NCBI GenBank assembly: GCA_947442475.1 | Contig: CANEVP010000005.1 | Location: 4,308 to 68,307, forward strand | From: Rickettsiales bacterium | GTDB taxonomy: Bacteria; Pseudomonadota; Alphaproteobacteria; Rickettsiales; UBA1997 | DNA length: 64,000 bases | Direction: 5' to 3' | Part shown: positions 1-64,000 of the stretch, piece by piece | Numbering within the stretch: position 1 is the first letter of the stretch | How the letters are laid out: the number at the start of each line of letters is the position of its first letter | Made by a program: the position numbers and the translations under genes | Notes under the pieces: model-generated | The model's input: only the letters and a program-made list of their open reading frames with translations | Told to the model about the DNA's origin: nothing | Databases searched by the model: none

Positions 1-62
1 GACCCCTTCATTCGACGGGGTGAAAACTGAGAGCGAATTGCAACCAACAGCAAATTTTAAGC

Positions 63-107
63 AAAAAAAAGCCGGTGAGTTTTTTAAAAACTCACCGGCT
101 TTTTTTA
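63..107. terminator. Bidirectional rho-independent terminator downstream of pccB
   Basis: Perfect 11-bp stem agccggtgagt/actcaccggct (70-80 / 90-100) with a 9-nt loop. Flanked by an A8 run on the left and a T-run on the right. Lies just beyond the pccB stop (124). Confidence 0.75.
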
Positions 108-123
108 ATTTTTTTCCCTCAAC

Positions 124-1659
124 CTACATCGGCAAGTTGTCGTGCTTTTTCCAAGGCTTGATTACTTTTTTATTCTTCAAAATTTGCAAAGAAGCACAGA
201 TTCTTTTGCGAGTATTTTGCGGACGAATCACTTCGTCAATAAAACCGCGAGATGCTGCAACAAAAGGTGAAGCGAATTTCTCACGATATTCAGCAACACG
301 TTTTGCTTTGCTTTCTGGATTTTTCGCATCTTCGCGGAAGATAATTTCAACCGCACCTTCAGGGCCCATTACCGCGATTTCAGCGTTAGCCCAAGCGTAA
401 TTTACGTCACCTTTTAGGTGCTTTGAATTCATTACAATGTATGCACCGCCGTAAGCTTTGCGGGTAACAACAGTGATTTTTGGCACTGTCGCTTCACCGT
501 AAGCGTAAAGCAATTTTGCACCGTGTTTAATGATGCCAGCATGTTCTTGGTCGGTGCCGGGTAAAAATCCTGGAACGTCAACAAAAGTTAAAATCGGAAT
601 GTTAAAAGCGTCACAAAAGCGAATAAAACGCGCCGCTTTTTCACTGGCTTTAATGTCGAGACATCCCGCCAAATGCATTGGCTGGTTGGCCACAATTCCA
701 ATAGTTTCGCCTTCCAAACGCCCGAACCCAACCATGATATTTTTAGCGTAGTTGGGGTGAATCTCGAAAAAATCACCTTCGTCCAAAATTTTCTCAACTA
801 GCTCTGACATGTCGTAAGGCTGGTTGGTATTGTCTGGAATCAAAGTGTTTAGCGAAACGTCAACGCGATCAGCTTCGTCAACAGTTGGAATTTGCGGCGA
901 TGGCTTTTGGTTGGAAAGCGGCAAGAAATTAATCAAACGACGCGCTTGCAAAAGCGCTTCAATGTCGCTTTTGAAAGTTAAGTGAGCCACGCCACTTTTG
1001 CTGCCGTGAACTGAAGCTCCACCCAATTCTTCTTGAGTAACGTTTTCGTGAGTAACGGTTTTAACCACGTCTGGACCCGTCACAAACATGTAAGAAGAAT
1101 TTTCTACCATGATTGTGAAGTCAGTTAGTGCCGGTGAATAAACCGCACCCCCCGCGCAGGGCCCCATGATTAGAGAAATTTGCGGAACCACGCCACTGGC
1201 GTCAATATTTCGTTGGAAAATTTCGCCGTAGCCACCGAGTGAATCGACACCTTCTTGAATTCTGGCTCCGCCCGAATCGTTAATGCCAATTACGGGAGCG
1301 CCCACTTGCATGGCGCGATCTAAAACTTGGCAGATTTTTTTGGCGTGAGCTTCACCCAAAGATCCGCCCATTACGGTGAAATCTTGACTATAAACAAAAA
1401 CGAGGCGGCCATTGATGGTGCCTTGACCTGTAACGACGCCATCACCGGGATGCTTTTTGTCATCCATGTCAAAATCGGTGCAGCGATGTTCAACGTAAAG
1501 ACCATATTCTTCGAAAGAATCGGGATCCAAAAGAACCTCGATTCTTTCGCGAGCGGTTAATTTTCCTTTTGAATGCTGCAGGTCGATTCTTTTTTGACCG
1601 CCGCCGATTCTAGCTTCTTCGCGCTTTGAAGCTAGTTTTGCAATATTTGGAGAACGCAT
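124..1659 (-). CDS. pccB: Propionyl-CoA carboxylase beta chain (carboxyltransferase subunit)
   Basis: 511 aa. Full-length carboxyltransferase pattern: [72 protein letters not shown], and the C-terminal ANQP...AGCLD half. Confidence 0.9.
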
Positions 1660-1672
1660 GTTTTTTAAAAAA

Positions 1673-2347
1673 TTAGTTCAATTTCGCAATAATAGTTTCG
1701 CCGCCGATCATGGTTTGACCAATCAAAGATTTGATCGAAACATCTTCCGGCAAATAAATGTCAGCGCGGCTGCCAAAACGAATAATGCCGTAGCGATCAC
1801 CCATCGTAACTTCTTGGCCTTCTTTGATTTCAGAAACGATACGACGCGCCACTAATCCGGCGATTTGTACAAAGATTATTTCGGTGCCATTAGCAGTTTT
1901 TACAATCACTGAATTTCTTTCATTTTCGGCACTGGCTTCATCAGCATTGGCACTCAAAAATTTACCAGGTTTGTAACTAACTTTTGTTACGGTGCCGCTT
2001 ACAGGAACACGGTTTACGTGAACGTTAAATACGTTTAAAAACACGGTGATTTTGTTGAATTTTTTATTGCCGTAGCCCAAGTCGTCTGGGGCTTCAACTA
2101 AGTAATCAACGCGAGTAACAACACCATCCGCTGGGCTGATGATCACATTTTCTTCAACTGGCATAACTCTTTCGGGATCACGGAAGAAAAATACGCACCA
2201 CAAAGTTGCGACAAGTCCGATTAAGCCGAGAGTGTTGCTTAACATGGCAAGAAGCGCGGTTACTAAAGCGAAGATGATGATGAATTTGTAGCCTTCTTTG
2301 TGGATTGCAAAAGTGACTAATTTTAGAGCGTCTAGGAAGTGAGTCAT
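1673..2347 (-). CDS. psd: Phosphatidylserine decarboxylase proenzyme (short alphaproteobacterial type)
   Basis: 224 aa. N-terminal TM segments, [10 protein letters not shown] motif, and the RFGSR self-cleavage (G-S) site near the C-terminus. Confidence 0.85.
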
Positions 2348-2399
2348 AAAAAAATTTATTAAGATTAATTAGTGCTTGTGATCGATTAGTGCGGCGAGA

Positions 2400-2431
2400 C
2401 TCGTCATCCTAAAAAATTCGAGGATGACGAG
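2400..2431 (-). terminator. Hairpin between tig stop and psd start (possible attenuating terminator)
   Basis: 11-bp perfect stem ctcgtcatcct/aggatgacgag with a 10-nt A/T loop, 9 nt after the tig stop. No clear U-run on the minus strand, so only weak terminator support. Confidence 0.3.
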
Positions 2432-2439
2432 ATATTTAT

Positions 2440-3783
2440 TTATTCAACTTCGCTGGCTTTTTGCCAAAGCTTATCCAGCTCTTTTAGCGAAACTTTTTTC
2501 TTTTCCAGTCCAGAATTGCTCAAGATGAAATCGATAGTTTTTTCTTCAATGATTGAGCCACGAAGCTGTTGTACCGCGCTCGCATTTTTTTGGTAGTAAT
2601 CAAGGACGGCTTTTTCTTGGTTTGGGAAGCGCGCCAAGATTTTGCCGATTTCTTGGTTCAAATCGTCGTTAGTAACTTCAACTTTATTTTTTTGCGCCAA
2701 GTCAGAAAGGATCATTCCGCAACGGATCATGCGCTGGGCAATTTCGCGTTTTTTCTCTTTGGCTTTTTCTTTTTCTTTGTCGTTTTTGAATTTATTTGGA
2801 TTGGTTTTTAGCTCTTCTTCAGTTTCAGCCCAAAGGTTGGCAAGCTGCTCTTCAACAAGACCTGCTGGCAATTCGAAATCATGTTTTTTATTCAAGAAAT
2901 CGAAAAGTTCTTTTTTGAATAAGTTGCGTTCTATGCTTTGGTAATTGTCGGCAATTTGCTTTTTCACTGCTTCTTCAAGCTTAGCTTTGCTTTCTAGTCC
3001 GAAATTATTTTTGATAAATTCTTCGTTAATTTCTGGCATTTCAGCAGCTAAAACATCGTTGATTTTAACTTCAAATTCAGCGGCTTTTCCAGCGAATTCT
3101 TCTTTTTGATATTCTTTAGGAAATTTCACTTTTACGCGAACTTCGTCGCCGGCTTTTTTACCCACAAGCTGCTCTTCAAAATCATCGATGAAGCTTTTAC
3201 TACCAAGCTCTAGCTGATAACCTTTGGCAGCGCCTCCTTCGAATTCTACTTTGTCAATTCTGCCTAAATAATCGATGTTAACTGAGTCGCCCAATTTGGC
3301 TTTTTCAGACGCTGCCTTTGGATTCCATTTACGATAAAATTTTAACAATTTTGTTAAGGATTCATCGAGGTCAGCAGCAGAAATTTCTGAATCTCTTTTG
3401 ATGACTTTGATTTTGTTTAATTCCACTTCCGGCACTTGCGGGTAAAGTTCCATTACCGCTGTGAACTCAACATCTTTACCAGCCTCAAAAGTTTTGATGT
3501 CGATTTTTGGCGTAAGCGCCAGTTTGATATTGTTGTCGGTAACGATTTTTTTAACCGCGTCATTGATGATTTTGTCTGATTCATCAGCCATGATTGAGGC
3601 TTCGTATTTTTCTTTAATCACCGCAGCAGGAACTTGTCCTTTGCGGAAACCTTTTAGTGAAAAATTGCCACGAACTTTCTCGATATAATCGTTAACTTTT
3701 GTCTCGATTAATTGACGAGGAATTACGACGTGAAAATCTTTTTTAAGTTTTTTGTCGAAGGTATTTTTGATTTGTATTTCCAT
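2440..3783 (-). CDS. tig: Trigger factor
   Basis: 447 aa. N-terminal ribosome-binding signature GFRKGQVP, a central FKBP-like region (DSVNIDYLGRIDKVEFEGGAAKGY) and the C-terminal helical arm. Confidence 0.9.
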   Translation of the reverse strand: MEIQIKNTFDKKLKKDFHVVIPRQLIETKVNDYIEKVRGNFSLKGFRKGQVPAAVIKEKYEASIMADESDKIINDAVKKIVTDNNIKLALTPKIDIKTFEAGKDVEFTAVMELYPQVPEVELNKIKVIKRDSEISAADLDESLTKLLKFYRKWNPKAASEKAKLGDSVNIDYLGRIDKVEFEGGAAKGYQLELGSKSFIDDFEEQLVGKKAGDEVRVKVKFPKEYQKEEFAGKAAEFEVKINDVLAAEMPEINEEFIKNNFGLESKAKLEEAVKKQIADNYQSIERNLFKKELFDFLNKKHDFELPAGLVEEQLANLWAETEEELKTNPNKFKNDKEKEKAKEKKREIAQRMIRCGMILSDLAQKNKVEVTNDDLNQEIGKILARFPNQEKAVLDYYQKNASAVQQLRGSIIEEKTIDFILSNSGLEKKKVSLKELDKLWQKASEVE

Positions 3784-4155
3784 TGATAAAGCCTTGATTT
3801 GTAAGGATTGAAATAAGCTTGCGGTCAGATACGCAAAATGAACTTTAGTGATCTTTTTTCGAAGAAAAAATGAGGCGCGAATTTAAAAAGAAGTGATGAA
3901 AAATAGCAATCTGTTCGTGGCAAAATTGTGAAAAAAAATTGCTGATTTTTTTGGAAAAAAAAGAGGGGAGTTTGGTAAATTTACAAAGCTATTTACAAAG
4001 CTACTGGGGAAGTAAATTTGCGCCTTGTATCGAGATTGTCTCGAGAACCCTACTTCGCTATTCAGGCTACGGAGGGCATCCTTCACTCTAACACTCTCTG
4101 GCCTGACATTTCAGCTAAAGCGGGCCTGCTATCCGAAGCTCGTAAGAGCGAAGGA

Positions 4156-4240
4156 TGGTGCGGATAGAGGGACTTGAACCCACATGCCTTGCGGCGCTAG
4201 ATCCTAAGTCTAGTGCGTCTGCCAATTTCGCCATATCCGC
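4156..4240 (-). tRNA. tRNA-Leu (anticodon TAG), CCA encoded
   Basis: Hand-folded from the reverse complement GCGGATATGGCGAAATTGGCAGACGCACTAGACTTAGGATCTAGCGCCGCAAGGCATGTGGGTTCAAGTCCCTCTATCCGCACCA. 7-bp acceptor GCGGATA/TATCCGC, anticodon stem CTAGA/TCTAG with loop CTTAGGA, long variable arm (type II) and a TTCAAGT T-loop. One T-T mismatch in the T-stem. Confidence 0.85.
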
Positions 4241-4294
4241 ATATAAAAAGAGAAAGTCCGATTTGGCTAATCGGACTTTGGAAGATCTTTAGAA

Positions 4295-4555
4295 CTAACT
4301 TGCAGCAACTACGTCGATGAAAGTTCTTTTATTGTGAGCTGATTTTACAAAAGTCACGATGCCAGCAATTTTAGCAAAAATCGTGTGATCTTTGCCAATG
4401 CCAACATTTTTTCTTGGATGCCATTGAGTTCCTCTTTGGCGAACAATGATGTTGCCTGCGATTACTGCTTGACCACCGTATTTTTTAACTCCAAGTCTTC
4501 TACCAGCCGAATCACGGCCGTTTCTCGAACTACCACCAGCTTTCTTCGATGCCAT
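4295..4555 (-). CDS. rpmA: 50S ribosomal protein L27
   Basis: 86 aa starting [29 protein letters not shown]...[10 protein letters not shown], the canonical L27 sequence. Confidence 0.95.
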
Positions 4556-4610
4556 GGTTTCTCCTGATAATTATACAGAAACTTTGGGAACAAGCCCAAG
4601 CCCCGTACGG

Positions 4611-4925
4611 CTACGCCTTAATTGATAAAATTTTCAGCAATGTTTGTTGCTGACGATGACCTTGTTTTCTGCGAGAGTTTTGTCTTCTTCTTTTTTTGAA
4701 GATAATAACTTTGTCGTCTTTGAAAGTTTTTACGATTTCAGCTTCAACCTTTGCACCGGAAACCAGAGGGCTGCCGAAAGAGATTTCACCTGCATCAGAC
4801 TTAACTAACAAAACTTTGTCTATTGTAACTTTTGAACCGGCTTCGCCGATAAGTTTTTCAACAATAATTTTTTCATTGGCGCAAACGCGATATTGCTTTC
4901 CGCCAGTTTCGATAATAGCAAACAT
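4611..4925 (-). CDS. rplU: 50S ribosomal protein L21
   Basis: Canonical L21 start MFAIIETGGKQYRV at the internal Met (ATG at 4925-4923). The 23 extra N-terminal codons in the track ORF look spurious. Forms the usual rplU-rpmA pair. Confidence 0.9.
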   Translation of the reverse strand: MFAIIETGGKQYRVCANEKIIVEKLIGEAGSKVTIDKVLLVKSDAGEISFGSPLVSGAKVEAEIVKTFKDDKVIIFKKRRRQNSRRKQGHRQQQTLLKILSIKA

Positions 4926-5122
4926 AAGAGATTTAAAAATGAGAACAGCTTTAAAAAAGGTCGCGCAACTTATTTTTGGCGATCTGTTTGTCAATCATTT
5001 CTTTTTAGAGTGATTTTTGAACTGAATAAAAAATTCTAAAAATCTGTCGCTTGAAAAAATTTTATCGCCACCTAAAAACCGCCCACATTCCTTAAAAAAA
5101 CAACCCCAACCCGTATAAATTT

Positions 5123-5692
5123 ATGAAAAATCTTTTTAAAATTCTAACTTTCGTAACCTTAATTTTTTCTACCATGAGTCAAGCTTCTGCTGCTAAAGCA
5201 AGCACAAAAAACGATTTGGAAAACACTCTTTATATCGACCTTAAATATGGTCGCGTAGTAATTGAATTGCTACCACAAATTGCCCCGCAACATGTTGAGC
5301 GCATTAAAACATTAGCTCGCCAAAAGTTTTATGACGGCATTGTTTTTCACCGCGTAATTGACGGCTTCATGGCGCAAACTGGCGATCCTACAGGCACCGG
5401 CATGGGCGGCAGCAAATTGCAAGATTTAAGAGCTGAATTTTCTGATGAACCACACATTCGCGGCACTCTTTCAATGGCCCGCTCTTCTGCTCCAAACAGC
5501 GCCAATAGCCAATTTTTTATTGTGACTAGCGATTCAAGATTTTTGGATAATCAATATAGTGTTTGGGGACGCGTGATTAAAGGCATGGAGTTCGTCGATA
5601 AAATCAAAAAAGGCGCTGGACGTGACGGTAAAGTTATTGAACCAGATGTTATGCTAAAAGTTCGCGTTGCTGCTGACGCTGAGAAAAAATAA
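5123..5692 (+). CDS. Peptidyl-prolyl cis-trans isomerase, cyclophilin type, secreted
   Basis: 189 aa. N-terminal signal peptide (…SQASAAKA). Cyclophilin motifs FHRVIDGFMAQTGDP and SMARSSAPNSANSQFFI. Confidence 0.9.
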   Translation: MKNLFKILTFVTLIFSTMSQASAAKASTKNDLENTLYIDLKYGRVVIELLPQIAPQHVERIKTLARQKFYDGIVFHRVIDGFMAQTGDPTGTGMGGSKLQDLRAEFSDEPHIRGTLSMARSSAPNSANSQFFIVTSDSRFLDNQYSVWGRVIKGMEFVDKIKKGAGRDGKVIEPDVMLKVRVAADAEKK

Positions 5693-5695
5693 TCT

Positions 5696-6052
5696 ATGAT
5701 TTACGACTCAAACAACGTTTTTGCTAAAATTATTCGCGGCGAAATTCCGGCGCAAAAAGTTTACGAAGACGAAAAAGTTTTAGCCTTTCACGATATTTCA
5801 AAAACTGCTCCACTTCACGTTTTAGTAATTCCAAAAGGTGAATATTTAGATTTTTCTGATTTTGCCTCAAAGGCAAAATCAGAAGAAATTTCCCACTTTT
5901 TTCAAAAAGTTGACGAAGTTGTAAAGCTGGCGGGAGCCAAAAAATCGGGCTTTCGCTTGATTTCAAATGTGGGCTTAGATGCCAATCAAAGCGTGTCACA
6001 TTTTCATGTGCATATTTTGGCAGGCAAAAACTTAGGACCATTAATTGCGTAA
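5696..6052 (+). CDS. HIT family nucleotide hydrolase (HinT-like)
   Basis: 118 aa with the histidine-triad motif SVSHFHVHILAG and the N-terminal FAKIIRGEIPA. Confidence 0.85.
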   Translation: MIYDSNNVFAKIIRGEIPAQKVYEDEKVLAFHDISKTAPLHVLVIPKGEYLDFSDFASKAKSEEISHFFQKVDEVVKLAGAKKSGFRLISNVGLDANQSVSHFHVHILAGKNLGPLIA

Positions 6053-6069
6053 TTTTAATCGAGGTAAAA

Positions 6070-7269
6070 ATGGATAAAAAAATGCACGAAGCCACTCGCG
6101 TTGTTCACGCGGGACGCAATCCAAAAGAGCAAGGCTGGATGGTTAATCCGCCGATTTATCAAACCTCAACCATCGTTTTTCCAACGCTAAAAGACTTGAT
6201 TTACGCTGAGCGCGGCTATTCCAACAATGATTTAGTTGAGCCTTACGAATTAAAATATGGTCGCTACGGCACCCAAACCAATTTCGCTCTAGAAAAAGCC
6301 ATCGCCGAAATCGATGGCGGATATAATTCTTTCGTAACTTCTTCTGGAGCTGCGGCAATTAACACCGCTTTAGTCGCTTTTTTAAAGCAAGGCGACCATA
6401 TGTTATTGGTTGATAATGTTTACTCTCCAACTCGCAGTTTTGCTGATAAATTTTTGAAAAAACTGGGCATCGAAACCACTTACTACGATCCATTGATTGG
6501 CGAAGATATTAAAAAACTGATCAAGAAAAATACTAAAGTGATTTTCATGGAAAGCCCTGGCTCTCTAAGCTTTGAAGTGCAAGACGTTGCGGCGATTTGC
6601 AAAGTGGCTAAAAAACATGGCGTCACAACAATTGTTGATAACTCTTGGGCTAGTGGCATTTACTTTAAACCACTTGAACATGGCGCTGATGTTGTGGTGA
6701 CGGCACTTACCAAATATATCAACGGACATTCCGACGTGATGATGGGCGCAATTACCGTTCAAGAAAAAGATTTTCGCGTGATGTATGAAGCTTTTAGATA
6801 TATGGCTGTAACTGCTGCTCCATTTTCTTCTTACATGGTGCAACGCGGTCTTCGCACTTCCAAAATTCGTATGGATCACTGCGCCAAAACAGCGCTTGAA
6901 TTAGCACAGTGGCTTGAATCAAGATCGGAAGTTTCGAAAATTCTTTATCCAGCTTTAGAATCAGACGCTGGTCACAAGCTGTGGAAACGTGATTTCACTG
7001 GTGCTGCTGGCTTATTCACGATTATCTTGGATCGCAAATATTCCAACGAATCTCTGGCTCGAATGGTTGATAAACTTCACTATTACAGCATGGGCTATTC
7101 TTGGGGTGGCTACGAATCACTGATTCTTCCAATTGATGCAACCCATGTCAGAAGCGTCACCAAATGGCCTTATGGCGACAAGACTTGCCTTAGAATCAAT
7201 ATTGGCTTGGAAGATATCGAAGATTTGAAATCTGACCTAGAAGCCGGCTTTAAAAGGCTGAGAAAATAA
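6070..7269 (+). CDS. metC: Cystathionine beta-lyase (PLP-dependent)
   Basis: 399 aa, colinear with the E. coli MetC pattern: YGRYGT, ESPGS, the TKY(I/L)xGHSD PLP-lysine motif, FWKRDFTGAAGLF, YSWGGYESLI and RI(N/H)IGLED. Confidence 0.85.
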   Translation: MDKKMHEATRVVHAGRNPKEQGWMVNPPIYQTSTIVFPTLKDLIYAERGYSNNDLVEPYELKYGRYGTQTNFALEKAIAEIDGGYNSFVTSSGAAAINTALVAFLKQGDHMLLVDNVYSPTRSFADKFLKKLGIETTYYDPLIGEDIKKLIKKNTKVIFMESPGSLSFEVQDVAAICKVAKKHGVTTIVDNSWASGIYFKPLEHGADVVVTALTKYINGHSDVMMGAITVQEKDFRVMYEAFRYMAVTAAPFSSYMVQRGLRTSKIRMDHCAKTALELAQWLESRSEVSKILYPALESDAGHKLWKRDFTGAAGLFTIILDRKYSNESLARMVDKLHYYSMGYSWGGYESLILPIDATHVRSVTKWPYGDKTCLRINIGLEDIEDLKSDLEAGFKRLRK

Positions 7270-7328
7270 TACAAAAAATCAAAATATCGCAAGCCGCAGA
7301 ATAAGATTTCAATAAGGTTTACGATATT

Positions 7329-7739
7329 TTGATGTATGAGGCGGTTAATCCTTTCATAAATTATCCGGTGCTCAGTAAGGATGATTTTCAAGAAATATGG
7401 CGTGATATTTTTAACCTCCTGCATCTTTGGAGGGATGAAGATGAAGTGCTAGGCTTAGTAGTAATTAGCACAGGCACCCACCGCATAAAACACATCGCCT
7501 ATCTGGATAAATTAGCGATTAATCAATCTCTCGAACAGAGAAAAGGCCTAGGCACAATTTTTTTCCAAGAAATCTTTTCTTCTTTGCACACCGAAGGCTT
7601 TACCAAAATTGAGCTCGGCGCTGAAGTGGATAATAAACGCGCAATTTCTTTCGGCTTTGTTATTGAAGGTGTGCAAAAAAACCTCTTAAACCGCGAAGAT
7701 GAATTTGTAGATAATTACTACATGGCGAAGATGTTGTAA
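7329..7739 (+). CDS. GNAT-family acetyltransferase-like protein, short or possibly degenerate
   Basis: 136 aa. Has a Q/RxxGxG-like acetyl-CoA motif (QRKGLGTIFFQE) and a C-terminal GFVIEGV...F block. The N-terminal part of a normal GNAT fold seems to be missing, and the start is a TTG/ATG doublet. Confidence 0.45.
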   Translation: MMYEAVNPFINYPVLSKDDFQEIWRDIFNLLHLWRDEDEVLGLVVISTGTHRIKHIAYLDKLAINQSLEQRKGLGTIFFQEIFSSLHTEGFTKIELGAEVDNKRAISFGFVIEGVQKNLLNREDEFVDNYYMAKML

Positions 7740-7755
7740 CTCTCCCCCCTAACTC

Positions 7756-7855
7756 TATAGGTCCCTGAGCAAAGCACGTAGTGCGTCGTCGAAGGGCCGG
7801 AACACCTAGTTTCAGGCCCTTCGACGACGCACTACGTGCTTTGCTCAGGGACCTA
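7756..7855. repeat. 100-bp perfect palindromic element, copy 1 (REP/RPE-like)
   Basis: 42-nt left arm (7756-7797) is the exact reverse complement of the right arm (7814-7855); 16-nt loop ggaacacctagtttca. Sits between convergent genes. A second copy lies at 63068-63162. Confidence 0.9.
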
Positions 7856-7882
7856 TGACTACTTTAACCCCAAACACAAAAA

Positions 7883-7912
7883 AGCCGGCCCTTCTTTTTA
7901 GAAGAGTCGGCT
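7883..7912. terminator. Hairpin terminator between GNAT-like gene and rpmB
   Basis: Imperfect stem agccggcccttc / gaagagtcggct, preceded by an A-run and followed by a T-run (…ggctttttaaat). Confidence 0.5.
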
Positions 7913-7939
7913 TTTTAAATTTGTACCAGAAAGCGATCT

Positions 7940-8302
7940 TTAAGCAGCAGCTTTAACTACTTTTGCTTTGATTGGGGCTTTCTTTTCTTTAACTGTTTGC
8001 ACTTCGCTTAGAGTGCCAGACTTGATCAATTTTTTCTTGATTTGTCTTCTAAGTTTTTGAGCAGATTCAGTAAGCTTAGAGTAACGATAATTTACCAAAA
8101 AATTATCAATATTTCCGAACTTATTAACTGTTCTAAGAGTTGAAGCGGCAATCTTTAGAGAGATATCTGCTCCAAGAGTTTCGCTCTTGAAAGAGAGTGT
8201 TTTTAAATTTGGTAAAAATCTTCTTCTTGTTTTGCGGTTAGAGTGAGAAACCTTGTTTCCACTCATCACGCCAACAGAAAGTAATTCGCATTTTCTAGAC
8301 AT
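7940..8302 (-). CDS. rpmB: 50S ribosomal protein L28 with Lys-rich C-terminal tail
   Basis: 120 aa starting MSRKCELLSVGVMSGNKVSHSNRKTRRRFLPNL, the canonical L28 N-terminus. About 20 extra Lys/Ala-rich residues at the C-terminus. Confidence 0.9.
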   Translation of the reverse strand: MSRKCELLSVGVMSGNKVSHSNRKTRRRFLPNLKTLSFKSETLGADISLKIAASTLRTVNKFGNIDNFLVNYRYSKLTESAQKLRRQIKKKLIKSGTLSEVQTVKEKKAPIKAKVVKAAA

Positions 8303-8320
8303 TTGTGAGAAGTAATAAAA

Positions 8321-8674
8321 TTATATACAGTTGTAAGCGCCTTCACCAGAGATGGCGGCTACGATTGTTGGAGCGCCAAACATTGCAGCAATACCCATTG
8401 CAACACCGATCATCAAACCCCAAGAAACTTTACCTGTGAAGAAACCGATACCAACTGAGATAATTGCAAAAGCCGCGAAAGCTTTACCGCCGTTACCAGT
8501 AACAATTTTAAGTGCGTTACACATGGTGTAAACAAGAACGTTAGAGTTAACATCATTAGGAGCAGTTGCAGCAAAAGCGTCAGATGACAAAACCGGTACA
8601 ATCGCCGGGGCAACTGCTAAAAAGATAAAAGACAGAAGAGCTGCTTTCACCAAAAAAGAAGAAAGTTTTTTCAT
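8321..8674 (-). CDS. virB2: TrbC/VirB2-like type IV secretion pilin candidate
   Basis: 117 aa. Long signal-like leader ending SDAFA|A, then two hydrophobic, Gly/Ala-rich segments separated by a short polar loop (FFTGKVSWG). This size and architecture are typical of VirB2 pilins. virB4 and virB6 are present elsewhere in the window. Confidence 0.5.
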   Translation of the reverse strand: MKKLSSFLVKAALLSFIFLAVAPAIVPVLSSDAFAATAPNDVNSNVLVYTMCNALKIVTGNGGKAFAAFAIISVGIGFFTGKVSWGLMIGVAMGIAAMFGAPTIVAAISGEGAYNCI

Positions 8675-8780
8675 AGTTTTTAATTTTGTTTAAAAGAGAG
8701 TAGAATCCAAAAATCTAATGATTTGTAAGGCGGGGCGCACCTTGTCGAAGTTGTTTTAAAATTGCAACAGGGAATTTTTA

Positions 8781-9665
8781 TCAGCCTATGATTTTTATTT
8801 CCCATTCCAAATTGACCCCAGATTTTTCTTTGACCAATTTTTTTACCTTATTTCCCAAATCAATTAAATCCTGCGCTGAAGCGCTTTTTTGATTAATCAT
8901 AAAGTTGCAATGCTTCTCAGAAATTTGGGCATCTCCATTAGTCATACCGCGACATCCCGCTTCGTCAATTAACTGCCAAGCTTTTAGATTTTCAGGATTT
9001 TTAAATGTGCTGCCGCCAGTTTTGGCACGAATTGGCTGCGCTTTTTCGCGCTGTTGATTTAGCTCAGCAATTTTTTCGGCGACAATTTCTACAGTGGATT
9101 TTTTACCTTTAAGCAAGGCTTCGACAAAAATAAAATTTTTAGAAATTTTATTGCCGCGATAATAAAATCCGAAATCAGAATTTTTTAATTCGATTAAATT
9201 TCCTTCAAAATCGAGCGCCTTGGCACTGACTAAAATTTGCGCCATCTCGGAGCCGTAACATCCACCATTCATGGCGATTGCGCCACCGATTGATCCCGGA
9301 ATTCCGCTTAAAAATTCTAATTCGGCCAAGGCTTCGTTTTTAGAAAATAAAGCAACATTACCGCATAAAGTTGCGGCCCCCGCTTTAATAAATTCACCGT
9401 CACAAGAAGTTTTGGCAAACTCGCCGCCAAGCCTAATTACGACACCTTTTACACCTTCATCACGAATGATTACGTTTGAGGCGGCACCCAAAATATTAAT
9501 TGGGATTTCCTTCGGATAATTTTTTAAAAAATCTTGTAAATCTGCAATGTCGGCTGGGCGAAACATAATTTCGGCTTTGCCACCAACATCAAACCAACTT
9601 TTTAATTCAGCGTTTTCGCGATAAATTCCGCGCACTTTTGGTAAAATTTTTAAGAGATCAGACAT
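8781..9665 (-). CDS. murB: UDP-N-acetylenolpyruvoylglucosamine reductase
   Basis: 294 aa. FAD-binding domain (ILGAASNVIIRDEGVKGVVIRL, GIPGSIGGAIAMNGG) and the C-terminal GSTFKNP...A(W/G)xLI(D/E)xxG motif. Confidence 0.9.
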   Translation of the reverse strand: MSDLLKILPKVRGIYRENAELKSWFDVGGKAEIMFRPADIADLQDFLKNYPKEIPINILGAASNVIIRDEGVKGVVIRLGGEFAKTSCDGEFIKAGAATLCGNVALFSKNEALAELEFLSGIPGSIGGAIAMNGGCYGSEMAQILVSAKALDFEGNLIELKNSDFGFYYRGNKISKNFIFVEALLKGKKSTVEIVAEKIAELNQQREKAQPIRAKTGGSTFKNPENLKAWQLIDEAGCRGMTNGDAQISEKHCNFMINQKSASAQDLIDLGNKVKKLVKEKSGVNLEWEIKIIG

Positions 9666-10353
9666 TGTGACTTAAATTAAAAATTACCGAAACGCGACCT
9701 TCGACCCCAGCCTTCTTTTGATATTTTGTTGTCACCCAATTGGCTGGAAAATTTTGCCAATCTTTTTTGGAATTAGCTTCCCACAAAAATTTCTTACTGC
9801 GCGAAATTTCGCATAAAATCCAAGTTTTGTAAGAGTCGTGATCGGTTGCAATTGTAAGATTGGCGCCAGATTTCATTTTTGGCGATAAAACTTCATCTAA
9901 AAATTCTGCAGTGATTAAGCGGCGTTTAAAATGACGAAATTTTGGCCAAGGATCGGGAAATAAAATAAAGATTTGGTCAAAATTTTTATCAGGAAATTTC
10001 GCAAGCAGAAGTCGCACATCTTCGCGCGAAACTTTTAAATTTGGCAGTGGCTCGGCTTCAAGTTTAGCTAGTAAATTTGCCACTCCGTTGACATGTGGCT
10101 CGGCGCCAAAAAAGAAAGTGTCGGGATTTGTTTTAGCTTTTTCAAAAAGAAAATCACCAAAACCAAAACCGATTTCAAGGCAGGTTTTTTGTGAGAGAGA
10201 TGCGAAGCTTTCGATCTCGTAACGCGGCAATAAATCTTCAAGCAGCGTGGTTTTGTGACCAGAAAATTTACGACTTTTAACGCGTCCGAAACTGCGAATT
10301 AAACGATTATTTGGAGAGTTTGGCAATTCTTGCTGCATGTCTTGCGCCTTCAA
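9658..10353 (-). CDS. trmB: tRNA (guanine46-N7)-methyltransferase
   Basis: 231 aa with LEIGFGFGDFL (SAM site), the FPDPWPK signature and TDHDSY. The true start is uncertain, because the track ORF overlaps the rpiB 3' end by 47 nt. Confidence 0.85.
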   Translation of the reverse strand: MKAQDMQQELPNSPNNRLIRSFGRVKSRKFSGHKTTLLEDLLPRYEIESFASLSQKTCLEIGFGFGDFLFEKAKTNPDTFFFGAEPHVNGVANLLAKLEAEPLPNLKVSREDVRLLLAKFPDKNFDQIFILFPDPWPKFRHFKRRLITAEFLDEVLSPKMKSGANLTIATDHDSYKTWILCEISRSKKFLWEANSKKDWQNFPANWVTTKYQKKAGVEGRVSVIFNLSHNV

Positions 10354-10771
10354 ATTCAGTGGAAAAAAAAGCTTTCACAATCGAAAGCGCAGATTTGTTT
10401 GTAATTACTCGCGCACCAAGACAAAGCACATTGGCATCATTATGAGCGCGCGCCAATTTTGTTGCTTTTACATCATGACAAAGCGCCGCTCTGATATGTT
10501 TAAAACGATTAGCGGCAATTGAAATGCCAATGCCTGAACCGCAAATTAAAATACCCTGAAGCTGATTCTTTTTGGTAATTTTTTTAGAAAGTTTTTGGGC
10601 GTAATCGGGATAATCCACCGATTTTTCAGCTGAGTCGCAACCGAGATCTAAAATCTCAAATTGTAATTTTTTTAATTCTTCGATGAGAAATTGTTTTAAA
10701 GCGAATCCGGCGTGATCGGAGGCAATGAGGATTTTTGGTAAATCTGTTTTCTTTGGGGGGGATTTTTTCAT
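10307..10771 (-). CDS. rpiB: Ribose-5-phosphate isomerase B
   Basis: 154 aa with IASDHAGFALK, ILICGSGIGISIAANR and ARxHNDANVLCLGARV, characteristic RpiB/LacAB motifs. Confidence 0.9.
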   Translation of the reverse strand: MKKSPPKKTDLPKILIASDHAGFALKQFLIEELKKLQFEILDLGCDSAEKSVDYPDYAQKLSKKITKKNQLQGILICGSGIGISIAANRFKHIRAALCHDVKATKLARAHNDANVLCLGARVITNKSALSIVKAFFSTEFEGARHAARIAKLSK

Positions 10772-10775
10772 CTCT

Positions 10776-10809
10776 ATAAAAAGTAAAGGCGACCCAAACT
10801 GGGTCGCCC
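10776..10809 (-). terminator. Rho-independent terminator after rpsI
   Basis: 8-bp GC stem ggcgaccc/gggtcgcc (10788-10795 / 10801-10808). On the minus strand it is followed by tttactttttat. Sits 8 nt after the rpsI stop. Confidence 0.7.
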
Positions 10810-10816
10810 ATACGAA

Positions 10817-11293
10817 TTATCTCTTACGGTAAGTCTGAGCTTTACGAGCTTTTTTCAAGCCATATTTCTTACGCTCAACCACACGTGAGTCACGAGTTAA
10901 GAACCCGCCATCACGAAGTGACTTGTGAGTTGTTGGGTCAAATGCAACTAGTGCTTTACTGATCCCATGTGCCAAGGCGCCAGCTTGTCCTGATTTTCCG
11001 CCGCCAGCAATTGTGGCAATAACATCAAATTTATTTTCATTTTTGGTAGTTCCAAAAGGAGCCACTGCAATGTTGAACAAGATTTCTCTGCCAAGATAAA
11101 TCTTAGCATCGCGATCATTAACCGTAACTTTGCCAGTTCCTTTTTTGATCCAAACGCGCGCCGCAGCATTTTTTCTTTTGCCAGTTCCGTAAGCGCGCCC
11201 TTGAGCGTCAACTTTACGCTCTCTTGGAAGAGCGGCAATTCCAGCTGGAATTTCTTTAACTTCGATGATTTTTTCTTTTACAACTGAAGACAT
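10817..11293 (-). CDS. rpsI: 30S ribosomal protein S9
   Basis: 158 aa ending in the canonical …RKKYGLKKARKAQTYRKR (S9 C-terminal KR). Also GTGKRKNAAARV and GGGKSGQAGA. Confidence 0.95.
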   Translation of the reverse strand: MSSVVKEKIIEVKEIPAGIAALPRERKVDAQGRAYGTGKRKNAAARVWIKKGTGKVTVNDRDAKIYLGREILFNIAVAPFGTTKNENKFDVIATIAGGGKSGQAGALAHGISKALVAFDPTTHKSLRDGGFLTRDSRVVERKKYGLKKARKAQTYRKR

Positions 11294-11301
11294 AGTTTTG
11301 A

Positions 11302-11769
11302 TTAGTTAGTTTTTGTATTTTTGCGATTCTTTGAAGCAATGTCCAAAACTTGTGGGTTTTGTGCTTGATGATTATGTACTGCGCCTTTGAAGATACGCAA
11401 TTTAGTCATAATATCGCGCTGCAATGGTCCGCGAGAAATCATGCGAGAAACTGCACTTTCCAAAATTCTTTCAGGAAATTTTCCTTCAATGATTTCGCGA
11501 GCTGTTCTTTCTTTGATTCCACCTGGGTGGCCAGTGTGCCAATAGTATTTTTTCTCGGCATATTTTTTGCCGGTCAATTTTACTTTCTCAGCATTAATGA
11601 TCACAACGTGATCACCGCAATCAAGATTCGGTGTGAATGTTGCTTTATGTTTACCGCGAAGCAAATTAGCAACAATCGTAGCAACTCTACCCAGAACTAG
11701 TCCCTCGGCATCAATCAACCACCATTTTCTTTCAATTTCGCTAGGTTTAGCGACGTAAGTTTTAAGCAT
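11302..11769 (-). CDS. rplM: 50S ribosomal protein L13
   Basis: 155 aa with [27 protein letters not shown] and [10 protein letters not shown]. Forms the usual rplM-rpsI pair. Confidence 0.95.
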
Positions 11770-11885
11770 AGAATATCCTTCTTCGAATTAAGCTGAATTT
11801 ATAAAAATATTTGGGAACACAAGCGGGAAAAGAGGCGGCGCATTAAAGTTAGCAAAAGCTAGAAGTCAAATTAAATTTTCTTATT

Positions 11886-12470
11886 CTAGCGCAAAAGCAC
11901 AAAATCACTTTTAAGCATACTGAACGCGCAAACATCAACATAGGCCCCGCGATGGTAACGATGTTGGCGCAAAATACCCTCCAAAACAAATCCGGTTTTT
12001 AACAAAAGATGTTTTGAAGTTTCATTATTTGTTGAAGCAAAAGCCTCAATTCTATTGACACGACCGTAATAAAAATTTTCAAAAGCATATTTTAACACTG
12101 CTTTAATCGCATTGGTCATAATGCCCCGACCCCAATATGCGCAGGCCAAATCGTAACTAATTTCAATTCTACTTTGGTAAGCATTGTAACTGGTAAGGCC
12201 AATTGAACCAATCATGCGACCAGTCGCTTTATCGCCGATAGCAAAGTAGATTCCGTCATTTTGGTAAAAGACGTTGCGCCAATAATGCAACTCTCTTCTA
12301 GCACTTTCTAAATCATGCGGAATCTCGCATAAAATAAATTTATTAACTTCGGGATCGGCGTAATAAGCAAAAAAATCTTCAACATCGGCGTCGCATTTTT
12401 CACGCAACACAAAATCACCCAAATCAATTATTGGAAAAACTTTTTGTGAATTTTGACTGTAATCTCGCAT
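11886..12470 (-). CDS. GNAT acetyltransferase, RimJ/RimL-like
   Basis: 194 aa. Has the pattern typical of ribosomal-protein N-acetyltransferases: IGSIGL…, WGRGIMTNA…, NRIEA…NxxSxxLLxKxGFxxEG. Confidence 0.65.
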   Translation of the reverse strand: MRDYSQNSQKVFPIIDLGDFVLREKCDADVEDFFAYYADPEVNKFILCEIPHDLESARRELHYWRNVFYQNDGIYFAIGDKATGRMIGSIGLTSYNAYQSRIEISYDLACAYWGRGIMTNAIKAVLKYAFENFYYGRVNRIEAFASTNNETSKHLLLKTGFVLEGILRQHRYHRGAYVDVCAFSMLKSDFVLLR

Positions 12471-13355
12471 CTAGCTTTTATCTAAAATTGAAATTTCTAC
12501 CAACTTCATCGAGCGACTATCGGCATCAATAATTTTAAAATTTAATCCGTATTTCTCAATTTCTTCATCAATTTCAGGAACACGCTTGAACAGCGCCATA
12601 ACTAAGCCGCCGATGGTGTGAAACTCGTCATCATCTTGCTTAATTTTGATCTGCAAAATCTCTTCGACTTTCTCAATATCAACTCGTCCGCCAAATTGAA
12701 AAACTTTGTCGTTAATTTTTTTGACTCGAAAAGAAAGGCTGTCCGATGGCAAATCATGCTCGTCTTCAATGTCGCCAACAATTTGTTCCATTAAATTTTC
12801 AATCGTCACAAAACCGTCAACGCCACCAAATTCATCCAAAACAATCGCCACATGAACTTGCGCCAAACGCATGCGGCGCATTACTTCAAGTAATTTCATT
12901 GAACCAGGAACGAATAAAATTTTACGCAAAACTTTCGCCACGCTAAATTGCTGATCTTCTTTACAAAGAAACTTCGCCAGATCTTTGCTGTGAATAAAGC
13001 CAATAATTTCGTCGAGATCTTCTTTAAAAACCGGAAGCCTGGTATGTCCGTCAGTTGTGATAATTTTTTTAACTTCTTCGAGTGTGGCATTGTGCTTAAT
13101 CGCAATCAAATCAGCTCTTGGGGTCATCACATTGCAAACTTTTTTGTCGCCAAAAGATGCAATATTTTTGAACATTTTTTTCTCTTCAGCGCTAATCAAA
13201 CCTTCTTTTTCATAATCTTCTAACAAGTGCGAAATAACGGAAAAAAATGACTTTTTGGTTTTTTTGCCAAAGAGATTAAGGAAAAAGCTTAATAATTTTT
13301 TAAAACGAGATTTGCCTTTAACAGCGCGAGCCTTCTTCTTCGACGAGCCTTCCAT
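12471..13355 (-). CDS. tlyC: CBS-domain / CorC_HlyC protein (TlyC/CorC family)
   Basis: 294 aa. CBS pair (VMTPRADL…, HTRLPV…) followed by the transporter-associated C-terminal domain (HTIGGLV…). Sits in a ybeY-tlyC arrangement. Confidence 0.8.
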   Translation of the reverse strand: MEGSSKKKARAVKGKSRFKKLLSFFLNLFGKKTKKSFFSVISHLLEDYEKEGLISAEEKKMFKNIASFGDKKVCNVMTPRADLIAIKHNATLEEVKKIITTDGHTRLPVFKEDLDEIIGFIHSKDLAKFLCKEDQQFSVAKVLRKILFVPGSMKLLEVMRRMRLAQVHVAIVLDEFGGVDGFVTIENLMEQIVGDIEDEHDLPSDSLSFRVKKINDKVFQFGGRVDIEKVEEILQIKIKQDDDEFHTIGGLVMALFKRVPEIDEEIEKYGLNFKIIDADSRSMKLVEISILDKS

Positions 13356-13358
13356 TGA

Positions 13359-13880
13359 TTAGTGATTTTGTTGATAGGGATTTTGAATTTTTAGCGTTTT
13401 CAAAATTTTTATTTCGAGATTTTCCATGATTTTTGCCATCTTTTCATCTTCGTGGTCAAAGCCGATCAAGTGCAAAATACTGTGCAAAATCAAGTGCGTC
13501 AAATGCTCATGAAATTTCTTTTTTTGTGCAAGGGATTCTTTTTTGACTGTTTCGTAAGCAATAACAATGTCGCCCAAAAGCAAATAGTTACAAGCCCCAA
13601 TCGCTTTTTTTAAACCGATCTGGCGAATTAAATTTTCATCCAAATTAGAAAATGACAAAACATCGGTGGCCTTATTTTTGTCACGAAATTGCTGATTTAT
13701 TTTTTTAATCTGCGCGTCTGAAACCAGAGAAACCGCAATTTCCAGCGTGAAATTTTTAGTCAAAAGTTTTTTTAAATCGGTGAGCGGAATAATTTTTTGG
13801 CAGATTTTTTCGACCAGTTCTTCGATGTTTTTTTCTTCATTCCATTTTTTGCTCTTTGTCTCCAAATCAATAAGAATCAT
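13359..13880 (-). CDS. ybeY: Endoribonuclease YbeY (rRNA maturation factor)
   Basis: 173 aa with the zinc site HLILHSILHLIGFDH. Confidence 0.9.
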   Translation of the reverse strand: MILIDLETKSKKWNEEKNIEELVEKICQKIIPLTDLKKLLTKNFTLEIAVSLVSDAQIKKINQQFRDKNKATDVLSFSNLDENLIRQIGLKKAIGACNYLLLGDIVIAYETVKKESLAQKKKFHEHLTHLILHSILHLIGFDHEDEKMAKIMENLEIKILKTLKIQNPYQQNH

Positions 13881-14971
13881 GCATCGCAGCTATTTGGATT
13901 AATGCAGAGCTTCATTTTTTTCGGGCAAATTCTTGCAGGCACTGGTCCAGAAAAAAATCCCAAATCGTCACTAGCATCAACTTTTTTACAAATCGCAACC
14001 AAGCTCTTAATAAAGTGCCCATCCATGTTTAATGCCGGCACGCGCAGATATTCTTCAATGCCAAATTTGTGCGCCAATTCTTTGTAATCGATGTCGAGTT
14101 CAACTAAAGTTTCTGAATGTTCTGACACAAAAGCAACCGGCACAATCACCGGAATTTTTTTATCCAAAGCCGCTCTTTTTATTTCTTGATCTAAACTCGG
14201 CGAAGTCCATTGCAATGGCCCTACTTTTGACTGGTAGCAAATTTGAAAATTAATTTCTTCTTCTTTAACCGCGCAAATTTCTGCTAAGTTTTCGACGATT
14301 TTTTTGGTAGTTTCGGCAACTTGAAAAACATAAGGATCGCCGCGATCAATTAGTTTTTGTGGCAAACCATGTGCCGAAAATAAAAAACGAAATTTCGTAA
14401 AATCAGCACTTGATTTCAAAATTGTTTGCTTAATCAAAAAGCCGTGCGACTTGATGAAATCAGGCTCAGTGGGATAACAGCACACTATTTTTGTCGCTAT
14501 ATTTTTTTCTGATTTTTTGCGGGAAATCTTGAACTTTTCAACAAAATCATCAATCGAAGATTCAGAAGTGGCACTAGAAAATTGGGGATAAAGCGGCAGT
14601 AAAATTAATTGATCGGGATCATATTTTCTAACTTCTTCAACCGCCTCTTCGGCAAAAGGCTTCCAGTAGCGCATCGCAACAAAAACTTTAAAGTTTCCCG
14701 AAAATGATAATTCTTTTTCCAGCTCATAAGCCTGAGCTAGGGTAAAATCCAAAAGCGGTGATTTGCCGCCAATTTGCGCGTAAATTGCTTGCGCCTTTTT
14801 CTCTCTTTTTGACGAAATCAATTTTGCTAAAAAATAACGAAATGGCTGCGGCAACCCAATAATGGCGTGGTCGTTAAATAAATTAAAAAGAAAAGGCTTA
14901 ACTGAAGTTGGTGCGTCAGGGCCACCTAAATTAAATAAAACTACGGCGGTTTTTTTGTTGAGATTTGTCAT
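13877..14971 (-). CDS. hemH: Ferrochelatase
   Basis: 364 aa with VVLFNLGGPD, LLPLYPQFS, FSAHGLP and SEHSETL motifs. Cys-containing C-terminal tail ICPKKMKLCINPNSC. Confidence 0.9.
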   Translation of the reverse strand: MTNLNKKTAVVLFNLGGPDAPTSVKPFLFNLFNDHAIIGLPQPFRYFLAKLISSKREKKAQAIYAQIGGKSPLLDFTLAQAYELEKELSFSGNFKVFVAMRYWKPFAEEAVEEVRKYDPDQLILLPLYPQFSSATSESSIDDFVEKFKISRKKSEKNIATKIVCCYPTEPDFIKSHGFLIKQTILKSSADFTKFRFLFSAHGLPQKLIDRGDPYVFQVAETTKKIVENLAEICAVKEEEINFQICYQSKVGPLQWTSPSLDQEIKRAALDKKIPVIVPVAFVSEHSETLVELDIDYKELAHKFGIEEYLRVPALNMDGHFIKSLVAICKKVDASDDLGFFSGPVPARICPKKMKLCINPNSCDA

Positions 14972-15759
14972 TTAAAAAAAATTTTTTTGAAGCCCAAGCT
15001 GCCGATAAAAATCAGCGAAAAAATTACCACAATTGCTGGGCTAATTGTTAAATCGTAAATTGTTGCAGCCTTGAATGAAAGCGCCGCAATCAATATTGCA
15101 ACTAGGGGGCTTAGCATCATCATCTGCTTGGCTGTACTTGAAAAAATTCGCGCAATTGCTGCTGGCAAAATCAAAAGGGCCGTCATTAAAAATACACCAA
15201 CAATACGCGCCGACAAGGCGATTGAAACTGAAAGCAAAATTAAAAAAGACAAATTCCACAGCTCAATTTTAACGCCCTCAATTTGTGCTAAATCTTGACT
15301 GGCATTAATTAGTAAAAGTTTTTTGAAGGCGAAAATAACGTAGAAAATTGTGACCAAGGTAATTATGGCAAGCGCCCAGATATCAAGGTTTACCACCGTT
15401 AGAACATCACCAAAAATGTAAGAAGTAAAAGAGAAGTTTTTTAGCCACAGATCATTTAGAATCAATGACGTGGCCACGCAAAAATAAGACAAAATCATCA
15501 CGATTACGTCTTTTGAAAAATAGCGATTTTGTGAAATCAAGCGCACCAAAAATGCGAAAACGCAGGCGAAAAAAATAATCGCAGAAATTTGATTCAATTC
15601 ACCAATCGCACCCAAAACTAACCCGAGCAAAATTGAGTGCGACAAGGCGTCGCCGAAATAAGATAATTTTTTCCACAAAACAAAAACGCCCAGTAGCGAC
15701 GAAGAAATTGCGATCAAAATTATGGCAAAAAAAGGATTAACCAGAAAAGCTTCAATCAC
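14968..15759 (-). CDS. znuB: ABC-3 family metal (Zn/Mn) transporter permease
   Basis: 263 aa polytopic membrane protein with the ZnuB-like pattern FFGDALSHS…LG near the N-terminus. No cognate ATPase or SBP is adjacent. Confidence 0.65.
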   Translation of the reverse strand: MIEAFLVNPFFAIILIAISSSLLGVFVLWKKLSYFGDALSHSILLGLVLGAIGELNQISAIIFFACVFAFLVRLISQNRYFSKDVIVMILSYFCVATSLILNDLWLKNFSFTSYIFGDVLTVVNLDIWALAIITLVTIFYVIFAFKKLLLINASQDLAQIEGVKIELWNLSFLILLSVSIALSARIVGVFLMTALLILPAAIARIFSSTAKQMMMLSPLVAILIAALSFKAATIYDLTISPAIVVIFSLIFIGSLGFKKIFFK

Positions 15760-15830
15760 TTGAGTTTTTGTTTTTTCAATTATTAGAATTTAGCGCCTAT
15801 CTTCCTTCTATCTTCAACAAAATTCGAACC

Positions 15831-16226
15831 ATGTCAGAAAAAACCAAAGAATCGCTTTCTGTTTTTATGAAAAAGCAAATCAGCGAAAAATCTAGCAAAA
15901 AAACTTTAGCCAAAAAGCTCAATGCCGCTGCCGCAAAAAATTTGCAACCTGGACAAGAAAAAGAAAAAGAGGGCGAAAGCCCCGAAGATGAAATGACTGA
16001 TGAAGAAAAATTAGAAGAAGCCAAAAAAGCGTCACGCAACAAAGCCGCCGGACAAGATCAAACTGAAATGTTGAAAAAACTTTTCATGGAGAATTGCGCT
16101 AAATATTTGCTGATGATTTCAATGCTGGTCGTGCTTTCGATTGGCGTGATTAAATTTGGACCAGCAATGGTTGCTACTTTAAACGGCTTAGTTACCAAAA
16201 TGATTCTTGGGTCTTTTGGAAAATAG
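15831..16226 (+). CDS. Hypothetical tail-anchored membrane protein with K/E-rich disordered N-terminus
   Basis: Start moved to the internal ATG (MSEKTKE…). Charged low-complexity N-terminal part and a single C-terminal TM. No recognisable family. Confidence 0.4.
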   Translation: MSEKTKESLSVFMKKQISEKSSKKTLAKKLNAAAAKNLQPGQEKEKEGESPEDEMTDEEKLEEAKKASRNKAAGQDQTEMLKKLFMENCAKYLLMISMLVVLSIGVIKFGPAMVATLNGLVTKMILGSFGK

Positions 16227-16313
16227 CTAAAAAACCCCTCGGTTTGACTTTTTATTTTGCCCAAATTACAAGTCCTAACCTTCATTTCTGGACTCAACCT
16301 ACCCCTCAAAAAA

Positions 16314-17321
16314 ATGGTCAAAAAATCTGACGTCAAGCTGTCGCACAACCTTTCTAAAGAAAAAGAATTTTCCAAAAAAGAGCTACTCGAATTTTACCGC
16401 GAAATGCTTTTGATCCGTCGCTTTGAAGAAAAAGCCGGACAACTTTATGGCATGGGATTGATCGCTGGATTTTGCCACCTTTACATCGGTCAAGAAGCAA
16501 TCGCCACCGGCATGCGCGCCACCATGAAAGATGGCGACAAAGTAATTACAACTTACCGCGATCACGGCCACATGATTTCAGTTGGCTCTGACCCAAAAAA
16601 AATTATGGCCGAACTTTTAGGGCGCCGCGACGGATCTTCTAAAGGCAAAGGCGGCTCGATGCATTTATTTGATTTAGAAAAACATTTTTACGGTGGCCAC
16701 GGCATCGTCGGTGCTTCTGTGCCAATTGGCGCCGGACTTGCATTTTCTGATAAATATCGCGGCAATGAAAATGTTACTTACTGCTATTTCGGCGACGGCG
16801 CGGCGCATCAAGGCCAAGTTTACGAATCTTTCAACATGGCCAAATTGTGGAATCTGCCGGTTCTTTTCATCATTGAAAATAACCATTACGCGATGGGAAC
16901 TTCTCTTGCTCGCTCTTCTTCAATTGACCAGCTGCATAAGCGTGGTATTGGCTTCAATATTCCCGGAGTAAAAATTAACGGGATGGATGTTTTTGATGTG
17001 ATTCGTGACGCCCAAAAATGTGTCGATTTCGTACGCTCTGGCAACGGTCCGATGATTCTGGAAATGGACACTTACCGTTATCGCGGACATTCAATGTCTG
17101 ATCCCGCCACCTACCGCAGCAAAGAAGAATTAAACGACAAAAAAGATTTAGATCCAATCGACTCTCTGCGCATCCACATCGAAAAAAATAAAATTGCTAG
17201 TGAAGCTGAAATCAAAAAAATTGACGACTCAGTTAAAAATGAAGTTAACGAAATCGTAGAATTTGCCAAAAACTCTCCAGAGCCGGATGAATCCGAGCTT
17301 TTAACTGAAATTTACAACTAG
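16314..17321 (+). CDS. pdhA: Pyruvate dehydrogenase E1 component, alpha subunit
   Basis: Motifs [28 protein letters not shown], the TPP site [15 protein letters not shown] and [11 protein letters not shown]. Start chosen at the internal ATG (MVKKSD…). Confidence 0.9.
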
Positions 17322-17323
17322 AC

Positions 17324-18310
17324 ATGCTTAGAAAAATTACCGTTCGCGAAGCTCTGCGTGAGGCAATGGCTGAAGAAATGAGAACCAATCCAGAAGTTTT
17401 CGTCATGGGCGAAGAAGTTGCCGAGTATAATGGCGCTTACAAAATCACCCAAGGCTTGCTTGCTGAATTTGGCGAAAAGCGCGTAATCGACACCCCAATC
17501 ACCGAGCAAGGTTTTGCTGGGATTGCAATTGGTGCGGCTTTTACCGGATTAAAACCAGTTGTTGAATTTATGACTTTCAACTTTGCCATGCAGGCAATTG
17601 ACCAAATCATTAACTCTGCCGCTAAAACCGGCTACATGTCGGGTGGACAAGTTCAATGCCCAATCGTGTTTCGTGGCCCAAATGGCGCGGCTTCTCGCGT
17701 TGGCGCTCAACACTCACAATGTTACGCTGCTTGGTACGGCGCAATTCCTGGATTAAAAGTTGTAGCTCCTTACTCAGCTGCTGATTGCAAAGGCTTACTT
17801 AAAGCTGCAATTCGCGATCCAAATCCGGTAGTGTTTTTAGAAAATGAAATCACTTACGGCATGTCTTTTGAAGAAGAATATGACGAAGATCATATTGTTG
17901 AAATCGGCAAAGCTGCCGTGCTTCGCGAAGGCAGCGATGTAACAATTATCGGCTTTTCTTTGGTGGTTAAATTTGCTCTTGAAGCCGCAGAAGAGCTGGC
18001 AAAAGAAGGTATTAGTGCCGAAGTAATCGACCTTCGCACTATTCGCCCAATTGACCGCGAAACAATTGTTAATTCAGTTAAAAAAACCAGCCGTTGCGTA
18101 ACGGTAGAAGAAGGTTTTCCATTTGCCTCAATCGGCAGTGAAATCGCTTCAATTTTAATGGAAAATGCTTTCGATTATTTAGATGCACCAGTAAAAAAAT
18201 TGGCCTCAGTTGATGCGCCGCTTCCTTACGCAGCAAATCTTGAAAGGCTATCCTTACCCAAAACTCAGAACATTATTGACGCGGTTCGGGAAGTTTGTTT
18301 TAAGAATTAA
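17324..18310 (+). CDS. pdhB: Pyruvate dehydrogenase E1 component, beta subunit
   Basis: 328 aa with [25 protein letters not shown] and NxAAxxGAQHSQ. Follows pdhA with a 2-nt gap. Confidence 0.9.
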
Positions 18311-18660
18311 TGAAAGAGAATTTTCTCTACAAATTTGTTAAGAAATACCAAATTTCCAAACCACTTTTTATCGGCTATTTTATTGCCGTATTTACGATTT
18401 TTTATTTCGGATTTTTTATTATTTTTGGCGACAAGGGCATAATTCAGCTCTTCGTTTTAAAGAAACAAATCGATAATAAAGAGGCAACCAAACAAGAAGT
18501 TTCAGGCAAAATGCAGGCCAAAGAAAACATGGTCAATGGCATGAAACCAGAGTCTCTCGACATTGATTTGTTAGACGAGCAAGCGCGAAAAGTTTTGGGA
18601 TATGCCGGAAAAAACGAAGTCGTAATTTATCACGATAAATCCAACAAATCAGACCAATGA
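18310..18660 (+). CDS. ftsB: Septum formation initiator (FtsB/DivIC family)
   Basis: 116 aa. One N-terminal TM, a coiled-coil segment and the C-terminal LDxDLLDEQARKVLGY…EVVI motif typical of FtsB. Confidence 0.65.
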   Translation: MKENFLYKFVKKYQISKPLFIGYFIAVFTIFYFGFFIIFGDKGIIQLFVLKKQIDNKEATKQEVSGKMQAKENMVNGMKPESLDIDLLDEQARKVLGYAGKNEVVIYHDKSNKSDQ

Positions 18661-19274
18661 ATTTACAGAACGAATTCTACCGCAAATGCCTTCACCTATT
18701 GCTGCTAGTGATTCCATTGACTTATCACTATTTAGGAAAATGGAAGGCTTTGATGATTTTTGCACCAATCACTTTGATTGTTGTTTGTCTTGATTTTGCT
18801 CGCCGCTATTCACCAAAAATTAAAAATATTTTCGCTAAAATTTTCGGACCCGTGCTTCGAGAACATGAACTTAACGGCAATAAACTTTGCGGCGCTAGTT
18901 TTGTTGGTTTGGCCACTTGCCTTAATTTTTCACTATTTAAACCCACAATCGCCATTTGCGGATTTTTAATTTTGGTAATCTCTGACACCGCAGCAGCCCT
19001 GATTGGAAAATCATACCCAAGCAAGCCATTTTTTGAAAAATCATCTGCCGGATCTTTGTCATTTTTTATTTTCGGATTATTAATTCTTTTTGGTTGTGGC
19101 GTCGGTTTTCACGAGGGTGCTTGGTTTTTTGTTTTTGGAATTTTTGCCGTTTTCTGCGTCACCATGTTTGAAGCGCGCCCAAGCATTTTCAACACTGACG
19201 ACAATTTTGTTATTCCGATTGGATTTTCAGTAATAATGACTTTTTTTGATCTAGTCTGGAATTACTCCTATTAG
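18657..19274 (+). CDS. Polytopic membrane protein, CTP-dependent polyprenol/phytol kinase-like (COG0170-like)
   Basis: 205 aa, 5-6 TM segments, with ISDTAAALIGK and KSSAGSLSFF motifs resembling the dolichol kinase / phosphatidate cytidylyltransferase superfamily. Confidence 0.4.
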   Translation: MNLQNEFYRKCLHLLLLVIPLTYHYLGKWKALMIFAPITLIVVCLDFARRYSPKIKNIFAKIFGPVLREHELNGNKLCGASFVGLATCLNFSLFKPTIAICGFLILVISDTAAALIGKSYPSKPFFEKSSAGSLSFFIFGLLILFGCGVGFHEGAWFFVFGIFAVFCVTMFEARPSIFNTDDNFVIPIGFSVIMTFFDLVWNYSY

Positions 19275-19281
19275 CTTTTTG

Positions 19282-21084
19282 ATGCACTTCCCCAAAGATT
19301 TTCCAGAAAAACTGCGCTCTAGCATCTTGACCTCGGAAGTCGTTGGCAAAAAAGTAAAATTAAAAGCCCGCGGCCATGAATTTCAAGGCCTCTGCCCCTT
19401 TCATAATGAAAAATCTCCGTCATTCACCGTTAACGATTTAAAAGGTTTCTACCACTGTTTTGGCTGCGCCGAACATGGCGACGTGATTAGCTTTGTCATG
19501 AAAGTTGACGGGCTCGAATACAAAGATGCAGTAGCAAAATTGGCCGAAGATTTTGGCATTCCAATTCCCAAAGTAATCTTCAACGAAGCCAAGGAAAACG
19601 CGCTTGAACGCGATTATTTAATTTTAGAAAAAGCCTGCCAATTTTTTGAAAAAAATTTATACACCCAACAGGGATCAGAAGCCAGATCTTACTTAAAAAA
19701 ACGAAATTTAAATTCTACCAGTGCCAAAAAATTTCGCCTTGGTTTGTCACTTAATTCTTACGAGGCACTCGCTGATTTTCTAAAATCCGAAGGATTCTCT
19801 GACTTAGAAATATCTCGCACCGGCGTAATTGGTCAAAATGACCGCAAAAAACTCTACGACAAATTCAGAAATCGCGTGATGTTTCCAATCACCGATAAAA
19901 AAAATCGCGTTATTGCTTTCGGCGGTAGGTCAATTGGCGATGAAATGCCAAAATATTTAAACTCGTCAGAAACCGAATTTTTCAAAAAAAACCAAACTCT
20001 TTACAATTTTTTCTTCGCCCGCAAAGCCATATTTTCAAAGGGTTTTGCTGTGGTGGTTGAAGGCTACATGGACGCAATTGCGCTTGCCGATAACGGCATT
20101 GAAAACGTCGTGGCGGGTCTTGGTACCGCGCTTGGCACTGAGCATTTAAAAGATTTATTTTACGCCACCGACAAAATTATCGTGTGCTTAGATGGCGACG
20201 AAGCTGGCATTCGCGCCGCTAAACGTGTTTCAGAAATTGCTTTGCCATTGATTAACGCCAAGAAAAATATCGCTTTCGCAATACTCCCAAACCGCATGGA
20301 TCCTGATGATTTCATTAAAGAGTTTGGCGCGCGCGAACTAGAAAAAGTTTTTGAAAATGCCACGCCTCTTTCTGAAAGTCTGTTTGACTTCGCACTAATG
20401 GAGCTTGGAATCGACAAAAACAAAAAAATTTCGGCAGAAAATAAAGCCAAAATCGAGGGCAATTTAACCACTAAAATCGAGGCGATTAAAGACCCTTCTT
20501 CCAAAAAATATTTTGCACTTTTTTTCAAAGATCTGCTGTTTTTGCTGGGCAAGAATTTTGGCAAGAATCAGCCGCAAATTATTACTGGCGGCTTGATTAA
20601 AAATTACGCCAAACCAGCTAGCAATTTGGCTGACGCAATCGCACGAAATATTATTTCATTTATCGTGAAATTTCCAGAGCTGGCGCAGTTTCGTGACGAT
20701 GATTTTGACGTGCGCGAACTGCATTTTAGCAATGAAAATCTGACCCATTTAAAAGAGCTGGTGATTGAGGCGATTGAAAATAATCAGGAAAATTTGCTCG
20801 AGCCCCTTGAAAATTCTGACTTCAGTAAAGATATCCTTGAAATCAAGAATACCCTTGCGCGTCTTGGCACGCCTGATTTAGACTCGGTTTTAATTAAATT
20901 TCGCATTCTGCTTCTGAAAGATTTACTGCTTCAGGTAGAGCTGCAATACAAAGATTCTCTAGGCAAAATCGATGAAATTGAAACTCATCAAACCGCAATT
21001 ACCAACCAAAAAATTCGAGAAATTTTCGACTACAAAAACTCTCTAGAACAAAGAATTTTGTCTTTGGAGAAGGAAATAATTTAG
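19282..21084 (+). CDS. dnaG: DNA primase
   Basis: Zinc-finger region [13 protein letters not shown]…[11 protein letters not shown] and the TOPRIM region [12 protein letters not shown]…LDGDEAG. Followed by rpoD, the conserved dnaG-rpoD order. Confidence 0.9.
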
Positions 21085-21119
21085 CACAATCCAACTTAGC
21101 AACAATTAACGAGGCAACA

Positions 21120-23549
21120 ATGGCGGCGAAGAAAAAACCAACTAAACCACTTAAAAAAATAGCGGCAAAAAAGCCGGCTGCAAAAAAAGTTGTTGCGAAA
21201 AAACCAGTTAAAAAAGTGGTTGCCACAAAAAGCAAAAAGCCGGCGGCGAAAGTTGTAAAGAAAGTTGCAAAGCCAGCTAAGCCCGTAAAAAAAGTTGCAG
21301 CAAAACCTGCAAAAAAAGCGGTAAAAATTGTAGTTAAGAAAAAAATTCAGCCAAAAAAAGTTGAGAAAAAAATCGAGAAAAAGTCAGCAAAAGCTGTGGC
21401 CAAAAAGCCGGTAAAAATTGTTGAAAAAGCTAAGAAAAAACCAGTCAAAGAAAAGCCAGTAAAGGTGAAGGCTAAAAAAGAACCAAAGCCAAAAAAAGAA
21501 AAAGTTAAGAAAGAACCTAAGCCAAAAAAAGAGAAAAAAGTAAAAGTTAAAATCCCGGTTAACGACAGAACTGTGGCTCTTGCCGAGAGATTTCAATTGA
21601 TTCAAGACGTGCGTTCAGCTTTGCAAAAAAAAGATGACGACGGCAAACAATTTTCAAATGATCTCGCTGACAAGTTAAAAAAACTTTTAGCACTTGGCAA
21701 AACTCAAGGCTTTTTGACTCACGAACAAATCAACGAAACCATCGATTCTGACATCGATCCGCGTAAGCTTGATCGTATCTTGGATATTTTGGGCGAGTTC
21801 AAAATTTTGATCGTCGAAAAAGAAGACGATCTCGACAAATTAGCTGAAGAAGGTCAAGCCGCTAAAGACGAAGAAAAAAGCCAAAAGCGTTCGGAAGATT
21901 CAGTTAAAACCTACCTCAAATCAATGAGCACGGTGAAACTTTTGACTCGTGAAGACGAAGTTTCAATCGCCATGCGAATTGAAGAAGGCCGCAACAAAAC
22001 CGTAAAATCACTTTACCAAAGCCCACTAATCATGCGCCACTTTATTGAGTGGTACAATGGCTTGGCGAACGGCACGATTCTTTTGCGCGACATCATTCGT
22101 ATTGACGAAACCTACAACGCCGAGCTTGAAGAAATTATCCGTAACAACGATTTGCAAGCAGCCGAAGCTGAGGCCGAAGCGCAAGCAAATTCCGAAGAAG
22201 ATGTAACTGCAATCATTAACCAACAAGTTGATGCGGCAGAAGCTTCAGAAGAGTCTTTGTTTGAAGATGAAAACTTGGATGAAATTGACGAAAGTGTGGT
22301 GTCATTCGTTTCAATGGAACGTATTTTGATGCCGAAAATGTTGGATCTTTTCCAAAAAATTTCGCACGTCTGCCAAAAAATAATCGACAAGTCGAACAGC
22401 CGCACTTACGAGCAAATCAAAACTGATAAAGATATTTTGAAGCTAAAAGGCGATTTCGAAAAACTTTTGCTCGAAGTAAGTTTCAATGATTCATTGATTA
22501 AAGCTCTAGTTGAGCAGCTTTACGAAGCTCAGCAAAAACTTTTAAGCATTGAAATTGATTTGCTGCGCACCGCACAAAGCCACGGCATCGACAAAACAGA
22601 TTTCTTGAAAAACTACCCAGGAGTTGAGACCGGCGAAGAATGGCTGAAAAAAATCGCCGCTTTGAAAGATAAAAAATGGCATGTTTTTGCTTCAGAAAGC
22701 CGTGAAAAAATTATCGAAATTCAAGGCCGAATTGCCAAGTTCACCAAAATCATGGGGCTTGCAGTTGCGGACTTCAAAGTGCTAATCAACACACTGCGTC
22801 GCAGCCAAGAAGAAGAATTAAAAGCTAAAAAAGAAATGATTGAAGCCAACCTGCGTTTGGTGGTTTCGATTGCAAAAAAATACACTAACCGCGGTTTGCA
22901 ATTTTTGGATTTGATCCAAGAAGGAAATATCGGCCTAATGCGCGCTGTGGATAAATTTGAATATCGCCGTGGTTACAAGTTCTCAACTTACGCTACTTGG
23001 TGGATCAGACAAGCCATTACTCGCGCTATTGCCGATCAATCTCGCACCATCCGTATTCCAATTCACATGGTTGAGACGATTAACAAAATCGTTAAAACTT
23101 CTCGCCAACTAACTCAAGAACTAGGTAGAACCCCCGACGCGCAAGAAATTGCTGATCGTTTGTTAATGCCAGTAGATAAAGTTAGAAAAGTTTTGAGAAC
23201 TTCGAAAGATCCGGTGAGCCTTGAATCTCCTGTCTCTGGAGACGATGATGACAGCGTGCTTGGTGACTTCATTGAAGACAAAACCGCCGTTCTTCCCTTT
23301 GACGCCGCCTCACACTCTAAATTGAAAGAAGTTACCGCCCAAATGCTTTCATCTTTGACGCCTCGTGAAGAACGCGTGCTTAGAATGCGCTTTGGTATTG
23401 GCATGGTGACCGATCACACTTTGGAAGAAGTGGGCAAACAATTTTCAGTAACGCGTGAACGGATCAGACAAATTGAAGCGAAAGCTTTGAAGAAGTTGCA
23501 ACATCCAAAAAGAGCGAAGTTGTTGAAGAGTTTTTTGAATGATATTTAA
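21120..23549 (+). CDS. rpoD: RNA polymerase sigma-70 factor RpoD with Lys/Ala/Pro-rich N-terminal extension
   Basis: 809 aa. Regions 2-4 are canonical: [72 protein letters not shown] and [24 protein letters not shown]. The first ~145 aa are KKPAAKK/KPKKEK repeats. Confidence 0.95.
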
Positions 23550-23651
23550 AAAACTAATACCGAATTCTGCTCACAACGTCCCCCGTCATTCGACGGGGCG
23601 ACAAGCTGGAAGATGCAGTCAAAGGTTACGAACTCATTTCCAAGAAATATT

Positions 23652-24101
23652 ATGAAAGGAAAATTTCTAGCGGCATTTTTTTTATTGAGTTCGACAATTT
23701 TTTTTACAAATTCCTACGCCAAGCAAACTGAAATTGCTGACGACAATGCTGTTCTTGAATACAGATCAGAAGGCCGAGGGTCAAAACAAGAGGTCTTGAT
23801 CCAAAAGAATAAAATCTTCACTAAAACAAGAGATTTGGCAATCTATAATCAGAAAGAAGCCGTCATTTCACAAAAAGATTGGGAGGAATTGATTGCTCTT
23901 TTGCACAAAATCGACATAAAAAAAATTCCTAGCTTCAAAGCCCCAACCGATGAGCGAGCCCTCGACGGAGCTCAATACGCCTATTTTAAAGTTATTTACC
24001 AAAATAAAACTTACGAAACTAAAGACTTCGACAACGGCCACCCTCCATTAGAAATCGAGGAGTTAATTAAAAAAATTACTTCTCTGGAAAGCCATAATTA
24101 A
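23652..24101 (+). CDS. Hypothetical secreted protein
   Basis: Start at the internal ATG (MKGKFLAAFFLLSS…SYA|K signal peptide). No recognisable domain. Confidence 0.45.
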   Translation: MKGKFLAAFFLLSSTIFFTNSYAKQTEIADDNAVLEYRSEGRGSKQEVLIQKNKIFTKTRDLAIYNQKEAVISQKDWEELIALLHKIDIKKIPSFKAPTDERALDGAQYAYFKVIYQNKTYETKDFDNGHPPLEIEELIKKITSLESHN

Positions 24102-24152
24102 AAAAATCCGTCACTCTGTCGAACGAAGAGTCCATCTCGTAACAAATATACA

Positions 24153-24722
24153 CTACTGGCTTCTCTTCAAAAACTCGCGAATCTCATCCATCGAAAACTC
24201 CTGCAAATTGCCCTTAAACCGCAAAACAACATTACCCCTTTTATCCACGATCAAAGTTTCCGGCACCGCTTCTAGGCCAGTTATTTTGGTGAATAATCCA
24301 CGACTATCTTTGGCGACTTTTTTGTAAGGATTACCCGCCTCTTCCAAATATTTTTTTGTATTGTCGTCAATGTCGCGCCAAGCCACACCGTAAATATCAA
24401 CGATTCCCTCGCTTTTTAAACGCAACAAAATGTCATGTTCGGCCCGACAAGTTGTGCACCAAGAAGCGAAAAAATTTATCACAGAATATTTACCAATTAG
24501 ATCTTTTTTGGAAAATTCTTCGCTCTCGTTAAAGAGATCCGGCAAAGAAAATTCCGGCAAAGAAATGTTGGTTTTTGCGAAGCGCATTTCTGAAGGTTGC
24601 GATGCCTCACCAGCGCTTGGCAATTCTTGCTCTACCGCCTCTTTCTTATTTAGATTGTAGGTCGAAATTCCAATTAAGCTGACCAAAAAAATCAGCGTTA
24701 AAAATGGTAAAAATTTTTTCAT
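24153..24722 (-). CDS. ccmG: Thiol:disulfide interchange protein, CcmG/DsbE (TlpA-like thioredoxin)
   Basis: 189 aa. N-terminal membrane anchor, the redox motif [14 protein letters not shown], and the downstream GNPY…D…G…G…PET pattern typical of CcmG. Confidence 0.8.
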
Positions 24723-24725
24723 AAA

Positions 24726-25844
24726 ATGCAGATGATTAGAGATTTTTCGTTCAAATTAAAAAGCAGTCAAAAGAAAGCAAGGCGTGGCGAAGTGACCACA
24801 GCTCACGGCAGCATACAAACGCCAGCTTTTATGCCTGTAGGCACTGCAGCCACTGTAAAAGCAATGAAATTTGTGGATGTAAAAAATTCTGGCGCTGAAA
24901 TTATTTTGGGTAATACTTACCACCTCATGCTGCGCCCAACAGCCGAGCTAATTTTTGAGCTTGGAGGTTTGCACAAATTTATGAATTGGGACAAGCCAAT
25001 TCTCACCGACTCGGGCGGATTTCAAGTAATGTCACTTTCCAAAATCAGAAAAATTTCTGACGCCGGAGTAGAGTTTTCGTCGCATCTCGACGGCTCAAAA
25101 CATTTTGTGAGCCCTGAGCGTTCAATTGAAATTCAGCATTTACTAGGCTCTGACATTACAATGATTTTTGATGAATGTGTGCAATTTCCTGCGACTTTTC
25201 AACAAGCCAAAGATGCGATGGATCGTTCTTTGCTTTGGGCTGCGCGCTCAAAAAACGCTTTTAAAAAACGTGACGGCTACGGAATTTTTGGAATTGTTCA
25301 GGGTTCAACTTTCAAAGATCTGCGCGAAATTTCTGCCGCAAAATTAATTGAAATCGGCTTTGACGGCTACGCGCTGGGAGGCCTCGCCGTTGGCGAAGGA
25401 CAAGAAGAAATGTTTGCCGTGCTTGATTACGCACCAGATTTATTGCCGCAAGACAAGCCGCGCTACTTGATGGGAGTAGGCAAACCCTCCGACATTGTTG
25501 GCGCTGTCGCTCGCGGCATTGACATGTTTGACTGCGTAATGCCAACTAGATCGGGCCGCACCGGACAAGCATTTACGCGCCTTGGTGCCATTAACATTAG
25601 AAATGCCAAATACAAAACCGACGAAAAACCACTCGACGAAAAATGCGCCTGCTACGCCTGCAAAAACCACAGCCGCGCCTATTTGCACCACCTAGACAAA
25701 GCGCAAGAAATGCTGGCGCCAATGCTGCTTTCTGAGCACAATATTTTTTACTACCAAGATTTAATGAAAGACATCCGAGCCGCCATTGAAGAGGGAAATT
25801 TTGAAGAATTTGCACGCGGTTTTTTTGCAAAAAAAGAGGAGTAA
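24726..25844 (+). CDS. tgt: Queuine tRNA-ribosyltransferase (tRNA-guanine transglycosylase)
   Basis: 372 aa with [46 protein letters not shown] and the Zn site CxCxxC…H ([16 protein letters not shown]). Confidence 0.92.
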
Positions 25845-25863
25845 AATTTAGAGTTTTTTTGAG

Positions 25864-25891
25864 CAATTTTGAACCACGTGGTTCAAAATTG
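25864..25891. promoter_or_regulatory. 28-bp perfect palindrome (candidate operator, or a terminator without a U-run)
   Basis: caattttgaaccac|gtggttcaaaattg is its own reverse complement. Lies 20 nt after the tgt stop and 44 nt upstream of the nuclease-fusion ORF. Confidence 0.4.
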
Positions 25892-25934
25892 AGCAACACG
25901 TTACCAAACCACTAAATTCAAAGCTTGAGGTCAG

Positions 25935-26921
25935 ATGGAAATTAGCCTAAATAATTACGAAAATTTGCTTTTTCTGGTTCAAAAAACCATTCAAAAAACC
26001 GAGCAAAATATTGTTAAAAGTGTCAACCGACAAAAAGTGGTAATGAGTTGGGAGTTAGGAAAAATACTCGACAAACACTTGGTGCAAAACAACCGCACCA
26101 AATACGGTGAAAAATTAATTGCCCAGCTTTCGCAAGACATTTCGATTTCAGAGAGAATTCTCTACCAAATGCGCGCCTTCTACAAAACCTATCCGACTCT
26201 GCCAAACGAGGAAGCATCTTTGAGTTGGAGTCACTACCGCAATTTAATTTCAGTTGGCAGCGACAGTAAAAGAAAATATCTCGAAGATTTAACTCTGAGA
26301 AAAAAACTAGATTCAGCGCAACTTCAGAAAAAAATTTCTCATTCTCACGCCACTAAAAAACCCAAAAAATCCGTCCCATTTAGCGTCACACGCGGACAGC
26401 TTTATGCCTACAAACTTGTAACTTTTGCCGATTCTTCAGAGCGCTTTGTTGATTGCGGATTTAATGTTTTTGTTAAGGTAAAAACTTCGCTTGCAGGTGA
26501 GGGGCAAATTGTTGAATCGGTGAAAAAAGGTGCAGATTTTGGCTGCAAAAAATCCAACAAAAAACCGGCCGAAATTCACACCTACAAAGCCAAACTAGAG
26601 CGCGTGGTTGACGGCGACACTATTCACGTGACGCTGGATTTAGGATTTGACATTCGCCACAAGGAAATTTTGCGTTTGGCAAAAATTAATGCGCCGGAAA
26701 TGACGACGTTAGCGGGGAAAAAGAGCGCGGAAGTTTTGCAAAATATTTTGAAAAATGTCTCGGCTTTGGTGATTAAAACTAACAAGACAGACATTTACGG
26801 GCGCTACATTGCTGATATTTTTTTTAGTGCAAGCGGTGAAACAGATTTGCAGAAGATTGCGGATGAGGGAGCTTATTTGAATCAGATGTTGTTTGATTTG
26901 GGAGCAGTTGAGGAGTATTAA
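25935..26921 (+). CDS. DUF1016(YhcG)-N-terminal domain fused to a staphylococcal-nuclease (SNase/thermonuclease) domain
   Basis: 328 aa. The N-terminus matches the YhcG N-terminal helical domain pattern (WELGKIL…YGEKLIAQLSQDI…YQMRAFYKTYP…LSWSHYRNLI). The C-terminal ~110 aa have the SNase pattern (RVVDGDTIHV…LRLAKINAPE…DIYGRYIADIF). Confidence 0.6.
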   Translation: MEISLNNYENLLFLVQKTIQKTEQNIVKSVNRQKVVMSWELGKILDKHLVQNNRTKYGEKLIAQLSQDISISERILYQMRAFYKTYPTLPNEEASLSWSHYRNLISVGSDSKRKYLEDLTLRKKLDSAQLQKKISHSHATKKPKKSVPFSVTRGQLYAYKLVTFADSSERFVDCGFNVFVKVKTSLAGEGQIVESVKKGADFGCKKSNKKPAEIHTYKAKLERVVDGDTIHVTLDLGFDIRHKEILRLAKINAPEMTTLAGKKSAEVLQNILKNVSALVIKTNKTDIYGRYIADIFFSASGETDLQKIADEGAYLNQMLFDLGAVEEY

Positions 26922-27056
26922 AATTAGTTAATTATTCACGAACTCAAACTCATTTTGACCCAAATCCAGAAAACCAATTGCTTGAAAAAATCACAACCCT
27001 ATCCCAAGCCCCAGCCGTTTTTTAAGGGCTAAAACTTTTAACAAATTCTCAAATTT

Positions 27057-27584
27057 ATGAAAAAACTTTTTACCTCTTTCGTCCTTGCAGCGCTTTGCTC
27101 TTTGCCAGTAAATGCTCAAGAAGCTCCTGCCAGTTCAACTGCAACTCAACCTGCAACAATTGCGTCTGGAAAAAATCAGCCTCCTGTAAAGAAAAATCTT
27201 TCGACCGAAGAAAGAATTAAAATGAAAGACACCAATGCTGCAAAATTGCAAAGCGCCTCTCCAGAAGAAAAACAAAAAATGATGGAGCACCGCGAAAAAG
27301 CAGAAAACATGAGCCCAGAAGAACGTGAAAAAATGAAAGCCCAAAAAATGGAAAAGAAAGAACTTAGAGAAGAGAAAAAAGAAGCCAGACAAGAAAAATA
27401 CAACAACGCTTCACCGGAAATGAAAGCCAAAATGGATGAGAACCGCGCCGTAATGGAAAAACTTTCTCCTGAAAAAAGAGAAGCAGCAAAAGCTGAAATG
27501 AAACGCCACCGCGAAGCAATGAAAGCAATCACTGGCGTTGAATTGCCAATGCCTCCACAACCAAATACTAACCAACAACACTAA
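27057..27584 (+). CDS. Secreted K/E-rich repeat protein (Spy/CpxP/ZraP-like composition)
   Basis: 175 aa. Signal peptide (…LPVNA|QE), then four iterations of an (A/M/L)SPE(E/M/K)-K/R-x-K/A-M-K helical motif and a Pro/Gln tail. Family assignment not secure. Confidence 0.5.
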   Translation: MKKLFTSFVLAALCSLPVNAQEAPASSTATQPATIASGKNQPPVKKNLSTEERIKMKDTNAAKLQSASPEEKQKMMEHREKAENMSPEEREKMKAQKMEKKELREEKKEARQEKYNNASPEMKAKMDENRAVMEKLSPEKREAAKAEMKRHREAMKAITGVELPMPPQPNTNQQH

Positions 27585-27621
27585 TCTCTTGCGACTCGTC
27601 TCACCCACGCGAGTCCTACTA

Positions 27622-27777
27622 CTACTTCTTGCTGCCCTCATTGTAGTGAAAAGCCTTCTTGGCAATCGTCCCCAGCACCTTCACTTTCCGCGACTCTTCC
27701 GTGAGGTAATCCTTAGCCTTATTAAAAAAAGGAATCGCCAACATGATTAAGACGATGATTAAAATGATGCGAAACAT
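27622..27777 (-). CDS. Possible small single-TM membrane protein
   Basis: 51 aa from the internal Met (MFRIILIIVLIMLAIPFF…), with a basic C-terminal half. No recognisable family; could be non-coding. Confidence 0.25.
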   Translation of the reverse strand: MFRIILIIVLIMLAIPFFNKAKDYLTEESRKVKVLGTIAKKAFHYNEGSKK

Positions 27778-27829
27778 TGGCGTTTTTAAAGATTGGAAAT
27801 TGACATTTTTTCTCACGAAAGAAAACTAA

Positions 27830-29155
<1,326 letters not shown>

Positions 29156-29163
29156 AACAACGC

Positions 29164-30006
29164 ATGTCTCGCATCAGCTACTTAAACGGTGAATTTTTGC
29201 CTCACGAAAATTGCTTGGTTCACATTGAAGATCGAGGCTTTCAATTTGCCGACGGGGTTTACGAGGTTACGCTTTTTAAAAATGGCAAATTAATCGACGG
29301 CGAGCCTCATTTAGAAAGGCTTTTTAGAAGTTTACGCGAGATGAAAATTGAGCATGATTTTAAAAAAGAAGATTTGCGCAAAATGCAAATTGAACTTTTC
29401 GCCAAAAACCAAATGAGTGAAGGAATTTGCTACCTGCAAATCACGCGCGGCGCGACAAATCGCGTGCCGTTTTTTCCAAAAAATTTAACTCCGACAATTT
29501 CAGCAACTGTTGCTTTGGGCAAAAAATTAACAGAAGAAGAATTTGAAAAAGGCGTTTCAGTAATGACCCACGAAGACATCCGCTGGAAGCGCTGCGACAT
29601 TAAATCTATCGCACTATTTGCTTCGAGTTTTCTAAACCAAAAAGCCAAAGATCTTGGTTTTGACGACGCAATTTTTGTGCGTGACGGCGTTGTAACGGAA
29701 GGAAGTTTTGCTAATGCTTTTATTGTTGATGCGGCGGGAACCGTTGTTACCAGAGGTGCTGACAATTTAATTCTTTGCGGCATTACCAGAAATCGCCTAA
29801 TTGAATTTGCTAAAGCGGCTAAAATAAAAGTTGAAGAAAGAGATTTCGACGTTGCTGAGTTAATGACGGCGCAGGAAGTGTTTTTGACTAGTTCAAGCTT
29901 GATTGTGCGTCCGGTTACGAAGGTAGATGGGAAAGTTGTAGGAACGGGAAAAGCAGGAAAAGTTGCGCGGGTTTTGAGCGAGTCTTACAAGAACTTTATT
30001 GGGTAA
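29164..30006 (+). CDS. dat: Class IV aminotransferase, D-amino-acid transaminase-like
   Basis: 280 aa with EDRGFQFADGVYEV, YLQITRG and EGSFANAF motifs of fold-type IV PLP enzymes. The D-Ala versus branched-chain choice is not resolved. Confidence 0.7.
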   Translation: MSRISYLNGEFLPHENCLVHIEDRGFQFADGVYEVTLFKNGKLIDGEPHLERLFRSLREMKIEHDFKKEDLRKMQIELFAKNQMSEGICYLQITRGATNRVPFFPKNLTPTISATVALGKKLTEEEFEKGVSVMTHEDIRWKRCDIKSIALFASSFLNQKAKDLGFDDAIFVRDGVVTEGSFANAFIVDAAGTVVTRGADNLILCGITRNRLIEFAKAAKIKVEERDFDVAELMTAQEVFLTSSSLIVRPVTKVDGKVVGTGKAGKVARVLSESYKNFIG

Positions 30007-30051
30007 AAAAGAAATCGAGTTTGGAATGGCTGTTAGCAAGTACTTACTAAA

Positions 30052-30918
30052 TTAAGAAATCGTAAGATTATATTTCTGACCCAAATAAGTCTCCACCACC
30101 TGACGTTCCGTTGTTTGCAGCGCGCGGCTAAAGATGATTATTTCAGCAATGTCGCCATTTAAATAATGAGTTAAATATCTGCCAATCGCAGCTCCCGAAT
30201 AAGATGTTAAAGCTGAGTTAAACCCAACTCCAGCATCGTCCGCAGTGCCTCCACCATTGATCCAATATTTTTGACCAGCAGCCACATTAAACCAGAAGGT
30301 GTGAATTCTTGGCGTCGGGCTGGAATAAGCAGCGAGGGTAAAATCATTAAAAACACCGCTGGAATGAGCTTGAGTAATTGTGGTGTCTGAGCGGTAGCCT
30401 AAATGTAAATTGCCATTTGCAGCAGCGCTGTCGCCTCCCAAAAACATCATTTGACTGGTACTTGCTCTTCTTTGCTCGACCACAAAAATTGTGTAGGAAG
30501 AGCCAATTAGGGATGAGCCGTCAAAAGTTAAAAAATCATTAACTCCGTCAAATCTAATGGCCGGAAGCGATTCATTGAAAACTTTTTCGTAAAATTTTGG
30601 CTTACTGCTTGCGCTGGTTTGCGTCGCATTATTTTTAGATGCGGCATTTGAGCTATTGTCTTGCCAGACGCTGATTGAGCCGCCGTCAACTTGTTCTGAG
30701 AAAAGGAAGGAGCTTTCCAACGCGGTTTCGTACCAAATCGCCAAGTCGGCAATATCTTTCACTGAAGAATTTTGGGTAATGGTTTGAGCCGTTGAAAGTC
30801 GAGCCTTTAGAAACATCGCCTGCGACTTTATCACCCCAGCCACAATGGCAGCAATGATTGCCAAAACGACCGAGATTTCGACCAAGGAAAAGGCCGTGCG
30901 CAGAGATTTTTTTGGCAT
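30052..30918 (-). CDS. Modular type IV pilin-like protein: prepilin-type N-terminus plus LamG/concanavalin-like lectin module
   Basis: 288 aa. The N-terminus MPKKSLRTA|FSLVEISVVLAIIAAIVAGV fits the class III signal / N-methylation consensus except for Ala instead of Gly at -1. The C-terminal ~190 aa have the LamG_3 pattern (IRFDGVNDFLTF…YTIFVV…GDIAEIIIFSRALQTTERQVVETYLGQKY). Confidence 0.7.
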   Translation of the reverse strand: MPKKSLRTAFSLVEISVVLAIIAAIVAGVIKSQAMFLKARLSTAQTITQNSSVKDIADLAIWYETALESSFLFSEQVDGGSISVWQDNSSNAASKNNATQTSASSKPKFYEKVFNESLPAIRFDGVNDFLTFDGSSLIGSSYTIFVVEQRRASTSQMMFLGGDSAAANGNLHLGYRSDTTITQAHSSGVFNDFTLAAYSSPTPRIHTFWFNVAAGQKYWINGGGTADDAGVGFNSALTSYSGAAIGRYLTHYLNGDIAEIIIFSRALQTTERQVVETYLGQKYNLTIS

Positions 30919-30919
30919 T

Positions 30920-31684
30920 TTATTTAGCTAAAAAATTAATCGGACCCGTAGCGTGACCGTGAATAAATTGGTCGAGATAGGCGTTTCCTGAGGAGTACAT
31001 GTCTTTGACATCGCCAAACCAAATGATTCTACCTTCATAAAGCATGGCGATTTTATCAGCGATTTTGCGCGCTGAATTCATGTCGTGAGTAATGGTGATT
31101 GTGGTGGCACCCAGATGTTTCGAGTTCGAAATGATTAAGTCATTAATCACGTCCGCCATGATTGGATCGAGACCAGTTGTTGGCTCGTCGAAGAAAATAA
31201 TTTCAGGATTACTCGCAACGGCGCGCGCTAAAGAGGCGCGTTTTTGCATGCCGCCGGAAAGTTCTGACGGATAAAGATCGGCAACTTTTTCGCTCAAACC
31301 GACATCTTTTAATTTTGAAATGGCGATTTCGCGTGCTTCTTTTTTGTTGATTTTTTTGTGATTGAGCAAGCGGAACGCAACATTTTCCCAGATCGGTAAT
31401 GAATCAAATAAAGCGCCGCCCTGAAATAAAAATCCGAATTTCTCCATTAACTTGTCACGCTCTTTGTCGTTAAGACGCGAAACTTCAACATCGTCAATTT
31501 TAATGCTGCCAGAAGTTGCCTCTATTAGACTGGCAATGGTTTTAATTAGAACCGATTTGCCAGAACCCGAGCCGCCTAAAATGACAACTGACTCACCTTT
31601 ATTAACCACAAAATCAACGCCTTTGAGAACCTGCTTTTCGCCGAAATTTTTAGTGAGATTTGAAACGGTTAATTTTGTGGTCAT
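30920..31684 (-). CDS. mlaF: ABC transporter ATP-binding protein, MlaF-like
   Basis: 254 aa. Walker A GGSGSGKS, signature LSGGMQKR, Walker B IIFFDEPTTGLD, and the MlaF-like C-terminal tail YLDQFIHGHATGP. Its stop is 1 nt from the pilin ATG. Confidence 0.75.
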   Translation of the reverse strand: MTTKLTVSNLTKNFGEKQVLKGVDFVVNKGESVVILGGSGSGKSVLIKTIASLIEATSGSIKIDDVEVSRLNDKERDKLMEKFGFLFQGGALFDSLPIWENVAFRLLNHKKINKKEAREIAISKLKDVGLSEKVADLYPSELSGGMQKRASLARAVASNPEIIFFDEPTTGLDPIMADVINDLIISNSKHLGATTITITHDMNSARKIADKIAMLYEGRIIWFGDVKDMYSSGNAYLDQFIHGHATGPINFLAK

Positions 31685-31696
31685 TTTAATTTTTAT

Positions 31697-32476
31697 TTAT
31701 TTCTTCTCTGCCAATTTTTTTTCGATCAATTTCTTAAGTGTCACGTAATCAACATATCCTTCAGAAATTTCGCCATTTACGAAGAAAGTCGGCGCTGATT
31801 TAATTTGCAGAACTTTTGCTACTTCCATTCTTGCGGTAAGGATTTTTTCTTGCAGAGCTTTGTCAGCAAGACAGCTTTTGAATTTTGCTGAACTCATGCC
31901 GTCAAGGCTGGCAATTGCTTCTAATTTATCAGCAAATTTTTCGTCAAAAGCCCAAGCATCTTGGGTTTTAAAAAGAGCTTTTACCGTAGCGTAATATTTG
32001 CTGGTGGCTTCGGCTTTATTTTCATTAGCTTGGCAGTAAGCAAACATCGCACCAACCAAAGCAGATTGATTTAATGGAAAGTTACGGAAAGCGAATTGCA
32101 CTTTGCCAGTGTCGATAAATTCAGTTTTTAATTTTTCGAAAGATTCGCGAGTGAAAGCCGCACAGTGCGGGCAAGAAAGTGAAGCATATTCAACCATCAC
32201 AACCGGCGCAGATCTTTCGCCCAAAACATAATCAGAAGCAGAGATTTTTAAGATCTCGCTATTTTTGCGAGTTTCTTCCAAAGCAGCGGCATCAGCATTA
32301 ACTGCGGCGTTAACGGAATCTTGCTCATGTTGCTTGGGCGCTTCTACTGCAGCAGCTTGATCGTTATATTTTTCAGAAGTTTTGTTCTTATAATTGTGGG
32401 TCACCAGAGCGGCAAGGCCAACAAGAACAAGGACAGAAACAGCAATAGCGGTGCGCTTTTTAGATTGTTTTTGCAT
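31697..32476 (-). CDS. dsbA: DsbA-family thiol:disulfide oxidoreductase (Com1-like), membrane anchored or secreted
   Basis: 259 aa. N-terminal hydrophobic anchor and the thioredoxin-fold active site EYASLSCPHCAAF. Confidence 0.8.
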   Translation of the reverse strand: MQKQSKKRTAIAVSVLVLVGLAALVTHNYKNKTSEKYNDQAAAVEAPKQHEQDSVNAAVNADAAALEETRKNSEILKISASDYVLGERSAPVVMVEYASLSCPHCAAFTRESFEKLKTEFIDTGKVQFAFRNFPLNQSALVGAMFAYCQANENKAEATSKYYATVKALFKTQDAWAFDEKFADKLEAIASLDGMSSAKFKSCLADKALQEKILTARMEVAKVLQIKSAPTFFVNGEISEGYVDYVTLKKLIEKKLAEKK

Positions 32477-32565
32477 ATGAATTTTGATTTTGAAGTTGAC
32501 TGACAGAGGGACGAAATTGATGATTTGTTAAAGAAACTTTTTCTTGAAAAAAAATCAATCAATTT

Positions 32566-33345
32566 ATGCAAACTCCGATCTCAGTTTTCATCATTACTAA
32601 AAATGAAGAAGATCGAATTTTAGATGTGATTAATGCTGTAAAAACAATCGCCGATGAAATTTTGGTAATTGATTCTGGCAGCAGTGATAAAACCTGCGAA
32701 ATCGCCACTCGCGCTGGAGCAAAAGTGATGTTTAATGCTTGGCAAGGTTTTGGTTGGCAAAAAATTTTCGGTGAAAATCAATGTCGCAATAAATGGATTT
32801 TAAACATCGATGCCGATGAAGAAGTTTCACCAGAATTATGCGCCGAAATTAAAACAATTTTTACTAAAAACTCTCAGGAAGATTTTTACGGATTTCGCAT
32901 CAAAATTGTGAATCGCTTTCGCTTCGAAAAGCATCCCCACAAATATGCTTATTTTTACAATCAACTGCGTCTTTACAATAAAGATTACGCTGGCTTTAAA
33001 AATAGCACAGTACACGATTCCGTTGAGTTGCGTGACGGCGCCCTCGACAAAGTTGGTCAGTTAAAAAATATTATTTTTCACCAATCTTTCCGCTCATTTT
33101 CGCATTGGATCGAGAAAATAAATTTCTACTCGCAGATGCAAGCGCAAGATTCTTTTAGCAAGGGTAAATGCCCTTCAATTGCCAAAGTTTTGTTTGTTTC
33201 ATCCGTGGCATTTTTTAAAGCATACTTTGTGCGTCGCTATTGCATTTATGGTTTTAATGGTCTGACTTACAGCTACCTATTTGCCTTCTCGCGCTTTGCG
33301 AAAGCAATCAAAACGCGCGAGCTTTTCCAAGAAAAAAATCAGTAA
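32566..33345 (+). CDS. Family 2 glycosyltransferase
   Basis: 259 aa with ISVFIITKNEEDRI…, VIDSGSSDKT and NIDADE (DxD) motifs, plus a C-terminal TM region. Resembles LPS-core GT2 enzymes. Confidence 0.75.
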   Translation: MQTPISVFIITKNEEDRILDVINAVKTIADEILVIDSGSSDKTCEIATRAGAKVMFNAWQGFGWQKIFGENQCRNKWILNIDADEEVSPELCAEIKTIFTKNSQEDFYGFRIKIVNRFRFEKHPHKYAYFYNQLRLYNKDYAGFKNSTVHDSVELRDGALDKVGQLKNIIFHQSFRSFSHWIEKINFYSQMQAQDSFSKGKCPSIAKVLFVSSVAFFKAYFVRRYCIYGFNGLTYSYLFAFSRFAKAIKTRELFQEKNQ

Positions 33346-33347
33346 AT

Positions 33348-33908
33348 ATGCAGAAAATATTTTTAATTTTGCTCGCCGCTTTTTTGGTTTCTTGCGGTCC
33401 GTCAAAAGAAAGTCCGGTGATTTATTTTAGTAATGGCAGCCTTGCGCCAGTTAGAGATATTCAATGCAACTGGGCGGGAAATAATGCTCTAACTTTGCCA
33501 TTGTTAAACCCCGGTGACAGCCAAAGTCAGTCTTTTTACATGCACAGCATGTCTGATTTTTTTGGCACAGTGACGATTAATTGGCGTAATGATCGTGGTG
33601 AAAGAATTCAGCGCGAATTTGTTTTTCGCCGCAACCACTTGCCTAGCATTGAGGACACTACAACTTACAACTACGTACAATTTTATTTAGATCAGGAAGA
33701 GTTGGAACTAGTTAGCAGCGATGCTCCCGACCTAAGCGGCAAAACTCGCAAAATGGAAAGAATGTTGGCACAAATGAAGCAGGCTTACCTCAATATTCAT
33801 AGTCCCGATTCAATTCCAACCAGTGAAACTTCACTTATTCGAGTGCAACATATTGACCCGCAAAAAGATAGGTCGGTGCCTTACTGGGAGAATAGCAACT
33901 CACTGTAA
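33348..33908 (+). CDS. Hypothetical lipoprotein
   Basis: 186 aa with the lipobox FLVSC|G after a short hydrophobic leader. Coupled to the GT2 gene by a 2-nt gap. No recognisable domain. Confidence 0.5.
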   Translation: MQKIFLILLAAFLVSCGPSKESPVIYFSNGSLAPVRDIQCNWAGNNALTLPLLNPGDSQSQSFYMHSMSDFFGTVTINWRNDRGERIQREFVFRRNHLPSIEDTTTYNYVQFYLDQEELELVSSDAPDLSGKTRKMERMLAQMKQAYLNIHSPDSIPTSETSLIRVQHIDPQKDRSVPYWENSNSL

Positions 33909-33912
33909 TTTC

Positions 33913-34074
33913 TTAATTCTGCAAACTACTTCTAACATTGGATTCAATTATCTTAGTAACCTTCTTTTCATCAATATAAGCCGAGGCAATCGCGGCTATG
34001 ATTGCTGTTACAACAAGCACAGCAATCATAAATCCACTAAAACTAAAGGCTGATTTTGGTGTTTTGAAACTCAT
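33913..34074 (-). CDS. Unannotated 53-aa mini-pilin-like ORF (below the ORF-track cutoff)
   Basis: My own translation of the minus strand gives MSFKTPKSAFSFSGFMIAVLVVTAIIAAIASAYIDEKKVTKIIESNVRSSLQN*. It shares the K-S-A-F-S leader junction and the following hydrophobic helix with the two larger pilin-like genes, but has Gly instead of Glu at +5. Confidence 0.35.
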   Translation of the reverse strand: MSFKTPKSAFSFSGFMIAVLVVTAIIAAIASAYIDEKKVTKIIESNVRSSLQN

Positions 34075-34167
34075 AACAAAAATTTTACGCTAAAGGATTA
34101 TCTAAGATAAAGTTGTGGCGAAGCTTAATGAGTGATTAAACTACTAATTTTCTAAGAAATAATCTGT

Positions 34168-34201
34168 AAGGAGAGGTGAGTTTTTAAGCTTACCTCTCCT
34201 T
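34168..34201. terminator. Hairpin downstream of the giant pilin gene
   Basis: Stem aaggagaggt(gag)/(ctt)acctctcctt, 10-13 bp, 30 nt after the stop at 34232, with T-rich flanks on both strands. Confidence 0.4.
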
Positions 34202-34231
34202 TTAATTTATTGGCCATGGCGAGATAATTCG

Positions 34232-36496
34232 CTACTGGTTACACTTATAGACTAGATAATTCCCTGATGAGTTAACTTGCCGACCACAGTTAGCAGTAGT
34301 GCAATAAGATGTTAGCCACGCGGTTATATCCCAAGCATTTAAAGTTGATCCAGAAAGTGAATATACCGGACTCTGCACCAAAGCATAATGTCCACTATGT
34401 CCGCTACAGTTTATTGTTGAAAGGTGGAGCTGAGGACTTCCGACCCATCCGCTTCCACCTCTTCCTACTGAAGAAACAAGTGTCCAAGTAGTATTAGATG
34501 GGGCATATACCGAGCAAGATCCACTGGTGCTAGCAGCACCAGTTGCTGTACAAGTATAGTTTTTGGTTCCGGTGTAGCCTGTAGCATCACAAGCAAAGGT
34601 ACCACTGCCACCAGCAGCGTAAGCCAATCCGGTTTTAGCGGTCCAGCCGGTTCCAGCTGCTGCAGTGCAAGTGATTGCAGAACAAGTGCCGCCAGTAATG
34701 GTTGCAGCACCTGACGCCGTACAAGTGTAGTTTTTAGTTCCAGTGTAACCAGTGGCATTGCAAGAAAAAGTACCACTACCACCAGTAGCATAAGCCAATC
34801 CGGTTTTAGCGGTCCAGCCGGTTCCAGCTGCTGCAGTGCAAGTGATTGCAGAACAAGTGCCGCCAGTAATGGTTGCAGCACCTGACGCCGTACAAGTGTA
34901 GTTTTTAGTTCCAGTGTAACCAGTGGCGTCACAAGCAAAACTGCCGCTGCCACCAGCAGCGTAAGCAAGTCCAGATTTAGCATTCCAACCAGTTCCAGAC
35001 GCTGCGGTGCAAGTTATCGGACTACAAGTTCCACCAGTTATAGTTGCAGCACCTAAAGCATCGCAAGTGTAGTTTTTAGTTCCAGTATAACCAGCGGCAT
35101 TGCAAGAAAAAGTACCACTGCCACCAGTAGCATAAGCAAGTCCAGATTGAGCTTCATAGCCAGTTCCAGATGCTGCGGTGCAAGTTATCGGACTACAAGT
35201 TCCACCAGTTATAGTTGCGTCAGCGCCATCTGTGATACAAGTGTAGTTTTTAGTTCCGGTGTAGCCTGCAGCGTCACAAGTAAAAGTACCACTGCCATCA
35301 GCAGCGTAAGCAAGGCCAGATTTAGCGCCGTAACCAGTTCCGGCCGTTGCAGTACAAAAAACCTGAGTACATGTTCCAGCAATTGATGCCGCACCCGGCG
35401 TAATGCAAGTGTAAGTTGGAGAACCTACATATCCGGCTTGGCAAGGAGAGTTAATAGCCGTAGCGCTTGTTTTGTAAGCAAGCCCGGTTTTATTATTGAA
35501 ACCAGACACACCAGTAATTGAGCAAGTTGTTGCCACGCATGATGATCCCGACAAATAATATCCAGAATTACAATCGCAAGATCCGCTATTATAGGTATAC
35601 ACTTTACTTCCCGAACAACTGTAGTTTATTGAATCGGAACTGTCGAAATTAGAAGCGTTGCAAGCAAGATTTTGGTTAATGCCTTGATTCACTTTTGCAC
35701 CGCTATTAATTCCAATGGTAGTTGGAACATCGCATTGCACCACGCAATCTCCACCAACTCTAGTGTAACCAGTAGTACATCCAACCAAGTTTTGATCTTG
35801 AAGCGTAGTCAAATTAGCATCAGCTAAGAAATATTTTTTGTTTTTGAAAAAAACCAAATCGTCAAAAGTAGTGCCACTGCGATTGGTACCCGAAATTAAA
35901 TTAGCATCAGATCCTGATGGCATATTTTCAAGTTCATCAACATCAGTTGGAGCATTGATTTCCGTAGTTGCAAGAGACGAAACCGCACCTCTTTGATTTT
36001 TGCCACGACTAATAACTGCAAAAATTGCATTAGATTCTTCCACACCCAAAGATGATGAATATCTACTAACAACAATGTCGCCTTCCTGATCTACAAACTT
36101 GCTGGGAGTTGTCGCAACAGTGAAAGTTGAATCAATCACGTAAACCAATTTATTGCCGTAATCATCTTCGGCAAAAGCAGCAGCAAGATTTAAATCTTTA
36201 ACCGGCAACATACCATAAACCACAGTATCAGCAGCGCAGGAAATTTCACTGCCGTAAGTAGCGTCATTTTTAGGAATAGCAATTGAGGCAGGACAAGGAA
36301 GTCTCTTGTGAGCGCCGGAGTAAACTTTTAAAGCTTTATAAATTTGCCCAATGCGATCGTTGGTGACTTTAATTTTATTGGTAGAATTGCTACTGGTTTG
36401 AACCGATAAAATTCCAACTAGCACGGCGGAAGCAACAAGCACAACTACGGAAAGTTCAGTTAAGCTGAACGCCGATCTCAATTTTTTAAATTTCAT
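34232..36496 (-). CDS. Giant modular type IV pilin-like protein with Cys-rich tandem repeats
   Basis: Start placed at the internal ATG (36496): MKFKKLRSA|FSLTELSVVVLVASAVLVG, a prepilin-type N-terminus with Ala at -1. A region of about 230 aa follows, then an EGF-like Cys-rich region (CDCNSGYYLSGSSC), six 56-57-aa four-Cys repeats and a 95-aa C-terminal domain. Confidence 0.7.
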   Translation of the reverse strand: MKFKKLRSAFSLTELSVVVLVASAVLVGILSVQTSSNSTNKIKVTNDRIGQIYKALKVYSGAHKRLPCPASIAIPKNDATYGSEISCAADTVVYGMLPVKDLNLAAAFAEDDYGNKLVYVIDSTFTVATTPSKFVDQEGDIVVSRYSSSLGVEESNAIFAVISRGKNQRGAVSSLATTEINAPTDVDELENMPSGSDANLISGTNRSGTTFDDLVFFKNKKYFLADANLTTLQDQNLVGCTTGYTRVGGDCVVQCDVPTTIGINSGAKVNQGINQNLACNASNFDSSDSINYSCSGSKVYTYNSGSCDCNSGYYLSGSSCVATTCSITGVSGFNNKTGLAYKTSATAINSPCQAGYVGSPTYTCITPGAASIAGTCTQVFCTATAGTGYGAKSGLAYAADGSGTFTCDAAGYTGTKNYTCITDGADATITGGTCSPITCTAASGTGYEAQSGLAYATGGSGTFSCNAAGYTGTKNYTCDALGAATITGGTCSPITCTAASGTGWNAKSGLAYAAGGSGSFACDATGYTGTKNYTCTASGAATITGGTCSAITCTAAAGTGWTAKTGLAYATGGSGTFSCNATGYTGTKNYTCTASGAATITGGTCSAITCTAAAGTGWTAKTGLAYAAGGSGTFACDATGYTGTKNYTCTATGAASTSGSCSVYAPSNTTWTLVSSVGRGGSGWVGSPQLHLSTINCSGHSGHYALVQSPVYSLSGSTLNAWDITAWLTSYCTTANCGRQVNSSGNYLVYKCNQ
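34520..35545 (-). repeat. Six tandem 171-bp (57-codon) coding repeats inside the giant pilin gene
   Basis: Protein repeat unit: C-TAA(S/A)GTG(Y/W)xAK(S/T)GLAYAxGGSG(T/S)F(S/A)C(D/N)A(A/T)GYTGTKNYTCxxxGAATITGGTCSxIT. At DNA level the string aagccaatccggttttagcggtccagcc… recurs at 34621 and 34792 (171-bp period) with long identical runs. Confidence 0.9.
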
Positions 36497-36595
36497 CTCA
36501 GTTTTATGTAGCTTTAGGAATGAGGTCAAAGAGTGATGATTCATCAAAAGATAGCTACCGCATCATTGCAATAGTATTTTGTCGATTTTTTTAGA

Positions 36596-37636
36596 TTAAT
36601 TTTTAGTCCCAAAAAGCAGCGAGCTATCTCCATAAGAATAAAAACGATATTGCTGCGAGATAGCGTGATTGTAAATTTCAAAGGCTTTTTCTTGACCAAC
36701 AAATGCACAAATTAACATGAACAAAGTTGATTTTGGCAGATGAAAATTAGTCATCAAAATATCCGCGGTTTTAAATTTATGTGGCGGATAAAGAAAAATT
36801 TCAGTGCTTGCAGTTGTAGGTTTAATCATGCCATTTTCGTCACAGCTCGATTCTAAAACGCGCAGCGAAGTTGTACCGATTGCGACAATTTTTCTGCCAT
36901 TTTTTTTGGCTAAATTAATTTCTTTTGCCGCTTCTTTTGAAATTGAAAAAGACTCGCGATGCATTTTGTGATCTTTCAAAAAATCAGCACGAACCGGTAA
37001 AAACGTGCCTGCACCAACATTTAAAGTGACAAAAACTTTTTTAATTTTTTTAGCGTCAAGCGCGGCAAAAATTTCTTCGTTAAAATGCAATCCAGCAGTT
37101 GGCGCTGCAACTGCGACACCTTTTTTTGCGTAAATTGTTTGATAATTTTTTTGATCTTGCTCGTTTTTTTCTTCTCTTTTTATGTAGGGCGGAAGTGGAA
37201 TGGAGCCGTATTTTTCAAGCTTTGCCAGCAATTCATCACCAACGCAATCAAATTTGATTTTGATAAATCCGTCGTCAGTTTTTTCTAAAACTTGGGCAAA
37301 AAAATCGGGCGCCATTTCTAGCTCATCACCCGCTTTTACTTTTTTTACAGGCTTACACAAGGCATTCCAAATCCCTTGATTTTCTTGGTCCAAATTGAAT
37401 TGAAGCGCTGCTAAATTTCGTAAAATTTTCGCTGACAATTTCGCCTTAATTACGCGCGCGTCATTAAAAACCAACACATCGCCTTCTTGCAAAAAATCGG
37501 TGAGGTTGATTACTTGTCGGTCACAAATAGTGTCGCCGTCAAAGACCAACATCTTAGTTTTTTCGCGCGGAAAAAATGGCGCCTGCGCAATTAAATCGGC
37601 AGGCAAATCAAAATTAAAATCGGAAGTTTTTAGCAT
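36596..37636 (-). CDS. queA: S-adenosylmethionine:tRNA ribosyltransferase-isomerase
   Basis: Start at the internal ATG (37636) gives MLKTSDFNFDLPADLIAQAP, the canonical QueA N-terminus. Also PLPPYI, VAAPTAGLHF and GTTSLR motifs. Confidence 0.9.
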   Translation of the reverse strand: MLKTSDFNFDLPADLIAQAPFFPREKTKMLVFDGDTICDRQVINLTDFLQEGDVLVFNDARVIKAKLSAKILRNLAALQFNLDQENQGIWNALCKPVKKVKAGDELEMAPDFFAQVLEKTDDGFIKIKFDCVGDELLAKLEKYGSIPLPPYIKREEKNEQDQKNYQTIYAKKGVAVAAPTAGLHFNEEIFAALDAKKIKKVFVTLNVGAGTFLPVRADFLKDHKMHRESFSISKEAAKEINLAKKNGRKIVAIGTTSLRVLESSCDENGMIKPTTASTEIFLYPPHKFKTADILMTNFHLPKSTLFMLICAFVGQEKAFEIYNHAISQQYRFYSYGDSSLLFGTKN

Positions 37637-38396
37637 GAGAGAAGATAAAACACATTTTGGATTTAAGCAGGTAGATCGTGAAGACAAGGCCGGCCTTGTC
37701 AAAGAAATTTTTTCAGGGGTTGCCAAAAAATATGACCTGATGAATGACTTGATGAGCGGCGGAATTCACCGTTTGTGGAAAAATAAAATGGTCGAACAAA
37801 TTAATTTTCCCGATTCCACAAAATCTTACCAAACCATTGATTTGGCGGGCGGAACCGGTGATGTCGCTTTTCGCATAGCCAAAAAAGCGCGCTTAAAAAA
37901 TGTAAAATGTAAAATTGATGTCGTTGATATTAACCAAGAAATGCTTGATGTCGGCAAAGATCGCGCTGTCGATTTGAATCTTTTTTCTGATCTAAGTTTC
38001 ACTTGCTGCGACGGCGAAAAACTTTGTTTTGAAAATGAATCTTTCGATTTTTTTACCATCGCTTTCGGCATCAGAAACTTCACCAACATAGATTTGGCGT
38101 TAGCCGAAGCCCACCGCGTTTTAAAGCCAGGTGGAAAATTTTTGTGCTTAGAATTTTCGAAAGTTAACGATTATTTTTTGCAAAAAATTTACGACGCTTA
38201 TTCATTTAAAGTGATCCCAAAAATCGGCGAAGTGATTTTAAAAGATCGCGCCTCTTACCAATATTTAGTTGAAAGTATTCGCAAATTTCCGACGCAAGAT
38301 GAGTTCAAAAAAATGATCGAAACAGCAGGATTTAAAAACGTTTCTTACCAAAATTTATCTTTTGGCGCTGCGGCAATTCACGCGGGGATTAAATGA
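37635..38396 (+). CDS. ubiE: Ubiquinone/menaquinone biosynthesis C-methyltransferase
   Basis: Start at the internal ATG (37635) gives MREDKTHFGFKQV…VFSGVAKKYDLMNDLMSGGIHRLWK, the canonical UbiE N-terminus. SAM motif DLAGGTGD and the C-terminal GAAAIHAG. Confidence 0.9.
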   Translation: MREDKTHFGFKQVDREDKAGLVKEIFSGVAKKYDLMNDLMSGGIHRLWKNKMVEQINFPDSTKSYQTIDLAGGTGDVAFRIAKKARLKNVKCKIDVVDINQEMLDVGKDRAVDLNLFSDLSFTCCDGEKLCFENESFDFFTIAFGIRNFTNIDLALAEAHRVLKPGGKFLCLEFSKVNDYFLQKIYDAYSFKVIPKIGEVILKDRASYQYLVESIRKFPTQDEFKKMIETAGFKNVSYQNLSFGAAAIHAGIK

Positions 38397-38677
38397 AAAA
38401 ATTATCTCTGATTTTACTTTTGCTGACCAGCGCTTGTTACGAAATTAATGGCAATTACTGCGCCCAGCCCAGCGAATATGATCGTAGCACCGCTCAATCT
38501 TATTACGAAAGTTTTGGCAGCAGTCGCGAACGCATGTCTGACGAAAAAGCGAAAAAACTATTTGGCTGCAACTTTCACAAAACCACTGATTACATTTATT
38601 CTTTCAGCACTCTTTGGGGAAAGAAGTTTATCTTAGTGCGCTACGATAATGCGGTAACTTACGCAGAGGAAAAATAG
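38393..38677 (+). CDS. Hypothetical small lipoprotein
   Basis: 94 aa with the lipobox LLTSAC|Y. Overlaps the ubiE stop by 4 nt. No recognisable domain. Confidence 0.4.
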   Translation: MKKLSLILLLLTSACYEINGNYCAQPSEYDRSTAQSYYESFGSSRERMSDEKAKKLFGCNFHKTTDYIYSFSTLWGKKFILVRYDNAVTYAEEK

Positions 38678-38679
38678 CA

Positions 38680-39695
38680 TTAATATCTGCTAAACATTTC
38701 TTTGATTTCTTCAATATTCGAAGTTTTGGTGAGAGCCATCATTGTCAAAATTCTAGATTTTTGCGGGCTCAAATTATCCGCCGTTACAAAACCTAATTCA
38801 CTGTCATTTAACTCAACATTTGGCACCACTAAACCTGCTCCAACTCTAGTGCTTCTAACAATCACTACGCCTTTTTTTCTAGCTTCAATTAATCTTTCCA
38901 AGCTGGCTTTGTTCAGATTGCCATCACCAACACCTGCGATAACGATTGCTTTTGATCCCGACTCAACCAAGCGATCAATCACGCTAGGCTCTTGTCCTGC
39001 ATGAGCGTAGATGATATCAACCTTTGGCAAATCTTCTGACTTTTTAATATTGAAAATAGTTTCTGCGGTGTGAGTTCTGATTGGCTCATAATAAATTTCT
39101 GGCTTGCCGTAATAGACATATCCGATCGGGCCAGAGTTATTTGCTTTAAATGAGTTAACTTGAATCGTACTGGTTTTTGAAACATCGCGAGCAGCCAAAA
39201 TATCGTCGTTCATCAACACCAATACACTTTTGCCATAAGCAACTTTGCTGCTGGCAAGCGCTACAGCATTATATAAATTGAGAGCTCCATCAGCGCTTAA
39301 AGAAGTTGCTGGACGCATCGCTCCAACCACCACAACTGGCTTTTGGCTTTTAACAACTAGGTTCAGGAAATAGGCCGTTTCTTCTAAGGTGTCGGTACCG
39401 TGAGTGATAACAATTCCATCAACTGAACGCTTGGCTAAAAGCTCATTTACTCTTTTGGCAATTTTAAGCCAAACAGCATTATCGATCTCTTGGCTTGAGA
39501 TTTGAATTAATTGCTCAGCGTCAATATCAGCTAATTTTTCAATACCGGGAACGGTTTTAATGATTTTTGCGATATCAATTTTGATGCGAAATATTTAGAG
39601 CCAACCGAAGAATCTCCAGCGCCAGATATGGTGCCCCCAGTTGCAAGAATAAAAATATTTTTGGCTTTAGCATGAGCGTTGCAAGAAATTGCCAC
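38680..39695 (-). pseudogene. ansB: L-asparaginase (type II family), disrupted by a frameshift and lacking room for a signal peptide
   Basis: Downstream frame (38680-39594): KIDIAKIIKTVPGIEKLADIDAEQL…GIVITHGTDTLEETAYFLNL…KPVVVVGAMRPATSLSADGALNLYNAV… Upstream frame (39531-39695): …KNIFILATGGTISGAGDSSVGSKY, which holds the catalytic TGGT motif. The homology jumps frame at about 39584-39597. The upstream end abuts tRNA-Thr at 39704. Confidence 0.7.
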
Positions 39696-39703
39696 GCAGA
39701 AAA

Positions 39704-39778
39704 TGGTGCTATCGACTGGAATCGAACCGGCGACCTCTTCATTACCAATGAAGTGCTCTACCCCTGAGCTACGATAGC
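39704..39778 (-). tRNA. tRNA-Thr (anticodon GGT), CCA encoded
   Basis: Hand-folded from the reverse complement GCTATCGTAGCTCAGGGGTAGAGCACTTCATTGGTAATGAAGAGGTCGCCGGTTCGATTCCAGTCGATAGCACCA. Acceptor GCTATCG/CGATAGC, D-arm GCTC/GAGC, anticodon stem CTTCA/TGAAG with loop TTGGTAA, and T-loop TTCGATT. One C-A mismatch in the T-stem. Confidence 0.8.
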
Positions 39779-39811
39779 AATTTGGAAACTGCGGAAAAAG
39801 AAGGGGCGCGC

Positions 39812-39839
39812 ATTAAAAGCGCGAGATGATAATTGTCAA
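39812..39839 (-). promoter_or_regulatory. Candidate sigma-70 promoter for tRNA-Thr
   Basis: On the minus strand, TTGACA (39839-39834), a 16-nt spacer, then TTTAAT (39817-39812), about 34 nt upstream of the mature tRNA 5' end. Confidence 0.35.
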
Positions 39840-39901
39840 ACGACTCTGAGAGCTTTTTTGCAAAAGAATTCCATTATACCCCCCAGGAACAAAACATATT
39901 A

Positions 39902-42900
39902 TTACTTAGAATCGCCGCCTTCGTCACCGCCTCCATCGCCTCCACCAGCTTCATCACCGTCAGCACTACTTTTAGATTGATCTCCGCCAGCATCGCCATC
40001 GCCACCACCTTTGCTGCCACCTTTATTTCCAGCCTTACCTATTGCCTCTCGAGTTTTGGCAGCTTTTTCCAATCCTTTGTTACCTAATTTTTTACTGGCA
40101 CCAGCGGCACGTTTTTGTATTGACGCCAAAACACCCTTGACTTTGCTCATCATTTCAAGTGGATCGGCATTTCCACCATCCAACTTTGATCCACCGACTA
40201 ATAGTGCAGCCATTCCTGAAATTTCGTTCATGAATTTATAAAGCAAGAACATCACCATCGCACCCTTCAAAATGGTGAGAACCTTGATCTGCCCATTTTC
40301 GCCAAAAATATTCATTAAAATTGGAATGCTCAAACCAATCATTTCAAGACCCGGCATCGTACCAAAATCATCCAGATTTATTAGACAGGCAACACTATCA
40401 CTCATTGGATCCAATATTTTATCTCCGGTATCATCGCAGTCAGGGAGTTTACCATTAACATATGGATCAATTGAGCCGTCCAAGTTTTTACAAATTTTAG
40501 AGCAAGAAATTGTTTTAGATGGAGCCTGTCCAGAGAAGGTGGCGCTACCAATCATGGTTTTATCCATGATTGTTACAAATAATGCGATATAGGCAAAAAG
40601 TATCATAGGCTGCAAGCAGTATCCTATTAACTCTGTCACCCATTTTTTGAAAATATCAGACGTCTTACTAAACATCGCTGTGGGTATAATCACTGGCGAG
40701 ACGAAGACTAAAATAATAATACCTGCCGCCGAAGCCAAAAAAATATGCAAAGCGCGTAAGGTAGCTGCTAAAAAGAAGAAACCGAAGAACATTACGGCAA
40801 TGGCAAAATAAATTCCTACCCCCGTGGAACTAACTCCCGCAATGTTGAAGCTGAAATATCCAGCAAAAATTAATGACGCAATATTGGCAACACTGACCTC
40901 TGGACCATAGCCCAAATAGCGCATCATTTTACAATCAAGCGTATCCCACAAAGCCAAATATTCTTTGCCAGAAGGATAGGTGCGACCAGAAGAAACTTGC
41001 GAACCATCCGGCAATGAAATCATCCCAAATTGACAGCCATCCCTTTGAGACTCAGATTGCTGAGAGCTAATTTTAAAGACCATCTGCGAAAACTCTGTCG
41101 AGGCGCCGTAAACTCCCTTGAAGAAGAAACCTTGCCACGCATCGCCCGTAGCAAAAAAAAGCACCAAGGTAATTTTGAGCAGATACATTAGGATGTCTTT
41201 TTTCTCTCCGATATTCGCCTTACCCAGCAAGATGTTCATGCCGTAGAACATAATCGATAAAGTCAGAACCATCTTCACCGAATCCTTCATAGTGTTTTGC
41301 ACTATTGAGAAAAATGAAGTCTCTTTCACCGTATTGCCTTTTTGATAAATGAAGTTGCCGTTTACTTTGTAATTACCACTTGGACAAGATCCATCTGGAG
41401 ACGGATATTCATTTGCGTTAGCGCATTTACTGTGACCCGCAACGTTGTAGAAAAGATTTTCTAAAGTTTCTTTCACGCATTGCGCAATTGGCGCCGAAAA
41501 GTGCTTCTGACTATTTAGAATAAAGCTGCCGCCGTAGGCGGTTTGGTTTTGAGAGTCACCGACAAAATTCAAGCAAGCATCTGAGAAATAAGGCGATCCT
41601 AAATTGGTTTCATATTGATAATCTGCTAAACTGGTGACAGTGCAGTGAGTTAAATATTGGCAATAATTTTTACATTTGCCCGCCTTTGCATTGTAGGAAC
41701 AATCACTATTTCTGATTTCACTTTTTGAAGAGCAATTGCCTGCCTTAACGTCATCTTGAGTGATCATGGTCCATCTTCCATTGGAGTATTTTCCATCTTG
41801 GTAATAATCACAATATTCCGAACCCCCACCAACAGCAAAGTTATAAGGGCATAAGCTGTAGGTTTGGGCGCAAATTAAACTACCATTGTCGAGTGATTTG
41901 GTTGAGAAGGTGATGCCTTCCACATTGCATAATTGACCAACTTTACAAAAAGTTTTAACGCCTGTTACCGGATTACTCGCCACATCACCGCCGCCAGAAA
42001 GGCCCGATGCTCCATTTAAGCCACTAGTAACGCCCCCGGTAACCACGCCAACGCTGCTCGAAAGCGCTGTATAATTTAAACAAATAAATTCGGCGCTGCG
42101 TTTTTTACAGCAGGCATAGGCATTTTGTAATTCAACAATTCTTGCGGCAGTGACGGGAGCATTAGTTAAGGGGTCCATATTGCCCGGAACTAAATTATAT
42201 TTCTTACAGTTATAATTACCTGCCGCAGTGCCTCTCATGTAATATTTCTGCTTCGGATATTTGCCATTCACCCTCTGCGTCACGTCGTAACAGCTTTGGT
42301 AACCTCCATCGGGATTATCCTCTACCTCTTCACCGCCGTAATACCATTCGCGATAAGTTTTATCTCCTGAGGCTTCGAGAGTTAATTTTGAGGTTTGTCC
42401 GTCGCGAATATAGCCCTCAACCGCATCTTTTACTTTCTGCTTTTTATTCGGAGCACTGATATCATATGTTAAAGGATTTGCCGTCACCCATTGCGCACCA
42501 CAAACTTCAGTATGATTATAAGTGTTAAGGGCAATTCCGTAAATTATGGCAAGCTGGGCAATCGCGATACCCCAGCTCGCAGTGGCCACAGCAACAGCTG
42601 CACCACATGAATAATTTTGCTGGAGGAGAGCTCTTTTCACTCCCTCAATGGCTCCTCTAGTCAGATCGTAAGCGTCTAGAAGTGGAACTGGAAGTATTCT
42701 AGGAATTATGCTTCCAGTTGAGCATATGCCATTCATCGCGGCAATCGAGGTTTTTACTGCCACATATGTTGTCAATATTACGGTGAAGCATACTGGATTT
42801 GACAAAACAAATTCCGCGTCCTTACCGGCATTTGTCATGTCAAAATTTAAGGTATCTGGAACGCCACTAGAGCTGCAACTGCGGGTTCTACCAACGCCAT

Positions 42901-43021
42901 AATCAGTTGCGCTTTCCGCGTAAGAACCTTGTAGAGAAGTAACAAAAAAACAGCAAAAAACACCGACAGCAAGCAGCAAACGCGAAGCTCTTCTAAAAAA
43001 TGTTTGCTGAAAAATTATCAC
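39902..43021 (-). CDS. virB6: Giant VirB6/TrbL-like type IV secretion inner-membrane protein
   Basis: 1039 aa, immediately downstream of virB4 (21-nt gap). Signal/TM at the N-terminus, a Cys-rich soluble region of about 330 aa, then a block of at least 6 predicted TM helices (residues ~570-900) as in VirB6/TrbL, and a Gly/Asp/Lys-rich acidic tail (…GGGDGDAGGD…GGGDGGGDEGGDSK). Large VirB6 paralogs after virB4 are typical of Rickettsiales rvh systems. Confidence 0.6.
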   Translation of the reverse strand: MIIFQQTFFRRASRLLLAVGVFCCFFVTSLQGSYAESATDYGVGRTRSCSSSGVPDTLNFDMTNAGKDAEFVLSNPVCFTVILTTYVAVKTSIAAMNGICSTGSIIPRILPVPLLDAYDLTRGAIEGVKRALLQQNYSCGAAVAVATASWGIAIAQLAIIYGIALNTYNHTEVCGAQWVTANPLTYDISAPNKKQKVKDAVEGYIRDGQTSKLTLEASGDKTYREWYYGGEEVEDNPDGGYQSCYDVTQRVNGKYPKQKYYMRGTAAGNYNCKKYNLVPGNMDPLTNAPVTAARIVELQNAYACCKKRSAEFICLNYTALSSSVGVVTGGVTSGLNGASGLSGGGDVASNPVTGVKTFCKVGQLCNVEGITFSTKSLDNGSLICAQTYSLCPYNFAVGGGSEYCDYYQDGKYSNGRWTMITQDDVKAGNCSSKSEIRNSDCSYNAKAGKCKNYCQYLTHCTVTSLADYQYETNLGSPYFSDACLNFVGDSQNQTAYGGSFILNSQKHFSAPIAQCVKETLENLFYNVAGHSKCANANEYPSPDGSCPSGNYKVNGNFIYQKGNTVKETSFFSIVQNTMKDSVKMVLTLSIMFYGMNILLGKANIGEKKDILMYLLKITLVLFFATGDAWQGFFFKGVYGASTEFSQMVFKISSQQSESQRDGCQFGMISLPDGSQVSSGRTYPSGKEYLALWDTLDCKMMRYLGYGPEVSVANIASLIFAGYFSFNIAGVSSTGVGIYFAIAVMFFGFFFLAATLRALHIFLASAAGIIILVFVSPVIIPTAMFSKTSDIFKKWVTELIGYCLQPMILFAYIALFVTIMDKTMIGSATFSGQAPSKTISCSKICKNLDGSIDPYVNGKLPDCDDTGDKILDPMSDSVACLINLDDFGTMPGLEMIGLSIPILMNIFGENGQIKVLTILKGAMVMFLLYKFMNEISGMAALLVGGSKLDGGNADPLEMMSKVKGVLASIQKRAAGASKKLGNKGLEKAAKTREAIGKAGNKGGSKGGGDGDAGGDQSKSSADGDEAGGGDGGGDEGGDSK

Positions 43022-43042
43022 CGAATTCTGATTTTTTTTAAA

Positions 43043-45430
43043 TTATTTAGGACGGCTGCGTTCGTAATAAATTGGCAACCAATCGTCAGGATCTTCGCCA
43101 ACCTCGTCAATGATTTCATCCATTAGAATCACGGTGTCAATACGAGCAGAAAGAACACGAATTACGTCATCCATTCCACCCAAATCAATGCGCGCAATTA
43201 CGCCGTCATTATCTTGTTTTACGAGGAAGAAACGCGTTGAAGGATCTGTCGTTTTTACCAAGTTAAATTCGCGCTCACTCAACATGAAAACTTCGCGATA
43301 AAGTATCGTAGCTTTCAAGTTTGGCAGAAAAATCTGCGTTGAGGTTTGTTGCACCAAAGTGTCGGAAATACTACTTTTGGCCGCGTCTTCCACCGATTGC
43401 GTCGCAAATACTACAAAGGTGTTAAGTTTTCTTAAAACTTTGAGCCAGTCTTTAATTTTTGGCGCAAAAACTGGGTTTCCAATCAAGGCCCAAGCTTCAT
43501 CGAGAACGATCATGGTTGGCGAACCATCAAGCGAACTTTGAATACGATGAAATAAATAAAGCAGCACCGGACCAATAGAGGCCTTATCTTGCAAGATGTG
43601 CGACATTTCAATTCCGAAAGAGCGCGCCGACGTGAAATCGATCATGTCATCTTCATTATCAAACAACTTGGCGTGCGAACCTGTTGTATGCCACATGGCT
43701 AATCTACCAGCTAAAGTTCCTGGACCGCCCAAGCCCATGAAAGGCGCGATATTTCGGATTCTTCTTTGTTCTTTCGGCAGTTTGTAATTTCCTTTTACCG
43801 CTTCGTTAATGCGCTCAATTTCGTGAGCTGGCAAAGCCACGTCGCCAACCATTACCAGTGCCTTCATGAAGTCGATTAAGAATGAGCGATTTTCAGCAGT
43901 ATCTTCGAGTTGAAATGGATTAAAGCCGGAAGTTTTTGCCGCATCCGGAATCATGTAACGGCCACGAATCGCGCGAATAAAAATTTCTGCACCACGATCT
44001 TTATCAAAGAAAAATAAACGGCCGTTAAATTTTTGCGCCTGCGCGCAAAGGAAGTTTAGCAATACCGTTTTACCCGCACCAGTCGGCCCGATAATCATAC
44101 TGTGACCAACGTCACGCACGTGAAAACTGAAAAAATAAGGCGTGCCCGAAACGGTGTTAAGCACCGTCACCGCGTCACCCCAGTGATTTTTCTTTCTTTT
44201 GCCTGACGGATAATTGTGAAAAGAGGCAAAAGCCGCGATATTTAAAGTGTTCACCGTACTGCGGCGCGCCATAAACTCAGCATTGCCGGGTAGTTGCGCC
44301 CAATAAGCTGGCTCCAAATTCATTTTCTCGCGAGCACCGGTAATACCAGTGTTTGAAAGCTCAACTACTGCAAGCGACAAAGCGCTTTCCAAAGCTTTTG
44401 GCGATTCTTCAATACATAAAACTGACATGTGATGCAAGCCAAAACCAAACTCACCACTCATCGCTGAATCTAGCGCCGAGTCAATTTCTTGGATTTGCGA
44501 AACCGCAACGTCTTCCGACTGAATCAAGCGCCGTTGTTGCAACTGCATCGAACTAATCGCCACCATGCGATTAATAAAAGAAAATGATTGGCTGATAATG
44601 AGCTCAAAAGGCATCTGCATAAAACCATCAAAAACTCCGGCGTGAGTTGATGGGCGGTATTCTTTAATTGAAACCATGCCGGCATATTTGGCGCCAGTTG
44701 GGTGATGAACTTCAACTGATTTATTGCCGAAATAAAGTCGACTAATTGGCAAGTGATGCGAGATTTGACCCAAGGGAATTGTCATTGGTTGCGAGTGACC
44801 GCAATTAACCAAGCGCGAGAAAAATTCTAGAATTTCTGAAGTAACGCCATCCTCGCTTTCATTAATGCCTAAAACGCGCGGACCGTAATTGCCGTAACCA
44901 TTTAAAATACGCTCAGTCATCTCATCAAGTTCGTCAAAAGCTTCGCGCATGTAATTTTCCCACGAAGATTTATCAGCGCGATGCTGCAATTTTTTCGCCA
45001 TATGTTCCAGCACCGCAGCACCCGAAGTGTCAGCTCCACGAATAATCGTGAAATAATGTTCATTAATAAAACTTCTGGTGCCTGAGTGCTTTTTTTCCCA
45101 TTCACTATTAACGCGCGCCGAAAATAAATCAGGCATTTCGCCATCAGGAAAACCTTTTTCTTTGCGACGAATGGTGTGAAAATAAAGCGAAAAATTGCCT
45201 GACGCCATACCTTTCAAAAGGTTGTTTCTGGCATTTTTTTTGAGATCAATATCAGCGTCATCAGCGGTCTCGAAGGCGAATCCTTTAATTTTAATAACAC
45301 GAACTAACTCTTCTTTGTGAGTTAAAATCGTGTCTGAATTCCAATGGCATTTATAAGGAATAAAATACGCCGCCGAAACCTCTCCCTTGGTGACTTTTTC
45401 TTTTGCTGGCTTAACGGTTGAAAGACGCAT
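43043..45430 (-). CDS. virB4: Type IV secretion system ATPase VirB4
   Basis: 795 aa. N-terminal CagE/TrbE/VirB4 pattern (YFIPYKCHW…, VIKIKGFAFETADD), Walker A GPTGAGKTVLLNFL, Walker B MIVLDEAW and the C-terminal FATQS motif. Confidence 0.9.
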   Translation of the reverse strand: MRLSTVKPAKEKVTKGEVSAAYFIPYKCHWNSDTILTHKEELVRVIKIKGFAFETADDADIDLKKNARNNLLKGMASGNFSLYFHTIRRKEKGFPDGEMPDLFSARVNSEWEKKHSGTRSFINEHYFTIIRGADTSGAAVLEHMAKKLQHRADKSSWENYMREAFDELDEMTERILNGYGNYGPRVLGINESEDGVTSEILEFFSRLVNCGHSQPMTIPLGQISHHLPISRLYFGNKSVEVHHPTGAKYAGMVSIKEYRPSTHAGVFDGFMQMPFELIISQSFSFINRMVAISSMQLQQRRLIQSEDVAVSQIQEIDSALDSAMSGEFGFGLHHMSVLCIEESPKALESALSLAVVELSNTGITGAREKMNLEPAYWAQLPGNAEFMARRSTVNTLNIAAFASFHNYPSGKRKKNHWGDAVTVLNTVSGTPYFFSFHVRDVGHSMIIGPTGAGKTVLLNFLCAQAQKFNGRLFFFDKDRGAEIFIRAIRGRYMIPDAAKTSGFNPFQLEDTAENRSFLIDFMKALVMVGDVALPAHEIERINEAVKGNYKLPKEQRRIRNIAPFMGLGGPGTLAGRLAMWHTTGSHAKLFDNEDDMIDFTSARSFGIEMSHILQDKASIGPVLLYLFHRIQSSLDGSPTMIVLDEAWALIGNPVFAPKIKDWLKVLRKLNTFVVFATQSVEDAAKSSISDTLVQQTSTQIFLPNLKATILYREVFMLSEREFNLVKTTDPSTRFFLVKQDNDGVIARIDLGGMDDVIRVLSARIDTVILMDEIIDEVGEDPDDWLPIYYERSRPK

Positions 45431-45652
45431 TAATTGGGGAAAGTTTGAAGTAAATTTGAATTTTTTTTGAAGTTATTTTTGCATCAAAAAAAGTAAAGGC
45501 GAGAGTTGGATCAGGATCGCTTTTATTACAAGCTGCCTCGATTATTTTTTTCTTGAGTCTTGCTTACCTCATTCCTAAATTGCGCCGCGATCATGAAGTC
45601 CGCTCCACCACTTTTCAAAACATCCATTTTAAATATTTTTAGAGGTTAACCC

Positions 45653-46108
45653 ATGTCCATTAACAAAGTGATTTTAGTTGGTAATGTTGGCCAAGCTCCT
45701 GAATTTCGCTTAACCCAAGATGGTCGCGAAATTGCCAATTTTTCTCTCGCAACTTCTGAAAGCTGGAAAGACAAAAGCTCTGGCGAGAAAAAAGAAAAAA
45801 CTGAATGGCACCGCGTCGCAATTTTCTCTCCTGGCCTTATTAACATCGTAAAAAGTTACGTAAAAAAAGGTTCAAAAATTTACCTTGAAGGGTCGCTGCA
45901 AACCAGAAAATGGACTGATGCGCAAGGTCTTGAAAAATCCACCACCGAAATCGTTTTGCAAAATTTCAATTCAACTTTGCAAATTCTTGACTCACGAGAT
46001 CGCCCAGCTGGCGGCGCTTCTGATTCTTATTCTTCTGGCTCATCTTCTTCTCGCCCAAGCAATAACAATGTTGCAGTTGAAGAGCATGACGATGAAATTC
46101 CATTTTAG
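45653..46108 (+). CDS. ssb: Single-stranded DNA-binding protein
   Basis: 151 aa starting MSINKVILVGNVGQAPEFR…, with TEWHRV, a Gly/Ser-rich linker and the canonical acidic tip DDEIPF. Confidence 0.92.
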   Translation: MSINKVILVGNVGQAPEFRLTQDGREIANFSLATSESWKDKSSGEKKEKTEWHRVAIFSPGLINIVKSYVKKGSKIYLEGSLQTRKWTDAQGLEKSTTEIVLQNFNSTLQILDSRDRPAGGASDSYSSGSSSSRPSNNNVAVEEHDDEIPF

Positions 46109-46198
46109 TTAAAAAAATTTAGCGCATCTGACTTAAAAAAGTTGGATGCGCTTTTTTTTGTTTTTTTTAAGTTTTTATTTTTCTCTTCTTCCCTACTC

Positions 46199-48229
46199 AT
46201 GCCTACAGTTACAATCAACGGTAAAGAAACTTTAGTTCCAGATGGAATTACAATTATTCAAGCTTGCGAAATCGCTGACGTTGAAATTCCGCGTTTTTGC
46301 TACCACGAAAGATTAGCTATTGCCGGAAATTGCCGCATGTGTTTAGTTGAAGTTGAAGGCATGCCACCAAAGCCCGTAGCCTCTTGCGCCATGCCTGCAA
46401 CTGAAGGCATGAAAATTCACACCGACACCCCAATGGTGAAAAAAGCCCGCGAAGGTGTGATGGAATTTTTACTCGCCAATCACCCGCTTGATTGCCCAAT
46501 TTGCGACCAAGGTGGCGAATGCGATTTACAAGATCAGGCCTTTCAATATGGCGGCGGCAAAAGTCATTACCACGAACATAAACGTGCGGTAAAAGACAAA
46601 AATATGGGCCCACTTGTTAAAACCCAAATGACGCGCTGCATTCACTGCACACGTTGCGTACGCTTTATGGAAGATGTTGCCGGCACCACAGAAATGGGCG
46701 CTGCGGGACGCGGCGAAACCATGGAAATTACCACTTATCTTGAGCAAAATTTAAAATCAGAATTGTCGGGAAATATCATCGATCTTTGCCCAGTTGGCGC
46801 TTTAACTTCCAAGCCTTACGCCTTTAAAGCCAGAAGTTGGGAATTAAGAAAAACCGAAACAATTGACGTGATGGATGCAGTTGGCAGTAACATCCGCATC
46901 GATTCTCGCGGAGTTGAAGTGATGAGAATTTTGCCACGTTTAAACGAAGAAATTAACGAAGAATGGATCTCAGACAAAACTCGTTTTTGCTACGATGGTC
47001 TAAAATATCAACGCCTCGACAAGCCTTACGCCAAGCGCGACGGCAAGCTTTCAGAAGTTAATTTCGAAGAAGCTTTAACTGAAGTTGCCAATAAAATTAA
47101 AAGCCTGCAAGCCTCTGAAATCGCAGCTTTAACTGGTCAACTTTCAGCCTCTGAAGAAATTTTTGCGCTAAAAAAATTGCTCGAAAAATTAGGCGTCAAA
47201 AATTTTGACTGCCGCTTGAAGGGCGAAAAACTCGAGTCGACAGATCGCGCCTCTTACCTTTTTAACAGCACAATTGCCGGAATTGACGTGGTAGATGCTT
47301 GTTTGTTAATTGGTGTAAATCCTCGCAAAGACGCGCCAATTCTAAACGCCCGCATCAAAAAAAGATCTCTTTCTAAAAAATTAAAAATTGCCTCAATTGG
47401 CAGCGATACTGATTTGACCTACTCGCACAAGCATTTGGGCGATGATGTTGAAATTCTAAAAAATATCTTAGAAGGCAAATCAGAATTTTCTGAGATTTTG
47501 CAAAAAGCTGAGAAGCCAATGCTGATCTTGGGTCACGACATCTTAAGTCGCGAAGATGGCGCGGTGATTTTGAACTACGCCAAAAAAATTGCTGAGAAAT
47601 TTAACCTAATTTCTGACGGTTGGAACGGCTTTAATTTCTTGTCGAAATCAACCGGACTTCTAAATGGTTTGGAGCTTGGATTTATAGGATCCTCAACTGC
47701 TGAAGAAATTTTGGACAAAGCCGAAAAAGCCGAAATCAAAATGATAATTTTGCACGGAGTTGACGATGATTTGGATTTTGCCAGATTAAAAGATTCTTTT
47801 GTTGTTTACATCGGATCTCACGGCGACCAAGGCGCGCACTTTGCTGATGTAATTTTACCAGCAACTGCTTACAGCGAAAAAAATGCAATTTACGTTAACT
47901 TGGAAGGCCGCCCGCAAAGCACAACTCACGCTGCTTTTGCGCTTGGACAAGCCAAAGAAGATTGGAAAATTATTGCTGAATTAGCTGAAAAACTTGGCAT
48001 TGATTTGGGCTTTTCTAACCTTGCTGAAATTAGAAAATCATTAGCTCAAACCAATGCGATTTTCGCTAATTTAGAAAAAATTTCTAAAGCTAATTGGGTG
48101 AAATCTGGTGAAATCAAAGACGATTTTGCCGATAAGAAATTATTGGCTAAAGAATTTGATTTTTATCTGACCAATCCAATCGCGCGGGCTTCTCGCACTC
48201 TCAATAAATGCAGCGTTGAATTGTCTTAA
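46199..48229 (+). CDS. nuoG: NADH-quinone oxidoreductase subunit G (75-kDa subunit)
   Basis: Start at the internal ATG (MPTVTINGKE…). 2Fe-2S and 4Fe-4S motifs: RFCYHERLAIAGNCRMCLVEV, HPLDCPICDQGGECDLQD and RCIHCTRCVRF. Followed by the molybdopterin-like domain. Confidence 0.92.
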   Translation: MPTVTINGKETLVPDGITIIQACEIADVEIPRFCYHERLAIAGNCRMCLVEVEGMPPKPVASCAMPATEGMKIHTDTPMVKKAREGVMEFLLANHPLDCPICDQGGECDLQDQAFQYGGGKSHYHEHKRAVKDKNMGPLVKTQMTRCIHCTRCVRFMEDVAGTTEMGAAGRGETMEITTYLEQNLKSELSGNIIDLCPVGALTSKPYAFKARSWELRKTETIDVMDAVGSNIRIDSRGVEVMRILPRLNEEINEEWISDKTRFCYDGLKYQRLDKPYAKRDGKLSEVNFEEALTEVANKIKSLQASEIAALTGQLSASEEIFALKKLLEKLGVKNFDCRLKGEKLESTDRASYLFNSTIAGIDVVDACLLIGVNPRKDAPILNARIKKRSLSKKLKIASIGSDTDLTYSHKHLGDDVEILKNILEGKSEFSEILQKAEKPMLILGHDILSREDGAVILNYAKKIAEKFNLISDGWNGFNFLSKSTGLLNGLELGFIGSSTAEEILDKAEKAEIKMIILHGVDDDLDFARLKDSFVVYIGSHGDQGAHFADVILPATAYSEKNAIYVNLEGRPQSTTHAAFALGQAKEDWKIIAELAEKLGIDLGFSNLAEIRKSLAQTNAIFANLEKISKANWVKSGEIKDDFADKKLLAKEFDFYLTNPIARASRTLNKCSVELS

Positions 48230-48881
48230 TTCTACTATTTTTACAACTTGGCGCCACAAACTAGTCTTTTTATTTCTAGCTGTAGCCTTTGTGATTTGTT
48301 GCAGCATTGGCTTGTCTTTTTACGTCGCATATTTTTCAAAAAAATGTCTTACGCTGAGTAATGAAAATCAATATGAGCAAGTGATCTCCAAGTGTGCTTT
48401 ATTTTCTGCAGCAGTTAATTCTGATTTAAATTTCATCGTCGGAGAATCTTACTACCGCCTGCAAGATTACAGCCGAGCCACAACAAAGTTCGAAAATGTT
48501 TTAGGAGTCGACGCACAAAAAGCTCACTACTTTCTCGCCCTAATTGAAATTAATAATAAAAATTACACCACAGCTTTTAACCGCGCTTTGCAAGACGGCA
48601 GTGATGTTTTGATGTTAAATATTTTTTCAATGGTCTTCGTCGCTAGATTTAATCAATCCAGCCAAATTAAAGACTTGATCAAGGGATATGCTTATTCAAA
48701 AGCTATTTCGGAACTTATCGTCGATTATCCTCAAGCAACTCTCAATGAAAAATCCTTGCTCAAAACAGTAACTGATTTTCACGAAGAGGTCAGCGATTTA
48801 GCCAGATCTTCCATGTCGCAAGAGCAATTCCAACAAGCCAACACACTGGCGAAAAGTCTGATGAATAAATTAGTTGCATAA
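48216..48881 (+). CDS. Hypothetical membrane-anchored protein with TPR-like helical repeats
   Basis: 221 aa. One N-terminal TM, then helical repeat-like sequence (GESYYRLQDYSRATTKFENVL…AHYFLALIEINNKNY). Overlaps the nuoG stop by 14 nt. Confidence 0.4.
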   Translation: MNCLNSTIFTTWRHKLVFLFLAVAFVICCSIGLSFYVAYFSKKCLTLSNENQYEQVISKCALFSAAVNSDLNFIVGESYYRLQDYSRATTKFENVLGVDAQKAHYFLALIEINNKNYTTAFNRALQDGSDVLMLNIFSMVFVARFNQSSQIKDLIKGYAYSKAISELIVDYPQATLNEKSLLKTVTDFHEEVSDLARSSMSQEQFQQANTLAKSLMNKLVA

Positions 48882-48956
48882 AAACTTTGCATAAGTAGCT
48901 TGCGCCGCTCCTCAGAAGTCGGCTAAGTGTCATTTAAGTTAAATCAAAACAAACAA

Positions 48957-49412
48957 ATGTTAAAAATTCGTCTATCTCGCGGCGGAAGAACTAATCTTCC
49001 TTTTTACCGTATCCTTGTTACCAACATCACTTCTCCAAGAGATTCTAAATTTCTTGAAAAGATCGGCACCTACAACCCGTTGCTTGCAGATGACAAAGAA
49101 AATCGCGTCACTGTTGATAAAGAACGCGCCGAATATTGGCTTTCAGTTGGTGCTCAACCAACCGAAAAAGTTGCTAAATTTTTAGTAGCTCTTGGTGTTA
49201 AAGGTTCTGAAAAATACGCTCCAAATTTCAAACCAAAAAACAAAGGTGAAGGCCTAAAGAAAAAAGCTTTAGATAAATTAGCTAAAGAAAAAGAAGCTGC
49301 TGTTGCAGCTGAAGAAGCTGCGGCATCTGCAATTGCTGCAGAAAAAGCTGCTGCAGCGCATGTCTCTGAAGTAGCTGTTGAAGCTCCAGCAACCGAAGAA
49401 TCTGCTGCGTAA
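48957..49412 (+). CDS. rpsP: 30S ribosomal protein S16 with Ala/Glu-rich C-terminal extension
   Basis: The internal ATG gives MLKIRLSRGGRTNLPFYRILV…YNP, the canonical S16 sequence. About 60 extra residues follow, rich in K, then A/E (…AAVAAEEAAASAIAAEKAAAAHVSEVAVEAPATEESAA). Confidence 0.9.
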   Translation: MLKIRLSRGGRTNLPFYRILVTNITSPRDSKFLEKIGTYNPLLADDKENRVTVDKERAEYWLSVGAQPTEKVAKFLVALGVKGSEKYAPNFKPKNKGEGLKKKALDKLAKEKEAAVAAEEAAASAIAAEKAAAAHVSEVAVEAPATEESAA

Positions 49413-49422
49413 CTCATAAGAA

Positions 49423-49466
49423 AACGCCGCAAACATCTTAAAAATGTTTGCGGCGTTTTTGTTTTT
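49423..49466 (+). terminator. Rho-independent terminator after rpsP
   Basis: 14-bp perfect stem aacgccgcaaacat/atgtttgcggcgtt with a 7-nt loop, followed by tttgttttt. Confidence 0.8.
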
Positions 49467-49470
49467 AAAG

Positions 49471-50097
49471 ATGCCCCCAATGTTTTCTTGCCCTAAAAAA
49501 CTGCTGATTGCCACTAATAATAAAGGAAAGTTTTCCGAAATCGAATCACTCTTAAACAACATAAATATTGAAGCGGTTCCAACCTTTCAATTTAACCTCA
49601 CTGAGCCGGAAGAAACTGGATTAACTTTCGCCGCCAATTCACTTTTAAAAGCCAAATATTACGCCGCAAAAACCGGTCTAGTTGCACTTGCCGATGACTC
49701 AGGATTATGCGTTGAAGCCATGAATGGGGAGCCTGGAATTTACTCAGCACGCTTTGCCAAAAATGCTTTGGGCGAAAATGATTTTAATACAGCTTTCGAG
49801 AAAATTTTTTCTGAAATCAAAAAAAATTCTCCACAAAATCTGCGCGCTTTTTTCATCTGTAATTTATCAATTTTTGATCCAAAAACTAATTTCGAAATTT
49901 CTTTTGAGGGCCGCGTTGACGGCAATTTAATCTTCCCATCTCGCGGCGATAAAGGCTTTGGCTATGATCCGATTTTTATTAAAAACGGCATGGAAAAAAC
50001 TTTTGGCGAAATTTCTGCCACAGAAAAAGATCAAATCTCGCATCGCGGCGACGCCTTTGCAAAATTGGTTAAATGGCTAAAAAACGACAGCTTGTAA
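49471..50097 (+). CDS. rdgB: dITP/XTP pyrophosphatase (RdgB/HAM1 family)
   Basis: Motifs LLIATNNKGKFSEI, ADDSGLCVEA(L/M)NGEPGIYSAR, GFGYDPIF and ISHRG. Start moved downstream of the rpsP terminator (ATG 49471; 49480 also possible). Confidence 0.85.
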   Translation: MPPMFSCPKKLLIATNNKGKFSEIESLLNNINIEAVPTFQFNLTEPEETGLTFAANSLLKAKYYAAKTGLVALADDSGLCVEAMNGEPGIYSARFAKNALGENDFNTAFEKIFSEIKKNSPQNLRAFFICNLSIFDPKTNFEISFEGRVDGNLIFPSRGDKGFGYDPIFIKNGMEKTFGEISATEKDQISHRGDAFAKLVKWLKNDSL

Positions 50098-50152
50098 AAG
50101 CGATTTTGGAAATTATCTAAAACCAATTCCTTGAAAAAAATTTTTCACTAAA

Positions 50153-51289
50153 ATGAGCAAAAGAGACTATTACGAAATTCTTGGCGTTGCAAAAAGCGCC
50201 TCAGCTGAAGAAATCAAAAAAGCCTACCGCGCCTTGGCGATGAAGCATCACCCAGATCGCAATCCCGGAAACAAAGAAGCTGAAACCAAATTCAAAGAAG
50301 CCACCGAGGCTTACGAAGTTTTAAAAGACGATCAAAAAAAAGCAGGCTACGACCAATATGGCCACGATGCCGCACAAGGTGGCGGACGTGGTGGATTTGG
50401 CGGCGGCGGAGCGGATGGCTTCGACTTCAACGATATTTTCAGTAATTTCTCTGATATTTTCGGCGACATGGGCGGACGTCAGCAAACCAAAAAACGTAGC
50501 TCCGCACAGCGGGGTTCTGACATTCGCTACAATTTAGAAATCTCTCTCGAAGAAGCGTTTCGCGGCACCGCTGAAAAAATTTCTTTCACCATTCCTTCTG
50601 CTTGCGAACCTTGCAACGGCAGCGGCGCGCAAAGCGGCGAAAGGCCAGTTGATTGCGCAACTTGCAAAGGCAGCGGTAAAATTCGCGCCCAGCAAGGATT
50701 TTTCATTGTTGAACGCACTTGCACAACTTGCGGAGGCATTGGCCAAACCATCAAAAATCCGTGCAAAACTTGTCGCGGCGAAGGACGCGTTAATAAAGAA
50801 AAAACTTTGTCAGTTAAAATTCCGGCGGGCGTCGAAGAAGGAAATAGAATTCGCTTAAGTGGTGAAGGCGAAGCCGGTCAGCGCGGGGGTCCGACAGGGG
50901 ACTTGTATGTTTATCTTTCAATCAAAAAACATCAGTTTTTCACGCGCAAGGGCGATGATATTCACTTCGAAATTCCATTAAAATTCACTACCGCAGCACT
51001 TGGCGGCGCAATTGAAATTCCTACAATTGACGGCACAAAAGCCGCTTTAAAAATTCCCGAAGGCGCCCAAAACCACGATCAATTTCGCTTAAAATCGCGC
51101 GGCATGAGCGTAATTAATTCAGGCGGCAGACGTGGCGACATGTTTGTAAAAATTAACATTGAAACGCCGGTAAAGCTTTCAAGCGAAGAGCGCGAGCTTT
51201 TGATGAAGTTGGATAAGTTGATGAGCGGAAAATCGAGCAATCCGAAATCAGAAAGTTTCTTTAAAAAAGTTGGGGATTTGTTTGCTTAG
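50153..51289 (+). CDS. dnaJ: Chaperone DnaJ
   Basis: 378 aa. J-domain (DYYEILGV…HPDRNPG), a G/F-rich region and four CxxCxGxG zinc-finger repeats ([32 protein letters not shown]). Confidence 0.95.
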
Positions 51290-51418
51290 GAATTTAACGA
51301 TAAATTGATCTCCCCTCAACACTTCCTTGAAAAGGGAGAAAATAGCCTAAACGGCTATTTTCGGCGAGTGCTCACGATCTTGGTCTAAGGTTGCAGGCGT
51401 TTATTTGCGAATACAAAA

Positions 51419-52495
51419 TCAGCTTTTATTTCTCCTCTCACGCTCCGACTCCGACTTCAACTGCCCACAAGCCGCAAGCACATCCTCACCCCTCGTCTTC
51501 CTAATTGGCGAAATCACGTTTGAATTTTTCAAAATCTGCTGAAATTTTAAAATTTGTTCAATGTCGCTGCGACCATATTCACAAGACTCCCACGGGTTAA
51601 ATGGGATCAGATTTATTTTCACATTCACATTGGCGCGATTAATCAAATTAATTAACTCGCGTGCGTGAAGCTCTTGGTCATTGACGCCTTTTAGCATCAC
51701 ATATTCGAAAGTGATTTTTTGGTTGGGATTTTTCGTGTTGTAAACTTTGCAAGCAGCAAGCAAATCTTTGAGCGGATATCTTTTATTAATCGCCATAATA
51801 TCGGTGCGCAGCTTGTCGTTTGTAGCATGCAGCGAAATTGCTAAATTAGTTTTAAGCTCGTCAGCGCAGCGTAAAATTTCTGGAACCAAGCCTGACGTTG
51901 AGATAGTTATTTTGCGATTTGAGAAATCTAATCCTTCAGCGTCATTTAAAACTTTCACCGCTTTTGCGACATTTTCGTAATTAAAAAATGGCTCGCCCAT
52001 GCCCATGAATACTATGTTGGTGAGTTTGCGATTATTTTTATCCCAATCCGAAAGATGATCTTTGGCGATTAAAATTTGCGCGACAATTTCGTGAAATTCT
52101 AAATTGCGAACCAACGTTTGCGTGCCGGTATGGCAAAATTTGCAAGCCAAGGTGCAGCCGACTTGCGACGAAATGCACAGAGTGCCACGGGTTTCTTCTG
52201 GTATAAAAACCACTTCAACTTCTTTGCAATCTGAAAAACGCACCAACCATTTTCTGGTGCCGTCACTGGATAAAATATCTTTAGAAATTTGCGGGCGATC
52301 TAGTGAAAAATTTGTCGCCAAAACTTCGCGCATCTCTTTTGAGGCGTTGCTCATTTCTGCAAAAGATTTAACGCCGCGCGCAAAAATCCAATTCCAAATT
52401 TGTTTAGCGCGAAATGGCTTTTCTCCAAGCACCACAATCTCTGCAAGAAGTTGTTCTTTTGTTAAATGGGTAAGGTTTTTTTTAATTTCGATCAC
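51419..52495 (-). CDS. rlmN: 23S rRNA/tRNA (adenine-C2)-methyltransferase, radical SAM
   Basis: 358 aa with FRAKQIWNWIF, the radical-SAM cluster motif GCTLACKFCHTG, MGMGEP and the C-terminal ACGQL. Confidence 0.9.
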   Translation of the reverse strand: MIEIKKNLTHLTKEQLLAEIVVLGEKPFRAKQIWNWIFARGVKSFAEMSNASKEMREVLATNFSLDRPQISKDILSSDGTRKWLVRFSDCKEVEVVFIPEETRGTLCISSQVGCTLACKFCHTGTQTLVRNLEFHEIVAQILIAKDHLSDWDKNNRKLTNIVFMGMGEPFFNYENVAKAVKVLNDAEGLDFSNRKITISTSGLVPEILRCADELKTNLAISLHATNDKLRTDIMAINKRYPLKDLLAACKVYNTKNPNQKITFEYVMLKGVNDQELHARELINLINRANVNVKINLIPFNPWESCEYGRSDIEQILKFQQILKNSNVISPIRKTRGEDVLAACGQLKSESERERRNKS

Positions 52496-52500
52496 AATTT

Positions 52501-53586
52501 TTAAATCTGATTGTCAGTGACATGCTTAACGCTAGCTACATTGGTTAGAGCCGCGCTAGTTGAAGGTTTTTCGGTATAAGCCAAACTTAACAAACGACGC
52601 GTGTCTAATAAATTTTTAAAAGGAACGCCAACTTGATCTCTGCCATGAAGCTGACTTTTCAAGCACAAAACATCCATGTCGCCGATATGATATTCGGTGA
52701 GTTTGTTTTGGTGATAAATATCTAAAATTGTGCTTTTTATATTTTCTATCGCCGACTCAATTTCATTATGAGTAATGGTTTTATCTCTGAGATATTTTGT
52801 ATCGACGCTCCATGCTCGATCACTAACTTCAGTTGAAAAATTGATATCGTAATTGCCTTTGCCGCGATCAATCAAGATTGGTTGAGGTTTGTAATTTAGC
52901 CAAAAATCTTGAAAGATTGGCTCTTGCAGAACTGCTTTCGATCTTTCTGACAAGCCATCAACCACATCTTTGTGATTAATAATATAGGTTCGATAATTTT
53001 TCGAAGGGGCCTCAATACCCAAAAAAGCCAAAAATTTTAACGGCCTGTCATCGGCGAACAAATCATCAACATGGGGAAGCAATCTTGTACTAATGCTTTC
53101 TGTTCCATCTTCATGCTTTATTCTGGTGCAGATCTCGATGGCATTTTCTTCCGACTGAGGAACGTAGCCTGCAATATTGGCAGTCATATTGCTTAAAAAT
53201 GATAAAAACTCCACTCCCTCTTCCTCACTTTGGAAGAGACTTTTTTTTACTCCTTGAAAGAAAATTGATTCGGCATTGGTTTCATTAAATTTAGCCAAAG
53301 ATCTTAAATAAAGACTGAGATCATCACTACTATTTTGGGCCTTGCCAATTAAATGAGGAAAATAGTTTTGCGCCAAAGCGCTAATGTCTTCTTCGCTGCG
53401 CGCTTGCTTAATCAATTCGCGATTTTGCAGAAAGAAATCTACCACCTCTTTGGGAGTTGGAGCAACCAAAGCAGAAAAACATCTGATTTTGGTTTGAGAC
53501 TTAGACAGCCCTGGAATCAAGTTATTTCTTAAATTTAAAAATCTTCGACTAGCTGACAACATCAATTGCTTTTTTTTGAAGTTCAA
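52501..53586 (-). CDS. Hypothetical protein, possible Fe(II)/2-oxoglutarate-dependent oxygenase (TauD/clavaminate-synthase-like)
   Basis: 361 aa. Candidate facial triad: LLPHVDD (HxD) about 165 residues upstream of IGDMDVLCLKSQLHGRD, which resembles the GDxxxxDNxxxxHGR pattern of the family. Motif recognition only. The 5' end overlaps the rph 3' end. Confidence 0.35.
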   Translation of the reverse strand: MNFKKKQLMLSASRRFLNLRNNLIPGLSKSQTKIRCFSALVAPTPKEVVDFFLQNRELIKQARSEEDISALAQNYFPHLIGKAQNSSDDLSLYLRSLAKFNETNAESIFFQGVKKSLFQSEEEGVEFLSFLSNMTANIAGYVPQSEENAIEICTRIKHEDGTESISTRLLPHVDDLFADDRPLKFLAFLGIEAPSKNYRTYIINHKDVVDGLSERSKAVLQEPIFQDFWLNYKPQPILIDRGKGNYDINFSTEVSDRAWSVDTKYLRDKTITHNEIESAIENIKSTILDIYHQNKLTEYHIGDMDVLCLKSQLHGRDQVGVPFKNLLDTRRLLSLAYTEKPSTSAALTNVASVKHVTDNQI

Positions 53587-54265
53587 AAATTTCTTTCGCT
53601 GCAGCTTTAGCTAATTCATACATTTGAGAAATCTGCTCAAAGCTCATGGCTCTTTGTTCTGCGGTGCCTTGAATTTCAATTAAATTGAAATCTTGGTTGA
53701 TGACAAAATTGGCATCAACGTCGCATTTGCTGTCTTCGGCGTAATCTAAATCTGCCACAACTTGGCCTTCGAAAATTCCGCAAGAAAGCGCGCAAACTGA
53801 GCCAATTAGCGGGTTTTGTTTGAGCAAACCTTGGCTCATGATTTTTTTCACCGCAATTGCCAAAGCAACGTAGCCACCCGTAATTGCGGCGCAGCGTGTG
53901 CCGCCATCAGCTTGAATCACATCGCAATCAATAATGATTTGGCGTTCTCCCAATTTTTTTACATCAATTACCGAGCGCAGTGAGCGACCAATTAAACGCT
54001 GAATTTCAATCGAGCGACCATTTGGTTTCATTGGGTCGCGACTGTTTCTTTGGTGAGTTGAGCGCGCCAGCATGGCGTATTCGGCAGTGACCCATCCGCT
54101 ATTTTTGCCGCGTAAAAATGGCGGAACTTTTTCGTCAATTGACGCGGTGCATAAAACGTGAGTGTCACCGAATTTTACTAAGCATGAACCTTCAGCGTAT
54201 TTATTAACGTTGGTTTCTAGTGATACTTCGCGGATTTGATTGGGAGTTCTTTTTGATGGGCGCAT
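53549..54265 (-). CDS. rph: Ribonuclease PH
   Basis: 238 aa starting MRPSKRTPNQIR, with GSCLVKFGDTHVLC, RSIEIQRLIGRSLR and DCDVIQADGGTR. Confidence 0.95.
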   Translation of the reverse strand: MRPSKRTPNQIREVSLETNVNKYAEGSCLVKFGDTHVLCTASIDEKVPPFLRGKNSGWVTAEYAMLARSTHQRNSRDPMKPNGRSIEIQRLIGRSLRSVIDVKKLGERQIIIDCDVIQADGGTRCAAITGGYVALAIAVKKIMSQGLLKQNPLIGSVCALSCGIFEGQVVADLDYAEDSKCDVDANFVINQDFNLIEIQGTAEQRAMSFEQISQMYELAKAAAKEIFELQKKAIDVVS

Positions 54266-54298
54266 GGGGGAGGGAATTTGCAGGGGGAATAAAACTTC

Positions 54299-54334
54299 AA
54301 TTCCTCTCTCGGCAACAAAGCCAAGAGAGGAATT
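54299..54334 (-). terminator. Hairpin after typA
   Basis: 11-bp stem aattcctctct/agagaggaatt with a 14-nt loop, 15 nt after the typA stop. Moderately T-rich trailing sequence on the minus strand. Confidence 0.4.
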
Positions 54335-54349
54335 CGCGGAACTTTTTAA

Positions 54350-56197
54350 TTATTCTTCTTGTACAAAATCAAACTTAGCTTCTTTGCTTCTGCCTAGACG
54401 TTTTCTGTCGTTAGAATCTAAGAATTTTTTACGTAAGCGTAGTGACTTTGGTGTCACTTCCACCAATTCATCTTCGCCAACGTAAGTAATCATGTCTTCC
54501 AGAGTAAGTTCTCTTGGTGGAATTAGGCGAATCGCTTCGTCAGTTCCAGAGGCGCGAACGTTGGTTAATTGTTTTCCTTTCAAAACGTTAATTTCCAAAT
54601 CGCCTTGTTTTGAGTTTTCGCCAATCACCATTCCTGAGTAAACTTTTTGCTGAGGTTTGATGAACATGGTACCACGATCTTGCAAGTTCCAAAGCGCGTA
54701 AGCTACTGCTTCACCAGCTTCAGTTGCAATCAAAGCACCGTTTTTCTTGTAAGCGATTTCACCTTTGTAAGGCACGTAAGCGTGGAAGATTCTGTTCAAA
54801 ACACCCGAACCTTTAGTGTCAGTTAAGAACTCGCTTTGGTAGCCGATAAGACCACGTGAAGGCACGTAGAATACCAAACGATTTTTGCCGCCCGAAGATG
54901 GTTTCATTTCGATCATTTCACCTTTGCGTGAAGAAAGTTTTTCAACTACCACACCACTAAAAGCTTCATCAACGTCAACTACAACTTCTTCAACTGGTTC
55001 CAACATGTCGCCATTTGCTTCTTTTTTGAAAAGAACGCGAGGTCTTGAAACTGAAAGCTCAAAGCCTTCACGACGCATGTTTTCGATCAACACACCAAGT
55101 TGTAATTCTCCACGTCCACCAACTTCGAAAGCGTCTTTGGCGTCAGATTCTTTAACTTTGATTGCAACGTTAGTTTCAGCTTCAGCAAACAATCGCTCAC
55201 GGATCATGCGTGAAGTAACTTTAGTTCCTTCAAGACCAGCAAGAGGCGAGTCATTTACGCTGATGGTGATGGCCATTGTAGGCGGATCAATCGGCGTAGA
55301 TTTGATCGGTTCAGAAACCGAAATGTCGCAAAGCGTGTCAGAAACTGAAGCTTTTTCGAGACCCGCAATTGAAACGATGTCACCTGCTTGGGCTTCATCA
55401 ACCGGAACTTTATCAACGCCGCGAAATACGTGTAGCTTGGTTAGACGACCTTGCTCAACAACTTCACCTTTAAGGTTAATTGCTTTGAAGCTCATCAAAT
55501 TTTTAGCTTTTCCAGAATAAATACGACCAGTCAACATACGGCCGAAATAAGGGCTGCGGTCAAGCAAAGTAGCCAACATTTTAAACGGAGCATTCTCGTC
55601 AAATTTTGGTGGATTTACGTGAGAAACAATCAAATCAAAAAGTGGTGACAAATCTTTGCGCTCGTCTTTTTCCATGTCAGCAACGCACCAGCCGTCGCGG
55701 CCCACAGCGTAGAGAACTGGAAAATCTAACTGTTGTTCATTGGCGCTAAGAGAAACGAAAAGATCAAAAATTTCGTTCAAAACTTCATCGGGGCGAGCAT
55801 CACCGCGATCAATTTTATTAATGATTACAATCGGCTTCAAACCAAGAGCCAAAGCTTTTGAAAGCACGAATTTGGTTTGTGGCATTACGCCTTCAGCAGA
55901 ATCAACCAAAAGCAAAGTAGAGTCAGCCATTGAAAGAACGCGCTCAACTTCACCACCGAAATCGGCGTGGCCAGGAGTATCGATTACATTGATTTTATTG
56001 TCTTTCCACATCAAGGAAGTGCATTTCGCCAAAATTGTAATGCCGCGCTCTTTTTCCAAATCATTGGAATCCATTACGCGAGTTTCAACTTGTTGGTTAG
56101 CACGGAAAGTGCCGCTTTGATGCAACATGGCATCGATCATTGTAGTTTTGCCATGGTCAACGTGAGCAATGATGGCAACGTTTCTAAAGGTAGTCAT
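54350..56197 (-). CDS. typA: Translational GTPase TypA/BipA
   Basis: 615 aa with RNVAIIAHVDHGKTT, DTPGHADFGGEV and NKIDR, plus the BipA-specific C-terminal domain. Confidence 0.92.
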   Translation of the reverse strand: MTTFRNVAIIAHVDHGKTTMIDAMLHQSGTFRANQQVETRVMDSNDLEKERGITILAKCTSLMWKDNKINVIDTPGHADFGGEVERVLSMADSTLLLVDSAEGVMPQTKFVLSKALALGLKPIVIINKIDRGDARPDEVLNEIFDLFVSLSANEQQLDFPVLYAVGRDGWCVADMEKDERKDLSPLFDLIVSHVNPPKFDENAPFKMLATLLDRSPYFGRMLTGRIYSGKAKNLMSFKAINLKGEVVEQGRLTKLHVFRGVDKVPVDEAQAGDIVSIAGLEKASVSDTLCDISVSEPIKSTPIDPPTMAITISVNDSPLAGLEGTKVTSRMIRERLFAEAETNVAIKVKESDAKDAFEVGGRGELQLGVLIENMRREGFELSVSRPRVLFKKEANGDMLEPVEEVVVDVDEAFSGVVVEKLSSRKGEMIEMKPSSGGKNRLVFYVPSRGLIGYQSEFLTDTKGSGVLNRIFHAYVPYKGEIAYKKNGALIATEAGEAVAYALWNLQDRGTMFIKPQQKVYSGMVIGENSKQGDLEINVLKGKQLTNVRASGTDEAIRLIPPRELTLEDMITYVGEDELVEVTPKSLRLRKKFLDSNDRKRLGRSKEAKFDFVQEE

Positions 56198-56447
56198 TGG
56201 TAAGTTTTTAAAGTTTTAGGAAAGAGGGGATTCTTGAGAGACAGCCAACAGCGTGTCAAAAAGGAGGGCGCAAAGTAGGAAGAAAAATTAAGCTGTCAAT
56301 TTTTAAGACCAAACCAGCACAAGTCAGACCAGCATACTTCGCAAAAAACATGACAGATTTTTTTTTAAAAAAAGATTTCAAAACTCTTTTTTTCACAAGT
56401 GACCCTGCTTAGAGGCTTGATTTTGCTGTATTTATAAAAAACCCAAC

Positions 56448-56471
56448 ATTCCTGCCGCCGGCGGCAGGAAT
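56448..56471 (-). terminator. Rho-independent terminator after panB
   Basis: Perfect 12-bp palindromic GC stem attcctgccgcc/ggcggcaggaat, 12 nt after the panB stop. On the minus strand it is followed by gttgggtttttta. Confidence 0.7.
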
Positions 56472-56483
56472 TCAAAAAATCAC

Positions 56484-57272
56484 CTAAACTAAATTCTCTT
56501 TTGCCGGAAATTTTTTCGATTTCACATCAGAAGAAAAATTCTCAACAGCGCGCGAAATTTCTGCGGCCAAATTAGCGTAATATTTGACAAATCTTGGTTT
56601 GAATTCTTGGTTTAATCCGAGCAAATCGTCGATTACCAAAACTTGTCCGTCGCACTCGCTTGATGCTCCAATGCCAATTGTCGGAATTTGAATTGAGTGC
56701 GAAATTTCTGTCGCCAATTTTTCTGGCACCGCTTCAATCACCATGCAAAAAGCGCCAGCTGCTTCCAATAATTTTGCCGTTTCTAAAATTTCTGCCGCAG
56801 CTTCCTCGCTGCGTCCTTGATATTTGTAGCCACCGATTTTGCGTACGCTTTGCGGTAAAAGTCCGACATGCGCCATGACGTTGATTTTATTTTCGACTAG
56901 AAATTTTACGGTTAAAACTAAATCGCGCGAAGTCTCAATTTTAATGGCGTGGCATCCGGTTTGCGCAATTACTTTTTGCGCTGATTCTAGGGCTTGCTCT
57001 TTTGAGTTTTCGTAAGTTCCAAAAGGCAAATCCACCACCACAAAAGTTTTTTTCACAGCGCGCATCACTGCTTTGCCGTGATTAATCATCATTTCTAAAG
57101 TTACATCAACCGTGTCGGCAAGTCCGTAAACAACCATTCCTAAAGAATCTCCAACTAAAATCACGTCGCAATATTCATCTAAAATTTTCGCCATCGGAAA
57201 AGTGTAAGCGGTTAGGCAAACTATTTTTTCGCGATTTTTTTTCTGTAAAATTTGGGCAACTGAAGCTGTCAT
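56484..57272 (-). CDS. panB: 3-methyl-2-oxobutanoate hydroxymethyltransferase
   Basis: 262 aa with LTAYTFPMAK, ILVGDSLGMVVYG, GCHAIKIE, HVGLLPQS, YKYQGR and IGIGAS…DGQVLV. Confidence 0.9.
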   Translation of the reverse strand: MTASVAQILQKKNREKIVCLTAYTFPMAKILDEYCDVILVGDSLGMVVYGLADTVDVTLEMMINHGKAVMRAVKKTFVVVDLPFGTYENSKEQALESAQKVIAQTGCHAIKIETSRDLVLTVKFLVENKINVMAHVGLLPQSVRKIGGYKYQGRSEEAAAEILETAKLLEAAGAFCMVIEAVPEKLATEISHSIQIPTIGIGASSECDGQVLVIDDLLGLNQEFKPRFVKYYANLAAEISRAVENFSSDVKSKKFPAKENLV

Positions 57273-60200
57273 TTAGCGGATGAAAATTGGTTGAAGCATT
57301 TGTGATTTTGCCTGATTAGAGAAAGATTCTTGCGAATTTTGTTCTTGCGAATTTTGAGCTGCTTTTGCCTGATCTAAAAGCGATGATTTAACCACCTCTT
57401 CTTCCTTAGGCGCCGCGGGTTTAGTCAAGCCAAGATATTGCTTCACCTGATCTAAATTTGTGGTTTGCGAAAGCCCATCAAAAGAGCCATTAATGTTAGT
57501 TGCAATGTTGATTGGCGTTTGTTTTGCGCGCGTTCCAGTTAAGAAAATTACATTGAACAAACTATTCACCGTGTTTTTAGACAAGTTAACTGTGCCCGTC
57601 AAAACCCCGTTAATTGCGGTGCCAGAGATGTTGGCACTAATTTTTCCATCAGTTGCACCGTTAATTTTGATCGAACCGATTGCTTGCTTGAAAGCAGTAG
57701 AGCTTTCGGGATTTAACAAAACTTTCTCCGGCTCAAGCAAATCTTGCGCATTGGTTTTTGGCGCAAACATTTTTTTAACCAAGTCATCCAAACCGTATCC
57801 CTCAACTGTGGGCGCAACAGAGCCAAATTTTATTTCGCTAATTAGAGATTGTGCAAACTCCTCTTTCTTAGTTGCACTTGCCGTAACGTTAGCAGAAATA
57901 TTAGCAATTCCCGAAACATTGTTGATGCCCAAAATGTCAGGTAAAAATTCTTTCAAAGCCACATTTTTAAAAGTGATATTACCATTGATCACCTTGCTTA
58001 AACCAATGCCGATCAGACCTTTGTAATTAAATTTTCCGCCATACGTCTCGCTGCTAAATTCTGCATTTTTAATGCTTCCTGCTGACAATCTGCCCGCCAG
58101 TTTGAAATTTTTTAACTCGACATTGTCCAATTTTAAATTGGCAAAATTCAAACCAATCTGTCCGTTAAATCCTTCAAGTGAAGGCATGGCAAAAAACTGA
58201 TCGAAGAAATTTTGTTTCTTTGATTTTTTATCATCAATTTTATCGGGATTTTGCACCGTTTCGTAATGAAATTTTTCCGCCGCCACGTTGATCATGAAGC
58301 GCGGAGATTTGTCGCTAATATCCACCAACATGTCAGCGGTTAAGTCGGTGATTTCTGATTTTAATTTTAGATTTTCAATTTGAATGTAACCGCGGCCAAA
58401 GCTTATTTTCATAGATTGGTCAGCAAATTCTTCGCCGCCGTAAATCAACTTGTCGAAGCCCAAATCAAACTGAGCATTTGCAGAAATATCATTGAGCCAC
58501 AGTAATTTTCTAATCAACATTCCGGGTGAAAAATAGAGATTGTGATTCGAGGTTAAAAAATAGTCGTCAATGTTGAATCTATTGCTGCTAAAACGACTTT
58601 TAAGATTTGTTACTTTGTCGGTATTATCGATTGTGATCTCGCCCAAAAACTCGCTATTATCCGTATTTAAATTCAGATAAAAATTGCTGAGTTTGGCAAT
58701 GTTGGGAACCAAGAAAATGTCCGAGTAAATGTTGTATTCTTTGAGATTGTCGAATTTCAAATTTTGCGATTCGATTTTCAGCCACGTAAAAATATCTTTT
58801 AAGCTCTTGCCGCTAACATCAAATTTACCAATAAATTTCGGCGCATTGCCACTATTATCAACCACGCCACTAACTCTAAATAAGCCATCTCCAGGAATTC
58901 TAAAAGTCAGCGGCGAAATCATAACCTCACCTTCGTGAGAAATTGTGGCATAAAGACTGGCATCCTTAATTTCGCCTTCGAAATATTTTATATTATTGAT
59001 TTGTATTTCAGCGGTGAGATCGAAATCTTTGATTTTTTTGACTAAACTTAGATCAATTTTCTTCGCAGCTTCTTCAGCTTTTTTTTCTTCTTCGGTTTTA
59101 ATGATTGTTGATTTTGTCTGTTCGCCACTTTCAGGAAGAGGCGGCAAAGTTTCAACCGTATCATCCAAAGATTCTGCCGCACTTGGTTTCTCGCCAATGT
59201 CAGCCGCAGCAACAGCCACTGAGTCTGGCGACAAAATATTATCCAGATCAAGATTTTCCAAAGCCAAGCTCACATCAATATTTGGCATTTCGTCAGTAAA
59301 ACTTAGATCAATTTCACCTTTGCCATTAACCAAACTGGAATTGATTAACAAATTTGCCACAGCAATTTCTTTTGCCTTACTTGCAACATCCGCACTGATT
59401 TTAATTGGCGTGCCGTTTAATTTAAATTTTTCCGAAAGCACACTTTCGCCACCAATGTAGCTTTTGTAAAAAGTTTTGAATTCAGCAATTTCCACTTCCA
59501 GCTTGCCGTTAAAATCGCTGGCAAAAACTCCTAAATTGTCTGAGGTAAAATTTCCTTTCACGCTAATTTGCAGAGCCTGAGAACTCAACTCCAAGAAGGA
59601 GTCTGGCTTTTTATTTTGTGAATTAAATTTGGCGTTAATTTTAAAATTACTGAGAATTTTTTCTGAGATAAAATTTCCCTCCGCAAACATTTTTTTTGCA
59701 CCAACTTGCATCTCGGCATTGATTGTCTTCACTTCTTTTTTCTTATCAAAAGCATCGTAAGAAATCAGTGCACTATTTTTTATTACAATACGCGGAGTGT
59801 TTCTGGGATTAACTTGCGAACTCTCCACATCAGCAACCGAAAATAATTTTGCGCTAATTTGCGAGCTATTTTTTTTGGTCTCAGTTGCGGCATTTTTTAA
59901 CAACTCTCCAGACAGCGTTGTAAAAGCATCGTCACGCACCAGGAACTGCCCTCTATCTTGATAAGATTGCAGCACCGCTTTGGTAAAAATTATTTTTCTA
60001 ATTGCCGAATCTTTTGCAAATTTAAAAACAGTTAATTTGATTTGAGCCTTTCTAGCGTAAAGATTGTAGACTTTTTCAGGAGCATTTTCTTCCGATTTAA
60101 TCCGGTAATTTTGCAGCAAAACATCATGCATCGTGATGGTTGGAGTGGGCAAAAAAGAAACTTTTACATCACCTAAAATAGCAAAATTAGCGCCAGAAAT

Positions 60201-60386
60201 TTGGCTAACTTTTTGCGAAATTTGAAATTTTAACGCTGCGTTATTGAAGAGAAATGGTACCAAACCCAAAAGCAAAAATAACCCAAAAAACACCGCAGCG
60301 CCGATACGCATAGCCTCTGACTTGAAGATGCGATTTTTGATTTTTTCAATAAATTGCGCTGTGGGAGTTTTTTCAGTTTCGCTCAT
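57273..60386 (-). CDS. AsmA-family large envelope protein
   Basis: 1037 aa. A single N-terminal TM (AAVFFGLFLLLGLVPFLF), then long beta-rich, low-Cys sequence typical of AsmA/TamB-like proteins. Family call is by architecture only. Confidence 0.45.
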   Translation of the reverse strand: MSETEKTPTAQFIEKIKNRIFKSEAMRIGAAVFFGLFLLLGLVPFLFNNAALKFQISQKVSQISGANFAILGDVKVSFLPTPTITMHDVLLQNYRIKSEENAPEKVYNLYARKAQIKLTVFKFAKDSAIRKIIFTKAVLQSYQDRGQFLVRDDAFTTLSGELLKNAATETKKNSSQISAKLFSVADVESSQVNPRNTPRIVIKNSALISYDAFDKKKEVKTINAEMQVGAKKMFAEGNFISEKILSNFKINAKFNSQNKKPDSFLELSSQALQISVKGNFTSDNLGVFASDFNGKLEVEIAEFKTFYKSYIGGESVLSEKFKLNGTPIKISADVASKAKEIAVANLLINSSLVNGKGEIDLSFTDEMPNIDVSLALENLDLDNILSPDSVAVAAADIGEKPSAAESLDDTVETLPPLPESGEQTKSTIIKTEEEKKAEEAAKKIDLSLVKKIKDFDLTAEIQINNIKYFEGEIKDASLYATISHEGEVMISPLTFRIPGDGLFRVSGVVDNSGNAPKFIGKFDVSGKSLKDIFTWLKIESQNLKFDNLKEYNIYSDIFLVPNIAKLSNFYLNLNTDNSEFLGEITIDNTDKVTNLKSRFSSNRFNIDDYFLTSNHNLYFSPGMLIRKLLWLNDISANAQFDLGFDKLIYGGEEFADQSMKISFGRGYIQIENLKLKSEITDLTADMLVDISDKSPRFMINVAAEKFHYETVQNPDKIDDKKSKKQNFFDQFFAMPSLEGFNGQIGLNFANLKLDNVELKNFKLAGRLSAGSIKNAEFSSETYGGKFNYKGLIGIGLSKVINGNITFKNVALKEFLPDILGINNVSGIANISANVTASATKKEEFAQSLISEIKFGSVAPTVEGYGLDDLVKKMFAPKTNAQDLLEPEKVLLNPESSTAFKQAIGSIKINGATDGKISANISGTAINGVLTGTVNLSKNTVNSLFNVIFLTGTRAKQTPINIATNINGSFDGLSQTTNLDQVKQYLGLTKPAAPKEEEVVKSSLLDQAKAAQNSQEQNSQESFSNQAKSQMLQPIFIR

Positions 60387-60884
60387 TTAAGAATCGATAT
60401 TTTCTAGTTCGAAAACCAAATTTTTATTAGTGATTAAACCACCATTACTTTCGAAAGAATTGTAGAGAGAAAGCAGCACCAAAAATAATAAAATTGAGAT
60501 CAGTAGAAAATTAAAAAAACTATCTTTGCTTGGCGTAACAGCTGGATTCTCGCCAATATTAATGAGCAGGTGATTTTTATTGTCGGTGTTAGATTTAACC
60601 GACAAAAGTTTGATTTTTTCTTCGATTATTTTCGCGTCAATTTTCAGAAATTTTGCGTAAGAGCGAATCAATCCCAAAACGTAAATATGTTTGGTGACGC
60701 CTTCCAAATCGTCATTTTCAATCGCCTCGATATCGGCAGCTTTCACTTTTAAATAGGCGCAGATTTCGGCAGTTTCGATTTTTAAATCCTGCTTTTTTTC
60801 TCTTAAAATTTGACCAATAGATTGTGCTTCAACCAAGATTGGCGGAACTTCTGCAATTTGTTGATTTTTTTCTGGCTCGGTCAT
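60387..60884 (-). CDS. rodZ: RodZ-like HTH (XRE-type) membrane protein
   Basis: 165 aa. N-terminal HTH (IGQILREKKQDLKIETAEICAYLKVKAADIEAIEND) followed by one TM, the truncated RodZ architecture. Confidence 0.55.
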   Translation of the reverse strand: MTEPEKNQQIAEVPPILVEAQSIGQILREKKQDLKIETAEICAYLKVKAADIEAIENDDLEGVTKHIYVLGLIRSYAKFLKIDAKIIEEKIKLLSVKSNTDNKNHLLINIGENPAVTPSKDSFFNFLLISILLFLVLLSLYNSFESNGGLITNKNLVFELENIDS

Positions 60885-62038
60885 TTTGCTAATTCTGCGA
60901 GATTTTTTGTTGCATCTAAAACCGCCAAATCAGCGGCATTTTCCGACATTTTCTTTAGAGTGCTTGGACTATCAATTAGATTCTTCAGCAGCTCGTTGAT
61001 TTTGTTAATCGTGAATTCACTTTCGGTAACCACAATCGCCGCGCCGTTTTTTTCTAAATAACGCGCATTTTTTTCTTGGTGATTGTCTGTAGCAACAGCA
61101 AATGGCACTAAAATCATCGGCTTTTTTGCCGCACAAAATTCAAAAATCGAAGATGATCCCGAGCGAGCAATAACAAGGTGTGAGGCTTCAATTAATTCTG
61201 CCATATTTTCAAAAAATGCATCGATGATGATGTTGACATTAAACGAGCGGTAACTGTCGAAAGTTTCTTTCATCAACTCTCTACGACATTGCTGAGTTAC
61301 TTGAATATGCTCTTTGAAACTTTCGCTCAAATTGAAAAAAGCTTTGGGCAAAATTTCGCTAAAAATTCTCGCGCCACCCGAACCACCAATGACTAAAATT
61401 TTGAAAAGATTTTTTGGCTTTGGCTCTTCATAAAAATCAGACGCCAAAAGCAAATCGTAACCCATTTTATTGTCTTTGTTAATCTGAGCTTCTTCGTTGA
61501 CTGGCAAGACGTAAGGCAGTTTGTGCAAAGTCAAAATTTCATCACGCACCAGATTGCCGACAAAAAAACATTTGGGTAAATTTTCTTTCAAAATTCCGTC
61601 AGTTTGAGCAAAAGAAAGTGCAATTTTTTTGGCGTATTTGGCAAAAATTCGATTCACTTTTCCAAGATGCGCATTTTGCTCGTGAAGAATAATATCGGTT
61701 TTAGTGATAATTGCCGCGATCAATATTGGAAAGGTCGCGTGCCCCCCAAAAGCAAAAACGCATTTCGGGCGCATCGTCAAAAAAAGATGCAAAGATTGTA
61801 AAATTCCAAAACCAATTTTGAATACCGCTTTCACCAAAAAAATCGGCGATTTTTTAATTTGCGAAGAGCTGATTATTTTTGATTTAAATTTGTCTTCGGC
61901 CTTAATGTAGCTTTGATATTTGGCATCTGCCAAAACTAGAACTTCCGCACCATTTGCCGAGAAATACTCGGCCAAACAGCGCGCAGGAATAATGTGACCG
62001 CCAGTTCCGCCACTGGCGATGAAAATTTTTTGAGACAT
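60881..62038 (-). CDS. murG: UDP-GlcNAc:lipid I N-acetylglucosaminyltransferase
   Basis: 385 aa with IASGGTGGHIIPA, EQNAHLGKVNR, VIGGSGGA, ARSGSSSIFE and H(Q/E)xKNA motifs. Confidence 0.9.
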   Translation of the reverse strand: MSQKIFIASGGTGGHIIPARCLAEYFSANGAEVLVLADAKYQSYIKAEDKFKSKIISSSQIKKSPIFLVKAVFKIGFGILQSLHLFLTMRPKCVFAFGGHATFPILIAAIITKTDIILHEQNAHLGKVNRIFAKYAKKIALSFAQTDGILKENLPKCFFVGNLVRDEILTLHKLPYVLPVNEEAQINKDNKMGYDLLLASDFYEEPKPKNLFKILVIGGSGGARIFSEILPKAFFNLSESFKEHIQVTQQCRRELMKETFDSYRSFNVNIIIDAFFENMAELIEASHLVIARSGSSSIFEFCAAKKPMILVPFAVATDNHQEKNARYLEKNGAAIVVTESEFTINKINELLKNLIDSPSTLKKMSENAADLAVLDATKNLAELAK

Positions 62039-62137
62039 TTCAAGTTATTAAAATTAGTGATCTTGACAAATGGGAGTTGCTTCCTACCTTCGCCCGCTTT
62101 CCCGAAATTTTCAAAACATTTTTGGTCACAAGCTAAA

Positions 62138-63064
62138 ATGACAAAACACTTCATCGACTTAGATAAAATAGAAGCCAAGGAATTACTCAAAATTCTGGCG
62201 CTAGCTAAAAAACTAAAAAAAGAAAACAACCCCGCCAAACAAGCAAAATTGTTGCCGCACAAAAATCTCGCGATGATTTTTGAAAAAACTTCAACCCGCA
62301 CTCGCGTGTCATTTGAAGTGGGCATTAACCAACTTGGTGGTCACGCCGTTGTGATGAATAAAAGCGACATGCAACTGGGCAAAGGTGAGTCGGTTGAAGA
62401 CACTGCCAAAGTTTTGTCGCGCTTTGTTGATGCAATCATGATTCGCTCCAATTCACATCACACAATTTTAGAATTGGCCAAACATGCTTCAGTTCCTGTA
62501 ATTAATGCGCTTTCTGATTTTTCTCATCCTTGCCAAATTATCGCCAGCATCCTGACCATCGAAGAACATTTAGGCAAAATCGCCGGCAAAAAATTAGCTT
62601 GGTTTGGAGATGCCAACAATGTTTTAAATTCTTACATTCACGCTGCGAAAGCTTTTGGTTTTGAGCTTGCGATTGCAACTCCCCAAGAATTTGATTTTTG
62701 CAATGCCGAAATCAAAAAAGCCAAAAAATTGGGCGCGAAAATTTCTTATTTTTCTGATGCTAAAAAAGCCGCTAAAGATGCAGATGTGTTGATTTCAGAC
62801 ACTTGGTTTTCAATGGGAGATGAGACTGAAAAAGATGACGCTGCAAGACAGAAAAAAATTAATCTTTTGATGCCATTTCAGGTGAATTCAAGCTTGATGA
62901 AACTAGCAAAAAAATCAGCGATTTTCACGCATTGCTTGCCAGCTTATCGTGGGTTTGAAGTTACGACTGAGGTAATTGATTCAAAAAAATCGGTAATTTT
63001 CGATGAGGCTGAAAATCGTTTGCATGCGCAGAAGGCGATTTTGGTTTGGGCTTTAAAAGAATAG
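62138..63064 (+). CDS. argF: Ornithine carbamoyltransferase
   Basis: Start at the internal ATG (MTKHFIDLDK…). Carbamoyl-phosphate site STRTRVSFE, HPCQ, DxWxSMG (DTWFSMG) and HCLPA, which indicates OTCase rather than ATCase. Confidence 0.85.
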   Translation: MTKHFIDLDKIEAKELLKILALAKKLKKENNPAKQAKLLPHKNLAMIFEKTSTRTRVSFEVGINQLGGHAVVMNKSDMQLGKGESVEDTAKVLSRFVDAIMIRSNSHHTILELAKHASVPVINALSDFSHPCQIIASILTIEEHLGKIAGKKLAWFGDANNVLNSYIHAAKAFGFELAIATPQEFDFCNAEIKKAKKLGAKISYFSDAKKAAKDADVLISDTWFSMGDETEKDDAARQKKINLLMPFQVNSSLMKLAKKSAIFTHCLPAYRGFEVTTEVIDSKKSVIFDEAENRLHAQKAILVWALKE

Positions 63065-63067
63065 TTT

Positions 63068-63162
63068 ATAGGTCCCTTGAGCAAAGCGTAGCGTCGTCGA
63101 AGGGCCTGAAACTGAGGTGTTCCGGCCCTTCGACGACGCTACGCTTTGCTCAAGGGACCTAT
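63068..63162. repeat. 95-bp perfect palindromic element, copy 2 (REP/RPE-like), inverted relative to copy 1
   Basis: 39-nt arms (63068-63106 / 63124-63162) are exact reverse complements. The loop tgaaactgaggtgttcc is the reverse complement of the copy-1 loop with one extra base. Starts 4 nt after the argF stop, between convergent genes. Confidence 0.9.
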
Positions 63163-63168
63163 TTAGTT

Positions 63169-63978
63169 TTAACCACGCCACTCCCCTAAAAACTCCGCAA
63201 AGTGCGGTTTTTCTTTCGAGTTATTTTCTAAAAACTCCGCCAAGTTTTCTTTGCATTTAGCAAAAGACTCTTTGGTGATCGTGCCGTTGTGATGCTGGTA
63301 AACCAAGTAAAGTAGGTAAGTATTTAACACATCCGTTTCGCAGTAATTTCTAATTTCTTGCAAACGTCCTTGATCAAAAAAATCTGTCACCATCGAGCCA
63401 TCAATTCCTATTTTTCCAGGCAGCCCAAAAGCAGCGCAAAGTTCATTCATTTTCACTTTTGCTGAGGCGCCAAAATCAGAAAAAGCTTCTGCCAAATCGC
63501 AGTGCCAGTCAAGGCTGTAGCGCTGGCTGTAGTTGTTCCATTTGTCGCCAGTTTTGTAAAGCCAAGCTGCTTCAACTTCATGTTTCATTGCGGCGTATTT
63601 TAGCACCGGCATGTCAAAATTTTTGCCGTTAAAACTAACCAAACGCGACAGGTTTTTTTTCAGATGCGAGAAAAATCCTTTAACCAAATCAGCTTCGGTT
63701 GCAGCTAAATCGCCGCCCGAGCGAATATTGATTATTTTGTAAAATTCGCAGCCGCTAAAATCGCGCACGATTTCTGCTTCCAAAAAACTAATCGTAATTA
63801 CTTGGTGAAAAGGTTGACGCAAAAAAGAATTTTTGCCGTCGGTTAAATCTAAATGATATTTTGTTAAAGCCTGACGAAGCTCTGGGGCTGAACCATCTGC
63901 AATATTTAGCAAATTTTTTGCCGCAGTTAAATCAGGAATTGTTTCAATGTCGAAAACGAAGAGATTTTGATGTTGCAT
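63169..63978 (-). CDS. 3'-5' exonuclease related to the PolB exonuclease domain (DEDD, COG3298-like)
   Basis: 269 aa beginning MQHQNLFVFDIETIPD (ExoI DxE), with FNGKNFDMPVL and a later YCETDV motif. The family is common in Rickettsiales-like genomes. Confidence 0.6.
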   Translation of the reverse strand: MQHQNLFVFDIETIPDLTAAKNLLNIADGSAPELRQALTKYHLDLTDGKNSFLRQPFHQVITISFLEAEIVRDFSGCEFYKIINIRSGGDLAATEADLVKGFFSHLKKNLSRLVSFNGKNFDMPVLKYAAMKHEVEAAWLYKTGDKWNNYSQRYSLDWHCDLAEAFSDFGASAKVKMNELCAAFGLPGKIGIDGSMVTDFFDQGRLQEIRNYCETDVLNTYLLYLVYQHHNGTITKESFAKCKENLAEFLENNSKEKPHFAEFLGEWRG

Positions 63979-64000
63979 TTGAGGTGGGGTTTGTTTGGAA

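Follow-up and report, generated by a model that had tools for sequence, protein, structure and literature searches.

The gene described here encodes a 1039-aa VirB6, an ordinary subunit of a Rickettsia-type (rvh) type IV secretion system. Its Cys-rich front domain, predicted to be periplasmic and disulfide-rich, has not been described before and has no relative in Pfam or the PDB. We consider it most likely (probability about 0.8) that the protein is a stalk-base subunit of the RvhB6a/b type with a disulfide-braced periplasmic domain. The features of the gene and its surroundings are listed in Table 1; coordinates refer to the window, which is the whole stretch of 64,000 nt that was analysed.

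Table 1. Parts of the 1039-aa VirB6 and neighbouring features, with positions in the window and residues of the protein
Feature	Residues	Coordinates	Strand	Basis
Whole gene, 1039-aa RvhB6-type (extended) VirB6		39902..43021	-	GTG start, TAA stop
Sec-type signal peptide (predicted)	1-35	42917..43021	-	hydropathy segment 12-35; RR n-region, hydrophobic core
N-terminal helical segment	36-170	42512..42916	-	AF2, pLDDT about 87-93
Cys-rich alpha/beta region, putative periplasmic N-domain	171-500	41522..42511	-	pLDDT about 88-95 outside loops
Variable Gly/Ser-rich disordered loop GGVTSGLNGASGLSGGGD	329-346	41984..42037	-	pLDDT <50 at 327-344
Membrane-proximal module (HFSAPIAQC...; C515, C533, C546)	501-575	41297..41521	-	BLASTP to G019 RvhB6a/b
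VirB6/TrbL core	576-945	40187..41296	-	PF04610, Foldseek, hhalign
Basic C-terminal helix region, net charge +9	946-1004	40010..40186	-	AF2 helix 954-996
Acidic Gly/Asp-rich disordered tail, net charge -8	1005-1039	39905..40009	-	pLDDT <50 at 982-1039
virB4 (RvhB4 copy, 795 aa)		43043..45430	-	PF03135, E 1e-54
Terminator-like GC hairpin, between virB6 stop codon and tRNA-Thr		39807..39823	-	consensus scan only

The gene is real and intact. The ORF list and the translation give one uninterrupted frame of 1039 codons on the minus strand, and a plus-strand reading of the same positions was ruled out by its stop-ridden translation. As had been claimed in an earlier note on this DNA, the gene follows virB4; the spacer is 21 nt, and the two form a probable two-gene operon. 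Their synteny is kept at 12 related MAG loci, at each of which this one long ORF comes after virB4. The number of terminator-like hairpins found in the region by the consensus scan equals the chance expectation.

Canonical VirB6 has only about 300-360 aa and the source genome is a MAG in 64 contigs, which could suggest an assembly or annotation artefact in which the gene for a secreted Cys-rich protein was fused to a normal-sized virB6. This is for practical purposes already refuted. A search with the 1039-aa protein returned 210 homologs, of which the 120 listed are collinear with it at 44-89% identity, and over 120 orthologs with lengths of about 950-1100 aa, which come from independent assemblies and sources, are collinear over 90-100% of the length; the fusion that the earlier note had named as a possible refutation is thus not what is found. 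The recurrence of one long ORF at the 12 related loci and the single confident multi-domain AF2 model (pLDDT 80, pTM 0.76) also speak against an artefact, as does purifying selection on every part of the frame. Compared with the closest ortholog, dN/dS is 0.12 for the whole gene, 0.06 for the core, 0.08 for the Cys-rich part, 0.26 for the N-terminal helices, which are the fastest-evolving folded part, and 0.33 for the tail. The value for virB4 (0.013) is far below those of the tail and the N-terminal helices.

The protein is a VirB6, and the TrbL/VirB6 nature that had been proposed for its membrane block, as for a giant VirB6-like protein beside virB4, was borne out. The match to PF04610 (TrbL/VirB6) has an E-value of 7e-13 and 49.3 bits (gathering cut-off 25.9), with residues 728-827 aligned to profile positions 90-187 and about 586-656 to positions 1-71. 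When the full AF2 model was compared to the PDB by Foldseek, the TrwI/VirB6 stalk chains of plasmid R388 (PDB 7O3V, 8RT9) were the best and the only confident matches (probability 1.0, TM-score on target 0.47-0.56, E 2e-3 to 4e-2). They share the helical core fold; for chain 8rt9_F the TM-score is 0.55 at a modest E-value of 2e-3. An hhalign comparison with the VirB6 of an IncX4 plasmid type IV secretion system, our yardstick for canonical VirB6, aligned residues 580-816 to 34-210 (E 6e-5) and W794 to a Trp of the plasmid protein (IFKKW vs MFNNW). W794 is invariant in 121 orthologs, and the Trp which follows the central hydrophobic helix of VirB6 is conserved and reported to be essential (PMC2653234). 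The NCBIfam VirB6 equivalog matched weakly, below its threshold, and a sequence-profile search of the PDB with the family alignment gave no meaningful match, TrwI included. In the model, the core consists of a presumed membrane hairpin (570-598 and 607-648) and further helices at 688-726, 734-783, 788-824, and 910-942; two of its loops carry Cys residues (C663/C697 and C840/C844/C862/C879).

The source is an uncultured freshwater Rickettsiales bacterium, represented by a MAG of 64 contigs with 94% completeness. Four giant ORFs in this genome are TrbL-positive: the 1039-aa protein and paralogs on contigs C20 (1676 aa), C24 (1623 aa), and C26 (2453 aa). That only one virB6 follows virB4, as previously stated, holds at the locus but is wrong for the genome, and the description of the protein as a 'single' VirB6 had to be abandoned in view of the three further giant paralogs on other contigs. 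The four are scattered rather than in tandem, and four scattered giant paralogs were likewise seen in the two sister genomes of the same GTDB family that were compared. Two matches each were obtained to PF03135 (VirB4), PF04335 (VirB8), and PF03524 (VirB9), and VirB3, VirB10, VirD4, and VirB2 are encoded on other contigs. For VirB5 (PF07996), nothing was found at E-values up to 1 in this 94% complete genome, of which the missing 6% may hold one. The virB3-virB4-virB6 array (islet A) is not seen, as virB3 is located on contig C14 and a single virB6 follows virB4. The gene content is thus rvh-like, whereas the arrangement is a variant.

For a comparison within the order, we used a Rickettsia-like genome (G019), in which virB4 is followed by five tandem virB6 genes. 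The 1039-aa protein scores highest against B6b (91 bits) and B6a (74), followed by e (65), d (49), and c (45). Reciprocally, B6a and B6b match the 1039-aa protein and the C24 paralog best. The best match of the C24 paralog is to B6a/b, and that of the C20 and C26 paralogs is to B6e. By these pairwise best matches, the protein is predicted to belong to the RvhB6a/b orthology group. In BLASTP, RvhB6b (E 6e-22) and RvhB6a (E 1e-16) align from residue 493 onwards, and C515, C663, and C697 are aligned to Cys residues of B6a/b. Further likenesses to RvhB6a/b are the position of the first virB6 directly after virB4, the size (about 1040 aa, with G019 B6a also at 1039 aa; Rickettsia RvhB6a-e have 674-1154 aa [Gillespie et al. 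2009, PMC2653234]), a signal peptide followed by a Cys-containing N-terminal extension, the shared membrane-proximal module and C663/C697 loop, and the occurrence as one of several paralogs in a system without VirB5. The differences are that the paralogs occupy four loci instead of a tandem array, that there are four copies and not five, that virB3 is not upstream of virB4, that the extension at the C-terminus has only about 95 aa, and that no counterpart of residues 36-490 could be detected beyond the GTDB family of the source.

The Cys-rich region, which the earlier note had called an insertion, is instead an N-terminal extension that follows directly on the signal peptide. It was correctly placed ahead of the TrbL block, but its length had been underestimated: the predicted exported soluble region comprises about 540 aa (residues 36-575) and not about 330 aa, with 24 Cys and 56 aromatic residues. 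Residues 36-170 are modelled as three long helices (76-100, 113-134, and 138-169), two of them hydrophobic, which are bracketed by the invariant C78, C100, C139, and C174. From their hydrophobicity, helices 76-100 and 138-169 may be membrane spans, in which case residues 101-137 would be cytoplasmic. In the alpha/beta region that follows, the glycine-rich stretch that had been pointed out is present (GGVTSGLNGASGLSGGGD) but proved to be a variable loop modelled with low confidence; it is lineage-specific, being missing or different in most orthologs. The membrane-proximal module is the part matched most widely in the representative search.

Residues 36 to about 490 were detected in all 12 genomes of the bacterium's own GTDB family. 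In the other approximately 189 genomes, the N-domain gave only two marginal, fragmentary matches (E about 2-3e-4). For ten distant matches to the N-domain, the cluster names point to Rickettsiales MAGs, plus one partial sequence labelled as Bacteroidota, and no cultured genus is among them. Pfam searches with the N-domain alone returned no match at E-values up to 10. Modelled alone by AF2 with a shallow alignment of 14 sequences, the domain reached a pLDDT of 57 and the Foldseek matches were noise (E > 3); with neither this model nor the full-length one did Foldseek find a fold relative of the N-domain in the PDB.

Among the 33 Cys residues of the protein, 30 are never substituted in 121 orthologs (24 in the N-terminal extension and 6 in the later loops); the three variable ones are C23 and C24 in the signal peptide and one in a hydrophobic helix. 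The earlier count of about 19 Cys agrees with the 19 found in residues 240-570. In distant relatives, Cys residues are lost pairwise. For C404-C450, joint loss was observed in 98 sequences with 0 discordant cases, and C844-C862 and C430-C441 also co-vary; these three are the only credible pairs by co-loss statistics. The signal peptide is conserved and ends in a cleavage motif (SYA|E) of which SYA is the family consensus in the ortholog alignment. A DsbA-like protein is encoded at 31697-32476, 8 kb from virB6. The Cys-rich part is thus very probably periplasmic, as had been supposed, and these sequence features point to export and disulfide bonding of the N-domain.

At the C-terminus, the extension measures only about 95 aa and has no repeats. 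Its end was rightly described as a low-complexity acidic extension (the sequence quoted for it corresponds to residues 1001-1039), and it is modelled as disordered; over 121 orthologs, its composition is kept and its sequence is not. The idea that it might bind Ca2+ was not upheld. An RTX/Ca2+ motif was rejected, as the 1039-aa protein has neither a GGxGxD motif nor a match to PF00353 (RTX), and its tail matches no Pfam family; the full nonapeptide (GGxGxDxUx) occurs in 2 of 121 orthologs.

Compared to canonical VirB6 (Agrobacterium, IncX plasmids; about 300-360 aa), the protein shares the TrbL profile match, the adjacency to virB4, and the aligned Trp after a long hydrophobic helix. It is, however, three times larger, with an additional N-terminal domain of 540 aa that is predicted to be periplasmic and disulfide-rich, two loops that carry Cys pairs, and a charged, disordered tail, and it has no VirB5 partner. 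The VirB6 of R388 is pentameric; of its helices, only 1 and 2 lie in the membrane, and it is topped by VirB5 (PMC9259494). VirB6-3 and VirB6-4 of Anaplasmataceae, which reach 4,322-9,935 aa (PMC7648143), and F-type TraG resemble the protein in combining a VirB6 core with large hydrophilic additions and, in Rickettsiales, in forming multi-paralog sets. Their additions are C-terminal repeat regions, some of them predicted lipoproteins, whereas the addition described here is N-terminal, non-repetitive, and Cys-rich, and the C-terminal tail is short.

In the reading that we prefer, virB6 would be co-transcribed with virB4 and the Sec signal peptide cut after SYA. About 540 residues would be exported to the periplasm and fold with up to 12 disulfide bonds, and the next helical hairpin (about 570-648) would serve as the inner-membrane anchor. 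By analogy with the R388 TrwI pentamer, the other VirB6 helices and the two disulfide-bearing loops would make up the base of the central stalk, above VirB4, the ATPase; co-assembly with the three paralogs may, on the same analogy, occur. The first anchor helix would carry the N-domain at its periplasmic end, and in this machine, which lacks VirB5, the N-domain would most likely be a rigid structure that surrounds the stalk as a collar or extends along it. As the domain joins the membrane-facing end of helix 1, geometry would place it atop the stalk only with further assumptions. A flexible, fast-evolving appendage would be formed by the basic helix together with the acidic, disordered tail.

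One could also imagine that the N-domain replaces the missing VirB5, with five copies or a mix of the four paralogs using their own VirB6 part as the base of a distal stalk or tip and nucleating a VirB2 pilus or touching target cells. In the AF2 model, a long three-helix segment precedes a globular part, an architecture that loosely recalls VirB5 (TraC). The genome has VirB2 genes, the N-terminal helices evolve fastest, as an exposed tip might, and PF07996 was not found, while the VirB5 pentamer of R388 sits on the VirB6 pentamer (PMC9259494). Nevertheless, homology to VirB5 was rejected: when the N-domain profile was compared by hhalign with a plasmid protein in VirB5 position, the probability was 0.06%, and neither model gave a VirB5/TraC-like match in Foldseek. 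Moreover, it is the membrane-proximal end of anchor helix 1 that carries the domain, rather than the distal end of the VirB6 bundle. Finally, residues 36 to about 490 were detected in one GTDB family only, whereas VirB5 loss is order-wide, and the N-domain is therefore no general solution. We thus regard this replacement as unlikely.

Less likely still is a surface-exposed or released N-domain or C-terminal tail with an adhesin/effector-like function. In Anaplasma, such a role has been suggested for the C-terminal extensions of VirB6-3 and VirB6-4, and trypsin shaving indicated that their repeats are exposed at the surface (PMC7648143). Disulfide-rich domains are a typical feature of exposed extracytoplasmic proteins, and dN/dS of the tail and the N-terminal helices is much higher than that of VirB4. 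The tail, however, has only about 95 aa, is disordered, and lacks repeats. With the +9 segment that precedes it, the positive-inside rule and the classical five-span VirB6 topology would favour a place in the cytoplasm. Neither a feature for outer-membrane targeting nor a cleavage motif was seen, and no adhesin fold was matched by Foldseek or by Pfam searches to E 10.

Apart from its undescribed domain, the gene for the proposed RvhB6a/b-type stalk-base subunit is a part that one would expect in this known system. Why Rickettsiales hold several oversized VirB6 proteins and how a stalk is built without VirB5 are open questions (PMC12857230; bioRxiv 10.1101/2025.08.29.673095), for which this family is a well-behaved test object, with a confidently modelled, non-repetitive, putatively periplasmic domain of 24 Cys, a deep ortholog set, and environmental hosts that are not pathogens. 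A broader idea, which we hold to be doubtful, is that in rvh systems without VirB5 the disulfide-braced N-domains of RvhB6 proteins form, in the periplasm, the collar or extension of the stalk for which VirB5 and the VirB8 arches are responsible elsewhere, with the paralogs giving alternative or mixed stalks. If true, this would account for the four to five giant VirB6 copies kept by Rickettsiales and would give an identity to the periplasmic densities that cryo-ET has shown in Wolbachia and that are so far unexplained.

The 1039-residue protein encoded at window positions 39902-43021 is a VirB6. The earlier note had predicted a TrbL/VirB6-like membrane block, and PF04610 (TrbL/VirB6) does match the protein, scoring 49 bits (cut-off 25.9) over two segments that together span most of the profile. 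An AlphaFold2 model computed from 121 orthologs is confident (mean pLDDT 80, pTM 0.76), and nothing in PDB matches it meaningfully except the TrwI/VirB6 chains of R388's stalk (probability 1.0, TM-score on target ~0.5). In a profile alignment, residues 580-816 correspond to residues 34-210 of an IncX4 plasmid VirB6 (364 aa), and the family-invariant W794 falls on the VirB6 tryptophan, which has been reported to be essential (PMC2653234).

The gene has a GTG start and no internal stop codon, and the plus-strand reading is stop-ridden. A spacer of 21 nt separates it from the stop codon of virB4, whose 795-aa product matches PF03135 (E 1e-54). Of 210 homologs from a protein search, the 120 listed show 44-89% identity, 84-100% length coverage, and sizes of ~900-1100 aa. 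In 12 related MAG loci, virB4 is likewise followed by a single giant virB6 ORF, and purifying selection acts on every part of the protein (overall dN/dS 0.12 vs. 0.013 for VirB4). A fusion artefact of several genes, which the earlier note had considered, is thus ruled out. When the related loci L006-L018 are compared with the window, VirB4 changes far more slowly than its operon partner (in L008, 96% identity for VirB4 and 61% for VirB6). No virB3 is found upstream of virB4, and the 222-bp region that virB4 shares with the divergent ssb contains nothing but a 33-codon ORF; virB3 sits on contig C14 (PF05101, E 8e-25). The downstream asparaginase gene looks split and is probably a pseudogene or the result of a sequencing frameshift.

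Table. Coordinates of features in the window and on other contigs of the source genome (C20, C24, C26; corresponding loci L021, L022, L023)
Feature	Coordinates	Strand	Remarks
virB2/trbC pilin gene	window 8321-8674	minus	117 aa, PF04956 E 2e-11
DsbA-like protein gene	window 31697-32476		
Asparaginase gene	window 38680-39703	minus	pieces 39531-39695 (N-terminal) and 38680-39333 (C-terminal), different frames
tRNA-Thr(GGU)	window 39704-39778		
Terminator-like hairpin			3' of window virB6, followed by tRNA-Thr
virB6	window 39902-43021	minus	1039 aa
virB4 with the 222-bp region upstream	window 43043-45652		
VirB6 paralog	C20:8700-13730	minus	1676 aa, L021
Ankyrin-repeat and LRR protein	L021:4813-8610	minus	1265 aa, C20, directly 3' of the VirB6 paralog
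VirB6 paralog	C24:5266-10137	plus	1623 aa, L022
VirB6 paralog	C26:8530-15891	minus	2453 aa, L023
M23 peptidase protein	L023:14412-19415 (C26:17863-22866)	minus	1667 aa, two genes (~2 kb) upstream of the VirB6 paralog

Of the 33 cysteines of the window protein, 19 lie within residues 240-570, in agreement with the earlier count. The soluble region exists as well, but instead of ~330 residues, the exported part (N-domain) comprises residues 36-575, with 24 cysteines and 56 aromatic residues; it is not an insertion but an N-terminal extension that follows a conserved Sec signal peptide (consensus ...SYA|). None of 121 orthologs has a substitution at any of 30 cysteines, of which 24 lie in residues 49-546 and the others are C663/C697 and C840/C844/C862/C879. 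Just three vary, namely 23 and 24 in the signal peptide and 802 inside a hydrophobic helix. With these three as an internal control, the pattern argues that the invariant cysteines form disulfide bonds in an oxidising compartment. In more divergent relatives, cysteine loss is pairwise: 98 sequences lack both C404 and C450, with 0 discordant cases, and a similar pattern holds for C844-C862 and C430-C441. The window encodes a DsbA-like protein. The glycine-rich string quoted earlier (residues 329-346) is a variable loop of low model confidence.

In R388, VirB6 is a pentamer that crosses the inner membrane by helices 1 and 2 alone; its remaining helices form the periplasmic stalk base, with a VirB5 pentamer on top (PMC9259494). 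By analogy, helices 570-598 and 607-648 would form an anchor hairpin, the helices after it, together with two loops that carry cysteines, would be periplasmic stalk elements, and the N-domain would be suspended from the periplasmic end of helix 1, close to the membrane plane. Such a position would make a collar or side extension more natural than a distal cap. VirB5 was not found in the source genome (94% complete). Homology of the N-domain to VirB5 was rejected (hhalign probability 0.06%); a purely functional replacement is possible. By their hydrophobicity, helices 76-100 and 138-169 could span the membrane, but C100 and C139 at their ends are invariant, and we therefore favour, at roughly 2:1, a fully periplasmic N-domain.

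The tail quoted in the earlier note corresponds to residues 1001-1039. In the orthologs, the sequence beyond the invariant R971 is not conserved; its median length is 75 residues, and it is rich in Gly (23%), Ser (15%), and Asp/Glu (15%). The window protein has a basic helix region here (946-1004, net +9) and, after it, an acidic end (1005-1039, net -8). The model shows the tail as disordered, and no other part evolves faster (dN/dS 0.33). An RTX motif is absent from it, which speaks against the proposed Ca2+-binding extension; a flexible interaction arm is plausible. Its location is ambiguous: the classical five-span topology, together with the positive-inside rule, puts it in the cytoplasm, and it would be extracytoplasmic should either the R388 arrangement or the trypsin-shaving data from Anaplasma (PMC7648143) hold here.

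The source genome (1.68 Mb, 64 contigs, GC ~40%) has relatives among MAGs from freshwater and groundwater, labelled either Rickettsiales or Alphaproteobacteria. From the hallmark list of the Rickettsiales vir homolog (rvh) system as given by Gillespie and co-workers (PMC11077975, methods), it shows VirB4, VirB8, and VirB9 twice each, the absence of VirB5, and several enlarged VirB6; VirB3, VirB10, VirD4, and two VirB2 genes occur elsewhere in the window or on other contigs. The window virB2 is isolated, with rpmB (L28) and murB as its neighbours and virB4-virB6 31 kb away, and the second VirB2-like match is on C24. Four giant ORFs are TrbL-positive (1039, 1623, 1676, and 2453 aa), so the description as a single giant VirB6 holds for the locus but not for the genome. 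Paralogs occur in 60 of 61 sampled genomes of the order (1-8 each, typically 4-5, mostly in tandem); in the protein's own family (the source and two sister genomes), four copies are on separate contigs. The C26 paralog has ~1240 exported residues with 43 cysteines ahead of its TrbL block. Both it and the C20 paralog have "...SSSC" at the start, possibly a lipoprotein signal like that of Anaplasma VirB6-3/-4. The ankyrin-repeat/LRR protein beside the C20 paralog is a candidate eukaryote-like T4SS effector; the protein near the C26 paralog combines an N-terminal M23 peptidase domain with a PT disordered repeat.

Rickettsiales were known by 2009 to have enlarged, multi-copy VirB6 proteins with divergent flanking regions (PMC2653234). 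"Extended VirB6" is an accepted class, and the domains added in it have no known function (PMC12857230). The window gene belongs to this class. The Rickettsia-like genome G019 has a tandem array of five VirB6 genes behind virB4, B6a-B6e (1039, 675, 957, 887, and 1161 aa). The window protein and the C24 paralog are closest to B6a/b, the C20 and C26 paralogs to B6e. By position and sequence similarity, the window gene is thus the counterpart of RvhB6a.

The literature searched holds no description of the 24-Cys N-domain, its restriction to one family, or the dispersed paralog arrangement. Against Pfam, the N-domain matches nothing up to E = 10, and PDB offers neither a sequence nor a fold match. 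Among 1.84 billion cluster representatives, HMMER detected just 196 relatives; those named are all uncultured Rickettsiales MAGs, except for one partial sequence labelled Bacteroidota. Among 201 genomes of the order, it is detected in all 12 of its own GTDB family, each with two loci (the virB4-linked ortholog and a paralog), and gives only two marginal matches in the ~189 genomes of other sampled families. The C24 paralog shares it (36% identity over 788 aa). Two parts do align with RvhB6a/b of the Rickettsia-like genome, the pre-anchor stretch (~493-585, which contains C515) and the C663/C697 loop; the N-extensions of these G019 proteins are likewise Cys-rich. Judged from these comparisons, the principle of a Cys-rich N-extension is therefore order-wide, and residues 36-~490 are lineage-specific.
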